This document shows positions 1-32,000 of a stretch of 32,000 nt of DNA, in pieces; position 1 is the first letter of the stretch; each line of letters opens with the position of its first letter. Source of the DNA: Pseudoalteromonas translucida KMM 520. Lineage in GTDB: Bacteria > Pseudomonadota > Gammaproteobacteria > Enterobacterales > Alteromonadaceae. Where the stretch lies: positions 2,610,001-2,642,000 of the forward strand of contig NZ_CP011034.1 in NCBI RefSeq assembly GCF_001465295.1. Reading direction: 5' to 3'. The position numbers and the translations under genes are program-made. The notes below the pieces were generated by a model. That model had not been told where the DNA came from. It saw only the letters and a list, made by a program, of their open reading frames with translations, and did not search any database.

Positions 1-795
1 ACCCGCTTTTACAGTAGTGACAACAGTGCTTCACAAAAAATAAATGCCTCTTTTATTTCATTAAATGAGCTTAATAGCTTACCTAAATTTGATGTGTTTT
101 TATTTACGGTAAAAGCTTTTCAGGTGCAAAGCGCATTTGCACAAGTAAAACAGTATTTGCCTCAGCATTGCTCTGTTGTGCTTTCGCATAACGGTATGGG
201 CAATGTAGAACAGTTAAAATGTGAGCTTAATGAGCACCAAGCGCTTTATTTTTTAACGACCAGTATGGCTGGATTTAAATCAAACCAATATATAGTACAG
301 CACACTGGTAATGGGCAAAGTGCAATTGGCGGATGCAATAGCTTAGGCCTTGAAAACAGCAAAATTATGGCGGATCAATTAACTGCAATCCCCCTTTTAA
401 ATGTGTCTCAGAATATTGAGCAGCTACGTTTTAATAAGTTATTAGTTAACATAGCAATAAATCCGTTAAGTGCGCTACATAACATTAAAAATGGTCAGTT
501 GCGCGAGCCTCAATATTGCTCAATTATAATTAACCTACTAACCGAAGCATGTAATATTGCTAAGGCAAAAAACCTTGATGTAACGTTAATCAATGCACTG
601 AGCAGTGCGTATGATGTGATGACACGTACTGCAGAGAACTTCTCATCTATGCAGCAAGATGTTGCTCACAATAGAGCAACCGAAATAATGGCGATTTGTG
701 GGTACATTAGCGAGCAAGGCAAGCTTTATAATATAAAAACCCCTTTTAACGATGAGCTTTTAGCTAAAATTGAAGCAAAAAAAAGCGCGGTATAA
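1..795 (+). CDS. panE: 2-dehydropantoate 2-reductase (ketopantoate reductase), 5' end outside window
   Basis: Frame 1 is open from nt 1, with no stop before the listed Met at 94, so the gene enters from upstream. The product aligns by eye with E. coli PanE/ApbA: LFTVKAFQV~LVTLKAWQV, NGMG, NIAINPLSALHNIKNGQL~VNCVINPLTAIWNCPNGEL, TAENFSSMQQDV~TAENISSMLQDI. Confidence 0.85.
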   Translation, partial: TRFYSSDNSASQKINASFISLNELNSLPKFDVFLFTVKAFQVQSAFAQVKQYLPQHCSVVLSHNGMGNVEQLKCELNEHQALYFLTTSMAGFKSNQYIVQHTGNGQSAIGGCNSLGLENSKIMADQLTAIPLLNVSQNIEQLRFNKLLVNIAINPLSALHNIKNGQLREPQYCSIIINLLTEACNIAKAKNLDVTLINALSSAYDVMTRTAENFSSMQQDVAHNRATEIMAICGYISEQGKLYNIKTPFNDELLAKIEAKKSAV

Positions 796-803
796 ACCAC
801 GCT
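784..803. terminator. weak imperfect hairpin between convergent panE and thiI
   Basis: AGCGCGG (784-790) pairs with CCACGCT (797-803): 7 bp with one mismatch. The 6-nt loop contains the panE stop codon. There is an A-run upstream and T-rich sequence downstream. Confidence 0.3.
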
Positions 804-821
804 ATTTAATATCGTTAACTT

Positions 822-2279
822 TTACGGGCGATATACCTTTACTGTAGTAAAGCCTTGTTCGTGTAAAATAAGCGCTTGTAACTGGCTCATTACACCTCTA
901 TCGCAATACAAGTAATAGTCTTTATCTTTTGGTAAATCACCAAACTTAGTTGCTAAGCGAAAAAACGGCAAATGCACCACTTCTATAGCGTCAATTTCCA
1001 GTGGTGCGGCTTCTTCTTCCTCTGGAGAGCGAATATCAATCACTACTGCACCGGCAGGCAAATCGGCAACCGACTCAGCTTCTTTTAGCTCCTGCTTAGC
1101 TTCTACATCAATATCACGCACATCCATTACTCGTGCGTTTTCTATTACAGTATTAAGAATATCAAAGTCGAACTTCTCTTCTTCTGCTTTAATTACTTCT
1201 ATTTTAGCTTTAACTGTTGGCTTTTTAGAAATAACACCACAGTATTCTGGCATCGTTTCGGCCATTTCGGCCGTACCAATTTGACGTGCAATATTAATAA
1301 TTTCTTGTTTATCGTGTTGAATTAACGGGCGCAAAATAAGAGTTTCGGTTACGCGGTCAATAACACTTAAATTTGCTAATGTTTGGCTAGAAACTTGACC
1401 AATACTTTCACCAGTTACCAAGGCTTGAATATTTAGTTTTTCGGCCACTTTACTGCCTGCGCGCATCATCATGCGTTTAAGCACCACACCCATTTGGCTG
1501 TTTTCAATATTTTCTAATATTTCTGCTACTACAGGTTCAAAATCAACGGTAATAAATTTAACTTTATGAGTTGAGCTGTATTTATTCCACAAGTAGTAGC
1601 TCGCTTGTTTAACACCAATTTCGTGTGCGGCGCCGCCTAAATTGAAAAACAAAAAGTGCGTACGAGCGCCTTTGCGGATCATTTGATAACTGGCTACACC
1701 CGAATCAAAACCGCCAGACATAAGCGATAACACATCTTCTTGTGTTGGCAGCGGGAAGCCTGCCATGCCTAGGTGTGTATGCGATACTATGTAGGCTTTC
1801 TCGTCTTTTATTTCAAGGCGTATTGTTACTTCTGGATGGCTTAGCTTTACGCTTGCACCGGCAACATGCTGATTTAGTCCACCGCCCACATAACGCTCTA
1901 ACTCCGTTGAAGTAAAGTCATGCTTACCAATACGTTTAGCGCGTACACAAAACGTTTTACCTTCAATGGTGTGACCAACTAATTCAATGGTTTTTTTATA
2001 AATATCGTCAAGCGTTTCAAAGCTCGTTTCGGTTACTTCAATAAACTGCACAATACCCGGAATTCGCGCTAGGCTGTCAATAAAAGTGGCACGTGTTTGC
2101 TCACCTTCTAGTAGGGTAACTACTGAGATATTGTCCCAGTTATTTCTAACTTGTACTTTTTCGTCAATACGGCGCAGTACAATCTTAATGTTATTTTCTA
2201 ACACTTTAGTAAAGCGTTTACGAACCGAGCGGCTTTTGATGGCAATTTCAGGATGTAGTTTGACGATAAATTTAAGCAT
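822..2279 (-). CDS. thiI: tRNA 4-thiouridine(8) synthase / thiamine sulfur-transfer protein ThiI
   Basis: The 485-aa product is colinear with E. coli ThiI. Shared features are the N-terminus MLKFIVKLHPEIAIKSRSVR, the PP-loop SGGFDSGV, LGGAAHEIGV, GQVSSQTL, MPEYCGVISK, and a C-terminal rhodanese domain with the Cys in YCDRGVMS ending VKVYRP. Confidence 0.97.
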   Translation of the reverse strand: MLKFIVKLHPEIAIKSRSVRKRFTKVLENNIKIVLRRIDEKVQVRNNWDNISVVTLLEGEQTRATFIDSLARIPGIVQFIEVTETSFETLDDIYKKTIELVGHTIEGKTFCVRAKRIGKHDFTSTELERYVGGGLNQHVAGASVKLSHPEVTIRLEIKDEKAYIVSHTHLGMAGFPLPTQEDVLSLMSGGFDSGVASYQMIRKGARTHFLFFNLGGAAHEIGVKQASYYLWNKYSSTHKVKFITVDFEPVVAEILENIENSQMGVVLKRMMMRAGSKVAEKLNIQALVTGESIGQVSSQTLANLSVIDRVTETLILRPLIQHDKQEIINIARQIGTAEMAETMPEYCGVISKKPTVKAKIEVIKAEEEKFDFDILNTVIENARVMDVRDIDVEAKQELKEAESVADLPAGAVVIDIRSPEEEEAAPLEIDAIEVVHLPFFRLATKFGDLPKDKDYYLYCDRGVMSQLQALILHEQGFTTVKVYRP

Positions 2280-2300
2280 AGTTCACTCTTAGACTGCGGG

Positions 2301-2332
2301 AATTCGCGCTCCCAGGCATTGGGCGCGCGATT
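2301..2332 (-). other. GC-rich imperfect hairpin between the TetR-family gene stop and the thiI start
   Basis: AATTCGCGCTCCCA / TGGGCGCGCGATT folds as a 6-bp stem, a 1x1 mismatch and a 4-bp stem with a 5-nt loop. It is locally much more GC-rich than its surroundings. There is no U-tract on the transcribed (minus) strand, so it is not a canonical intrinsic terminator. Confidence 0.4.
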
Positions 2333-2351
2333 ATAGCAAAAAAATTAACGC

Positions 2352-3020
2352 CTAGGAACTAAGAGCAGCGGGAATACTTGGGGCTGAGTGAGCAAGTTGC
2401 GTGTATTTTTCGCGTAACTGGTTCATTTTATCGCTACTTTTATCTGTACTATAGGCTCTAAATAAAGTTAATACTTTTAAAATACCATGATAAATATCTT
2501 GCTCAGCAAGTGCACCGCTGAGCCTGCGGGCTTTAATATAAGGGGTCCAAAAACTAACTGTTAATTTAAGCGTGTGTGCAAGTTCGAGCGCATCTTGCTC
2601 GTTAATCGCAATCATTTCACTATCGCGTAAACCAAGTATTATTTTACGCACCTGTTCTAAAAGCTCTAGTTGAAAATCAATATAAGCCTGCTTTAGCTGC
2701 GTATCTCGCGCCAAAATATCGCCTAAATTGTCGTAAAAAAAGTGGTAGCGCCACATCAGTTCAAATAACGAATCTAGATATACCGTTAACTGACTAAATG
2801 CATCATCATTTTTATTTATAGGTTTAAAATGAGTGCTCAAGTGCTCACTATACAGCGCAAAAATATGGCGAATAATGTCTTCTTTATTTTTAAAGTGGTA
2901 GTAAAGATTACCCGGGCTCATGTTTAAATGCGAGGCTATATGATTAGTTGATATCGCTCGTTCACCATGCTCATTAAACAATGAAATACTGGTGTGTATT
3001 ATTTTATCCTTGGTATTCAT
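2352..3020 (-). CDS. TetR/AcrR-family transcriptional regulator
   Basis: The N-terminal HTH signature is typical of TetR_N (KIIHTSISLFNEHGERAISTNHIASHLNMSPGNLYYHFKNKEDI), followed by an all-helical C-terminal ligand domain. The ligand and target are unknown. Confidence 0.85.
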   Translation of the reverse strand: MNTKDKIIHTSISLFNEHGERAISTNHIASHLNMSPGNLYYHFKNKEDIIRHIFALYSEHLSTHFKPINKNDDAFSQLTVYLDSLFELMWRYHFFYDNLGDILARDTQLKQAYIDFQLELLEQVRKIILGLRDSEMIAINEQDALELAHTLKLTVSFWTPYIKARRLSGALAEQDIYHGILKVLTLFRAYSTDKSSDKMNQLREKYTQLAHSAPSIPAALSS

Positions 3021-3197
3021 ATACTAACACTCTATTTTATTCAACAAGTTACATTTCGCACAATAAGTTATCTAGTATAAACAAAAACAGCATAATTAAA
3101 CACTCTGTGTAATAGCTTAGTCGTGATAATTAAAGCCACTTACTAGGCTGATTTGTATAAAAAACACTGTTACACTAATGCTAAAAATAATACATAG

Positions 3198-3701
<504 letters not shown>

Positions 3702-3708
3702 ACTAACG

Positions 3709-3729
3709 AGCGCATTACTTAAGTGCGCT
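3709..3729. terminator. weak hairpin between convergent coaD and membrane paralogue 3
   Basis: AGCGCA (3709-3714) pairs with TGCGCT (3724-3729) around a 9-nt loop that contains the stop codon of the minus-strand gene. There is no clear U-tract on either strand. Confidence 0.25.
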
Positions 3730-4239
3730 ATTCAAACTATTAACTCGCATTTTTGTTTTATTATATATCCAGGCTAACCCTAATAAATCTTTATTAATAA
3801 TCAGCACCAAAGCCATTAGTAAGTCAATTGAGATAGTACCTATAACGTATACAGCCCAAAACCACCAATAATCAATATTACCAATAATAACAGTGTCATA
3901 ATGCATGCCTAAAAATAGCATCGCATTAATGCTCATTCCTGTAATTAAATATATAAGTGCCGTAGGGATCGTAAACTTTGTTTTAATACCCCAAATTATT
4001 ACTATTAATATGGTAACAATATCAAACATAAAATAATCTAAATAGGTAACTGTTTTTAAGCTTAGTACTGCACTAGAAGAGTAAGAAACCATCATAATAA
4101 GCGATAGCTGTACCCTACTTTTATCAGGTTTATTAATACTCGACGATAAATTAAATAAAAAGGCGATTAGAAATAGCCAAGTAACAAAGGCGCTTATGTT
4201 TTCACCTAAATCAACAATAAACCTTAAAAAATCAATCAT
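3715..4239 (-). CDS. uncharacterised five-helix membrane protein, paralogue 3 of a tandem triplet
   Basis: 174 aa with about five hydrophobic segments. It shares SAF..W.FL.AF.F, M[YH][YF]D, N.[DE].W[WL].W.VY, IDLLM and [KR]D[FL]LGL with the two upstream genes. Its ATG overlaps the preceding stop (ATGATTGA, 8 nt). I recognise no family. Confidence 0.75.
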   Translation of the reverse strand: MIDFLRFIVDLGENISAFVTWLFLIAFLFNLSSSINKPDKSRVQLSLIMMVSYSSSAVLSLKTVTYLDYFMFDIVTILIVIIWGIKTKFTIPTALIYLITGMSINAMLFLGMHYDTVIIGNIDYWWFWAVYVIGTISIDLLMALVLIINKDLLGLAWIYNKTKMRVNSLNSALK

Positions 4240-4765
4240 TCGAGTTTATACCCACACAGCTATTATCATCTTTGCCTATTAATCTTAGAACAGATGATTT
4301 TAGCTTTATCAAACCCAAAAAGTCTTTATTTATAAAAAGCACTGTAATCATGAGTAAATCGATAACGTTAACGCCAATTGAATAAACACTCCAAAGCCAC
4401 CACTCGTCAATATTATTTAATACATACAAGTCGTAATACATCACTAACATTAACGACGAATTGAGCGTTAAACCAATTAAAATATAATTAATAGCGGGGC
4501 AATTCTTTATTGAAGAGGTTTTAAAGTAAACAATTAATAATACTGTAATTGTTAATAAATCATAAAGAGTAAAATTGAGGTATACATTGCTTAATATAGA
4601 AAGTACTTCACTCATGGAGTACGAGAAAAGCATAATGCCTGCAATATATAAAAGTGACTTATTTGTGTTATTTATACTTGAAGCTAAGCAAAATAAAAAA
4701 GCCATTAAAAAGCCCCATTGAATAAATGCACTTATATAATCGGCCAAAATAAAGTCTACGTACAT
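4232..4765 (-). CDS. uncharacterised five-helix membrane protein, paralogue 2 of a tandem triplet
   Basis: 177 aa with the same helix pattern and motifs (MYYD, NIDEWWLWSVY, VIDLLM, NKDFLGL). It starts 4 nt after the stop of paralogue 1 and has no SD of its own, which suggests translational coupling. Confidence 0.75.
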   Translation of the reverse strand: MYVDFILADYISAFIQWGFLMAFLFCLASSINNTNKSLLYIAGIMLFSYSMSEVLSILSNVYLNFTLYDLLTITVLLIVYFKTSSIKNCPAINYILIGLTLNSSLMLVMYYDLYVLNNIDEWWLWSVYSIGVNVIDLLMITVLFINKDFLGLIKLKSSVLRLIGKDDNSCVGINSND

Positions 4766-4769
4766 ATAA

Positions 4770-5303
4770 TTAAGGGGTATAATTTATTTTAGATTTTTTG
4801 AATAAAGACAAGGTTTTGTTTTTTAGCTTGTGTAAGCCAAGAAAGTCTCGATCGACAATTAGAGCAACTATCATTAATAGATCTATTATATTTACCGAGA
4901 AAGTATAAACATCCCAAAAAAGCCAGGGCTCTCGGTTTCCACTTACATATATATCAAAATACATACATAGGCTAAATATAGAGTTTAGTACTAACCCTAG
5001 AATGATATATAAAAAAGAACAGGTTGTTTTTTTTGTCACGAAATAAGCTAAAGCTAGTATGAAAATAGTCGCATAGTCATATAAAGCCCAATCTAAATAT
5101 ACTGAATTTCGAACTGACAACCAAGTAAAAAAGTAATCTGAGATTGTATACGAAGCCATCATGATAAATGAACTGAGCAATAAGGTTGTATTTCTTTTTA
5201 CACCTAATGAAAAAACAAAGGTGTTAAAAAAAAATGCCATCAAAAACCCCCAAGAGGCAAAAGCTGACAACGAAAACAAACCAAAAAACTCAGTTAGAAA
5301 CAT
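4770..5303 (-). CDS. uncharacterised five-helix membrane protein, paralogue 1 of a tandem triplet
   Basis: 177 aa with the same helix pattern and motifs (MYFD, NREPWLFWDVY, IIDLLM, DRDFLGL). It starts 21 nt after the stop of the small Gln-rich ORF. Confidence 0.75.
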   Translation of the reverse strand: MFLTEFFGLFSLSAFASWGFLMAFFFNTFVFSLGVKRNTTLLLSSFIMMASYTISDYFFTWLSVRNSVYLDWALYDYATIFILALAYFVTKKTTCSFLYIILGLVLNSIFSLCMYFDIYVSGNREPWLFWDVYTFSVNIIDLLMIVALIVDRDFLGLHKLKNKTLSLFKKSKINYTP

Positions 5304-5324
5304 TTAGTACCCATTTATTATCTC

Positions 5325-5516
5325 TTATTTAGGACGAACAACTATCACTCCACCACGCTGAAGTTCTGTACCGCTAGCCGCCATAGCTTCTTGAGAGAAG
5401 CTTACTGTATCAGATTGCAGGGTTTTAGGGCTAGCAGTTTGTTCCATTGCTGGCTTTAATTGTTGCGTTTTATTGTATGCTTGCATTTGTAGTTGGCTGT
5501 TAGCTGAAACTTGCAT
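5325..5516 (-). CDS. small Gln-rich soluble protein (63 aa), unknown function
   Basis: The internal ATG at 5516 is preceded by AAGGAA with a 7-nt spacer (acAAGGAAtaatcacATG). The sigma54 promoter lies inside the longer 124-aa reading of the track, so the short form is favoured. Product: MQVSANSQLQMQAYNKTQQLKPAMEQTASPKTLQSDTVSFSQEAMAASGTELQRGGVIVVRPK. It has 10 Gln, no Cys/Trp/His, and no signal peptide or TM segment. Confidence 0.55.
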   Translation of the reverse strand: MQVSANSQLQMQAYNKTQQLKPAMEQTASPKTLQSDTVSFSQEAMAASGTELQRGGVIVVRPK

Positions 5517-5654
5517 GTGATTATTCCTTGTAAGTGTTTTTGTATTATTGGCGTAATCTTGTATTACACCTTTAAAAGGGGTAATTAAATCTACCTTATA
5601 TTTAGCAGCAACCTTCTCATCAAGACTGTTACTGCATTTTACACTTGTAACAAA

Positions 5655-5670
5655 AGCAACCACTGTGCCA
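5655..5670 (-). promoter_or_regulatory. sigma54 (RpoN) -24/-12 promoter
   Basis: The minus strand reads T-TGGCAC-AGTGG-TTGCT, matching every conserved position of TGGCAC-N5-TTGCW with canonical GG/GC spacing. It lies about 75 nt downstream of the argH(A) terminator and 139 nt upstream of the ATG at 5516. Confidence 0.7.
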
Positions 5671-5741
5671 ACTTTTAATTGACAGTTAAAAATAACCATA
5701 AAACTTTATACTTATACCTAAAGTGAGTGTTTTTTACCCAT

Positions 5742-5774
5742 AAAAAAACGCACGAGGGTAACCCGTACGTTTTT
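5742..5774 (-). terminator. rho-independent terminator of argH(A)
   Basis: The minus-strand RNA is AAAAACGUAC-GGG-uua-CCC-(uc)-GUGCGUUUUUUU: a GC-containing stem with a 2-nt bulge and one G-U pair, followed by 7 U. It starts 14 nt after the argH(A) stop. Confidence 0.7.
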
Positions 5775-5787
5775 ACATCTAGGGAGT

Positions 5788-7653
5788 TTAAGCCACGAAT
5801 TTACACGGGATCTCCGCTTTATTACTTAGCTTTAAAATATATTCCATTGCTACTTCATCGCAGTTTTCTTTACGTAAACAAAGCTCACAATCTTTCATTA
5901 CTTTTTCTGGTAAGCTTTCTTTGGTACAAAAGCTAAAACGCTGTTTTTCAAAAAAATCGGGGACTCGGGTTAGCACTATTACTCTATTTAACGCCAATTT
6001 TTTGGCTTTCGCTAATAAATGCTCAACTAGCTGCCGCCCTTGTCCTGATACTGCGCTTTGTGGATCTATACCCAAAGAACGAATTTCCGCCAAACCTGTG
6101 TCGTAAATATACAGTGAAGCACACCCAGATACTTTACCGTTAATTTCGGTAACAGCAAATTCGTTAATCGAATGCACCATATCGCTTTTAGCGCGTGGTA
6201 GGTTTTCGCCTACCGTAGCCCAATGCTGAACCAGTTTAGCTATCGACTCAACATCGTCTAAATTAGCATCACGAACCGTTATTTGCTGTTTTTTTTTCGC
6301 TGCTTTAATAGCGCTGGTTACTTGTTCAATTGATGTTCCGCCAAGTGCTTGACGCGCTTTAATACAGGCGTCAATTTCTAGTACCGGATAAACATCATCT
6401 GCAAATACATCACTTACCGATTTATATTGCTCAAGCGATAAGTCTTCCAGTGTTTTACCTTCACTAATGGCCAACTGTACCAGCACACCTACAATATGGT
6501 GCCCTTCTCTAAAAGGTACGCCCTTAGCTACTAAGTAGTCAGCAAGCTCAGTTGCATTTGCATGGCCACCTTTTGCCGCTGCAAGTGTACGTTCGCCTTT
6601 TACTTTAATTCCTTTAATACACGCTTGTGCCATATGAATACAGGCAAGCCACGTTGGCATAGCGTCAAATATGCCCTCTTTATCTTCTTGCATATCTTTA
6701 TTATAAGCAAGTGGCAGTGCTTTTAGGGTCATCATCATGGCGCTAAACGCACCAAAAACACGTCCGGTTTTACCACGAATTAGTTCCAGTGCATCAGGGT
6801 TCTTTTTTTGTGGCATTAACGACGAGCCCGATGTCACATTATCTGCAAGCTCTATAAATCCGGCTTCGCCTGAGTTATAAAAAATAAGATCTTCTGACAT
6901 ACGCGATAAGTGAATCATCGAAATAGACGCACAACTTAATAGCTCTACTACAAAATCACGATCAGATACGCCATCAAGGCTATTTTTAGTGGCTCCTGTA
7001 AAGCCTAAACCTTGTGCCAATGCTTGACGATCAATAGGATAAGCCGTACCCGCTAATGCACCACTGCCCAGTGGGCAAAAGTTCATCCGCGCTTTAGCAT
7101 CTTGCAGGCGGCTTTCATCACGCTCTAGCATTTCTACGTAAGCCATACACCAGTGACTAAACAATACCGGTTGTGCACGTTGTAAATGCGTATAACCAGG
7201 TAAAATAGTCCCTAGCTCACGCTCTGCTAATGCAACAAACTCACCCTTTAACTGGGCAATAGCTTTTAAAATATGATCGGCAGTGTCGCGACACCACAAT
7301 CTAAAATCGGTGGCTACTTGGTCATTACGGCTGCGCCCTGTATGTAATTTTTTAGCTAAATCACCTACTTTTTCGATTAACGCAGCTTCAACATGTGAAT
7401 GAATATCTTCTGCGCCTGAAGTTGCTACCGCTTGTGGATCTGCTTTTACTTCTTCAAGCAGTTGGTATAATGCTGCAACTAATTCTTGGTGCTCGTCACT
7501 TGATAACACATTAACTTGCTCAAGTGCGCCAGCCCATGCAACAGAGCCTATAATATCTTGCTCTGCTAATTGATAATCGAAAGGAAGAGAGTCGTTAAAT
7601 TGCTTAAACGCCTCGTCTGGACCCGTAGAAAAACGCCCGCCCCATAATGCCAT
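5788..7653 (-). CDS. argH: bifunctional argininosuccinate lyase fused to a C-terminal GNAT (N-acetylglutamate synthase-like) domain
   Basis: 621 aa. Residues 1 to about 458 are colinear with E. coli ArgH ([46 protein letters not shown] signature). Residues from about 465 to 621 (nt about 5788-6270) form an acetyltransferase fold with the acetyl-CoA motif [12 protein letters not shown]. This argH(A) fusion is described for Moritella and other marine gammaproteobacteria. Confidence 0.93.
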
Positions 7654-7676
7654 GAAATCTCTCCAAACCCGATATT

Positions 7677-7695
7677 GCCCCTTTTAACAAGGGGC
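7677..7695 (-). other. intercistronic GC hairpin between argG and argH
   Basis: GCCCCTT (7677-7683) pairs with AAGGGGC (7689-7695): a perfect 7-bp stem with a 5-nt loop. There is no U-tract on the minus strand, so it is more likely a processing or stability element, or a partial attenuator, than a terminator. Confidence 0.45.
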
Positions 7696-7702
7696 GTAAA
7701 AA

Positions 7703-8905
7703 TTACTTTTTAGCTAATGCTTTTATTCTGCTTGAAAGCGAGAATAAACGAATAAAGCCTTCTGCGTGTGATTGGTCGTACACATCATCTTCACCAAAGG
7801 TAGCAAACGCTTCGCTGTATAAGCTGTGTGGCGACTGTTTTTGCACTGCGGTAACTTGGCCTTTGTATAGCTTAAGCACAACTTCACCTGTTGCATCTTT
7901 AGAAAGCGCTTCAGCACCAGCTAAAATAGAGTCTTTAAGTGGTGTAAACCAACGACCGTCATACACTAAATGTGCAAACTCGCCACCCAGTACTTCTTTC
8001 CACTTACGGCTTGCTTTATCAAGCACTAGTTCGTCAATGGCTTGCAGTGCCGCCATCATTACAGTACCACCTGGGGTTTCGTAACAACCGCGCGATTTCA
8101 TACCCACTAAACGGTTTTCTACAATATCAACACGACCAACACCATGCACAGAGGCAATATCGTTTAATTTAACTAAACAATCGTATGGTTTAAGCTGCTC
8201 ACCGTTTACTGCAACAACTTCACCTTCAACTACATTTAGTGTTACTAGTTCAGCTTTATCTGGCGCTTGCTCTGGAGAGTTTGTCCAGGTCCACACTTTT
8301 TCACTTGGTTGGCACCATGGATCTTCAAGTTCGCCGCCTTCGTGCGAAATATGCCATGCGTTTGCATCACGGCTATAAATTTTTGTAGCCGATGCCGAAC
8401 ATGGAATATCGCGCTCAGCTAAGTAATCTAGCAATGACTCACGGCTTGATAAATCCCACTCACGCCATGGTGCAATTACTTGTAAATCAGGGGCAAGCGC
8501 TGCAAAACACGATTCAAAACGTACTTGGTCGTTACCTTTACCAGTACAACCATGAGAAAGTGCATCGGCACCCACTTTACGCGCAATTTCTACCTGTGCT
8601 TTAGCAATAATTGGGCGCGCCATAGACGTACCTAATAAATAAGTACCTTCGTAAATTGAGCCTGTTTTTAGCGTAGGATAAATGTAATCACTTACCATTT
8701 CGTCTTTTAAGTCAACTACATAACACTCAGAAGCACCCGATGCGATAGCTTTAGCTTCTACGCCTTCAAGCTCCTCTGCACCTTGGCCAACATCGGCCAC
8801 AAAGGCAATAACTTCACAGCCGTAATTTTCTTTTAACCATGGCACAATGGCCGACGTATCAAGTCCACCTGAATAGGCTAAAACGACTTTTTTAAATGAA
8901 CTCAT
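7703..8905 (-). CDS. argG: argininosuccinate synthase
   Basis: 400 aa. The N-terminus [14 protein letters not shown] is the ATP pyrophosphatase P-loop of type I Arg[14 protein letters not shown] and [18 protein letters not shown] are also conserved. The start overlaps the argF stop (ATGA). Confidence 0.96.
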
Positions 8906-9834
8906 AGGTGTTCCTTAACAAAATTTGGATTTAATAATGTAACTAGCAGAGCGTTTTGCGCATGCATACGATTCTCGGCTTGTTGTATAATTTTTGACGC
9001 TGGACCGTCCATTACCTCAGAGGTAATTTCGAACTCACGGTGTGCCGGTTGGCAATGTAACACTGTTGTTGCACCGGTTTGCTCTAATAATGCTTTATTT
9101 AATTGATAAGGCATGTATTTTTCTTTCACTAACTCAAGTGGTGTGGTGTCGCCCATTGATACCCAAGTGTCGGCGTATACTGCGTTTGCACCAACAGCAG
9201 CTTCTACTCTGTCGCTCACCATTACTGATGCACCATTCATTGCTGCTATTTGTTCCGCTTTTTTCAGAATTTGTGAATCTGGAGAACATCCTTTAGGCGT
9301 AACGGCAACAAAGTCTGTGCCTAATGTTGCAGCAAGTAACATTAATGAATGCGTTACGTTGTTGCCCTCACCTAAATAAGCTAACTTTAATTGACTCACA
9401 TCGCCATGCACTTCTTGTAGTGTTAAAAAGTCGGCAAGTGCTTGGCAAGGATGATATAAATCACACAAGCTATTAACTACTGGCACCGATGAATACTGCG
9501 CTAATGTGGTTAATGTACAGTGCTGGTTTACGCGCGCTACAATACCGTCTGCCCATGTAGAAATATTAAGAGCAAAATCTTTTACCGACTCACGTGCACC
9601 CATTGCGCCATTTTGTTGATCTAAATACACGGCATGGCCGCCTAAGCGATTTATACCAATATCAAACGATAAACGTGTACGTAAGCTTTGCTTTTCAAAT
9701 AAAGTAACCACTGACTTACCAGCTAATACTTGGCTGTATTTTTTAGGATTTGCTTTAATATCTTGCGCTAGCTTTAATAAATTAAGTGCGCCTTGTTGGT
9801 CTAATTCTAAACCCGTTAAAAAATTCTCAAACAT
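8902..9834 (-). CDS. argF: ornithine carbamoyltransferase
   Basis: OTCase motifs are present in slightly variant form: SLRTR (canonical STRTR), HPCQ (HPTQ), DTWVSMG (DxxxSMG), HCQP (HCLP). The start is ambiguous. The track ATG at 9867 overlaps argB by 26 nt. The in-frame ATG at 9834 ([11 protein letters not shown]) lies 7 nt after the argB stop and is preferred here. Confidence 0.88.
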
Positions 9835-9841
9835 AATAAAC

Positions 9842-10609
9842 CTATGGTGTAATTTTAGTTCCGACATGCTTGCCTTGCAGCAAAGCTGTTAAGTTTTCTG
9901 GCTTTTGCCAGCTGGAAATATACACACCGCGTCGTAAGTGTTGGGCAGCGTGAAGACTGGTCTTAACTTTGACCTCCATCCCGCCCACAATTACTCCTTC
10001 ATTTATTAAAGTATCAATGTGTTTTGTGTCTAGTTGATGTAAAGGCTGCTTATTTGCATCAAGCACAGCTTCAACATCGGTCATAAATATTAGTTCTGCG
10101 TTTAAGTTATTGGCAATTGCAGCGGCGGCTTCGTCAGCATTAACGTTATACCAAAGGCCTTGTAGGTCAAAACCAATTGAGCTGACAATTGGCATACGGC
10201 CAATTTTTAGTAAATCGTTAATAATCGAATCATCGTTACTGGTGCATTTACCCACTAAACATAATGCTTTTAGCTTTTGCGTAGCAGTAACACCGGCTTC
10301 GTACAAACTTAAACCAACTGGTTTATGGCCAGCATTAATTGCCGCACTCATTAATTGTTTATTAGCACAACCTGCAAGCGCGCCAACTATGTAAGGCATT
10401 TGCTCTTTAGGGCTAATACGTAAACCTTGATGCTTTGCGCTAGCAAAACCAGCGTCTTTAAGCCAAGTGTCTACAAGCGCGCCTCCGCCATGCACAATGA
10501 CAAACTGCGCGTTGTGCTGCTCATTAAGTACTGAAAATAATGCTTTAGCCGCGTTTTCGGTATTAAGTACAGCGCCACCAAGTTTAATTACCCAGGTTTT
10601 TTTACTCAT
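9842..10609 (-). CDS. argB: acetylglutamate kinase
   Basis: 255 aa, colinear with E. coli ArgB: VIKLGGAVL, VIVHGGG, GLRISP, NVNADEAAAAIA, GGMEVKV. The start abuts the argC stop (TAAATG). Confidence 0.95.
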   Translation of the reverse strand: MSKKTWVIKLGGAVLNTENAAKALFSVLNEQHNAQFVIVHGGGALVDTWLKDAGFASAKHQGLRISPKEQMPYIVGALAGCANKQLMSAAINAGHKPVGLSLYEAGVTATQKLKALCLVGKCTSNDDSIINDLLKIGRMPIVSSIGFDLQGLWYNVNADEAAAAIANNLNAELIFMTDVEAVLDANKQPLHQLDTKHIDTLINEGVIVGGMEVKVKTSLHAAQHLRRGVYISSWQKPENLTALLQGKHVGTKITP

Positions 10610-11620
10610 TTAAAACGATCCTTTTAAGCCTGTGGTATGCGCCAATCCCATTGATAAATTAATACACTGCAAAGCTTGCCCTGCAGCACCTTTTAATAAA
10701 TTATCAATGGCAGCTATAACAATTAACTGTGTGCCTTGTTGCTGCCAGCCAATATCTACATATGGCTGTTTAGCTACGCCTTTAATTGAGGGGATTTTAT
10801 CGCCCAGCAAACGAATTAACGGCTCATCGGCAAGTACTTGGTACGCTTGTGTTACTTGCTCAATGGTGATATTAGGTTTTAATTGCACATAAATAGTTTC
10901 TAAAATACCACGTGGGAAGTTACCTAAATGCGGTGTAAATAAAACATCGTGACCAAGGTGTTGCTCTATTTCAGGGCCATGACGATGATTAAATAAACCA
11001 TAAGGGGCAAGCGATACTTCGCAAAAATGAGTACCAATGCTAGCTTTACGTCCTGCGCCGGTTACACCCGATACCGCATTAATTATAATTGTTTGCTCAG
11101 TTAATAAGTCGGCCTGCTGCAAAGGCTTAAGCGCATTAAGCGCAGCCGTAGGGTAACAACCAGCTACAGCTACTAATTGCGCCGCGGCAATAGCATCGCT
11201 ATTCCACTCAGCCAAACCATAAGCAGCTTGATCTAATAACTCTGGATGTTGATGCTCAAAGCCATAATAAGTAACGTAGTCGTCATTGCTCGCAAGGCGA
11301 TACCCACCAGATAAATCAAATACCTTTTTACCCATGGCTAAAAAACGCGGCGCTAAATCTACGCTTACTTTATGATCGGTACATAAGCACACGTAATCGG
11401 CACTGTTTTCAATATCGCTAAAAGCAGATTCACTAAGAGGTAGTAAAGGCTGATCGAGTAGCCCTAAGTGTTCGGGGTATAAATCACTCAGCAGTTTATT
11501 TTTATCTAAGCTACCTTGAGATACATAACAGCCAGTTAAAATTAGTTTAGGGTGCTTAGCAACTAAACTTGCTAGTTCTGCGCCGCTATAACCGCTTGCG
11601 CCAATAATCACTACATTCAT
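10610..11620 (-). CDS. argC: N-acetyl-gamma-glutamyl-phosphate reductase
   Basis: 336 aa, colinear with E. coli ArgC: IIGASGYSGAEL, the active-site GCYPTAA, HRHGPEIEQHLG, FTPHLGNFPRGILETI, DNLLKGAAGQALQC. Confidence 0.96.
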   Translation of the reverse strand: MNVVIIGASGYSGAELASLVAKHPKLILTGCYVSQGSLDKNKLLSDLYPEHLGLLDQPLLPLSESAFSDIENSADYVCLCTDHKVSVDLAPRFLAMGKKVFDLSGGYRLASNDDYVTYYGFEHQHPELLDQAAYGLAEWNSDAIAAAQLVAVAGCYPTAALNALKPLQQADLLTEQTIIINAVSGVTGAGRKASIGTHFCEVSLAPYGLFNHRHGPEIEQHLGHDVLFTPHLGNFPRGILETIYVQLKPNITIEQVTQAYQVLADEPLIRLLGDKIPSIKGVAKQPYVDIGWQQQGTQLIVIAAIDNLLKGAAGQALQCINLSMGLAHTTGLKGSF

Positions 11621-11706
11621 TGTTTACTCGTTATTTAAAATTATTACTACTTATCCATGTTGTTCGCTTAAACTAGCTCTGAGGCTAATTAAGACTTTAA
11701 TTTATT

Positions 11707-11724
11707 AATGAATGTTGATTATCG
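11707..11724. promoter_or_regulatory. possible second (weaker) ArgR operator half-site
   Basis: AATGAATGTTGATTATCG has TGAAT intact, and ATTAT versus ATTCA matches 3 of 5. It lies in the argC-proximal part of the divergent control region. Confidence 0.3.
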
Positions 11725-11770
11725 TCGTATTATTTTCATGGCGCTACTTTTAAAATATTTATGCTTAAAA

Positions 11771-11788
11771 AGTGAATTGATATTCATC
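11771..11788. promoter_or_regulatory. ARG box (ArgR operator)
   Basis: AGTGAATTGATATTCATC matches the 18-bp consensus wnTGAATwwwwATTCAnw at all ten core positions. It sits in the argC/argE divergent intergenic region. Confidence 0.7.
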
Positions 11789-11805
11789 ATAAATACTTTT
11801 ATATT
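11777..11805 (+). promoter_or_regulatory. candidate sigma70 promoter of argE, overlapped by the ARG box
   Basis: TTGATA (11777-11782), a 17-nt spacer, then TATATT (11800-11805), about 39 nt upstream of the argE ATG at 11844. The -35 element lies inside the ARG box, which is the classic repression geometry. Confidence 0.5.
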
Positions 11806-11843
11806 GTTATGCAATTAAATTGATTACTTATTTTGGATTTTTT

Positions 11844-12998
11844 ATGTCTTTACCTTCATTTATTTCTATGTACCAACAATTAATTGCAGCACCTTCTATT
11901 AGTGCCATTGAAGATAGCCTGTGTATGAGTAATAAAAATGTTATTGAATTACTGGCACAATGGTGTGAAAGCTTAGGCTTTAGCTGTGAAATAATTGAAT
12001 TAGAAGGCGGCAAAGGTCGCTATAATTTATTAGCTAAACGCGGTAAAGGCGATGGTGGATTAATGCTCGCTGGCCATACCGATACAGTGCCATTTGACGA
12101 TAGCCGCTGGAATCATAATCCATTTAAATTGACCGAGCACAACAACAAACTATATGGCTTAGGTAGTATTGATATGAAAGGCTTTTTTGCTTTTGTACTG
12201 CAAGCTATTAGTGAACTTGATGAAAAACAGCAAACTCAGCCTATTTTGATCTTAGCCACCGCCGATGAAGAAACAACAATGGCCGGTGCTCAACAAATTT
12301 GTAAACATCCAAATTTAAAACCGGATCGCTGTATAATTGGCGAACCCACTGATATGACTCCGGTATTTACACATAAAGGACATATGAGCACCGCAATTAG
12401 AGTAGTCGGACGCTCAGGCCATAGCTCAGATCCCGAACGTGGTGTTAACGCCATCGAAGTAATGCACAAAGTGATTACAAAACTACTGATCTTAAAAGAA
12501 CAGTTAAAGCATAAATATTCAATAGAGCACTTTGAAATACCCTATCCAACCTTAAATTTTGGTAATATTCATGGCGGCGACAACGCGAACCGAATTTGTG
12601 GTTGCTGCGAAATGCATATAGATATGCGCCCATTACCGGGCTTAAGCATGCAAGAACTGCAAATGTTAGTACTTGATGCAACTCACGAAATAAACCAGCA
12701 ATACCCAAATGCCGTAAGCGTAATTGATTTACACGAACCAATCCCGGCATTTACTGGTAGCACCGATAGCGCTTTGGTTAAACTAGCCGAAAAAATAGCG
12801 GGGCAAAAAGCGATAGCGGTAAACTACTGTACTGAAGCGCCATTTATTCAACAGCTTGGTTGTGAAACCATAGTAATGGGCCCCGGCTCTATAAACCAAG
12901 CGCACCAACCTGATGAGTTTTTAGCAATGGAAAAAATTAAGCCTTCACAGCAAATTATCACTAATATAATTAAAGCGAGTTGCTTTAGCTTTTCTTAA
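11844..12998 (+). CDS. argE: acetylornithine deacetylase
   Basis: Colinear with E. coli ArgE from [20 protein letters not shown] (E. coli LPPFIEIYRALIATPSIS), plus [52 protein letters not shown]. The track start at 11820 is a TTG adding 8 residues not seen in ArgE; ATG 11844 is preferred. Confidence 0.93.
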
Positions 12999-13014
12999 TT
13001 GCCATTGTAAAACT

Positions 13015-13042
13015 AAAAAAGACGCTATTAAGCGTCTTTTTT
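13015..13042. terminator. bidirectional rho-independent terminator (argE / decarboxylase)
   Basis: AAAAAAGACGCT-atta-AGCGTCTTTTTT: a perfect 12-nt arm pair including a GACGC/GCGTC core, a 4-nt loop, and A-run/T-run flanks that serve both convergent genes. Confidence 0.85.
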
Positions 13043-13061
13043 ATTTAAGCTAATATTTTAA

Positions 13062-14687
13062 TTACATATACTTACTTAAGTACTTTTTAAATACCGGATC
13101 TGTTTTAGCCAACTCTTTCTGTTCTGCTAAAATTTCTTTTAAAATAACGCCTGATGTAAGTGGGTTAGCAAGTACTACCCTAAATACCACTGTGGGCTGA
13201 TTATCGTATTGAGTAGGCGTTAAACGCGTACGTGATACAAATGATCGCCCTGATTCACGTTGCCGTTTTTGCATACTTGCAGTAAAGCGATTAAGTGAGG
13301 CAAAAATATCAATCCGTGTTTGCGGATCAGCATCTGCAATTGCCTGCTTTATTTGCTTAGGCACATAACGATACGTTAATAAGCACAGCTCTGGCTCTGA
13401 GATCAGCTCAAAATCTTCATCTGCTTTAATTAAATTAGCAAAGTAATGGGCTTTTTTAATACTACGATCGATTAGCATTTCGTAGCCTTTACGGCCAATA
13501 ACACGTAAGCAAGCATGTACTAACATTGCCATACCCGGGCGGCTGCCCTCAAGTGTATGGCTACCTAAATCTTTTGAACCTTTACGTAAAATATACTCTG
13601 CATGATGTTCAATTGCATCGGTAGCGGTTGGATCTTTAAACAACACCAGGCCAGCTCCCATAGGAACATACATTTGTTTGTGTGCATCAATGGTAATTGA
13701 GTCTGCGCGCTCAACACCTTTGAGTAAATGGCGATGGGTATTAGATAACAAAGTTGCCCCGCCCCATGCAGCGTCAACATGAAAGTGGCAATTAATGTCT
13801 TGTGCTAAATCTGCCATCGCTTCAAGGGGATCGATATTACCGGTTTCTGTGGTACCCGCGACTCCAATAATGGCCATTACTTTAATACCTTGCGCTTCAA
13901 GCTCTAAGGCTTTTTCGCGCATGGCGTTAACATCAACTTTATTGTTTTCGCATGTTTTAATACCCACTAAGTTTTCACGACCAATTCCTAATAAATCAGC
14001 CGCTTTACCTAACGAATAATGGCCACGCTCAGAAATTAAAATAGCCAACCCTTTATAGCCGTAATGCATCATACCGGCAATTAAGCCTTGTGCGCCTATA
14101 CCTTTAAAGTTGCCATCGGGTTTTAATAACCTATTTCGCGCAATCCAAAGCGCCGTAATATTAGCTACAGTACCGCCTGAGCAAAATGCACCTAACGATG
14201 TTTTTGCACTGTGCATCCATTTAGCATAAAACTCGTCTTGTTGCCCGTACGCTAAATGATGCATCATTCCAAGCACTTGGCGCTCAAGTGGAGTAAAAGC
14301 TTTAGAGGTTTCTATTTTTACTAGGTTTTGATTTAGCCCTACCATTAACTTTGATAATGGTAGTAAAAAATGAGGCAAAGCAGAAGTCATATGGCCAATA
14401 AAGCTAGGCGCTGCGGTATGCACAGAGTGCGCAACCAACTGCTCCATTATATCTTGCGCATAAGCAGATACAAACGTTGGATCTTCTGGGATCATCGCCG
14501 ACTGAAAGTCTTTTTCAATTTCGTGTAATGGTTTTTCAATTGCCGCAATGTTTTCGTTTAAAAAACCTGCTAAATTACTCGATATTTCAAGCTCTATTTT
14601 GCTTAAAGTTGAGTCTGGCGCTTCAGGTACAGTAAATATACGCTTAAGGCTTTCTTTAGAGGCGACGGCAAAACGCTTTTGATCCAT
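13062..14687 (-). CDS. group II PLP-dependent amino-acid decarboxylase; possibly the PanP-type pyridoxal-dependent aspartate 1-decarboxylase
   Basis: 541 aa. PLP-lysine motif SITIDAHKQMYVPMGAGLVLF, plus GGTVANITALW and HVDAAWGG, typical of the DDC/GAD/HDC fold-type I family. The size and a marine gammaproteobacterial context fit the proposed PanP family, which displaces PanD non-orthologously. Substrate is not provable from sequence. Confidence 0.85.
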   Translation of the reverse strand: MDQKRFAVASKESLKRIFTVPEAPDSTLSKIELEISSNLAGFLNENIAAIEKPLHEIEKDFQSAMIPEDPTFVSAYAQDIMEQLVAHSVHTAAPSFIGHMTSALPHFLLPLSKLMVGLNQNLVKIETSKAFTPLERQVLGMMHHLAYGQQDEFYAKWMHSAKTSLGAFCSGGTVANITALWIARNRLLKPDGNFKGIGAQGLIAGMMHYGYKGLAILISERGHYSLGKAADLLGIGRENLVGIKTCENNKVDVNAMREKALELEAQGIKVMAIIGVAGTTETGNIDPLEAMADLAQDINCHFHVDAAWGGATLLSNTHRHLLKGVERADSITIDAHKQMYVPMGAGLVLFKDPTATDAIEHHAEYILRKGSKDLGSHTLEGSRPGMAMLVHACLRVIGRKGYEMLIDRSIKKAHYFANLIKADEDFELISEPELCLLTYRYVPKQIKQAIADADPQTRIDIFASLNRFTASMQKRQRESGRSFVSRTRLTPTQYDNQPTVVFRVVLANPLTSGVILKEILAEQKELAKTDPVFKKYLSKYM

Positions 14688-14696
14688 CTTAATACC

Positions 14697-14738
14697 TAGT
14701 GTGTGGCTAAAACGCCTGCTGCTCTATTAAACACACTA
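14697..14738 (-). promoter_or_regulatory. 5' UTR hairpin abutting the decarboxylase ribosome-binding site
   Basis: TAGTGTGT (14697-14704) and ACACACTA (14731-14738) form a perfect 8-bp inverted repeat with a 26-nt spacer. On the minus-strand mRNA the proximal arm ends at the A of the only SD-like AGG, 7 nt before the ATG. Confidence 0.35.
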
Positions 14739-14902
14739 AATTGAGTGTGCTATTTTAGTAACAGGGTTTTTAATAATTGCGCTAACTTTACTGCAATATT
14801 AAGAAAATGTCTCGCTTAAAGCCATAAAAACGCTAAATGACATGACAAATAATATTAATTTTGACCATTTTTTATCTTTTTAATTCAAAATCAATTAAGT
14901 CA

Positions 14903-14930
14903 TTGGGCATTTGTTTTTTTTGCGTATAAT
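14903..14930 (+). promoter_or_regulatory. candidate sigma70 promoter of the GGDEF-EAL gene
   Basis: TTGGGC (14903-14908), a 16-nt spacer, then a perfect TATAAT (14925-14930), 27 nt upstream of the ATG at 14957. That ATG has an AGGGA SD. Confidence 0.5.
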
Positions 14931-14956
14931 TAATTTAACAATAAAAAGGGAATTAT

Positions 14957-16825
14957 ATGCTACAAGGAAAACTAAGAATAAATGGGTTAATTAGCGCTTT
15001 TATGCTGTTTTTAATCAGTTTAATTATCTGTGTTTATTATACTTATAGCACTATTCGCAGTGATGTAATTAACGCCCTTGATAATCGCCTTATTAATGCA
15101 GCCACCAGCGTTAAATATATTTTGGGCGATGACTATCACAGTAAAATAAATAAAACCCAAACTATTAGCTTTGCAACTTACGAAAGTAAAAGTAAGCAGC
15201 TTTCTGAGCTTGCACAAGCACTCGATATTGCTTACGTTTATTCTATGGTGCTAATTAATGGCAAGGTTCATTTTAGCGCTTCTAGCTACACCCAAGAAGA
15301 TCAAAATAGTGGCAAGGTAACCCAGTTTTTAGATTTATACCCAGAGGCAACTAAGGCTAATATTGGTGCCTTTTTATCTACTGAGCCTGTTTTTGAAATA
15401 TCGAGTGATCAATGGGGCGACTTTAAAACTATTTTTATTCCGCATATTGATAAAAATGGCATTACATATTTAACTGCTGCCGATATAAGCCTTAAAAGTA
15501 TCAATAATAAGTTAGCGCAAAGCGCCTCAACATCGGCTGTTTTAGGCGGCTTTTTTTTAGTTATTATTATATTGTTGCTAATTATGTATAACTTCGCGAC
15601 TAAACGCGCCGCCATGAGAGACTCTGGTAGCGGTTTTGCTAATCATATCGCGCTTGAAAAATATTTTTTAAACAGCCCTGTTCACCATATGCAAATGGCC
15701 ATAGTTTGGGTGAACGAAATTGAAAATATAAACCGCTTTTACGGCACTAAAGTGGGTGACAAAGTAATGAAAAAATTACTGATACACTTTAAAAAGCACA
15801 GCAATATAAATTATCGTATTTACCGTGTAGCAACCAATAAATTAGTGTTACTAACGCCCAAAGAAACACCATACGAAGAACTAAGTAATTTAATTCAATC
15901 GTATAATTTTAATACGCCCTTTTTAACCAACCCTTTTATTTACATTACTTTATGTGCAGGTATTGCCCGAGGAAATAAGTCGTTGCTGCTAAAAAATGCC
16001 CATATTGCGGCTTTACAGGCAAAACAAGGTAACCTTAGTGTTGTTAATTACTCTGAGGCTATAAATGACTCAAAGTCGCTGTATTTATATAATTTAGAAA
16101 TAGCAAAAGAAGTACGTGAAGCGTTTGAACAAAAGCGCGTTGTGCCCTATTTTCAGGCTGTTATTGATATAGAGTCTAAACAAACACTACACTACGAGTG
16201 CACACCACGAATTGTGACTCCACAGGGCGAAATTTTAAAACCCGATGCATTTTCAAATACCGTAATACGCTTGCGTATGGATGGCTTATTAACCCGTACT
16301 TTATTTTCGCAGTGCCTTAGCCGCTTTCGTAAAACACAAATTAGTTGGAGTTTAAATATTACTATTGAAGATATATTAGACCCTAGCATAAATGAATACA
16401 TTGCTTACGAATTACAGCGCTATCCGCACCCTGAAAATATCACTTTAGTTTTATTTGAACCACAAGTTATCGCCAATTATTCAAGCGTAAGGGCATTTAT
16501 AACTATGGTTAAAAGTAAGGGAATTAAGGTGATGATAAACAGTTTTGGCAATGACTTTGCAAATACACTAAATATTTTAAAATTGGAAATTGACGCAATA
16601 AAGTTAGATGGCATGCTAATAAAGCAAATAGTTAATGATGAGAACACGGCATTATTTGTTGATTACACAGCCAATTTTGCAAAGCAGCAAAATATTCAAC
16701 TAATTGCCTCTATGGTAGAGAACAAAGCTATAGCTACGGCGCTCAAAAAAGTAAATGTGACGCTAATGCAGGGTAATTTCATTGCCCACCCAGCGCCACA
16801 TGTTAATCCATTATTTGAGCAGTAA
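14957..16825 (+). CDS. membrane sensor with a periplasmic domain and degenerate GGDEF and EAL domains
   Basis: 622 aa. TM1 is at about residues 10-30, a periplasmic segment of about 165 aa follows, and TM2 is at about 195-215. The GGDEF-fold region has ATNKL (nt 15830-15844) where GGDEF should be. The EAL-fold region has ECT (nt 16196-16204) for EAL and NSFGNDF for DDFGTGY, while retaining the FEP, KLDG, VEN and QGNF equivalents. Confidence 0.85.
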   Translation: MLQGKLRINGLISAFMLFLISLIICVYYTYSTIRSDVINALDNRLINAATSVKYILGDDYHSKINKTQTISFATYESKSKQLSELAQALDIAYVYSMVLINGKVHFSASSYTQEDQNSGKVTQFLDLYPEATKANIGAFLSTEPVFEISSDQWGDFKTIFIPHIDKNGITYLTAADISLKSINNKLAQSASTSAVLGGFFLVIIILLLIMYNFATKRAAMRDSGSGFANHIALEKYFLNSPVHHMQMAIVWVNEIENINRFYGTKVGDKVMKKLLIHFKKHSNINYRIYRVATNKLVLLTPKETPYEELSNLIQSYNFNTPFLTNPFIYITLCAGIARGNKSLLLKNAHIAALQAKQGNLSVVNYSEAINDSKSLYLYNLEIAKEVREAFEQKRVVPYFQAVIDIESKQTLHYECTPRIVTPQGEILKPDAFSNTVIRLRMDGLLTRTLFSQCLSRFRKTQISWSLNITIEDILDPSINEYIAYELQRYPHPENITLVLFEPQVIANYSSVRAFITMVKSKGIKVMINSFGNDFANTLNILKLEIDAIKLDGMLIKQIVNDENTALFVDYTANFAKQQNIQLIASMVENKAIATALKKVNVTLMQGNFIAHPAPHVNPLFEQ

Positions 16826-16830
16826 AGTAA

Positions 16831-17505
16831 TCAACCCTGAGTTAAACTAATAATCAAGCGGTGGCTTTGTTGGCCACTGGCCCAGTACTTACGCTCAAAT
16901 GGGGTAATTGCTTCATCTGCCCCATAAGCAGAAACCTGACAAACATTACCGGTTAGTTCAAGTGCTCTGGCAAACTCTTTAACGTAAATATCCCAGTTAC
17001 TGCGCACTTCTAATTTACCGCCTAACTTTACAATAAACGGAAAAATAGCCGCGCCGTGCCAACGCCTACGAATATGTTTAGATTTAGGCCACGGATTGGG
17101 ATAAAGCAAATAATGGTGGCTAGGTTGCCAGTTTGCTGCCACGGCTAAACGCCAAAAGTCGTTTAAGTCTGCTTGCACCAAAATATACTGACCACTGTCG
17201 GTTTGTTTATACTCTACATCGTGTTTATCTAAGCGGTGCGACGATTTATCAATACCAATTACCAGCGCATCAGGATGGCGCTTAGCTAAGTTAGCAGTAC
17301 TTTCTCCCACACCACAACACGAATCTAAAATAAGTGGGCCATTAAACGCCTGTACTTTAGCATTCACCTCGTCAAACGCTGTTTGTGTATGCGCTGCTAT
17401 TGGCTTTTTAAACTCTGCGTTTAAATGCTTGTTAACTATGTCATCCAGCTTTTCGTGAATACCCGCTTGGTTAGATACAATACTACGCGAATTTGCATCA
17501 GTCAT
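16831..17505 (-). CDS. TrmB-family SAM-dependent methyltransferase (tRNA m7G46 methyltransferase-like)
   Basis: 224 aa. SAM motif I LDSCCGVGEST. YPNPWPKSKHIRRRW resembles the TrmB FPDPWHKxRHxKRR signature. Its start overlaps the stop of the upstream permease by 1 nt (TAATG). Confidence 0.7.
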   Translation of the reverse strand: MTDANSRSIVSNQAGIHEKLDDIVNKHLNAEFKKPIAAHTQTAFDEVNAKVQAFNGPLILDSCCGVGESTANLAKRHPDALVIGIDKSSHRLDKHDVEYKQTDSGQYILVQADLNDFWRLAVAANWQPSHHYLLYPNPWPKSKHIRRRWHGAAIFPFIVKLGGKLEVRSNWDIYVKEFARALELTGNVCQVSAYGADEAITPFERKYWASGQQSHRLIISLTQG

Positions 17506-18272
17506 TAGTGTCTTAGCCCCACACCTTTTTTAATTAATGTCAGCGCTAAGGTAAATAACGCGATAATAAATACTAAAATAACGCCAAGTGCCAAGCTTAA
17601 ATCTACATCCGACACCCCTAAAAACCCATATCTAAATGCGTTAACCATATAAATAATAGGATTTACTTGTGATACGTTTTGCCAAAACTCAGGCAGTAAT
17701 GTAATTGAATAAAACACCCCACCTAAATAAGTTAGCGGCGTTAAAATAAAGGTAGGAATAATACTAATATCGTCAAAGCTATTAGCATATATAGCATTTA
17801 TTAAGCCACCGAGTGCAAATACCGCAGAGGTTAAAATAACGGTAGCCATAATGATAAAAATATTATGAATTTGAATATCAACAAATAATAACGATACGCA
17901 GGTAACAATAAAGCCCACCATTATTCCGCGCGTCATACCACCGCCCATATAGCCAAGCACAATAATGTAGTTTGGCACTGGGGCTACAAGTAGCTCTTCA
18001 ATACTTTTTTGAAATTTAGTAGAGTAAAAACTTGAGGCTACATTAGAGTAAGAGTTAGTAATAACCGACATCATTATCAGGCCAGGTACAATAAACTCCA
18101 TATAACTAAAGCCGCCCATATCACCAATACGTGAGCCTATTAAGTTACCAAAAATAACAAAATATAAACTCATGGTAACTGCTGGAGGCACTAAGGTTTG
18201 CACCCAAATACGTAAAAAACGAATACACTCTTTAATCCAAATACTTTTTAAGGCTACGCCATATTTAAACAT
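17505..18272 (-). CDS. yadH: ABC-2 type transporter permease
   Basis: 255 aa, near-colinear with my recollection of E. coli YadH: ALKSIWIKE..RIWVQTLVPP, YFVIFGNLIGSRIGDMGGFSYMEFIVPGLIMMSVITN, TPLTYLGGVFYS, NPIIYMVNAFRYGFLG. Confidence 0.88.
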   Translation of the reverse strand: MFKYGVALKSIWIKECIRFLRIWVQTLVPPAVTMSLYFVIFGNLIGSRIGDMGGFSYMEFIVPGLIMMSVITNSYSNVASSFYSTKFQKSIEELLVAPVPNYIIVLGYMGGGMTRGIMVGFIVTCVSLLFVDIQIHNIFIIMATVILTSAVFALGGLINAIYANSFDDISIIPTFILTPLTYLGGVFYSITLLPEFWQNVSQVNPIIYMVNAFRYGFLGVSDVDLSLALGVILVFIIALFTLALTLIKKGVGLRH

Positions 18273-19202
18273 TTATTTGCCCCGACCTTGTTCTAATAAT
18301 CCAACAAATAACTCTTCTAATCTATTTGCTTTGTTACGCATACTCAACACGGTATTACCTTGCTCGGTTAGCGCACTAAATACAGCGTTTAAGCCTTGCG
18401 ATTTAGCCACTTCAACTTCAATAGTATGCTCGTCGTCCATTGTAAATTTATAACCCTCTAGGGTAACTGGCTTAGCCGGTGTTTTTAAGTCTAAAATAAA
18501 GGTTTCTTTATCAAGCTTAGATAACAGTGCTTTAATTGTGGTGTTTTCAACAATCAGGCCATTGTCTATTATGGCTATGTTTTTACACAATAACTCTGCT
18601 TCTTCTAAGTAATGAGTGGTTAAAATAATGGTGACGCCTTGCTCATTAATTTGGCGTAAAAAATCCCACATTGAACGACGCAGCTCTATATCAACACCCG
18701 CTGTTGGCTCATCTAAAATCAGTAATTTAGGCTCATGCATAAGTGCGCGAGCAATCATTAAACGGCGTTTCATACCACCTGAAAGCGTACGCGCTTGTTT
18801 ATCTTTTTTATCCAGCAGCCCCAATTGGGTTAAATACTTTTCGGCGCGTTTATGTGCTTCGCCGCGTGGTACACCATAATAACCCGCTTGAGTTACTAAT
18901 ATTTGAGTTAGGGTTTCAAATTGGCTAAAGTTAAACTCTTGCGGCACTAAGCCTAAATGCGCTTTAGCGGCCTCTAGGTCGGTGTCTATGTCGCAACCAA
19001 ACACCTCTACCTTACCTTTCGTTTTATTTACCAGTGATGAAATAACACCAATTGTGGTCGACTTACCCGCTCCATTAGGGCCAAGTAAGGCAAAAAAATC
19101 ACCCTCTCGCACTTGTAAATCAATACCCTTTACAGCTTCAACCCCATTAGTATAAACCTTGGTAAGGCCTGCTATATTTAAAGCAATTTGTTGCTTACTC
19201 AT
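18273..19202 (-). CDS. yadG: ABC transporter ATP-binding protein (partner of the ABC-2 permease)
   Basis: 309 aa. Walker [11 protein letters not shown]-loop, ABC signature LSGGMKRR, Walker [14 protein letters not shown]-loop TTHYLEEA. It sits immediately upstream of and adjacent to the permease. Confidence 0.9.
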
Positions 19203-19822
19203 GACTTGCCCTCACCATAACCCCAACGCTTTGTTAGGTTATGTTCAATGTTTAAATGATCTAAAATTCGCGCCACCATAAAATCAACTAAGTCGGCAAT
19301 ACTTTGCGGCTGATGATAAAAACCCGGCGACGCAGGCATAATAGTGACCCCTAAGCGTGAAAGCTTAAGCATGTTTTCCAGATGAATTTGATTAAATGGT
19401 GTTTCGCGTGGCACTAAAATAAGATGGCCACGCTCTTTAATTACCACATCGGCGGCACGCTCTAGTAAGTTGTCAGATGCGCCAACAGCAATAGCCGAAA
19501 CAGTGCCCGCACTACAAGGGCACACTATCATTTTTTTAGGGGCAGCTGATCCTGAGGCAACTGGGCTAAACCAGTTGTCTTTACCATATACTTTTAGCTG
19601 TTCTGGCTTAGCGTTATATAGCGCACTTAATTGCTCACTTGCTTTGGTTTCATTACCTGAGAGCTTAATACCGGATTCGATATCAAATACCACTCGCGCT
19701 GCACTTGAAATAAGCACATACACCTGAAATTGCTGTTCAATTAATACTTCTAACAATCTCAAGCCATAAGGCGCACCCGACGCGCCGCTAAATGCTAAGG
19801 TAATTGTGTCTTTAAATTGCAA
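19199..19822 (-). CDS. ubiX: flavin prenyltransferase UbiX
   Basis: Colinear with E. coli UbiX: [67 protein letters not shown]. The track start (ATG 19858) overlaps mpl by 35 nt. The in-frame TTG at 19822 lies 1 nt after the mpl stop, is preceded by GGAGAA, and gives a UbiX-like short N-terminus, so it is preferred. The alternative is 19199..19858. Confidence 0.9.
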
Positions 19823-19823
19823 A

Positions 19824-21179
19824 TTATTCTCCGCTGTATTTATTAGCCAATGCATCAACTAGTTGCTGATGCAGGCCATTAAAACTACCATTGCTCATTA
19901 TTAAAATATGTTGATTAGCTGCTATATTATCAAGTACGGTATCAATAATTACCTGTGTACTGGTAAAACACTGCATACCGGCTGCAGCAGCTTGTTCGCT
20001 CAGCGACCAGCTTAGGTTTTCTGGTTCAAAAAGCAGTATCTCATCGGCATCACTCAACGAGGCAAGTAATGTATGTTGATGCACGCCCATTTTCATGGTG
20101 TTTGAGCGCGGCTCTAAAATAGCAATAATTTTTTCATCGCCTACTTTAGCGCGCAGCCCTGCTAATGTGGTTTGAATAGCCGTTGGATGATGCGCAAAAT
20201 CGTCATACACTTTTATATTATTAATATCAGCTTTAAGCTCCATACGTCGTTTAGGGCTAATAAACTCGCCAAGTGCTGCTATACTATGCTCAACGGCAAT
20301 ACCTACATGGCGCGCAGCTGCTATGGCCATAATAGCATTTTTAACGTTGTGCTCACCCATTGCCTGCCAATTAACGGTGCCTTGTTTTTCATTATTTAAA
20401 AACACCTTAAACTCACTGCCATCGGCTTTTGCTAGTTCATAATTCCAATCAATACCCAAGGTTTCACTTTCGCTCCATAGTCCTTGAGTTATTACATCAC
20501 TAAGTGCTTGATCATCCTTTGGCCAAATAACTTTGCCACTTTGTGGTACTGTACGTATTAAATGATGAAATTGTTTTTTAATCGCGTTTAAATCTTCAAA
20601 AATATCGGCATGATCAAACTCAAGATTATTTAAAATAAGTGTTCGCGGTAAATAATGCACAAACTTACTGCGCTTATCAAAAAATGCCGTGTCGTATTCG
20701 TCTGCTTCAATAACAAAAAAAGGGGTTTCGCCTACTTTGGCCGACACACCAAAATTTTGTACTATGCCGCCAATTAAAAAGCCCGGTTTTAAACCCGCAT
20801 ACTCTAAAATCCATGCAAGCATACTTGCTGTGGTGGTTTTACCATGTGTACCAGCAACCGCAAGTACCCATGAATTTTGCAATAAGTTATGTTTTAGCCA
20901 TTCTGGCCCAGATGTATAAGGCAGACCTTTATCAAGTACATATTCAACGCATGGATTGCCTCGGCTCATGGCATTGCCAATAACCACCATGTCTGGCGCT
21001 GGCTCTAATTGGGTTACCTCGTAGCCCTGGGTTAGCTCAATTCCGAGCTCTTCAAGCTGCGTGCTCATAGGTGGATAAACGTTTTGATCAGACCCCGTTA
21101 CTTTATGGCCAAGCGATTTAGCAATCGCAGCTATCCCACCCATAAAGGTGCCACAAATACCTAAAATATGAATATGCAT
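19824..21179 (-). CDS. mpl: UDP-N-acetylmuramate:L-alanyl-gamma-D-glutamyl-meso-diaminopimelate ligase (murein peptide ligase)
   Basis: 451 aa, colinear with E. coli Mpl: [95 protein letters not shown] before the ATG. Confidence 0.96.
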
Positions 21180-21346
21180 CTACTTTCCTTTAATCGTGTG
21201 CTTACTTTGCACAGCAGCAAAGTTTAATGGCGCTATAATGCCAAAATTCGCGCTTCGTTACCATTGTGCATACGCATCTCACTGTTGCCAAAAACGCCTA
21301 ACTAACTTAATAATTAAGCCACTGAAGTTAAAAGTATCACTGACAA

Positions 21347-21374
21347 AAAAGCCTTCCACACTAGGAAGGCTTTT
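21347..21374 (-). terminator. rho-independent terminator downstream of uppP
   Basis: AAAAGCCTTCC (21347-21357) pairs with GGAAGGCTTTT (21364-21374) around a 6-nt loop. On the minus strand the stem is followed by TTTTTTGT. It lies 33 nt after the uppP stop. Confidence 0.8.
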
Positions 21375-21406
21375 AAACGCTTAAATTAAACGAGTTAAAA
21401 TATTAA

Positions 21407-22207
21407 TTACAGCGTTAAAAATACAATTAACCCGACCCCTAGCAATAATCGGTAAATAACAAATGGCAACATCCCCATGCGTTCTATTACTTTTAAAAAC
21501 ATATAAATACAGGCATAAGCCGATAAAAACGACAACACAACACCTAATAACAAGGTGTTCCAGTCAACTACATGATCCCCTAGTGCAAGCTCAACGGTAT
21601 AGTAAAGGCCCATCATAGAAATAATAGGTATTGCCAGTAAAAACGAAAAGCGTGCAGCGCTTTGTTTATTCATGCCAAGCATTAAACCCGCGGTCATAGT
21701 AATACCTGAACGTGACGTGCCTGGGATCATAGCAACGGCCTGTGCTAGGCCTATAATAAGCGCGGTTTTCCAATTTAGCTGATAAATCGTTTTAGTTTGC
21801 TTACCTTTTGCATCCGCATACCAAAGCAATAAACCAAATATAATGGTGGTAACTGCGATCACCCATGCGCTACGCAAATAGAGCTCAATCATATCTTTTA
21901 AAAGCAAACCTAAAATAGCGGCTGGAATTGTGCCTAAAATTATCCACCAGCCTAATTTACTGTCATCTGTGCTACCTTGCGCACCAAACGACTTAAACCA
22001 TGCACTAAGTATGCTGCTTACTTCTTTACGAAAATAAATCACTACTGCAATTAAAGTACCTACGTGTACAGCAACATCAAATGCTAACCCTTGATCTTTC
22101 CAGCCCAATATTTGCGATGGTAAAATTAAGTGCGCAGAGCTAGAAATAGGCAAAAATTCAGTAAATCCCTGAATAAGAGCTAAAACAATAATTTCAATAA
22201 TACTCAT
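21407..22207 (-). CDS. uppP: undecaprenyl-diphosphate phosphatase
   Basis: 266 aa, BacA/UppP family: [36 protein letters not shown], with about 8 hydrophobic helices. The start overlaps the folK stop (ATGA). Confidence 0.94.
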
Positions 22208-22692
22208 GGGTTAGAAAACTCCACCTTCCATAGTCTTTGTTGAGGGTTGTTGTACTCGCGCCAAAGCTCGGCAATGGTTTGCTGTGCAACAGGGTGATAA
22301 AAATGCGGGGCTACTTCAGCTAGAGGCTGTAATACAAAGGCGTTTTTTGTAATTTCGTCACGTGGTAACTGTGCGGGAGAGTCGCAAATTACATCATCAT
22401 AAAATAGTAAATCTAAATCGAGGGTCCGCGGGCTAAACTTTTTATCGTTTGCAGTGCGACCATTATTGCGCTCAATTTGCTTTAGTAAGCTACATACATT
22501 TGCTAATGGCATATCGGTTGTAGCACCAACTACCGAGTTATAAAAGTTATTACCAGCAAATCCAACCGCTTCACTTTCAAATACTGAGGAATGCACTAAG
22601 TCGTTAAAGTGCGGCTTAAGCGCTATAAGCGCGCAGCGCATATAATGCGCCTTATTAATATTTGACCCTAAACTAATATAAATTTGCGCCAT
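22204..22692 (-). CDS. folK: 2-amino-4-hydroxy-6-hydroxymethyldihydropteridine diphosphokinase
   Basis: 162 aa. HPPK pattern: [39 protein letters not shown]. It directly abuts folB. Confidence 0.9.
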
Positions 22693-23052
22693 TTAAATAC
22701 TTGCCTTAGTACGCGTAATTTCAACACCCACAGTTTGCGCCTGAGCAACGGCTGCAGGTTTACTTACTCGAATAGTCACTTGTGGGGTATTAAACTCAGT
22801 CAAAATTATATGCGCTAATTGCTCAACTAAGGTTTCGAGCAGTTCTACCGGTTTTACCGTACTGTGCTCAATGATCCGCTCACTTACTTTTGCATAATCG
22901 AGTGCTAAATTAATATCATCGTTTGCAGCTGCAGGTTTAATATCACTTAACATTTCAACGTCAAAGTAAAGGCTTTGTTTACTTTCTTTTTCAAAGTCGT
23001 ACACTCCAATAATAGTGTCGACGTGTAATTGCGATATAAATACCTTGTCCAT
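22693..23052 (-). CDS. folB: dihydroneopterin aldolase
   Basis: MDKVFISQLHVDTIIGVYDFEKESKQSLYFDVEM aligns with E. coli FolB MDIVFIEQLSVITTIGVYDWEQTIEQKLVFDIEM. The ATG at 23052 has an AGGAG SD 6 nt upstream. The track start at 23076 is an upstream TTG and is probably an over-extension. Confidence 0.92.
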   Translation of the reverse strand: MDKVFISQLHVDTIIGVYDFEKESKQSLYFDVEMLSDIKPAAANDDINLALDYAKVSERIIEHSTVKPVELLETLVEQLAHIILTEFNTPQVTIRVSKPAAVAQAQTVGVEITRTKASI

Positions 23053-23260
23053 TAATGCTCCTAATGACAGTAACAAGCCACTGAGTTAACTGCATAATGT
23101 ATCAATTAAATTAATACTGTATATACTTTAATCAGTGTTTAAATACATATAAATTACTTCTACAATAACAAGGTAGCTATACTAGTTAGTAATTAAAGCA
23201 GTTTATAAATTTTGACGTCAATAATAGCCGAAAAAGTACAATTAAAAAATAAGGAAGCAC

Positions 23261-23872
23261 GTGTTAGCCACTTTAATGTTTATTTTAGCCTATTTACTTG
23301 GGTCGATTTCGTCGGCCATACTCGTCTCGAGGTTATTTAAACTCCCCGATCCGCGTAGTAATGGCTCTAATAATCCAGGGGCAACTAATGTTTATCGGCT
23401 GGGGGGCGCACTACCCGCTTGTTTAGTGCTGGTATTTGATATTTTAAAAGGCACTATTCCTGTTTGGGGGGCCTACTTTTTAGATCTTGAGCCGCTTGCG
23501 CTTGGTTTAGTCGCTGTGGCTGCCTGTTTAGGGCACATGTTCCCGTTATTTTTTGGTTTTAAAGGAGGTAAAGCGGTAGCCACTGCTTTTGGGTCTTTAT
23601 TACCTATAGGGCTATCTCTGGCGGGTTTGTTAATTTGTACTTGGTTTATTATGGTAGCAATAACGCGCTATTCTTCTCTTGCTGCCTTAGTTGCGGTTTC
23701 GCTTGCACCTTTATACACTTGGTTAATAAAGCCACTTTATACGCTACCCGTTACCTTTATTACAGTACTAATTATTTTTAGGCATCGCTCTAATATCGCA
23801 CGGTTATTTAGTGGTGACGAGCCAAAAGTGGGCGCTAAAAAAGCACCCACTGATGAAAAAAGCGATATTTAA
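23261..23872 (+). CDS. plsY: glycerol-3-phosphate acyltransferase PlsY
   Basis: 203 aa, colinear with E. coli PlsY: [64 protein letters not shown] start with an AAGGAA SD. It is divergent from folB as in E. coli. Confidence 0.93.
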
Positions 23873-23878
23873 CTGCTA

Positions 23879-24892
23879 TTAAATAGCTTCTAAACTGTCG
23901 ATTGGCCAGCGTGGTTTAGTTTTCATATCAAGGGTAGCAAATTGCCCTGCTTTTAATCTTTGCATCCCTGCGTACGCAATCATAGCGCCATTGTCGGTAC
24001 AAAATTCGGTACGCGGATAATACACTTGGCCTTTCATACCTTGCATCACACGCTCTAACTGCAAACGTAACTGCGTATTAGCACTTACACCACCAGCAAT
24101 TACTAACCGTTTTATACCTGTTTGCTTAAGTGCACGTTTGCATTTTATTACCAAGGTATCGATAACCGCGGTTTGAAATGCATGCGCTATATCGGCTTTA
24201 GTTTGCTCGTCATCATTGTTTTCACGAATAGTGATAGATGCTGCTGTTTTTAAACCACTAAAACTAAAATCTAAGCCGGGCTTGTCTGTCATCGGACGTG
24301 GAAATATAAATCGCTTAGCGACCCCCTGCTCTGCCATTTCAGCTAAACGTGGGCCACCGGGATAATCTAGTCCTAGTAATTTTGCTGTTTTATCAAATGC
24401 TTCGCCTGCTGCATCATCAACCGACTCACCCAGCACTTCATATTGGCCAATACCAGCTACTTTAACCATCATGGTGTGTCCACCCGATACTAGCAAAGCA
24501 ATAAACGGAAACTCAGGAACATTTTCCTCAAGCATGGGCGCTAATAAATGCCCTTCCATATGATGCACTGCTACTGCGGGAATATCCCAACCATAAGCAA
24601 GAGAGCGACCAATTGAGGTGCCAACTAAAAGTGCGCCAACTAAACCTGGACCTGCTGTATATGCAACGCCATCTAAATCTTCAGGGCCGCAACCCGCTTG
24701 TGCAAATGCAGCGTCGATAAGGGGCAGTGTTTTACGTACATGATCCCGTGATGCCAGCTCTGGCACTACACCGCCATAATCTGCGTGTACTTTTACTTGG
24801 CTATATAATTGATGCGCCAATAAACCTTTTTCGTCATCGTATATAGCAATACCGGTTTCATCGCATGACGATTCAATGCCCAAAATTCGCAC
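23879..24892 (-). CDS. tsaD: tRNA N6-adenosine threonylcarbamoyltransferase
   Basis: 337 aa, near-identical in its N-terminal region to E. coli TsaD/YgjD: [58 protein letters not shown] start with an AGGAG SD 7 nt upstream. Confidence 0.97.
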
Positions 24893-24945
24893 TGTTTTTC
24901 TCCTGCCACCTATTTAGGTGCTTTTTAAACTAAATTATTTACGTT

Positions 24946-25536
24946 TTATAATGTTAAACCAATATTGGTTTGCCCATCTGCAAGCACATGTTTTTTAAGT
25001 TCTTTAACATTATCAGAGGTCACACGGCCCATGGCTTCTACAAAGTCAATTAGCTCGCCTAATACATCCATCTCGTATTGCATTAGTGGGTGTTCTCGTA
25101 TTGCTTTGTTATCGGCAACTTCACCTTCAACCGTCATTTGATATTCAATAAAGCGGGCAACCGTTGCTTGCGATATTTTACTTATATTTATGAGCTCTTG
25201 CTCATCTTGCGCCATTAAACCATGCATAAGGCTTAATAATGCGGTCGCGGCATCAATTGCCGGATACGTACCAAACATATCAAAGTCAGCTAGCTCAGGC
25301 ACATTGGGTTCTATTTTTTCGATTTGCTTTTCAAGATCAATCTTACTTTTTGGTAGCAGTATTTTTTCCCAACACACATTTAAAGCACTGCGTAAAACGG
25401 TTTCGTCACCAAACCCAGTTGCTTCACTAAATAAGCCATAGTTAGGTAGCATACGTTCAATTAAAGCACTGGCTAACACTGCTTTTTGTAAGTAGTTTAG
25501 TTCTCTAATACGCTGAAAGTTATTTGCTTTTGTCAT
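24946..25536 (-). CDS. yjaG: DUF416 (YjaG) family protein
   Basis: 196 aa, aligns by eye with E. coli YjaG: ERMLPNYGLFSEATGFGD~ERMYPNYAMFCQQTGFGD, GTYPAIDAATAL~GVYPAIDACVAL, ending SNIG-like TNIGL. Confidence 0.8.
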   Translation of the reverse strand: MTKANNFQRIRELNYLQKAVLASALIERMLPNYGLFSEATGFGDETVLRSALNVCWEKILLPKSKIDLEKQIEKIEPNVPELADFDMFGTYPAIDAATALLSLMHGLMAQDEQELINISKISQATVARFIEYQMTVEGEVADNKAIREHPLMQYEMDVLGELIDFVEAMGRVTSDNVKELKKHVLADGQTNIGLTL

Positions 25537-25882
25537 TTTTTAACGTCTCGCATGACCAACAAAATTCAAATGTTGATCCATTATGCTCATTACAATTAGG
25601 ACACACCCAATCTGGAGCTGATTGTTTTACTTGCTGGTAGTTTACCAATATTTGTCGCGCATGGCGCTCTTTTATCGCATAAACCTGCACACTGGCTTGA
25701 GCCTGATCAAACGGTATTTCTCCCAAAGCTCCTTGCAGCATTTCACCTTTAATTTGACACTCTATGCCATCATTTAAAATTAAGCCTTTAATTATATTCG
25801 CTTCTAAACTATTTTCAGCGCGATATATTGTTATCCATGTGAAAGGGTCAACGGTTAAGTTATCACTATTAGTATTTTGCAA
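25520..25882 (-). CDS. DUF2007-like small protein with a C-terminal CxxC...CxxC zinc ribbon
   Basis: 120 aa. The TTG start is preceded by a strong GAGGTG SD. The N-terminal beta-alpha-beta region (WITIYRAENSLEANIIKGLILNDGIECQIKGE) resembles the DUF2007 family, annotated as a putative signal-transducing protein. The C-terminal WVCPNCNEHNGSTFEFCWSCE is a 4-Cys ribbon. The 3' end overlaps the yjaG start by 17 nt. Confidence 0.7.
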   Translation of the reverse strand: MQNTNSDNLTVDPFTWITIYRAENSLEANIIKGLILNDGIECQIKGEMLQGALGEIPFDQAQASVQVYAIKERHARQILVNYQQVKQSAPDWVCPNCNEHNGSTFEFCWSCETLKNDKSK

Positions 25883-25962
25883 TTTTCACCTCATTTATTT
25901 GTGTTTACAATGCCTTTCATTAATGTGTTAATTCATAAACTAGCCAGCTTGCAGGAATAAAT

Positions 25963-26385
25963 ATGACACTTACAACTCCAGGATTACTTTTTCCGGCTAT
26001 TTCATTGTTATTACTTGCCTATACAAACCGATTTTTAGTGTTAGCACAATTAATTAGAGAATTAAACGCCCGAGAAGGTGAATCAATTCGCCCGGTTGTT
26101 GTTGCGCAAATAACTAATTTAAGAAAACGTATAAAACTTATAAGAACCATGCAGGTATATGGGGTTGTATCTTTTTTACTATGCACACTTTCCATGTTTG
26201 CGTTATTTATAGAGCTCAATACTACTGGGATTATTTTATTTGGCGTTAGCCTTACTTGCTTAAGTTTATCGTTATTAACTTCGTTATTTGAAATTCACAT
26301 TTCTTGCGATGCCATTGAAATAGAACTGCAAAGCATTGAAAATAAACCGCTAAGTACCCGGGTTAGCCGCAACTTTATTGAATAA
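25963..26385 (+). CDS. DUF2721-family membrane protein
   Basis: 140 aa. The N-terminus PGLLFPAISLLLLAYTNRFLVLAQLIRELN is characteristic of DUF2721. It has three hydrophobic helices and an AGGAA SD. Confidence 0.7.
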   Translation: MTLTTPGLLFPAISLLLLAYTNRFLVLAQLIRELNAREGESIRPVVVAQITNLRKRIKLIRTMQVYGVVSFLLCTLSMFALFIELNTTGIILFGVSLTCLSLSLLTSLFEIHISCDAIEIELQSIENKPLSTRVSRNFIE

Positions 26386-26603
26386 AAGTTTATTGTTTCA
26401 AGTAATAATTTTACGCAGTGGCTTTTTTGCTCTTTGAGACAAGGCTACTTTATATGTTAATTGCATAATAAAAGCTTAAAACACATAACAAACTATTAGT
26501 TATTAACCTAAAGGATAATACTATTTAACAATTTCACTCTTTAATTAATACTAAAAGAGGGATATGCTAATTGAGATTTATTATAAATTTACAATCACAT
26601 TTA

Positions 26604-26643
26604 AATATTACTTATTAATTTTAATAGATTAATAAGTAATATT
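26604..26643. repeat. perfect 16-bp inverted repeat (candidate operator) upstream of the LysR gene
   Basis: AATATTACTTATTAAT (26604-26619), 8-nt spacer tttaatag, ATTAATAAGTAATATT (26628-26643). The arms are exact reverse complements. The centre is about 66 nt upstream of the GTG at 26690. Confidence 0.85.
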
Positions 26644-26689
26644 ACTATGTTCGCGTATATGCGACTTACTTATAAAAAGGGACTATAAA

Positions 26690-27574
26690 GTGAGATTTGA
26701 ACAACTGGAACAATTCATAGCACTTGGCATGTTACGCCACTTCAGACAAGCCGCAGAACAAACTAAAATAAGCACGTCAGCGCTTACACGTAGCATTCAA
26801 ACTCTTGAAGAAGAAATAGGCTATGAGTTAGTTAAGCGCTCTACTCGCTCGGTACACCTTACTGATGCGGGCGAACTTTTTCTTGATTATGCTAAAAATA
26901 CGCTTAGTGAGTTGGCATTAACTAAACAGCGTATTTTTCAATCTATTAATGGCACTATTGAAAAAAAGCTAATTATTGGCTACACCAACAAAGCAAGCAG
27001 TGTTGTACCTATTTCATGTGGGCAATTTTTAAATCAATATCCACATATTAAAATTGAAATGCAACTTCAAGATAAACACGAACTTTCGCGTAAACTGCAA
27101 CAGGGCGAAATAGATATTAGTGTTTATTCGCAAGCCATAAACAGTATTGGTAGTGATATTCACTTACCTGATCAGCTAATTCTATTTGTTTCTAAAAATC
27201 ATCCGCTTGCGCATAAAACCGACATTAGCAAACAAGAGCTAGATCACTACCCTATGTTTGGCTGTTTTTCACAATCTAAACCCGTACAGCTTATGCTTAA
27301 TGAAGCCATTGATGGATTAAACAAATCATCTAGTATTAAAGTTGGCAGCATAGAACAAGTAATGGCAGGCCTTGAAAAGTCAGATCATTTTGCAATTGCG
27401 GGCATTGAGCACACCAATGCCATTGCTGAAAATAGTAATCTTATTCAGTTAAAAACCAATAAAGACTTAAGCCGTGAGCAACTTATAGTACAAACAAGTC
27501 AAAAAATTGAAGTGGGTGAGCACATAGAGCACTTGCTATCACTGATAAAAAAAATGGCTATGACGATAAACTAA
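26690..27574 (+). CDS. LysR-family transcriptional regulator
   Basis: 294 aa. N-terminal wHTH: LEQFIALGMLRHFRQAAEQTKISTSALTRSIQTLEEEIGYELVKRSTRSVHLTDAG. C-terminal LysR substrate-binding fold. GTG start with an AGGGA SD 7 nt upstream. Confidence 0.88.
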   Translation: MRFEQLEQFIALGMLRHFRQAAEQTKISTSALTRSIQTLEEEIGYELVKRSTRSVHLTDAGELFLDYAKNTLSELALTKQRIFQSINGTIEKKLIIGYTNKASSVVPISCGQFLNQYPHIKIEMQLQDKHELSRKLQQGEIDISVYSQAINSIGSDIHLPDQLILFVSKNHPLAHKTDISKQELDHYPMFGCFSQSKPVQLMLNEAIDGLNKSSSIKVGSIEQVMAGLEKSDHFAIAGIEHTNAIAENSNLIQLKTNKDLSREQLIVQTSQKIEVGEHIEHLLSLIKKMAMTIN

Positions 27575-27666
27575 TAAACAAAATAAGTGCCTTTAAACAT
27601 ATAAATGATGGCTATTAAGTTGCTTTGCACTAGACTGGCTGTTCTTTATTTTAATAGTTAGTATCA

Positions 27667-28287
27667 ATGGGCAACTTTATTACCTCAGAAATATATTTAG
27701 ATCATATTGAAGCTTATGGTTACGCTATTGTTGAAAACGCCATTGATGAAGGCTTAATGTCTGATTTAATGGCCGATTGCTACCGGATAAACCCGCATTT
27801 TAGCTTAGCTGGAATTGGCCGCTTAAATAACCAGCAAATAGATAGTACTATTCGTAAAGACAAAACATACTGGTTTGATGGCAGTTCGCAAGCCCAAAAA
27901 AACTATCAAACGGCGATGGAAGGCATTAGAACAACACTTAACCGGTGTTTTTTTATGGGGCTATTTGATTATGAATGCCACTACGCTAAATACACTTTAG
28001 GTGACTTTTATAAAAAGCATGTTGATGCTTTTAAAGGTCGTTCTAACCGTGTTTTTACCACCGTTTTATACTTAAACACGCCACAACAAGGCGGCGAGTT
28101 AGTTATTTATAAACCTAAAAGTAAAGACATTGAAATTACTATTAGGCCAACAGCTGGCACCTTAGTCTTATTTGAAAGCGAACGCTTTGTTCATGAAGTG
28201 CTGCCTGCGGTTGATGAGCGCTACTCGATTGCTGGTTGGTTCAGAAAAAACACGTCAATCAGTGGCATTATTGATCCCCCCCGCTAA
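27667..28287 (+). CDS. 2OG-Fe(II) oxygenase, prolyl 4-hydroxylase (PHD/EGLN, SM-20-related) type
   Basis: 206 aa. HxD...H facial triad (KKHVDAF ... RFVHEV), a basic residue for 2OG binding in the final strand (YSIAGWFRK), and GGELVIY, typical of the double-stranded beta-helix core. Confidence 0.8.
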   Translation: MGNFITSEIYLDHIEAYGYAIVENAIDEGLMSDLMADCYRINPHFSLAGIGRLNNQQIDSTIRKDKTYWFDGSSQAQKNYQTAMEGIRTTLNRCFFMGLFDYECHYAKYTLGDFYKKHVDAFKGRSNRVFTTVLYLNTPQQGGELVIYKPKSKDIEITIRPTAGTLVLFESERFVHEVLPAVDERYSIAGWFRKNTSISGIIDPPR

Positions 28288-28294
28288 CAGTACT

Positions 28295-28324
28295 CTACCC
28301 TGTCATTAAAATGCGACAGGGTAG
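28295..28324. other. perfect 10-bp hairpin spanning the ubiA stop codon, between convergent genes
   Basis: CTACCCTGTC (28295-28304) pairs with GACAGGGTAG (28315-28324) around a 10-nt loop that contains the ubiA stop. There is no U-tract on either strand, so a terminator function is uncertain. Confidence 0.5.
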
Positions 28325-29184
28325 GAAAACAATAAGCCGATAAAAAAGGCTAATCCTACATAATGATTGTTTAAAAACGCTTTAAAACAATCGGTGCGTG
28401 CGCGTTGTTGAATAAGCACTTGTTGGTAAACTAACAATACAATAGCAACACTAAGACCAAGCCAATAACTCAGCCCAATATTATTAAGTGCTCCTATCGC
28501 GATCATTAACGTAATAAAGGCTAAATTAAGTCCCCCTATAATGTGACGATCGTATTTACCAAATAAAATAGCGGTAGATTTAACCCCTATTTTTAAGTCA
28601 TCATCTCTGTCGACCATGGCATACATAGTGTCGTAGGCTACCGTCCAGCAAATATTAGCAATAAATAATAGCCAAGCCTGTATAGGAAGTGCATTAATTG
28701 ACGCCATAAAAGCCATAGGAATAGCCCAGCCAAATGCTGCACCTAACACCACTTGCGGTAATTGCGTGTAACGCTTCATAAACGGGTAACAAAACGCTAA
28801 AGCAAGTGCACCAAAAGAGAGCAGTATTGTATTTACACTAAGCATTAACACCAGTAAAAATGCGACTGTTATTAATAATATAAACAAACTAATCGCTTCA
28901 CCACTGCTAACCTGCCCTGAAACTAATGGCCGCTGCATTGTACGTTTAACCGAACCGTCTATTTTTCTGTCGGCAAAATCATTAATAACGCATCCGGCGC
29001 TGCGCATTATCACAACACCCAGCGTAAATACTATAAAGTTAGTTAAACTTGGCATTCCTGCATTTGCTAACCACAGCGCCCAATATGTGGGCCAAAGTAA
29101 TAGTAAAGTACCTATTGGTTTATCTATACGCATGAGCGCAATATAATAAGGGATATGACTTGGGGTTAAACGCGCTAATTTCAT
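28306..29184 (-). CDS. ubiA: 4-hydroxybenzoate octaprenyltransferase
   Basis: 292 aa. UbiA prenyltransferase motifs [23 protein letters not shown] (E. coli [23 protein letters not shown]) and [16 protein letters not shown]. Multi-pass membrane protein. The start overlaps the ubiC stop (ATGA). Confidence 0.95.
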
Positions 29185-29726
29185 GAGTACAAATACGCTC
29201 CTGGTAAAAACACTTCACACACTAAAAACTTATAATCTTTAAGCGAAAATAGACTGCGACGGCCAAGTAAAATTTGCGATGGTAACTTTAATTGTGCAAC
29301 AAGCTGTTGTAATGAATGCTGGGTATTAAAGCGCGCAATTTCTATATCTGTACGGGTTAATTGTGGGTCCTGAAAAATCACATCGCCTAATGGTCGCTCC
29401 CCCATATTATGTAATTTATTATTTGCGGCGTTAACGCTTGCTGGCAACCAGCTTTGCGCATAAACAACCGGTTTATTATCGCAAAGTAAAAGTACCTCTC
29501 GGTTAAGCGCAGTAGTTTGCGTACAGCCTAATAATTGTTGTTGCTCTGCACTAAGCTCAAACTCTTGCTCACTAAGTACTTTTACACTAAAACACTGTGA
29601 GCGACTTTTTAATTTGGCTGTTAATGAATGCGGTTCAAATAACCACTCTTGCTCTGCACTCGATAAATCACTAAACAGTGAGGCACATTGCCAATCGGCA
29701 GATAATGAAACAGGGAAAGTAATCAC
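29181..29726 (-). CDS. ubiC: chorismate pyruvate-lyase
   Basis: 181 aa. It sits immediately upstream of ubiA and is translationally coupled to it. LTAKLK, REVLL, PLGDVIF and [19 protein letters not shown] parallel E. coli UbiC (MTKRFE, REILL, PLGRYLF, LLLTELFLPASPLY). The start is a GTG without an obvious SD, so the 5' end is uncertain. Confidence 0.82.
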
Positions 29727-29880
29727 AATTGCTCTACTTAATAAAAATCAGTTGAATAATAACATTGCCAAAGCATTTGAAAAAGTACGATTTACTGCCA
29801 CTAATAGTTGCTCTGCGCTGTATATTAGGCACTATAAGGTATAAACTATTTACAACACGTTTATAGAAACAGCATTTAAC

Positions 29881-30279
29881 ATGAAAAAAACAGTATTCGC
29901 CGGCCTTTTTGTACTTATCGCAAGTTTAGTAAGCTTAACCGCACGAGCAGACTCGACTGTGGGTTACTTTGGTTTTGAGCCAGACATTATTACCAACTAC
30001 ATTGGCGCATCGAGTAAAAAAATGGGCTATGTGCGCATTACTATTGATTTAATGCTTAATAACGCATCAGACATTGCAACCGTAGAGCACCATACGCCAT
30101 TGCTACGCGACGCCTTAGTTGAAATTTTATCTAAAGAACCTGAAGATAAAATAAAATCGCTCAGTGGCCGTGAAGAAATAAGAGTAAAAAGTGCAGTAAA
30201 ACTTAAAAGCTTATTAAAAGAAGAAACGGGACAAGAGATCATCCGTGAAGTCTTGTTCACCAAGTATTTATATCACTAA
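29881..30279 (+). CDS. secreted or membrane-anchored FliL-like (flagellar basal body-associated protein family) protein
   Basis: 132 aa. Signal/anchor peptide MKKTVFAGLFVLIASLVSLTARA. The rest follows the FliL pattern: FEPDIITNY, YVRITIDLML, HTPLLRDALVEILS, SGREEIRVKSAVKLKSLL, VREVLFTKYLY. Confidence 0.7.
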   Translation: MKKTVFAGLFVLIASLVSLTARADSTVGYFGFEPDIITNYIGASSKKMGYVRITIDLMLNNASDIATVEHHTPLLRDALVEILSKEPEDKIKSLSGREEIRVKSAVKLKSLLKEETGQEIIREVLFTKYLYH

Positions 30280-31100
30280 TTGTGGCTTTTAGTTCTTAAC
30301 ATAGACGTGGTAACGGCATAAGCCATACCGCTAATTAACCCGCCTAAATGCGCCCAATTAGCCATTCCTATAAACAACACATCCGCAAATCCAAGCACCA
30401 ACCAAATTAGCATAAAACCAATAATTGCAGTGCTTACTAATGCAGGTTGTTTAGGGTTTAAGGCGCTGTAAATCCAGCAAAAGCCAAGTAGCGCATACAC
30501 CACACCACTTAATCCGCCAAAGTTAGGGCCAACCATTAAATATTGTGCCCAATTGCTGATTAAGGCACTTACCACAAATAGCCCTATTAAGCTTAGCTTG
30601 CCACATTGTTTTTCGATGTTATCGCCAAGCGACACCCACCAAACTAAGTTAAATACAATATGCATGGCGCTAAAGTGCACTATAGCGGGAGTAATCCACG
30701 TTAATGGCTCGGCAGGATTAAACTGCAACGTGGTATATATTGTTTCAAACCCACCCAATAAAAATGCAATATAAATAATAATACTTAAAATGCTAACCGT
30801 TTGATTAAGCCAGCTAAGCGCTTTAAATCGCGCCATTAAATTCAGCGATTGCCCTTGATACTTAAGCGGTGATTGCGTGCTTCCTACTTCCCAAGATGCT
30901 TGCTGATAGCGGGCATGATTGGGATTTTGCGTAAACTCCGCCCAAAGCGGTTGCACTTGATGAAAGTGCTCAGGTAATACGCTAATAATTACTGTGCTAC
31001 CATCTGTTGAACGTAACTCGCCTTGCAAGCCTTGGCTTTTTAAATAGTCTATAAAGCCTTGTGCAGCACGCGGATTATTTAAACTGCCAAGCTCTATCAT
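30276..31100 (-). CDS. glpG: rhomboid intramembrane serine protease GlpG
   Basis: 274 aa, colinear with E. coli GlpG: NPRAAQGFIDYLKSQG, HFSAMHIVFNLVWW, catalytic GGLSGVVYAL, and AHLGGLISG (His). The start overlaps the glpE stop (ATGA). Confidence 0.93.
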   Translation of the reverse strand: MIELGSLNNPRAAQGFIDYLKSQGLQGELRSTDGSTVIISVLPEHFHQVQPLWAEFTQNPNHARYQQASWEVGSTQSPLKYQGQSLNLMARFKALSWLNQTVSILSIIIYIAFLLGGFETIYTTLQFNPAEPLTWITPAIVHFSAMHIVFNLVWWVSLGDNIEKQCGKLSLIGLFVVSALISNWAQYLMVGPNFGGLSGVVYALLGFCWIYSALNPKQPALVSTAIIGFMLIWLVLGFADVLFIGMANWAHLGGLISGMAYAVTTSMLRTKSHN

Positions 31101-31414
31101 CGTTCAACTTTCTCGCTGTAGGCCACTTCCCACGCTGTAAAACCGCCATCCATGCTGTACACATCTTCAAAACCTTGCTCCACTAAGTAGCTTGCTGCGC
31201 CTTGCGAGCTCATACCGTGATAACAAACAATAATTATTGGCTGATCAAACTCTTTTTCCATCATGAAATGTGCAATATTAGCGTTCGAAAGCGCTTCAGA
31301 ACCAGGAATATGCCCCGCTTGATATGAATTTGGATCGCGGATGTCTGCAATTACCACGTCTTCTTTATCTAATAACTCAAGAGTTTGTGCTATTGATATA
31401 TGTTTAAATGCCAT
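31097..31414 (-). CDS. glpE: thiosulfate sulfurtransferase (single-domain rhodanese) GlpE
   Basis: 105 aa, colinear with E. coli GlpE: DIRDPNSYQAGHIPGS, active-site loop CYHGMSSQGAA, DGGFTAW. Confidence 0.92.
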   Translation of the reverse strand: MAFKHISIAQTLELLDKEDVVIADIRDPNSYQAGHIPGSEALSNANIAHFMMEKEFDQPIIIVCYHGMSSQGAASYLVEQGFEDVYSMDGGFTAWEVAYSEKVER

Positions 31415-31445
31415 TGAAATCTCTTTTAAAAATAATTAAAACAAT

Positions 31446-31472
31446 AAAAAAGGCGACTCAAGCCGCCTTTTT
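31446..31472 (-). terminator. rho-independent terminator downstream of tdh
   Basis: The minus-strand RNA is AAAAAGGCGGC-uuga-GUCGCCUUUUUUAUU: a 6-bp GC stem with one G-U pair and a U-tract. It lies about 32 nt after the tdh stop. Confidence 0.7.
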
Positions 31473-31503
31473 AATACTATTGCTAGAACCGTATTAAACT
31501 AAA

Positions 31504-32000
31504 TTAATCCCAGTTTAGTATCACTTTGCCTGATTGTCCTGAAATCATCATATCAAAACCAGCTTGAAAGTCGTCTATTGAATATTGATGAGTAATAATT
31601 GGGTTTAAGTCTAAACCTGATTGAATAAGACTTGCCATTTTATACCAGGTTTCGAACATTTCACGGCCATAAATACCTTTGATCACTAAGCCTTTAAAAA
31701 TAACTTGGTTCCAATCTACTGCCATATCTGATGGTGGAATACCTAGCATGGCAACTTTACCACCATGATTCATGTTATTTAGCATAGAATTAAAAGCACT
31801 TGGTACACCCGACATTTCAAGGCCAATATCGAAGCCTTCAGTCATACCTAGCTCTTTTATTACATCTTCAAGCTTTTCGTTGGCTACGTTAACAGCGCGT
31901 GTTGCACCCATTTTACGTGCTAGCGCTAAGCGGTATTCGTTTACATCGCTAATAACTACGTGACGTGCACCTACGTGTTTTGCCACGGCCGCTGCCATAA
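31504..32000 (-). CDS. tdh: L-threonine 3-dehydrogenase, 3' portion (5' end outside window)
   Basis: The reading frame is open to the window edge. The C-terminal 164 aa are near-colinear with E. coli Tdh: [72 protein letters not shown]. Confidence 0.95.

What the first reader, a model, noticed from the sequence alone, without database searches (positions are those of the whole stretch)
3715..5700. AT-rich four-gene cassette of unknown function under a sigma54 promoter, inserted between coaD and the arg operon
Two conserved housekeeping units flank this block: coaD, ending at 3701 on the plus strand, and argH(A), ending at 5788 on the minus strand with its own intrinsic terminator at 5742-5774. 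Between them is about 2 kb on the minus strand that I cannot place in any family I know. It holds a consensus -24/-12 promoter (5670-5655) and a 63-aa Gln-rich soluble protein (5516-5325). Three tightly packed paralogous five-helix membrane proteins of about 175 aa follow (5303-4770, 4765-4232, 4239-3715). The gene junctions are a 21-nt gap, a 4-nt gap and an 8-nt ATGATTGA overlap, with no internal terminator, so this looks like one operon. Spot GC counts on single 60-nt lines give 27% (4021-4080) and 32% (4381-4440) inside. Outside they give 40% (coaD, 3241-3300) and 50% (argG, 8281-8340). That suggests foreign origin or strong compositional divergence. No enhancer-binding protein, transporter, enzyme or mobility gene accompanies the block, so both its regulator and its function are open.
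Basis: partly seen in the sequence, partly recalled or inferred. Interest (0 to 1): 0.8.

Follow-up and report, generated by a model that had tools for sequence, protein, structure and literature searches.

The report
Hypervariable peptide and membrane-partner cassette
The block is not foreign DNA: it is a Pseudoalteromonas-wide, sigma-54-promoted operon for a small peptide, with a conserved leader and a hypervariable 7-13-residue tail, plus one to eight unknown five-helix membrane proteins that vary together with that tail, like a strain-specific recognition pair.

Summary

The "inserted/foreign" reading is not supported. The same operon lies between argH(A) and coaD in all but a few of the 54 Pseudoalteromonas species genomes found. 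Its third-codon-position GC is normal, and plasmids and sequenced phages hold no copy.

It is not an ordinary core locus either.
- The 63-aa product has a conserved leader ending in an invariant Arg followed by Gly-Gly, then a hypervariable tail (93 different tails in 141 proteins).
- In three species the RGGG-hydrophobic unit is repeated 3 to at least 11 times. The repeats show only synonymous differences.
- The membrane genes number 1-8 per genome.
- Strains about 97-100% identical in the flanks drop to 40-80% DNA identity from the leader/tail junction onwards. The drop covers two or all three membrane genes. M1 dS is about 2.7 against 0.10-0.16 in the flanks.
- The first membrane paralog tracks tail type, not species (partial Mantel r = 0.36, p = 2e-4).
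- Distant homologous pairs sit in P2-like prophages. One of those peptides has a Sec signal peptide.

No known family or fold matches. My best reading (confidence about 0.4) is a pherotype-like module of a processed peptide and its cognate membrane partner. Toxin/immunity and phage exclusion are the main rivals.

The parts
5742..5774 (-). Intrinsic terminator of argH(A). It is context and marks the upstream boundary of the unit.
   Evidence: The hairpin plus U-run folds at -16.4 kcal/mol, z = -3.4. The same hairpin is conserved in most related loci.
5655..5670 (-). Sigma-54 type -24/-12 promoter, TGGCACAGTGGTTGCT.
   Evidence: It is the only exact consensus match in the window. A GG-N10-GC element lies 107-142 nt upstream of the small gene's start in 43 of 45 testable Pseudoalteromonas loci.
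5517..5654 (-). Long, structured 5' leader of the mRNA (about 125 nt after the inferred start site) with two or three hairpins, then the conserved AAGGA ribosome-binding site.
   Evidence: The window leader folds at -29.6 kcal/mol, z = -3.5. In a second clade, 5 of 9 predicted pairs show compensatory changes. No Rfam family matches.
5355..5516 (-). Small gene, conserved leader part (aa 1-54, MQVSANSQLQMQAY...TLQSDTVSFSQEA...ELQR), ending in the invariant Arg54.
   Evidence: Alignments A4 and A5 show M1, Q2, Y14, T32, S41 and R54 invariant. The leader is 100% identical in conspecific strains whose tails differ, with dS = 0. The AF2 model has low confidence: two helices at 3-27 and 42-55.
5325..5354 (-). 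Small gene, Gly-Gly junction (aa 55-56) plus the hypervariable C-terminal tail VIVVRPK (aa 57-63) and the stop codon.
   Evidence: There are 93 different tails in 141 homologues, and up to 8 tails behind one identical 44-aa leader. DNA identity between near-identical strains drops exactly here. The RGGG[VI]I[KI]T unit is repeated in L040, L047 and L051 with only synonymous differences.
4770..5303 (-). M1, the position-1 five-helix membrane protein ('M-A'). This paralog is universal and co-varies with the peptide tail.
   Evidence: AF2 pLDDT is 78, with 5 TM helices plus a C-terminal amphipathic helix. Cluster A/H occupies position 1 in all but a few of the most divergent loci. Its identity tracks tail type. 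Against a conspecific strain dS is about 2.7.
4232..4765 (-). M2, the second paralog (cluster E).
   Evidence: It is 45% identical to M1. It lies inside the exchanged block in strains L056 and L057, with a recombination breakpoint near its 3' end. dS = 0.68.
3715..4239 (-). M3, the last paralog (cluster B). It overlaps M2 by 8 nt, and its stop codon lies 13 nt from the convergent coaD stop.
   Evidence: It is 99% identical in L057 but only 48% in L056, although both strains carry the same peptide, so it is exchanged independently of the tail.

Best explanation
This is a lineage-specific, polymorphic two-component specificity module.

Shown:
- A conserved sigma-54-type promoter and a structured leader of about 125 nt precede an operon.
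- The first product is a 63-aa pro-peptide. It has a conserved 54-aa leader ending in an invariant Arg, then Gly-Gly(-Gly), then a short hypervariable tail of 2-4 hydrophobic residues followed by a Pro/Gly/Asp-rich stretch and basic residues.
- One to eight paralogous N-out/C-in five-helix inner-membrane proteins follow.
- The tail and the membrane array form an allelic cassette. The alleles are ancient and are swapped by recombination between strains and species.
- The first paralog (M-A) tracks the tail type.

Inferred:
- The pro-peptide is cut next to the Arg-Gly-Gly junction. Repeated units in some species would then yield several copies.
- The released C-terminal peptide is bound by its cognate M-A, probably at the conserved polar residues in the periplasmic half of the helices (Y69, D76, D117, N123, W127, W130). 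This placement rests on topology only.
- Such a pair works like a pherotype: a strain-specific peptide signal or identity tag and its membrane receptor or processing partner.
- The extra paralogs would broaden or modulate recognition.

Unknown: the downstream output, the export route in Pseudoalteromonas and the activator of the sigma-54 promoter.
For: - Genus-wide synteny and a conserved promoter.
- Leader/core architecture: identical 44-aa leaders carry up to 8 different tails, and there are 93 tails in 141 proteins. Arg54 is invariant.
- The tails fall into discrete, conserved types. Pairs with the same tail keep it while M-A has diverged to 68-75% identity.
- Repeats: the RGGGIIKT unit occurs 9 times (L047), RGGGVIKT at least 11 times (L051) and RGGGVIIT 3 times (L040). 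The units are identical or nearly identical at the amino-acid level, with many synonymous codon differences in L047 and L051. Each unit is therefore under selection, as in multi-copy peptide precursors.
- Co-variation: L012 and L037 have 99% identical ArgHA and 98% identical leaders, but different tails and only 49% identical M-A. L037's M-A is 69-71% identical to those of L032 and L038, which share its tail but have ArgHA only 87-88% identical.
- Partial Mantel test: r(M-A identity, tail identity | ArgHA identity) = 0.36, p = 2e-4. No pair has M-A at 88% or more with tail identity below 70%.
- Sharp breakpoints at the leader/tail junction. M1 has dS about 2.7 and dN 0.19, against flank dS of 0.10-0.16.
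- Homologous pairs sit in P2-like prophages (hhalign E = 1e-11 and 3e-9 for the membrane proteins, 2e-5 for one of the peptides). The Algicola peptide has a Sec signal peptide and ends in GGGVVANPNEKKAS, so at least that version is exported.
- The positive-inside rule puts 11 K/R residues inside and 2 outside for the N-out/C-in topology (my count on the model).
Against: - The tail and M-A lie 21 nt apart, so physical linkage alone could produce the co-variation.
- The window peptide has no signal peptide, and no exporter, protease, kinase or other output gene lies in the operon.
- M has no recognisable catalytic or signalling motif and no structural relative.
- Processing at Arg-Gly-Gly is inferred from conservation and the repeats only.
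- Gly-Gly is not strictly invariant; RGN, RN, RQ, RAG and RSG variants occur.
- M3 varies independently of the tail.
- The AF2 model of the peptide has low confidence.
- No expression or phenotype data were found.
Confidence: 0.4

Rival explanations
1. Peptide toxin plus immunity (bacteriocin- or microcin-like, or a miniature polymorphic-toxin locus). The variable tail would be the toxic determinant delivered to neighbours, M-A the cognate immunity protein, and the extra paralogs immunity against other strains' tails.
For: - The gene order is structural gene first, then a small polytopic membrane protein.
- A conserved N-terminal part meets a variable C-terminal part, with recombination breakpoints at the junction.
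- The alleles are ancient, as expected under frequency-dependent selection.
- The tandem arrays show birth-and-death evolution with pseudogenes.
- Copies sit on prophages as accessory genes.
Against: - A 7-13-residue unmodified tail is very small for a toxin, and no modification enzyme or exporter is linked.
- The extra paralogs form their own subfamilies (E/F, C, B/D, G). They are not position-1 alleles of other strains, unlike orphan-immunity arrays.
- No orphan tail fragments accompany them.
- The locus is genus-wide and fixed in place.
Confidence: 0.2
2. Phage exclusion or defence. The membrane proteins would block phage DNA entry or another step at the inner membrane. The locus would diversify under phage pressure, with the peptide as an accessory factor.
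For: - Homologous pairs lie between the integrase and the repressor of P2-like prophages, a typical place for accessory genes that benefit the lysogen.
- The locus shows hypervariability, copy-number change and recombination.
Against: - PADLOC and PHROGs give no hit.
- It does not explain why tails form conserved discrete types matched to M-A, nor why repeat units are under purifying selection.
- A sigma-54 promoter conserved for the whole genus is unusual for such genes.
- Alleles are exchanged at a fixed core position, rather than by the presence/absence variation typical of defence islands.
Confidence: 0.12
3. An intracellular small protein that regulates or chaperones a hetero-oligomeric membrane complex (a channel, or a psp-like envelope-stress device). 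The variability would be neutral or hitch-hiking, and the tail/M-A correlation would reflect linkage only.
For: - The window peptide has no signal peptide.
- The genes are tightly coupled for translation.
- Sigma-54 promoters often drive stress and membrane functions.
- The paralogs form distinct, position-specific subfamilies, as subunits of one complex would.
- Conserved Asp/Asn/Ser residues lie inside the helices.
Against: - Saturated dS with dN/dS of about 0.07 in M1 between strains whose flanks differ by dS of about 0.1 indicates old alleles kept in the population, not drift.
- Identical tails are retained across species while M-A diverges.
- Repeat units are selected at the amino-acid level.
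- The Algicola homologue is exported by Sec.
Confidence: 0.15
4. A flagellar-hierarchy gene. The small protein would be a FlgM- or flagellin-like substrate of the flagellar export apparatus, expressed from an FlrC/FleQ-dependent sigma-54 promoter.
For: - Pseudoalteromonas uses FleQ/FlrBC with sigma-54 for flagellar genes (PMC11882849).
- The N-terminus (MQINGTNSLNATQ... in L047 and L049) and the D-x-V-[ST]-L-S-x-E-A motif recall flagellin and FlgM. This resemblance comes from my own reading, not from a test.
- In some clades there is no room for an upstream enhancer, which would fit a downstream one.
Against: - No Pfam FlgM, flagellin or YjfB hit even at E = 10 in 18 members.
- hhalign against E. 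coli FlgM aligns only 4 residues, E = 0.45.
- No flagellar gene is nearby.
- It does not explain the hypervariability.
Confidence: 0.05

Closest known systems
Staphylococcal agr hypervariable region (AgrD pro-peptide with the AgrB membrane peptidase and the AgrC sensor)
   Same: Both have a small pro-peptide whose short mature part is hypervariable, an adjacent polytopic membrane protein of about 180 aa that co-varies with it, discrete ancient specificity groups, and recombination boundaries that flank the variable segment.
   Different: - M gives no AgrB Pfam hit and has no invariant His or Cys.
- The variable part is C-terminal, not internal.
- There is no histidine kinase or response regulator.
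- The host is Gram-negative and the promoter is sigma-54 type.
- The membrane paralogs number 1-8.
Bacillus comQXP pherotype locus, and streptococcal comC/comD and blpC/blpH
   Same: Both show a conserved leader plus a variable C-terminal peptide, a polymorphism that spans the peptide and the adjacent membrane partner, sharp breakpoints, and alleles shared across species.
   Different: There is no isoprenyl transferase, no kinase and no linked C39-peptidase ABC exporter. In the window protein the leader does not keep the canonical double-glycine spacing. It comes close only in the P. luteoviolacea-type variants.
Phr / PapR / AimP (arbitrium) pro-peptides of Bacillus and their phages
   Same: Both are pro-peptides of 40-60 aa whose last 5-10 residues form the active, specificity-determining peptide. 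The Algicola homologue has a Sec signal peptide and lies next to the lysogeny module of a temperate phage, as aimP does.
   Different: The partner is a five-helix membrane protein, not a cytoplasmic TPR receptor. The window peptide has no signal peptide. No homology was detected.
Class II bacteriocins / microcins with immunity proteins, and CDI-type polymorphic toxin/immunity loci
   Same: Both have a conserved N-terminal part, a demarcating motif, a variable C-terminal part, an adjacent cognate small membrane protein, and arrays of paralogs.
   Different: The tail is too short to be a toxin domain. No exporter or delivery machinery is linked. The extra paralogs are not orphan copies of other strains' cognate genes.
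Proteus mirabilis IdsD/IdsE self-identity pair
   Same: In both, strain identity is encoded by co-varying variable regions of a transferred protein and an integral inner-membrane protein.
   Different: There is no T6SS context, the proteins are far smaller, and no homology was found.

Membership tests
Sigma-54-dependent promoter | GG at -24 and GC at -12 with the TGGCAC-N5-TTGCW consensus and exact spacing | tested here: met
   There is an exact match at 5670-5655(-), the only one in the window.
Sigma-54-dependent promoter | Conservation of the element at a fixed position in orthologous loci | tested here: met
   43 of 45 loci keep GG-N10-GC 107-142 nt upstream of the ATG.
Sigma-54-dependent promoter | Dependence on RpoN and on an enhancer-binding protein with a binding site | not testable with these tools
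   No enhancer-binding-protein gene lies in the locus and no convincing upstream activating site was identified. This needs an rpoN mutant or 5'-RACE.
Genomic island / recently acquired foreign DNA | Presence/absence polymorphism among relatives, atypical codon usage, and mobility genes or a tRNA at the border | tested here: not met
   The locus sits at the same argH(A)-coaD position genus-wide. GC3 is within the window's range. No tRNA or other RNA family was detected. tblastn finds no plasmid or phage copy.
Double-glycine-leader peptides (class II bacteriocins, competence pheromones) | Leader consensus L-S-x-x-E-L-x-x-I-x-G-G with fixed spacing, directly before the core peptide | tested here: inconclusive
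   The window peptide has S-Q-E-A-M ... E-L-Q-R-G-G with about 5 extra residues, and the Gly-Gly is replaced in some alleles. The L050 and L061 variants (..VISTNETLGKISGG..VILSESVLGKVSGARGGGG) come close. No NCBIfam or Pfam leader model hits.
Double-glycine-leader peptides (class II bacteriocins, competence pheromones) | Linked ABC exporter with a C39 peptidase domain | tested here: not met
   Nothing lies between argH(A) and coaD other than the small gene and the membrane paralogs in most loci; some species carry an opposite-strand Wzi-like gene, and one carries transposases. The rest of the genome was not searched.
AgrB/AgrD | AgrB family membership (Pfam) with catalytic His and Cys | tested here: not met
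   None of 63 members gives a Pfam hit, even at E = 10. The invariant residues include no His or Cys.
RiPP biosynthetic cluster | Precursor peptide next to a modifying enzyme or a recognition-element (RRE) protein | tested here: not met
   Only the membrane paralogs follow the precursor, and they match no enzyme family.
FlgM anti-sigma-28 factor | Pfam FlgM domain with the C-terminal sigma-28-binding helices | tested here: not met
   No Pfam hit. hhalign against E. coli FlgM gives E = 0.45 over 4 columns.
Known anti-phage defence or phage protein families | Match to a PADLOC or PHROGs model | tested here: not met
   PADLOC gives 0 hits. PHROGs gives one hit at E = 0.097, of unknown function.
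Any solved membrane-protein fold | Significant Foldseek or sequence match to a PDB chain | tested here: not met
   The best Foldseek E-value is 0.6 with TM-score 0.29. A profile search against PDB sequences gives 0 hits at E = 10. The viral library gives only uncharacterised proteins, at E of 0.0075 or worse.

The most novel reading that the evidence does not exclude
This would be a peptide-based strain-identity (pherotype or kin-recognition) system in Gram-negative marine bacteria, built from a new family of five-helix receptors and a leader-RGG-tail pro-peptide under sigma-54 control. Relatives carried by temperate phages next to their lysogeny genes would then be a Gram-negative counterpart of phage peptide communication.
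Probability: 0.2. Interest if true: 0.9.

Novelty: new variant of a known kind. Interest (0 to 1): 0.72.

Why it matters
Ribosomal-peptide pherotype and identity systems are textbook biology in Gram-positive bacteria but are almost unknown in Gram-negative ones. Here a whole, ecologically important marine genus carries, at a fixed core position, a cassette with the population-genetic signature of such systems: ancient alleles, exchange across species, and a conserved leader with a variable core.

Neither component has an annotated relative. If the tail and M-A are a cognate pair, the locus gives:
- a new receptor or processing family;
- a natural library of at least 93 peptide specificities;
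- a simple marker for strain typing in Pseudoalteromonas;
- a possible link to decision-making by temperate phages.

It is directly testable with synthetic peptides and allele swaps.

Tried and rejected
- **Family searches.** Pfam, NCBIfam, PADLOC and PHROGs on all four proteins found nothing. Pfam on 63 membrane and 18 peptide homologues at E = 10 found nothing consistent; UPF0014 in 10 of 63 at E of 0.07 or worse is noise.
- **Structure searches.** A profile against PDB sequences gave 0 hits. Foldseek of the M1 model against PDB and BFVD gave no significant match.
- **Exhaustive profile search** of 1.84 billion representative proteins: only 114 hits. All those whose source could be traced belong to Pseudoalteromonas or Algicola.
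- **RNA.** Rfam on the window and on the leader region: nothing.
- **FlgM / flagellin idea.** Rejected as membership and kept only as a weak rival.
- **Foreign origin.** Rejected.
- **Prepilin-peptidase or intramembrane aspartyl-protease idea for M** (the Y-D motif in TM3 and D141 in TM5). No model hit, and D76 and D141 are not kept in the prophage homologues.
- **Ubiquitin/Pup-like 'RGG' idea.** The repeats cover only the 12-15-aa tail unit, not the body of the protein.
- **Orphan-immunity reading of the extra paralogs.** Weakened by the clustering.
- **Literature searches** for the locus, for RpoN regulons or for peptide systems in Pseudoalteromonas: nothing relevant.
- **Enhancer site.** No convincing one was found. 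A CTGGT-N3-ACCAG-like motif and a TGATCAAAAAGATCA palindrome are clade-specific.
Full report

Yes. The minus strand between coaD (3207-3701, +) and argH(A) (5788-7653, -) holds four ORFs at exactly the stated coordinates:
- 5325-5516 (63 aa)
- 4770-5303 (177 aa, M1)
- 4232-4765 (177 aa, M2)
- 3715-4239 (174 aa, M3)

The junctions are a 21-nt gap, a 4-nt gap and the 8-nt ATGATTGA overlap. The three membrane proteins are paralogs, 38-45% identical. TGGCACAGTGGTTGCT at 5670-5655(-) is the only exact match to the sigma-54 consensus in the window. The argH(A) terminator folds at -16.4 kcal/mol, z = -3.4. The consensus scan finds no convincing internal terminator. All four GC spot counts are exact, and the block is 31.2% GC against 38.8% for the window. 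The alternative 124-aa reading frame start at 5699 can be dismissed. It would contain the promoter, and all homologues start at MQ[VI].

**2. Not foreign, and not inserted.**

M1 is 100% identical to a Pseudoalteromonas translucida protein. A scan of one genome per species returned 54 loci. All are Pseudoalteromonas, apart from a few short contigs in mis-binned metagenome bins. In all but a few loci where flanks were available the order is the same: argH(A), small gene, membrane paralogs, then (in some clades) an opposite-strand Wzi-like outer-membrane gene, then convergent coaD and a tetR-family gene.

The low GC comes from the first and second codon positions (GC1 about 0.30 against about 0.5 in neighbouring genes). 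It therefore reflects the F/I/L/Y/N/K-rich composition of the membrane proteins. GC3 is 0.28-0.32 against a window mean of 0.333 with sd 0.023, and coaD itself has 0.23. No copy is found on 72,556 plasmids or in 50,697 phage records.

**3. The promoter and leader are conserved.**

A GG-N10-GC element sits 107-142 nt upstream of the small gene's ATG in 43 of 45 loci. It reads TGGCAC-N5-TTGCT in the translucida/haloplanktis group, TGGATCG-N4-TTGCT in most others, and TGGCACGCGTTCTGCA in a third clade.

The transcribed leader in between folds well: -29.6 kcal/mol, z = -3.5 for the window. In a second clade, two hairpins show compensatory changes in 5 of 9 pairs. No Rfam family matches. No activator gene or convincing enhancer site was found. 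In one clade the promoter abuts the argH(A) stop codon, so an enhancer there would have to lie inside argH(A) or downstream.

**4. The small protein has a leader/core architecture.**

Its 200-odd homologues are all from Pseudoalteromonas and are annotated 'orphan' or 'hypothetical'. The first approximately 54 residues are strongly conserved (MQVSxNSQLQMQAY ... TLQSDTV[ST][FIL]SxEA ... [LI]QR), and Arg54 is invariant. Gly-Gly or Gly-Gly-Gly usually follows. Then comes a tail of 7-13 residues: 2-4 hydrophobic residues, a Pro/Gly/Ser/Asp-rich stretch and basic residues.

The tail is hypervariable, with 93 different tails in 141 proteins. One identical 44-aa leader carries up to 8 different tails. 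A protein whose first 59 residues are identical to the window's ends in VIVDPSKPK instead of VIVVRPK. Yet the tails are not random. They fall into discrete types that recur across species with different leaders, such as IIVLDPDKRP[NK], IIIDPDKRP[QK], AVFPNKKKEE and AM[LF]PPSKKEQ.

In three species the unit is tandemly repeated:
- 9 copies of xxxxL[NKQ]RGGGIIKT (L047)
- at least 11 copies of LQRGGGVIKT (L051)
- 3 copies of GAEPMRGGGVIIT (L040)

Within L047 and L051 every codon position of the RGGG[VI]IKT unit shows synonymous differences. The only amino-acid change is in the terminal unit of L051, which ends RGGGVIKV. At the DNA level the L047 repeats match only about 80%. Each unit is therefore kept by selection, as in precursors that yield many copies of one short peptide. 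The AF2 model of the window peptide has low confidence (pLDDT 58): two helices and a coil tail.

**5. The membrane proteins.**

AF2 gives a five-helix bundle plus a C-terminal amphipathic helix (pLDDT 78, pTM 0.74). By my count on that model, 11 Lys/Arg fall in loop 1, loop 3 and the C-terminus, against 2 in the N-terminus, loop 2 and loop 4. The topology is therefore N-out/C-in. Residues invariant across the paralogs include S51, Y52, T79, Y99, G103, N107, D117, N123, W127, W130, Y133, D141 and D153, and S55, Y69 and D76 are nearly so. Several of these lie in the periplasmic half of the helices.

No family, solved structure or viral model matches. An exhaustive profile search of 1.84 billion representatives finds only 114 proteins. 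Those that could be traced are Pseudoalteromonas or Algicola sagamiensis.

Copy number ranges from 1 to 8 intact genes per genome, with frameshifted fragments in several. Position 1 holds one orthologous subfamily (cluster A, or H in the deep clade) in all but a few of the most divergent loci. Later positions hold other subfamilies (E/F, C, B/D, G), with B or G expanded up to fourfold.

**6. A hypervariable allelic cassette.**

L012 and L037 have 99% identical ArgHA and about 90-98% identical DNA through argH(A), the promoter, the mRNA leader and the peptide leader. Identity then drops to 30-70% at the start of the tail, stays low through the whole membrane array, and recovers at the end of the last paralog.

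Two metagenomic strains conspecific with the window (flanks 96-100% identical) show the same pattern. In L057 the divergent block covers the tail, M1 and most of M2, and M3 is 99% identical. In L056 it covers the tail, M1, M2 and M3.

Between the window and L057, dS is 0.10-0.16 in argH(A), argG, coaD and tetR, and 0 in the peptide leader. In M1 it is about 2.7 (saturated) with dN 0.19. In M2 it is 0.68, and in M3 0.047. The alleles are therefore far older than the strains that carry them, each allele is under purifying selection (dN/dS about 0.07), and recombination moves them using the conserved leader and the distal genes as homology arms.

**7. The tail and the first paralog go together.**

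L037's M-A is only 49% identical to that of its near-twin L012, which has a different tail. It is 69-71% identical to those of L032 and L038, which have the same tail although their ArgHA is only 87-88% identical. The same holds for three other tail types.

Over 42 loci, the partial Mantel correlation of M-A identity with tail identity, controlling for ArgHA identity, is 0.36 (p = 2e-4, 5,000 permutations). The correlation with leader identity is 0.17. Pairs with the same tail have M-A identities of 68-100% (median 75). Pairs with unrelated tails have a median of 51. No pair combines M-A at 88% or more with tail identity below 70%.

The caveat is that the two elements are 21 nt apart, so linkage contributes. 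The retention of identical tails while M-A diverges by 25-30% shows that the tail itself is constrained within a type. M3 can change without the tail changing, so the coupling is strongest for position 1.

**8. Prophage relatives.**

A distant membrane homologue in Algicola sagamiensis (hhalign E = 3e-9) lies between the integrase and the CI repressor of a P2-like element. It is preceded by a 53-aa gene whose product is MKKVILFVLLSVSVSVQA/EDKDKK...PLIGGGVVANPNEKKAS. I read that as a Sec signal peptide followed by a GGG-hydrophobic-Pro/Asn-Lys-Lys tail like the Pseudoalteromonas RGGGAVFPNKKKEE.

A second element (L065/L066) has a backbone related to Pseudoalteromonas phages ACA1 and C5a. In the same position it carries an 83-aa peptide (...DQVTLSDEAIAAA...HAGGGVYVPPPTDKPE; hhalign to the peptide profile E = 2e-5), a membrane homologue (E = 1e-11) and a third single-helix protein.

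The two-gene module is thus older than the chromosomal locus and can travel on temperate phages. In at least one version the peptide is exported. No exact sigma-54 consensus was seen upstream of the small genes in these elements. I judged that by eye.

**9. What it most likely is.**

The data fit a cognate peptide/membrane-partner specificity module best:
- conserved leader;
- invariant Arg-Gly-Gly junction;
- short variable C-terminal peptide;
- selected repeat units;
- a co-varying adjacent polytopic protein;
- ancient alleles shared across species, with breakpoints at the leader/core boundary;
- an exported relative.

This is the signature of pherotype loci (agrBDC, comQXP, comCD) and, with a different output, of bacteriocin/immunity and polymorphic-toxin loci.

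I favour a processed peptide recognised by M-A (confidence about 0.4). I give toxin/immunity 0.2, an intracellular regulator of a membrane complex with hitch-hiking variation 0.15, phage exclusion 0.12 and a flagellar role 0.05.

Membership in any known family failed wherever it could be tested: no AgrB, no C39 exporter in the locus, no canonical double-glycine spacing in the window peptide, no FlgM, and no modifying enzyme of the kind found in clusters for ribosomally made, modified peptides.

**10. Verdict.**

The finding is real and more interesting than 'unknown AT-rich insert', but for a different reason. It is a genus-wide, sigma-54-promoted, hypervariable peptide/membrane-protein cassette with no characterised relative. 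What is shown is its anatomy, conservation, polymorphism and co-variation. Processing, binding, localisation and biological output are inferred.

Noticed in passing
window 5517-5654 (-); L012, L016, L023 and others, about 5650-5785: The leader of about 125 nt between the sigma-54 promoter and the small gene forms two or three hairpins that differ in sequence between clades but keep their pairing (compensatory changes and G-U pairs on the sense strand). It matches no Rfam family. It could be a regulatory or stabilising RNA element.
   Followed up: partly
L012, L016, L019, L023, L024, L029, L030, L032, L052: 15-35 nt upstream of the -24 element: In the clade whose -24 box reads TGGATCG, a palindrome (T)GATCA-N5-6-GATC(A) lies just upstream. 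Together with the box this gives three GATC sites within about 45 nt. It could be a regulator binding site, or Dam-methylation-sensitive control (phase variation?). The translucida/haloplanktis clade has GTGTCAAAAAAAGT there instead.
   Followed up: no
L059 2466-3397 (Algicola sagamiensis); L065 3748-4831; L066 275-1358; L064 161-1442: Homologous peptide-plus-membrane-protein pairs sit between the integrase and the repressor of P2-like prophages. A third small single-helix protein with a charged cytoplasmic domain (86-128 aa) follows them, and the chromosomal Pseudoalteromonas locus lacks it.
   Followed up: partly
L012, L016, L019, L020, L023 and others, between the last membrane paralog and coaD; L047 6550-7962; L045 9766-11226: Many species carry a gene of about 470 aa for a Wzi-like (capsule assembly) outer-membrane protein on the opposite strand between the array and coaD. 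The window's clade lacks it.
   Followed up: partly
L045 6754-9699: Two nearly identical copies of a 371-aa transposase-like gene, each followed by a 99-aa gene, are inserted downstream of the single membrane gene in one uncultured Pseudoalteromonas genome.
   Followed up: no
L003 6519-7026; L006 6199-6553; L018 6992-8593; L009 9130-9603; L011 7570-8070; L028, L031, L037: Several arrays contain frameshifted or truncated membrane-paralog fragments, so the array gains and loses genes over time.
   Followed up: partly
L050 4151-5524 versus window 5788-7653: The argH gene is fused to an acetyltransferase (argA-like) domain in the window and in most species (621 aa). It is unfused (457 aa) in P. 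luteoviolacea, where the downstream neighbours also differ (an S9-type peptidase-like gene instead of coaD).
   Followed up: no
L002, L013 ('Bacteroidota bacterium' bin) and L010, L025 ('bacterium Bpl_23' bin): Short contigs carrying this Pseudoalteromonas-specific locus are filed in metagenome bins of other taxa. Mis-binning is the likely cause.
   Followed up: no
window 3702-3714: The stop codons of M3 and of the convergent coaD are 13 nt apart with no terminator between them, so the two transcripts probably overlap.
   Followed up: no
window 11501-12000, 14501-15000, 26001-27000: These are further low-GC stretches (0.30-0.32) elsewhere in the window. The first lies between the divergent arg genes. 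I did not examine them.
   Followed up: no

Follow-up and report, generated by a model that had tools for sequence, protein, structure and literature searches.

A small polymorphic precursor-like gene and five-helix membrane protein paralogues between argHA and coaD of Pseudoalteromonas: a candidate peptide-immunity locus

In this study we report that three tandem membrane protein genes of Pseudoalteromonas translucida KMM 520, here termed A, B, and C, belong to a larger unit that starts with a small gene, S, encoding a precursor-like peptide with a strain-specific C-terminal tail. The S tail and A behave as a cognate pair, as they are exchanged jointly and the tail tracks A but not the second membrane protein copy. 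Our tentative reading, to which we give a probability somewhat short of even, is that the locus specifies a polymorphic peptide that is exported, a matching membrane protein that confers immunity, and additional paralogues of the latter, and that it represents a previously undescribed family. A preliminary description of this DNA had centered on the three membrane protein genes and gave too little weight to S. The relevant features of the window, i.e., the entire stretch of 32,000 nucleotides that was analyzed, are the following:

5737 to 5774, minus strand: intrinsic terminator of the upstream argCBFGH(A) operon (13-bp stem plus U7; ΔG of −19.3 kcal/mol, z = −3.4; 0 of 200 shuffled sequences fold as well)
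5325 to 5516, minus strand: S, a precursor-like peptide of 63 amino acids, MQVSANSQLQMQAYNKTQQLKPAMEQTASPKTLQSDTVSFSQEAMAASGTELQRGG-VIVVRPK, defined by a conserved start, an AAGGA ribosome-binding site, and the homologue alignment
4770 to 5303, minus strand: A, the first-position protein with five transmembrane helices (5-TM), 177 amino acids, defined by its open reading frame and an AlphaFold2 model; the partner co-inherited with the S tail
4232 to 4765, minus strand: B, the second-position 5-TM paralogue, 177 amino acids, defined by its open reading frame and homology to A
3715 to 4239, minus strand: C, the last-position 5-TM paralogue, 174 amino acids, defined by its open reading frame and homology to A
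3709 to 3729, minus strand: possible short hairpin AGCGCA...TGCGCT at the junction of the convergent genes C and coaD, including the C stop codon, read from the sequence; a consensus terminator scan was negative

Because of the terminator at 5737 to 5774, S-A-B-C forms a transcription unit separate from the arginine operon. A promoter consensus scan was uninformative (9 sites versus 12.5 expected), and a search of positions 3000 to 6000 against Rfam gave nothing credible.

The homology of A, B, and C, as proposed in the preliminary description, was confirmed by their open reading frames and by pairwise identities to A of 45% (B) and 38% (C). The alignment of the three proteins contains 48 invariant columns, among them the W-W-VY, IDLLM, and D-LGL blocks that had been noted before. 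As A and C matched with an E value of 2e-26 in BLASTP with composition-adjusted statistics, their similarity is not of the low-complexity hydrophobic type. Synonymous divergence between the paralogues is saturated, ω is 0.16 where measurable, and other species have separate orthologues of each of the three genes, in agreement with the earlier view of old duplicates kept under selection; A, B, and C are real, ancient, and selected paralogues. Both junctions are also as described previously, with a 4-nt gap between A and B (TAA-ttat-ATG) and an 8-nt overlap between B and C (ATGATTGA), each accompanied by a weak Shine-Dalgarno sequence.

The five-helix layout agreed with a confident AlphaFold2 model of A (pLDDT 85.3, pTM 0.77), which has helices at residues 2-33, 39-62, 68-90, 95-120, and 128-150 and a C-terminal helix at residues 157-168. 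A positive-inside count over 72 homologues indicated an N-out/C-in orientation. D76, N107, W127, W130, and D153 are near-invariant; this tally included no conserved His or Cys. D76, D117, W127, W130, and Y133 are conserved on the periplasmic side, and the two periplasmic loops are the most variable parts among A orthologues. The 5-TM proteins comprise 165 to 200 residues without an output domain, and no fusion of the 5-TM domain was found among 1.84 billion representatives.

Searches of A, B, C, and S against Pfam-A, NCBIfam, PADLOC, and PHROGs gave nothing better than an E value of 0.006, with all hits far below curated cutoffs, and hmmsearch of PDB sequences with a 72-sequence profile returned 0 matches at E ≤ 1. 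A Foldseek search of the PDB with the A model (pLDDT 85) had a best E value of 0.37 and TM scores of at most 0.41, and the best match in BFVD (E = 0.012) was to uncharacterized phage membrane proteins. Since it has no solved or annotated relative, the five-helix protein could represent a novel membrane fold that serves to recognize peptides. The novelty claimed in the preliminary description holds for the family, which is absent from every curated library tried, but not for the triplication, which is already known from the name “Membrane protein triplicated sequence” given to UniRef entries by earlier genome annotation. Searches of the literature yielded neither a description of the locus nor experiments or expression data on it; a match to “triplicated” referred to triplicate cultures. 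Several specific assignments were rejected. Some homologues are named UbiA / heme O synthase-like polyprenyltransferase at JGI, but A to C lack a PF01040 match, whereas the genuine UbiA protein of the window scores 1e-65, and A has 5 transmembrane helices rather than the ~9 that, together with Asp-rich motifs, characterize such enzymes. AgrB was discarded because A to C gave no AgrB match, lack the conserved His and Cys, and occur without a kinase or regulator in any module context; a ComQ reading was likewise rejected. No module component matched a known anti-phage defense system in PADLOC.

S starts with the ATG at position 5516, after the conserved AAGGA, whereas the open reading frame finder had called an overlong product of 124 amino acids (5325 to 5699). 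The gene lies upstream of A at a distance of 21 bp. All of its 141 homologues are from Pseudoalteromonas. They share a nearly invariant leader of about 45 to 50 residues that ends in an L-x-R-G-G junction, followed by a hypervariable tail. The tails, 80 of which are distinct among 121 sequences, are rich in Gly, Pro, and Lys, contain no Cys, measure 7 to 14 residues (9 to 19 with a broader delimitation), and end in [RK]P[KR] in 65 of 66 distinct cases. The S protein of the window has no signal peptide, and no folded domain was predicted for it (pLDDT 59.5). This layout of near-invariant leader, diverse tail, and unpredicted fold suggests a precursor. The double-glycine leader consensus is LSxxELxxIxGG, ending in GG; S contains ELQRGG, with a spacing that differs from this consensus. 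The leader shows low synonymous divergence, for which an RNA element was rejected in favor of homogenization by exchange, since RNAalifold gave only −1.45 kcal/mol and thus no conserved RNA structure over the S region. A GlyGly-CTERM/rhombosortase system was also rejected, as S lacks a signal peptide, A lacks a Rhomboid domain, and the total tail length leaves no room for a transmembrane helix of ~20 residues.

The S gene of Pseudoalteromonas sp. P1-9 (L016) encodes nine tandem RGGGIIKT units, which were seen again in two independent runs and all of which keep the L-x-R-G-G motif. Within these repeats R-G-G-G-I-I-K-T-D is invariant although each codon occurs in 2 to 4 synonymous variants, and the spacer residues vary. 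Conservation of the core as protein despite synonymous change, next to variable spacers, is the signature of a multicore precursor, and this S protein fits a multicore RiPP/peptide precursor as an architecture, not as a homology family. A ubiquitin- or Pup-like “RGG plus removable tail” was rejected because only the tail unit is repeated and not the body. The S-like proteins of loci L028 and L029 have textbook Sec signal peptides instead of the leader and retain a GG-hydrophobic(-PP) C-terminal motif, which indicates that the peptide acts outside the cytoplasm and that export alone does not account for the 5-TM protein.

The position between argHA and coaD was the same in each of 18 Pseudoalteromonas genomes, and the 5-TM array, with 1 to 8 membrane protein copies, always followed S. 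The S tail and A are swapped between species as one cassette of ~750 bp, and downstream copies assort independently. Thus, L006 and L017 have flanks that are 92 to 97% identical but share only 55 to 65% identity in S tail and A, whereas L006 and L005 are ~80% identical in the flanks and 92 to 97% in S and A. Similarity of the S tails correlated with A identity (ρ = 0.55, Mantel P = 2e-4) and not with copy 2, a covariation that could partly reflect the 21-bp linkage. Among close relatives the array shows indels the size of one gene and a mosaic pattern in which single copies are swapped or lost gene by gene. The array has a dN 3 to 10 times that of the flanks at an ω of 0.07 to 0.2, dS being saturated between most alleles. 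All first-position copies form one clade that includes the phage and integrative-element copies, B has position-2 orthologues in most main-clade genomes, and C groups with the last-position copies of L001 and L008. The downstream copies form clades of their own and are not nested among A alleles; simple capture of cognate immunity genes from other strains therefore does not account for them.

These data bear on the proposal of the preliminary description that A, B, and C are co-produced as a stoichiometric hetero-oligomeric membrane complex. Such a complex could make up a single transporter or channel, to which S would add a small accessory component. The close junctions with weak Shine-Dalgarno sequences suggest translational coupling, the first, second, and last orthology groups are kept across many species, and all copies retain the same conserved polar residues. 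Nevertheless, a complex appears improbable and the proposal was not supported, because the copy number at the same site varies so widely, genes are lost or swapped one by one between close relatives, phage versions have a single copy, and A and copy 2 evolve independently (ρ = 0.07), which is unexpected for interacting subunits. The alternative offered in the same description, an array of immunity genes at a polymorphic-toxin or bacteriocin locus, fits the evidence better than a complex; on the other hand, the downstream copies are not captured A alleles, no export or processing genes are nearby, and toxin activity is a prediction.

In P2-like phages and integrative elements of Colwellia, Thalassomonas, and further hosts, the module lies next to the integrase and is bounded on its other side by the repressor/AlpA region. 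It has three genes there, an S-like peptide gene being followed by a single 5-TM gene and then by a third one for another small membrane protein. Some of their S-like peptides have Sec signal peptides, and neither a kinase nor a regulator travels with the phage module. As with the chromosomal proteins, these versions and the third protein had no match to a curated family, including PADLOC and PHROG. An integrase-adjacent position is typical of genes expressed in lysogens, and the gene order recalls toxin-immunity-release operons. Given where the three genes lie in phages and integrative elements, the locus might also be a lysogenic-conversion module, i.e., a phage-derived superinfection-exclusion or anti-phage defense system, made up of a small periplasmic protein and membrane proteins, that was fixed and expanded in the Pseudoalteromonas chromosome; the low GC content of the chromosomal array (29% versus ~40%), its fast evolution, and its recombinational exchange would fit. 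We consider this unlikely, as apart from the missing PADLOC and PHROG matches a tblastn search of 50,697 phage records and a search of IMG/VR with the family alignment and two mobile-element members gave no match, and a tandem, sequence-conserved 8-residue unit is unexpected for an exclusion factor. No match was obtained by tblastn among 72,556 plasmids either. The presence of a small disordered protein directly upstream of a membrane protein, as a pair on mobile elements, could also be taken for a toxin-antitoxin system with A as membrane-damaging toxin and S as cytoplasmic antitoxin. This is very improbable, since Sec signal peptides place some S-like partners in the periplasm, up to eight “toxins” per antitoxin are implausible, and the tandem tail repeats would be left unexplained.

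According to the peptide-immunity reading that we prefer, S would be a ribosomally made precursor whose strain-specific peptide, here GGVIVVRPK or VIVVRPK, is freed by cleavage at the L-x-R|G-G junction, and the leader-type S would be exported so that the presumably toxic peptide acts outside the cytoplasm. A would be the cognate inner-membrane partner. Its periplasmic face, which is acidic and rich in Trp, would most likely bind the peptide or keep it out and so shield the producing cell, with B and C as further members, kept in variable number, of a putatively protective family. The conserved residues on the periplasmic side of A would lie opposite a peptide whose end is always basic, which suggests recognition of this kind, and by analogy the integrase-side position in P2-like phages and integrative elements suggests the same reading. 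Several points stand against it. No peptidase-containing ABC exporter, accessory gene, or processing gene is present within the 32-kb window; the sole ABC system there consists of an ABC-2 type pair at a distance of ~12 kb and has no C39 domain. An unmodified peptide of 7 to 14 residues would be short for a bacteriocin and more typical of signaling peptides. The downstream copies lie outside the A alleles. Most bacteriocin loci are accessory, and the fixation of this one at a single core-genome site across the genus is more like that of pherotype loci.

Indeed, peptide length, the conserved leader with its hypervariable C-terminal part, presence in every genome, exchange of allelic cassettes between species, and a multicore precursor are features that resemble agr, comQXPA, and fungal pheromone loci, and the phage copy beside the lysogeny module recalls arbitrium. 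The S tail might then be a secreted strain-specific signal, A its receptor or a periplasmic-side processing factor, and the paralogues sensors of other variants. Such pherotype signaling is, in our opinion, rather unlikely, as the 5-TM proteins have no output domain or fusion, phage modules come without kinase or regulator, and up to eight receptors without a transducer are hard to rationalize. A wider formulation, less probable than not, is that of a previously unrecognized peptide system which phages disseminate among Gram-negative marine bacteria and in which a leader-bearing or Sec-exported precursor would yield a short, strain-specific peptide, rich in Gly, Pro, and Lys, recognized allele-specifically by the five-helix family at its periplasmic face. 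Such a system would provide the entire genus Pseudoalteromonas with a self/non-self code, of the toxin-immunity or pherotype type, in the form of cassettes that pass from species to species and also to temperate phages.

We also compared the locus with known systems. Class II bacteriocin and microcin loci, e.g., the pneumococcal blp region, with their double-glycine leaders, adjacent membrane immunity genes, and arrays of orphan immunity genes, likewise have a small precursor with a conserved leader to Gly-Gly, a membrane protein gene directly downstream, a variable number of paralogues, and mosaic cassette exchange at a fixed site; however, the two are related neither in sequence nor in fold, the leader of ~50 residues does not match the ELxxxxGG spacing, the core is shorter, a C39-peptidase ABC exporter is not nearby, and the extra paralogues are not cognate alleles. 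AgrD/AgrB and ComX/ComQ share a conserved N-terminal part, a short hypervariable peptide covarying with the neighboring membrane protein, and cross-species allele exchange at a core locus, and AgrB is a small polytopic protein of about 190 residues, but the present module lacks an AgrB or polyprenyl-synthase domain, a conserved catalytic pair of His and Cys, and a sensor kinase or regulator, and its host is Gram negative. The nine identical cores of the L016 protein and spacers ending in basic residues directly before the core are reminiscent of cyanobactin PatE, fungal Kex2-processed repeat proteins, and α-factor, whereas homology and associated protease or macrocyclase genes are absent and repeats occur in one lineage so far. 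Phage lysogenic-conversion cargo (superinfection exclusion, arbitrium aimP) is similarly located beside the integrase and lysogeny control of temperate P2-like phages and encodes small membrane or secreted products, but no known exclusion, defense, or arbitrium component was matched. GlyGly-CTERM proteins, which occur in the same group of marine Gammaproteobacteria, share a C-terminal Gly-Gly followed by hydrophobic and then basic residues; in S, unlike in these, the hydrophobic stretch has 2 to 6 residues and forms no transmembrane helix.

If the peptide-immunity reading is true, a polymorphic locus for a peptide and its partner is present in every Pseudoalteromonas genome and could decide how strains antagonize or recognize one another. 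Marine ecologists, biofilm researchers, and biotechnologists concerned with cold adaptation make wide use of this genus, and since both protein families are currently unannotated, the locus is invisible to genome-mining tools. Social systems built on peptides are familiar from Gram-positive bacteria but rare in Gram-negative ones; a phage-borne version would moreover, if the reading holds, give temperate phages a part in competition or communication through peptides in the ocean. The locus is directly open to tests with synthetic peptides of 7 to 9 residues. Some S tails, such as VYLPP and LLPRPK, resemble in their sequence the YLPRP core of insect proline-rich antimicrobial peptides.

The three consecutive membrane-protein genes of the preliminary description, encoding 177, 177, and 174 aa, were recovered at their reported positions as ORFs on the minus strand and are designated A, B, and C; S denotes a small peptide gene upstream of A. 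The features of the locus are as follows.

3715-4239, minus strand: gene C, ORF of 174 aa
4232-4765, minus strand: gene B, ORF of 177 aa
4770-5303, minus strand: gene A, ORF of 177 aa
5325-5699: gene S as listed by the ORF finder, 124 aa
5788-7653, minus strand: argH-argA-like fusion of 621 aa, argH joined to an N-acetyltransferase-type C-terminal domain
One side of the array: thiI, a TetR regulator gene, and coaD
Other side of the array: the argC-B-F-G-H(A) operon

Pairwise identity to A was 45% for B and 38% for C, and the alignment of the three proteins had 48 invariant columns, among them the motif blocks noticed before (SAF..W.FL.AF.F, M-x-x-D, N-x-D-x-W-W-x-W-x-VY, IDLLM, and D-x-LGL). 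As A and C matched with an E value of 2e-26 in composition-adjusted BLASTP, this similarity reflects homology and not low-complexity hydrophobic sequence, an explanation that had been considered earlier. Both described junctions were confirmed, a 4-nt gap between A and B (TAA-ttat-ATG) and an 8-nt overlap of B and C (ATGATTGA); a strong Shine-Dalgarno sequence was absent from the starts of B and C. The GC content was 29% over the array and ~40% in the remainder of the window. The arg operon directly upstream is closed by a strong intrinsic terminator (13-bp stem and U7, z = -3.4), indicating that S-A-B-C forms its own unit. A divergent argE-like gene lies at 11820-12998. The genes for a GlpG-type rhomboid protease (30276-31100, minus strand) and UbiA/UbiC (28306-29726, minus strand), also in the window, are housekeeping genes with no link to the locus.

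Pfam, NCBIfam, PADLOC, and PHROGs gave no credible match for A, B, C, or S, in agreement with the proposed novelty. When 1.84 billion representatives were searched exhaustively with an HMM, only 109 clusters emerged, all of 50 to 203 aa and none with a domain fusion. The family profile had no match among PDB sequences, Foldseek of the A model found no solved fold (best E value 0.37, TM score ≤0.41), and the only resemblance among viral structure models was a weak one to uncharacterised membrane proteins of phages. In a 90%-identity database, 384 clusters were found, the named ones nearly all from Pseudoalteromonas. For some clusters the UniRef name is "Membrane protein triplicated sequence", showing that an annotator had already noticed the triplication. 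The JGI name of some homologues, "heme O synthase-like polyprenyltransferase", was not supported by domain searches.

The AlphaFold2 model of A, calculated from a 72-sequence alignment, was confident (pLDDT 85.3, pTM 0.77) and bears out the five-helix layout, with five transmembrane (TM) helices and a short C-terminal helix. In the 72 homologues, net charge is positive in the C-terminal tail and in loops 1 and 3, and negative in loops 2 and 4 and at the N-terminus, giving an N-out/C-in topology. Conservation across 98 A orthologues was highest in TM1 and TM2 and lowest in the two periplasmic loops. Family-wide, D76, N107, W127, W130, and D153 are near-invariant, and D117, Y133, and D141 are kept in more than 85% of the sequences; most of these residues are situated near the periplasmic side.

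Comparison with 17 related loci placed the conserved start of S at the ATG at 5516, preceded by a conserved AAGGA, giving a protein of 63 aa whose gene ends 21 nt ahead of A. All 141 S homologues are from Pseudoalteromonas, part of them being named "Orphan protein". Residues 1 to ~45 are nearly invariant and are followed by a conserved L-Q-R-G-G junction and a hypervariable tail of 7 to 14 residues, with 80 versions in 121 sequences. In a second tally with a slightly broader delimitation (107 tails of 9 to 19 residues, 66 distinct), the tails were rich in Gly (20%), Pro (18%), and Lys (12%), carried a hydrophobic doublet or triplet, never contained Cys, and ended in [RK]P[KR] in 65 of the 66 distinct cases. 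AlphaFold predicted no folded domain for S (pLDDT 59.5, pTM 0.23). Several tails, among them NTILLPRPK and GVVYLPPVKPK, and the phage versions GGGVYVPPP and VYIPPN may resemble the YLPRP/VYIPQP core of insect proline-rich antimicrobial peptides, which target the ribosome. A stretch of ~17 nt in the leader, CTACAATCTGATACAGT (coding for TLQSDTV; 5400-5440, minus strand; alignment columns ~172-192), is identical at the DNA level in 11 of 11 aligned loci, including a distant clade with only ~79% protein identity in argHA; it may reflect codon bias or else a binding or recombination site.

Eighteen loci, all in Pseudoalteromonas, were identified when a single genome of each species was scanned (loci of other genomes and of mobile elements are given L numbers). 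Every sufficiently flanked locus has the order argG-argHA, S, A-type gene, further paralogues, coaD-tetR-thiI. The number of family genes ranges from one (L016) over three (the window, L001, and L008) to eight (L006 and L017), and the A-B-C arrangement of the window is a minimal version of the array. L003 and L010 contain broken copies; split or truncated members (L003, 6519-7026; L010, 6992-8593; L007, 9166-9603) represent pseudogenes or sequencing frameshifts and are consistent with ongoing gene death. L002 and L008 are short contigs (JBCCHA010000129.1 and JBCCHA010000115.1) of a metagenome-assembled genome labelled Bacteroidota; they carry typical S-A-B-C loci with two different alleles and are probably mis-binned Pseudoalteromonas DNA from at least two strains. 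In a distant Pseudoalteromonas clade (L013-L016, L018, L025, and L034), a Wzi-type capsule-assembly gene, missing in the clade of the window, is located between array and coaD, accompanied in L025 by a further gene for 97 aa.

In a tree of 79 full-length copies, the first-position genes formed a single clade, the downstream copies fell into separate, roughly collinear orthology groups, and no close within-genome pairs were present. This pattern indicates an expansion that is old and proceeded by gene birth and death rather than by recent duplication or concerted evolution and, together with purifying selection on A, B, and C (omega 0.07-0.2), upholds the earlier view of old duplicates under selection. 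Compared with the flanking genes (omega 0.03-0.05), their dN was 3 to 10 times as high, and gene trees conflicted with the flanks. Between L006 and L017, flank proteins are 95 to 99% identical (dS ~0.3) and A only 56% (dS saturated); between L006 and L005, flank dS is 1 to 2.5 and A is 94% identical (dS 0.22). Sliding-window DNA identity of L006 and L017 was 92 to 97% in the flanks, fell to 55 to 65% over the 3′ part of S and the whole of A, recovered in copy 2 (the second-position gene), and collapsed again in copy 3, with two gene-sized indels. L006 and L005 shared a block of 92 to 97% identity that starts ~50 nt ahead of S and stops where A ends, over a background of ~80%. Across 78 genome pairs, the more similar the S tails were, the higher A identity tended to be (Spearman 0.55, Mantel p = 2e-4); no such correlation existed between the S tail and copy 2 (-0.13), and A and copy 2 were uncorrelated (0.07) despite a separation of only 5 bp. 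The S tail and A thus constitute one exchangeable cassette. The close junctions had suggested a hetero-oligomer of A, B, and C; this idea is improbable, being weakened by the copy range of one to eight and by the finding that A and copy 2 evolve independently. Synonymous divergence was four-fold lower in the S leader than in argHA (pS 0.13 versus 0.54, 36 pairs) at equal pN. No conserved RNA structure was found in the S region to account for this difference, which is therefore more likely due to repeated homogenisation through exchange.

In Pseudoalteromonas sp. P1-9 (L016), the single 5-TM gene is accompanied by an S protein of 174 aa, in which the leader is followed by nine tandem 15-residue units, each made up of RGGGIIKT and a spacer of 7 residues (such as DSYANLN or DPQENLN), ending immediately after the final IIKT. 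The residues R-G-G-G-I-I-K-T-D are invariant across the units with two to four synonymous variants per codon, amino acid changes occur at four of the six other spacer positions, and the L-x-R/G-G junction is kept ahead of every unit. The repeats recur in two independent sequencing runs, the contigs of both breaking inside the repeat. An invariant unit despite synonymous change, beside variable spacers, indicates that the short peptide unit is under selection, as it is in precursors of the multi-core type.

Outside the arg-coaD site, the family is represented by its most distant members, which are found in a three-gene module encoding a small S-like protein, a single 5-TM protein, and a protein of 86 to 128 aa with an N-terminal TM helix. 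The modules are located as follows.

L019, L021-L024: directly beside an integrase gene, before AlpA/PyocinActivator/GPA genes
L029, L030: between integrase and CI repressor/Cox genes
L032: on a Colwellia contig of 34.6 kb that includes a complete P2-like gene set (baseplate to portal)
L031, L027: after uppP, in the Thalassomonas haliotis chromosome and one related genome

The family of the third protein is small: its 18 members come from Thalassomonas and Colwellia, and many of them lie on contigs of 34 to 37 kb. A phage exclusion or defence module is an unlikely reading of the system. In the S-like proteins of the phages, the leader motif SDTVNISQEAL is preserved and the C-terminal end reads ...AGGGVYVPP.... 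In L029 and L028, textbook Sec signal peptides (MKKVILFVLLSVSVSVQA/ED...) replace the leader and the GG-hydrophobic(-PP) C-terminal motif is retained, which points to the C-terminal peptide as the shared functional element. Judged from these signal peptides, some versions at least would enter the periplasm, so that the 5-TM partner has to act after export. The S-like proteins with Sec signal peptides contradict a toxin-antitoxin pair, which is highly improbable.

The variable periplasmic loops and the mostly periplasmic near-invariant residues suggest a mechanism in which S would be exported and cut at L-x-R/G-G, and the short basic-ended peptide would act on the envelope or enter cells. Through its acidic, aromatic face on the periplasmic side, A might recognise the peptide in an allele-specific way and so protect the producer, and B, C, and further paralogues might provide additional protective specificities. 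We tentatively favour such a bacteriocin/immunity-like logic built from unrelated proteins. The immunity-type array proposed earlier as an alternative gains from the S tail/A cassette and the variable copy number; the downstream copies, however, are not captured A alleles according to the 79-copy tree, no export or processing genes were found within 32 kb, and the peptide is very short. Fixation of the locus in the genus, as known for pherotype loci, also counts against this reading and would fit a signal/receptor pherotype system, which we consider rather unlikely. Systems that combine a polymorphic secreted peptide, a cognate membrane partner, and additional paralogues are known as a kind; the libraries and literature searched contained no description of the components, the long Gln-rich leader, the phage carriage, the genus-wide fixed site, or a multi-core form in a Gram-negative bacterium.

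Two further observations concern the module-bearing integrative elements. One carries an OafA-like acyltransferase gene (Acyl_transf_3 plus SGNH; L021, 15056-16522, and L022, 8439-9905), a typical surface-modifying lysogenic-conversion gene. In GCA_000374485.1 (L029), two YafO-toxin-domain genes (112-492 and 10135-10605) flank the element.

What the first reader, a model, noticed from the sequence alone, without database searches (positions are those of the whole stretch)
5655..5670. Full-consensus RpoN promoter hidden inside the predicted 124-aa ORF
The minus strand reads T-TGGCAC-AGTGG-TTGCT. Every conserved position of TGGCAC-N5-TTGCW is matched, with the canonical GG-to-GC spacing. Under a uniform-composition approximation, ten fixed bases are expected about 0.06 times by chance in 64 kb of two-strand sequence (64000/4^10). 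This copy also sits on the coding strand, about 75 nt after a terminator and 139 nt before an ATG with a good SD. It falls inside the track ORF 5325..5699, which argues that ORF is over-extended and the real gene starts at 5516. Sigma54 promoters need a bacterial enhancer-binding protein, and none is encoded in this window, so the cassette must be wired into a distal regulon (flagellar FlrA/FlrC-type, nitrogen, stress and so on).
Basis: partly seen in the sequence, partly recalled or inferred. Interest (0 to 1): 0.6.

Follow-up and report, generated by a model that had tools for sequence, protein, structure and literature searches.

The report
Conserved sigma-54 promoter before orphan operon
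A textbook sigma-54 (RpoN) promoter sequence sits between the arginine genes and a Pseudoalteromonas-specific operon of unknown function, and its key bases are kept in every related species examined, so it is very probably a real but ordinary promoter rather than part of a protein-coding gene.

Summary
The motif TGGCACAGTGGTTGCT is present at 5655-5670 on the minus strand. It is the only full match in the window (0.02 expected by chance). The window is from Pseudoalteromonas (translucida/nigrifaciens group).

The site lies 70 nt after the argH-argA intrinsic terminator. It is 139 nt before a conserved ATG (5516) that has an invariant AAGGA Shine-Dalgarno sequence.

The 124-aa ORF is an over-extension:
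- Homologues are 64-69 aa.
- Conservation starts at the Met encoded at 5516.
- The other 37 loci have in-frame stops 1-32 codons upstream.
- Public databases hold the 63-aa form only.

In all 37 other orthologous loci with upstream sequence, and in two more distant loci, a GG-N10-GC element sits at the same place. TTGG and TTGC are invariant, while the spacer and the rest of the intergenic DNA vary freely.

The promoter should drive a structured leader of about 128 nt, a 63-aa protein and three paralogous 5-TM membrane proteins. These belong to an orphan family with 1 to at least 6 tandem copies per species.

No enhancer-binding protein is encoded in the window, and no conserved enhancer site was found. 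The activator and the operon's function remain unknown.

This is a new member of a known kind, of modest interest.

The parts
5655..5671 (-). Sigma-54 type -24/-12 promoter element T-TGGCAC-AGTGG-TTGCT. GG is at 5668-5669 and GC at 5656-5657.
   Evidence: Exact and unique match in the window and the top score in the window scan. TTGG and TTGC are invariant in 38/38 loci. TGGCAY-N5-TTGCW occurs 14 times in 225 kb of orthologous loci, all 14 at this position.
5672..5691 (-). A-rich stretch (AAAAG) immediately upstream of the -24 element, and an AT-rich palindrome TTTTAACTG-T-CAATTAAAA (5673-5691).
   Evidence: The AAAAG stretch is conserved in the anchored profile. The palindrome was found. TGTCAA is shared only by clade-1 loci. 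Function unknown.
5643..5646 (-). Predicted transcription start, with +1 about G5644, which is 12 nt downstream of the C of the -12 GC.
   Evidence: Inferred from the standard sigma-54 geometry. Not mapped experimentally.
5517..5644 (-). Predicted 5' leader of 128 nt with three hairpins, at about 5605-5635, 5580-5595 and 5550-5570.
   Evidence: MFE -29.1 kcal/mol, z = -3.5. All 14 leaders from diverse species have negative z (-0.9 to -3.9) and a similar three-hairpin layout. The central hairpin of clade 2 shows GC<->AU and CG<->UA compensatory changes. No Rfam family matches.
5525..5529 (-). Shine-Dalgarno AAGGA, 8 nt before the ATG at 5516.
   Evidence: AGGA is invariant and the preceding A nearly invariant in the alignments of 31-38 loci.
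5325..5516 (-). True small gene of 63 aa. The N-terminal ~47 residues are conserved and Gln-rich. The C-terminal tail is variable and ends in (R/K)PK.
   Evidence: Homologues are 64-69 aa and limited to Pseudoalteromonas. Conservation begins at M1. The exact 63-aa sequence is in public databases as a hypothetical or orphan protein. No Pfam, NCBIfam, PADLOC, PHROG or PDB sequence match. AF2 predicts two helices with pLDDT 59.
5517..5699 (-). Spurious 61-codon N-terminal extension of the 124-aa ORF. This is non-coding DNA that holds the promoter and the leader.
   Evidence: The frame is open only in the window. The other 37 loci have an in-frame stop 1-32 codons upstream of the ATG. The region is full of indels across species. 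The 124-aa sequence is absent from the 15-billion protein collection.
4770..5303 (-). Membrane protein paralogue A (177 aa, 5 predicted TM helices).
   Evidence: AF2 model has pLDDT 74 and pTM 0.72. No PDB fold match, all E > 1. No Pfam or NCBIfam match. The family has only 107 representative clusters among 1.84 billion proteins.
4232..4765 (-). Membrane protein paralogue B (177 aa).
   Evidence: 45% identical to paralogue A. A 4-nt gap separates it from the upstream gene.
3715..4239 (-). Membrane protein paralogue C (174 aa), the last gene of the predicted operon.
   Evidence: 36% identical to paralogue A. It overlaps paralogue B by 8 nt. A short hairpin AGCGCA...TGCGCT straddles its stop codon at the convergent junction with coaD.
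5742..5774 (-). Intrinsic terminator of argH-argA, which isolates the cassette from the arg operon.
   Evidence: 13-bp stem plus U7, dG -19.3 kcal/mol, z -3.6. Nearly invariant across 38 loci.
5788..7653 (-). argH-argA fusion gene (argininosuccinate lyase fused to N-acetyltransferase), the upstream neighbour.
   Evidence: Pfam Lyase_1, ASL_C2 and Acetyltransf_1; NCBIfam PRK12308 at 1129 bits.

Best explanation
This is a functional sigma-54 (RpoN)-dependent promoter in the argH-coaD intergenic cassette of Pseudoalteromonas.

Proposed mechanism:
- Sigma-54 RNA polymerase binds the -24 GG (5668-5669) and the -12 GC (5656-5657) and waits as a closed complex.
- An enhancer-binding ATPase encoded elsewhere in the genome remodels it to an open complex.
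- Transcription starts near G5644.
- The transcript carries a 128-nt three-hairpin leader, then a 63-aa protein (ATG 5516), then three tightly packed paralogous 5-TM membrane protein genes (down to 3715).
- The strong argH-argA terminator 70 nt upstream makes the cassette an independent transcription unit.

Shown here: the motif, its uniqueness, its non-coding context, its genus-wide conservation pattern, the gene structure, and the absence of a local activator.

Inferred: sigma-54 binding, the start site, operon co-transcription, and activator dependence.

Unknown: the identity of the activator, the inducing signal and the cassette's function.
For: - Exact, unique 16/16 match to TGGCAC-N5-TTGCW, with 0.02 expected. 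PMC12316311 states the consensus as TGGCAC-N5-7-TTGCT.
- It is the best GG-N10-GC site in the window.
- It lies in non-coding DNA, between a validated terminator and a conserved ATG with an SD.
- Phylogenetic footprint. TTGG and TTGC are invariant in 38/38 loci at fixed spacing. There are 20 distinct 16-mers, and the surrounding intergenic DNA is rich in indels and substitutions.
- There is exactly one such element per upstream region. 37 of the 51 TTGG-N8-TTGC occurrences in 225 kb are at this position, against an expected 0.006 per target.
- Two more distant syntenic loci (L043, L045) have different terminators and small ORFs that are not alignable to the window's. They still place TTGGATCGATCATTGCT and TTGGCATAGGCTGTGCA between the argH terminator and the small ORF.
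- No sigma-70-like promoter is predicted on this strand between the terminator and the ATG.
- RNA structure conserved from just after the predicted +1 implies that this stretch is transcribed.
- The genus uses RpoN with FleQ, FlrC and PspF (PMC11882849).
Against: - There is no experimental evidence. No TSS mapping, rpoN mutant or bEBP mutant data for this locus was found in the searchable literature.
- No conserved enhancer dyad and no IHF-consensus site were detected upstream.
- The upstream spacer is short and variable, 43-131 nt from the terminator to TTGG.
- In the larger clade (21 of 38 loci) the -24 element is TTGGATC rather than TGGCAC. That is a weaker match at -23/-22, and it is embedded in a GATC cluster, so part of the conservation there could serve another DNA-binding function.
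- rpoN itself could not be checked in this genome because only 32 kb is available.
Confidence: 0.8

Rival explanations
1. The conserved TTGG-N8-TTGC is the operator of another DNA-binding protein, or part of a sigma-70-type promoter (TTGGCA as a -35 element). Its resemblance to a sigma-54 promoter would then be coincidental.
For: TTGGCA is 5/6 of the -35 consensus. In clade 2 the element contains GATC and is flanked by two helically phased GATC sites, which suggests that some other protein or Dam methylation acts there. No enhancer site was found.
Against: - The two invariant blocks are exactly the -24 and -12 cores at the obligatory spacing, and 14 loci match the full TGGCAY-N5-TTGCW.
- Candidate -10 hexamers lie 12-16 nt from TTGGCA/TTGGAT, mostly too short a spacing, and are not conserved in sequence or position (my reading of the sequences).
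- The sigma-70 scan found nothing on this strand between the terminator and the ATG.
Confidence: 0.1
2. Sigma-54 holoenzyme binds the site, but mainly as a stable closed complex. It would then act as a roadblock or insulator against read-through from the arg operon, or as a repressor, rather than as the productive promoter of the cassette.
For: The site lies directly downstream of the argH-argA terminator. No activator site could be identified. Sigma-54 closed complexes are known to be long-lived (established knowledge).
Against: - The terminator is already strong.
- No other promoter is predicted for the cassette.
- The element keeps a constant distance window to the ATG (130-158 nt) while its distance to the terminator varies (43-131 nt), so it is tied to the downstream gene.
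Confidence: 0.06
3. The motif is a chance match inside a genuine 124-aa protein-coding gene (5325-5699).
For: The ORF is open in this window. At 0.02 expected per window, one chance hit is not impossible across a whole-genome scan.
Against: - The upstream frame is closed in all 37 other loci.
- There is no protein conservation before M62 of the 124-aa ORF.
- The region has non-triplet indels.
- The 124-aa protein is absent from public collections, while the 63-aa protein is present.
- The motif core is conserved while the neighbouring 'codons' are not.
Confidence: 0.02

Closest known systems
Canonical enterobacterial and pseudomonad sigma-54 promoters (e.g. glnAp2, pspA, Pu). Consensus TGGCAC-N5-TTGCW (Barrios et al. 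1999, from my own knowledge; PMC12316311).
   Same: GG/GC cores at the obligatory spacing, a full consensus match, an A/T-rich flank, an intergenic position, and the same orientation as the downstream operon.
   Different: No recognisable enhancer dyad or IHF site. The upstream space is very short before a terminator. The leader is long (128 nt) and structured. The target genes are orphans.
E. coli pspG: a stand-alone sigma-54/PspF-dependent gene for a small membrane protein, located away from its activator (my own knowledge, not tested here).
   Same: A sigma-54 promoter in front of small or membrane proteins of unclear function, with the activator encoded elsewhere.
   Different: No sequence relation to Psp proteins. 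No PspF-type upstream sites were identified. Here there is a tandem array of paralogues plus a small soluble protein.
FleQ- and FlrC-dependent flagellar promoters of Pseudomonas and Vibrio, some with enhancer sites downstream of the start site (Jyot 2002 and Correa & Klose 2005, my own knowledge). The RpoN/FleQ/FlrC hierarchy is described for P. fuliginea in PMC11882849.
   Same: A sigma-54 promoter with little usable upstream DNA and a long leader, which could in principle house downstream activator sites. The genus has these activators.
   Different: No flagellar gene is nearby. The small protein does not match FlgM or any flagellar family. The leader dyads contain G-U pairs and compensatory changes, which fits RNA hairpins better than protein-binding sites.

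Membership tests
Sigma-54 (RpoN)-dependent promoter | GG at -24 and GC at -12 with exact GG-N10-GC spacing, matching TGGCAC-N5-TTGCW | tested here: met
   16/16 match at 5655-5670 on the minus strand. It is unique in the window, with 0.02 expected, and has the top score.
Sigma-54 (RpoN)-dependent promoter | Lies in non-coding DNA upstream of a gene and in the same orientation as it | tested here: met
   It lies between the argH-argA terminator and the conserved ATG at 5516. The 124-aa ORF was shown to be spurious.
Sigma-54 (RpoN)-dependent promoter | The -24/-12 cores are conserved in orthologous loci while the spacer and flanks drift | tested here: met
   TTGG and TTGC are invariant in 38/38 loci, with 20 distinct 16-mers. 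37 of the 51 occurrences in 225 kb are at this position. The element is also present in the distant loci L043 and L045.
Sigma-54 (RpoN)-dependent promoter | The host encodes sigma-54 | not testable with these tools
   rpoN is not in the 32-kb window and the rest of the genome is not available. The literature describes RpoN with FleQ, FlrC and PspF in P. fuliginea (PMC11882849).
Sigma-54 (RpoN)-dependent promoter | A cognate enhancer-binding protein and its binding sites (UAS) | tested here: inconclusive
   No bEBP is encoded in the window. There is no IHF-consensus site. No upstream motif other than the terminator is shared genus-wide. Only window-specific repeats were found.
Sigma-54 (RpoN)-dependent promoter | Transcription start about 11-13 nt downstream of the GC, and expression dependent on rpoN | not testable with these tools
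   No TSS or mutant data were found. Indirect support: conserved RNA structure begins just downstream of the predicted +1.
Sigma-54-driven small RNA (GlmY/GlmZ-like or other Rfam family) | A match to a curated RNA family, and a terminator before the next ORF | tested here: not met
   No Rfam hit at the gathering score. Only sub-threshold noise appeared at E <= 10. There is no terminator between the leader hairpins and the ATG.
Phage-shock (Psp) operon | PspA, PspB or PspC domains in the products | tested here: not met
   No Pfam or NCBIfam match for the small protein or the three membrane proteins.
FlgM anti-sigma-28 factor (considered for the small protein because of its D-x-V-x-x-S-x-E-A motif) | A match to Pfam FlgM (PF04316), i.e. 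the C-terminal sigma-28-binding helices | tested here: not met
   No FlgM hit at E <= 0.1. The PDB profile search returned nothing relevant. The protein ends shortly after the motif.

The most novel reading that the evidence does not exclude
The promoter may be the control point of a previously undescribed envelope system restricted to Pseudoalteromonas. The system consists of a small protein with a conserved N-terminus and a hypervariable RGG-hydrophobic-(R/K)PK tail, followed by an array of orphan 5-TM proteins whose copy number varies from 1 to at least 6 between species (for example a ligand/receptor or toxin/immunity-like array), all under sigma-54 control. In the sister clade, the -24 element has become TTGGATC and is flanked by two helically phased GATC sites. 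That would make it a sigma-54 promoter sensitive to Dam methylation or SeqA, i.e. an epigenetic or cell-cycle switch, which to my knowledge has not been described for sigma-54.
Probability: 0.12. Interest if true: 0.55.

Novelty: new member of a known kind. Interest (0 to 1): 0.3.

Why it matters
It assigns a regulatory class (sigma-54, and therefore activator-gated and tightly off by default) to a conserved orphan operon that sits in the core genome of a widespread marine genus. That gives experimenters a concrete handle for finding the inducing signal and the function of the operon: an rpoN mutant, a bEBP deletion series and a -24/-12 point-mutant fusion. It also shows that the 124-aa mechanical ORF call used as the first-stage track is over-extended. 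Public records already list the 63-aa form. Beyond that it is a routine promoter prediction and it does not change what is understood about sigma-54.

Tried and rejected
- **Rfam:** gathering and permissive thresholds on the leader and promoter region gave no family. The GlmY-like sRNA idea was dropped.
- **Pfam, NCBIfam, PADLOC, PHROGs:** no matches for the small protein or the three membrane proteins, including distant family members.
- **AF2 plus Foldseek against the PDB for paralogue A:** no hit with E < 1.
- **PDB profile search and AF2 for the small protein:** uninformative.
- **IHF consensus scan:** no site between the terminator and the promoter.
- **Repeat search:** only window-specific AT-rich repeats.
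- **Unbiased shared k-mer search for an enhancer:** only the terminator and A-tracts are shared.
- **RNAalifold on the clade-level leader alignments:** largely failed because of indels. I fell back on per-sequence folding.
- **Sigma-70 alternative:** the scan gave no hit on this strand between the terminator and the ATG, and candidate -10 hexamers sit at wrong, unconserved spacings.
- **Literature:** searches for rpoN mutants, TSS maps or any mention of this locus in Pseudoalteromonas found nothing. I could not verify my recollection of a malate-inducible sigma-54 promoter in TAC125 in the held library, so I did not use it.
- **Homology of the L043/L045 small ORFs to the window's small protein:** not supported statistically. 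I treat them as positional equivalents only.

Full report
**Observation**

The minus strand at 5670->5655 reads TGGCACAGTGGTTGCT and is preceded by T at 5671.
- It is the only exact match to TGGCAC-N5-TTGCW in the 32-kb window on either strand.
- Dinucleotide-preserving shuffles give 0.02 matches per window.
- In a weighted scan of every GG-N10-GC site in the window it is the only one with a perfect score.
- PMC12316311 quotes the consensus as TGGCAC-N5-7-TTGCT.
- Against the extended consensus of Barrios et al. 1999 (mrNrYTGGCACGrNNNTTGCWNNw, from my own knowledge), the window sequence AAAGT-TGGCACAG-TGG-TTGCT-TT-T misses only the weakly conserved G at -20.

**Context**

The window is from Pseudoalteromonas. 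The first membrane protein has a 100% match annotated as P. translucida, and the exact small protein is deposited under P. nigrifaciens and other Pseudoalteromonas accessions.

The order on the minus strand is as follows.
- argG (7703-8905).
- The argH-argA fusion (5788-7653).
- An intrinsic terminator at 5742-5774, with a 13-bp stem plus U7, dG -19.3 kcal/mol and z -3.6.
- 70 nt of AT-rich spacer.
- The motif.
- 139 nt of sequence down to an ATG at 5516, which is preceded by AAGGA with an 8-nt spacing.
- A 63-aa ORF.
- Three paralogous genes of about 177 aa, at 4770-5303, 4232-4765 and 3715-4239. The gaps and overlaps between them are 21 nt, 4 nt and -8 nt.
- These converge on coaD (3207-3701, + strand).

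No sigma-70-like promoter is predicted on this strand between the terminator and the ATG.

**The 124-aa ORF is not a gene**
- Homologues of the C-terminal 63 aa are 64-69 aa long. A few are called at 82-86 aa. All come from Pseudoalteromonas or from unassigned metagenome sequences.
- In the alignment, conservation starts exactly at the Met encoded at 5516.
- Across 37 other orthologous loci the frame upstream of that ATG closes after 1-32 codons. Only the window has 63 open codons.
- The DNA there is full of indels between species.
- The exact 63-aa sequence is in public databases as a hypothetical or orphan protein. The 124-aa sequence is not in a 15-billion protein collection.

**Is the motif conserved?**

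I fetched 41 loci from GTDB species genomes using the small-protein alignment. Of these, 37 have enough upstream sequence.
- Every one has exactly one TTGG-N8-TTGC element on the coding strand, 130-158 nt before the ATG.
- Anchoring on it shows TTGG and TTGC at 2 bits (38/38 including the window) and a conserved A-rich stretch just upstream. Everything else is variable, with 20 distinct 16-mers.
- One clade (17 loci, including the window) has TTGGCAC, TTGGCAT, TTGGCGC or TTGGTAT. The other clade (21 loci) has TTGGATC.
- In 225 kb of these loci, TTGG-N8-TTGC occurs 51 times on both strands, and 37 of those are at this position. The background rate predicts 0.006 per 200-nt target.
- TGGCAY-N5-TTGCW occurs 14 times, all 14 at this position.
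- The distance from the terminator to the element varies (43-131 nt) more than the distance from the element to the ATG. The element therefore travels with the downstream gene.

Two more distant syntenic loci were found through remote membrane-protein homologues.
- L043 has an unfused argH that is 83% identical to the window's ArgH domain. L045 is a TARA scaffold.
- Both have their own, different terminators and small ORFs of 55-56 aa. These ORFs are homologous to each other (E 4e-12) but not demonstrably to the window's protein.
- Both still place a GG-N10-GC element between the terminator and the small ORF: TTGGATCGATCATTGCT in L043 and TTGGCATAGGCTGTGCA in L045.

**Transcript**

With standard geometry, +1 falls at about G5644, which gives a 128-nt leader.
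- The leader folds into three hairpins: MFE -29.1 kcal/mol with z -3.5, and z -3.2 for a slightly longer stretch.
- Leaders from 14 diverse species all have negative z-scores (-0.9 to -3.9). They mostly show the same three-hairpin plan, starting within a few nucleotides of the predicted +1, even though the sequences are barely alignable.
- The central hairpin in clade 2 has GC<->AU (7 sequences) and CG<->UA (4 sequences) compensatory changes.
- G-U pairs in several stems argue for RNA-level rather than DNA-level dyads.
- This suggests the stretch directly downstream of the element is transcribed, which is indirect support for a start site there.
- RNAalifold on the whole-clade alignments was otherwise uninformative because of indels.
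- No Rfam family matches, and no terminator precedes the ATG. It is therefore a leader and not an sRNA.

**Products**

The small protein:
- It has a Gln-rich, highly conserved N-terminal part of about 47 residues and a variable tail ending in (R/K)PK.
- AF2 predicts two helices at low confidence.

The membrane proteins:
- They are predicted 5-TM bundles (pLDDT 74) with no PDB neighbour.
- They have no Pfam, NCBIfam, PADLOC or PHROG match.
- The family is tiny, with 107 clusters at 50% identity among 1.84 billion proteins.
- Copy number ranges from 1 to at least 6 tandem paralogues between species, always behind the small gene and between argH and coaD.

The function is unknown.

**Activator**
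- I could not find an enhancer. There is no IHF-consensus site, there are only window-specific AT-rich repeats, and no upstream k-mer other than the terminator is shared genus-wide.
- The genus has RpoN with FleQ, FlrC and PspF (PMC11882849), but nothing here points to one of them.
- A long leader with a short upstream region is compatible with activators that bind close to or downstream of the start, as FleQ and FlrC can (my own knowledge). That is conjecture.

**Rivals**
- A sigma-70 reading (TTGGCA as a -35 element) fails on spacing and on the lack of a conserved -10.
- A non-productive sigma-54 roadblock or insulator role cannot be excluded. It is less parsimonious, because the terminator is strong and the cassette has no other predicted promoter.
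- A chance match inside a real CDS is refuted.

**Literature**

I found no report on this locus, no TSS map and no rpoN transcriptome for the genus in the searchable library.

**Verdict**

It is a well-conserved, very probably functional sigma-54 promoter, and so a new member of a known kind. Interest is modest. The only less ordinary aspects are the following:
- the orphan cassette with variable copy number that the promoter controls;
- the phased GATC triplet built into the promoter in the sister clade, which is not present in this window.

Noticed in passing
L016, L020-L024, L026-L041 (clade 2 loci), about -30 to +6 relative to TTGG; not in the window: 18 of 21 clade-2 loci carry three GATC sites within 53 nt, against about 0.14 expected from 2.6 GATC per kb. 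They are spaced 9-11 and 19-22 nt apart, so they are helically phased, and the last lies inside the -24 element (TTGGATC). Clade 1, which includes the window, has none in 16 of 17 loci. The distant locus L043 has TTGGATCGATCATTGC. This may be a sigma-54 promoter sensitive to Dam methylation or SeqA.
   Followed up: partly
window 3715-5303 and loci L002-L041: The number of tandem 5-TM paralogues behind the small gene varies from 1 (L022) through 3 (the window) to at least 6 (L007, L010, L012, L014). This is an expanding and contracting orphan gene array at a fixed core-genome position between argH and coaD.
   Followed up: partly
window 5325-5380 (C-terminal tail of the small protein); L043:3571-3738; L045:793-963: The tail of the small protein is hypervariable between species, but it keeps a pattern of RGG, a short hydrophobic run and (R/K)PK. 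The small ORFs of the distant loci, which are otherwise not alignable, end in a similar motif: GARGGGFIAVEPKK and GARGGGGFIVPEK.
   Followed up: partly
window 27609-27624 (+): A second intergenic sigma-54-like site, TGGCTATTAAGTTGCT, scored 19 of 22. Its last base lies 42 nt before the ATG (27667) of a 2OG-Fe(II) oxygenase gene that follows a LysR-family regulator gene. Its conservation was not examined.
   Followed up: no
L002, L005-L014, L017, L019-L020, L024-L027, L033, L035, L037-L041, just downstream of the argH terminator: A block CTGGTCGGAG / CTGGTCAGAT / CTGGTATGACC follows the terminator in most species. It is absent from the window, from L003, L004 and L022, and from the P. shioyasakiensis-type loci (including L016, L034 and L036). 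Its function is unknown.
   Followed up: no
window 5742-5774 and all loci: The argH-argA terminator hairpin, loop included, is almost invariant in sequence across 38 species, while the DNA right after it is highly variable. It is the only upstream element shared genus-wide. It lies 43-131 nt upstream of TTGG, which is within the usual range for an enhancer.
   Followed up: partly
L043:6195-7559, L044:1298-2674, L045:2057-3109: In the more distant relatives, a capsule-assembly wzi gene sits between the membrane-paralogue array and coaD. One very distant lone homologue (L047) lies next to a sugar epimerase and an aminotransferase. These are faint hints of a link to envelope polysaccharide.
   Followed up: no
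window 5246-5258 (-): A terminator-like hairpin, GCCTCTTGGGGGT followed by TTTTGATGGC, lies about 45 nt into the first membrane-protein gene. It is probably chance (4 found against 4.7 expected in the region) but could attenuate transcription.
   Followed up: no
window 5788-7653 vs L043:1936-3318: ArgH is fused to an ArgA-like GNAT domain in the window and in most loci. In L043 it is an unfused 460-aa protein, even though the lyase domain is 83% identical.
   Followed up: no
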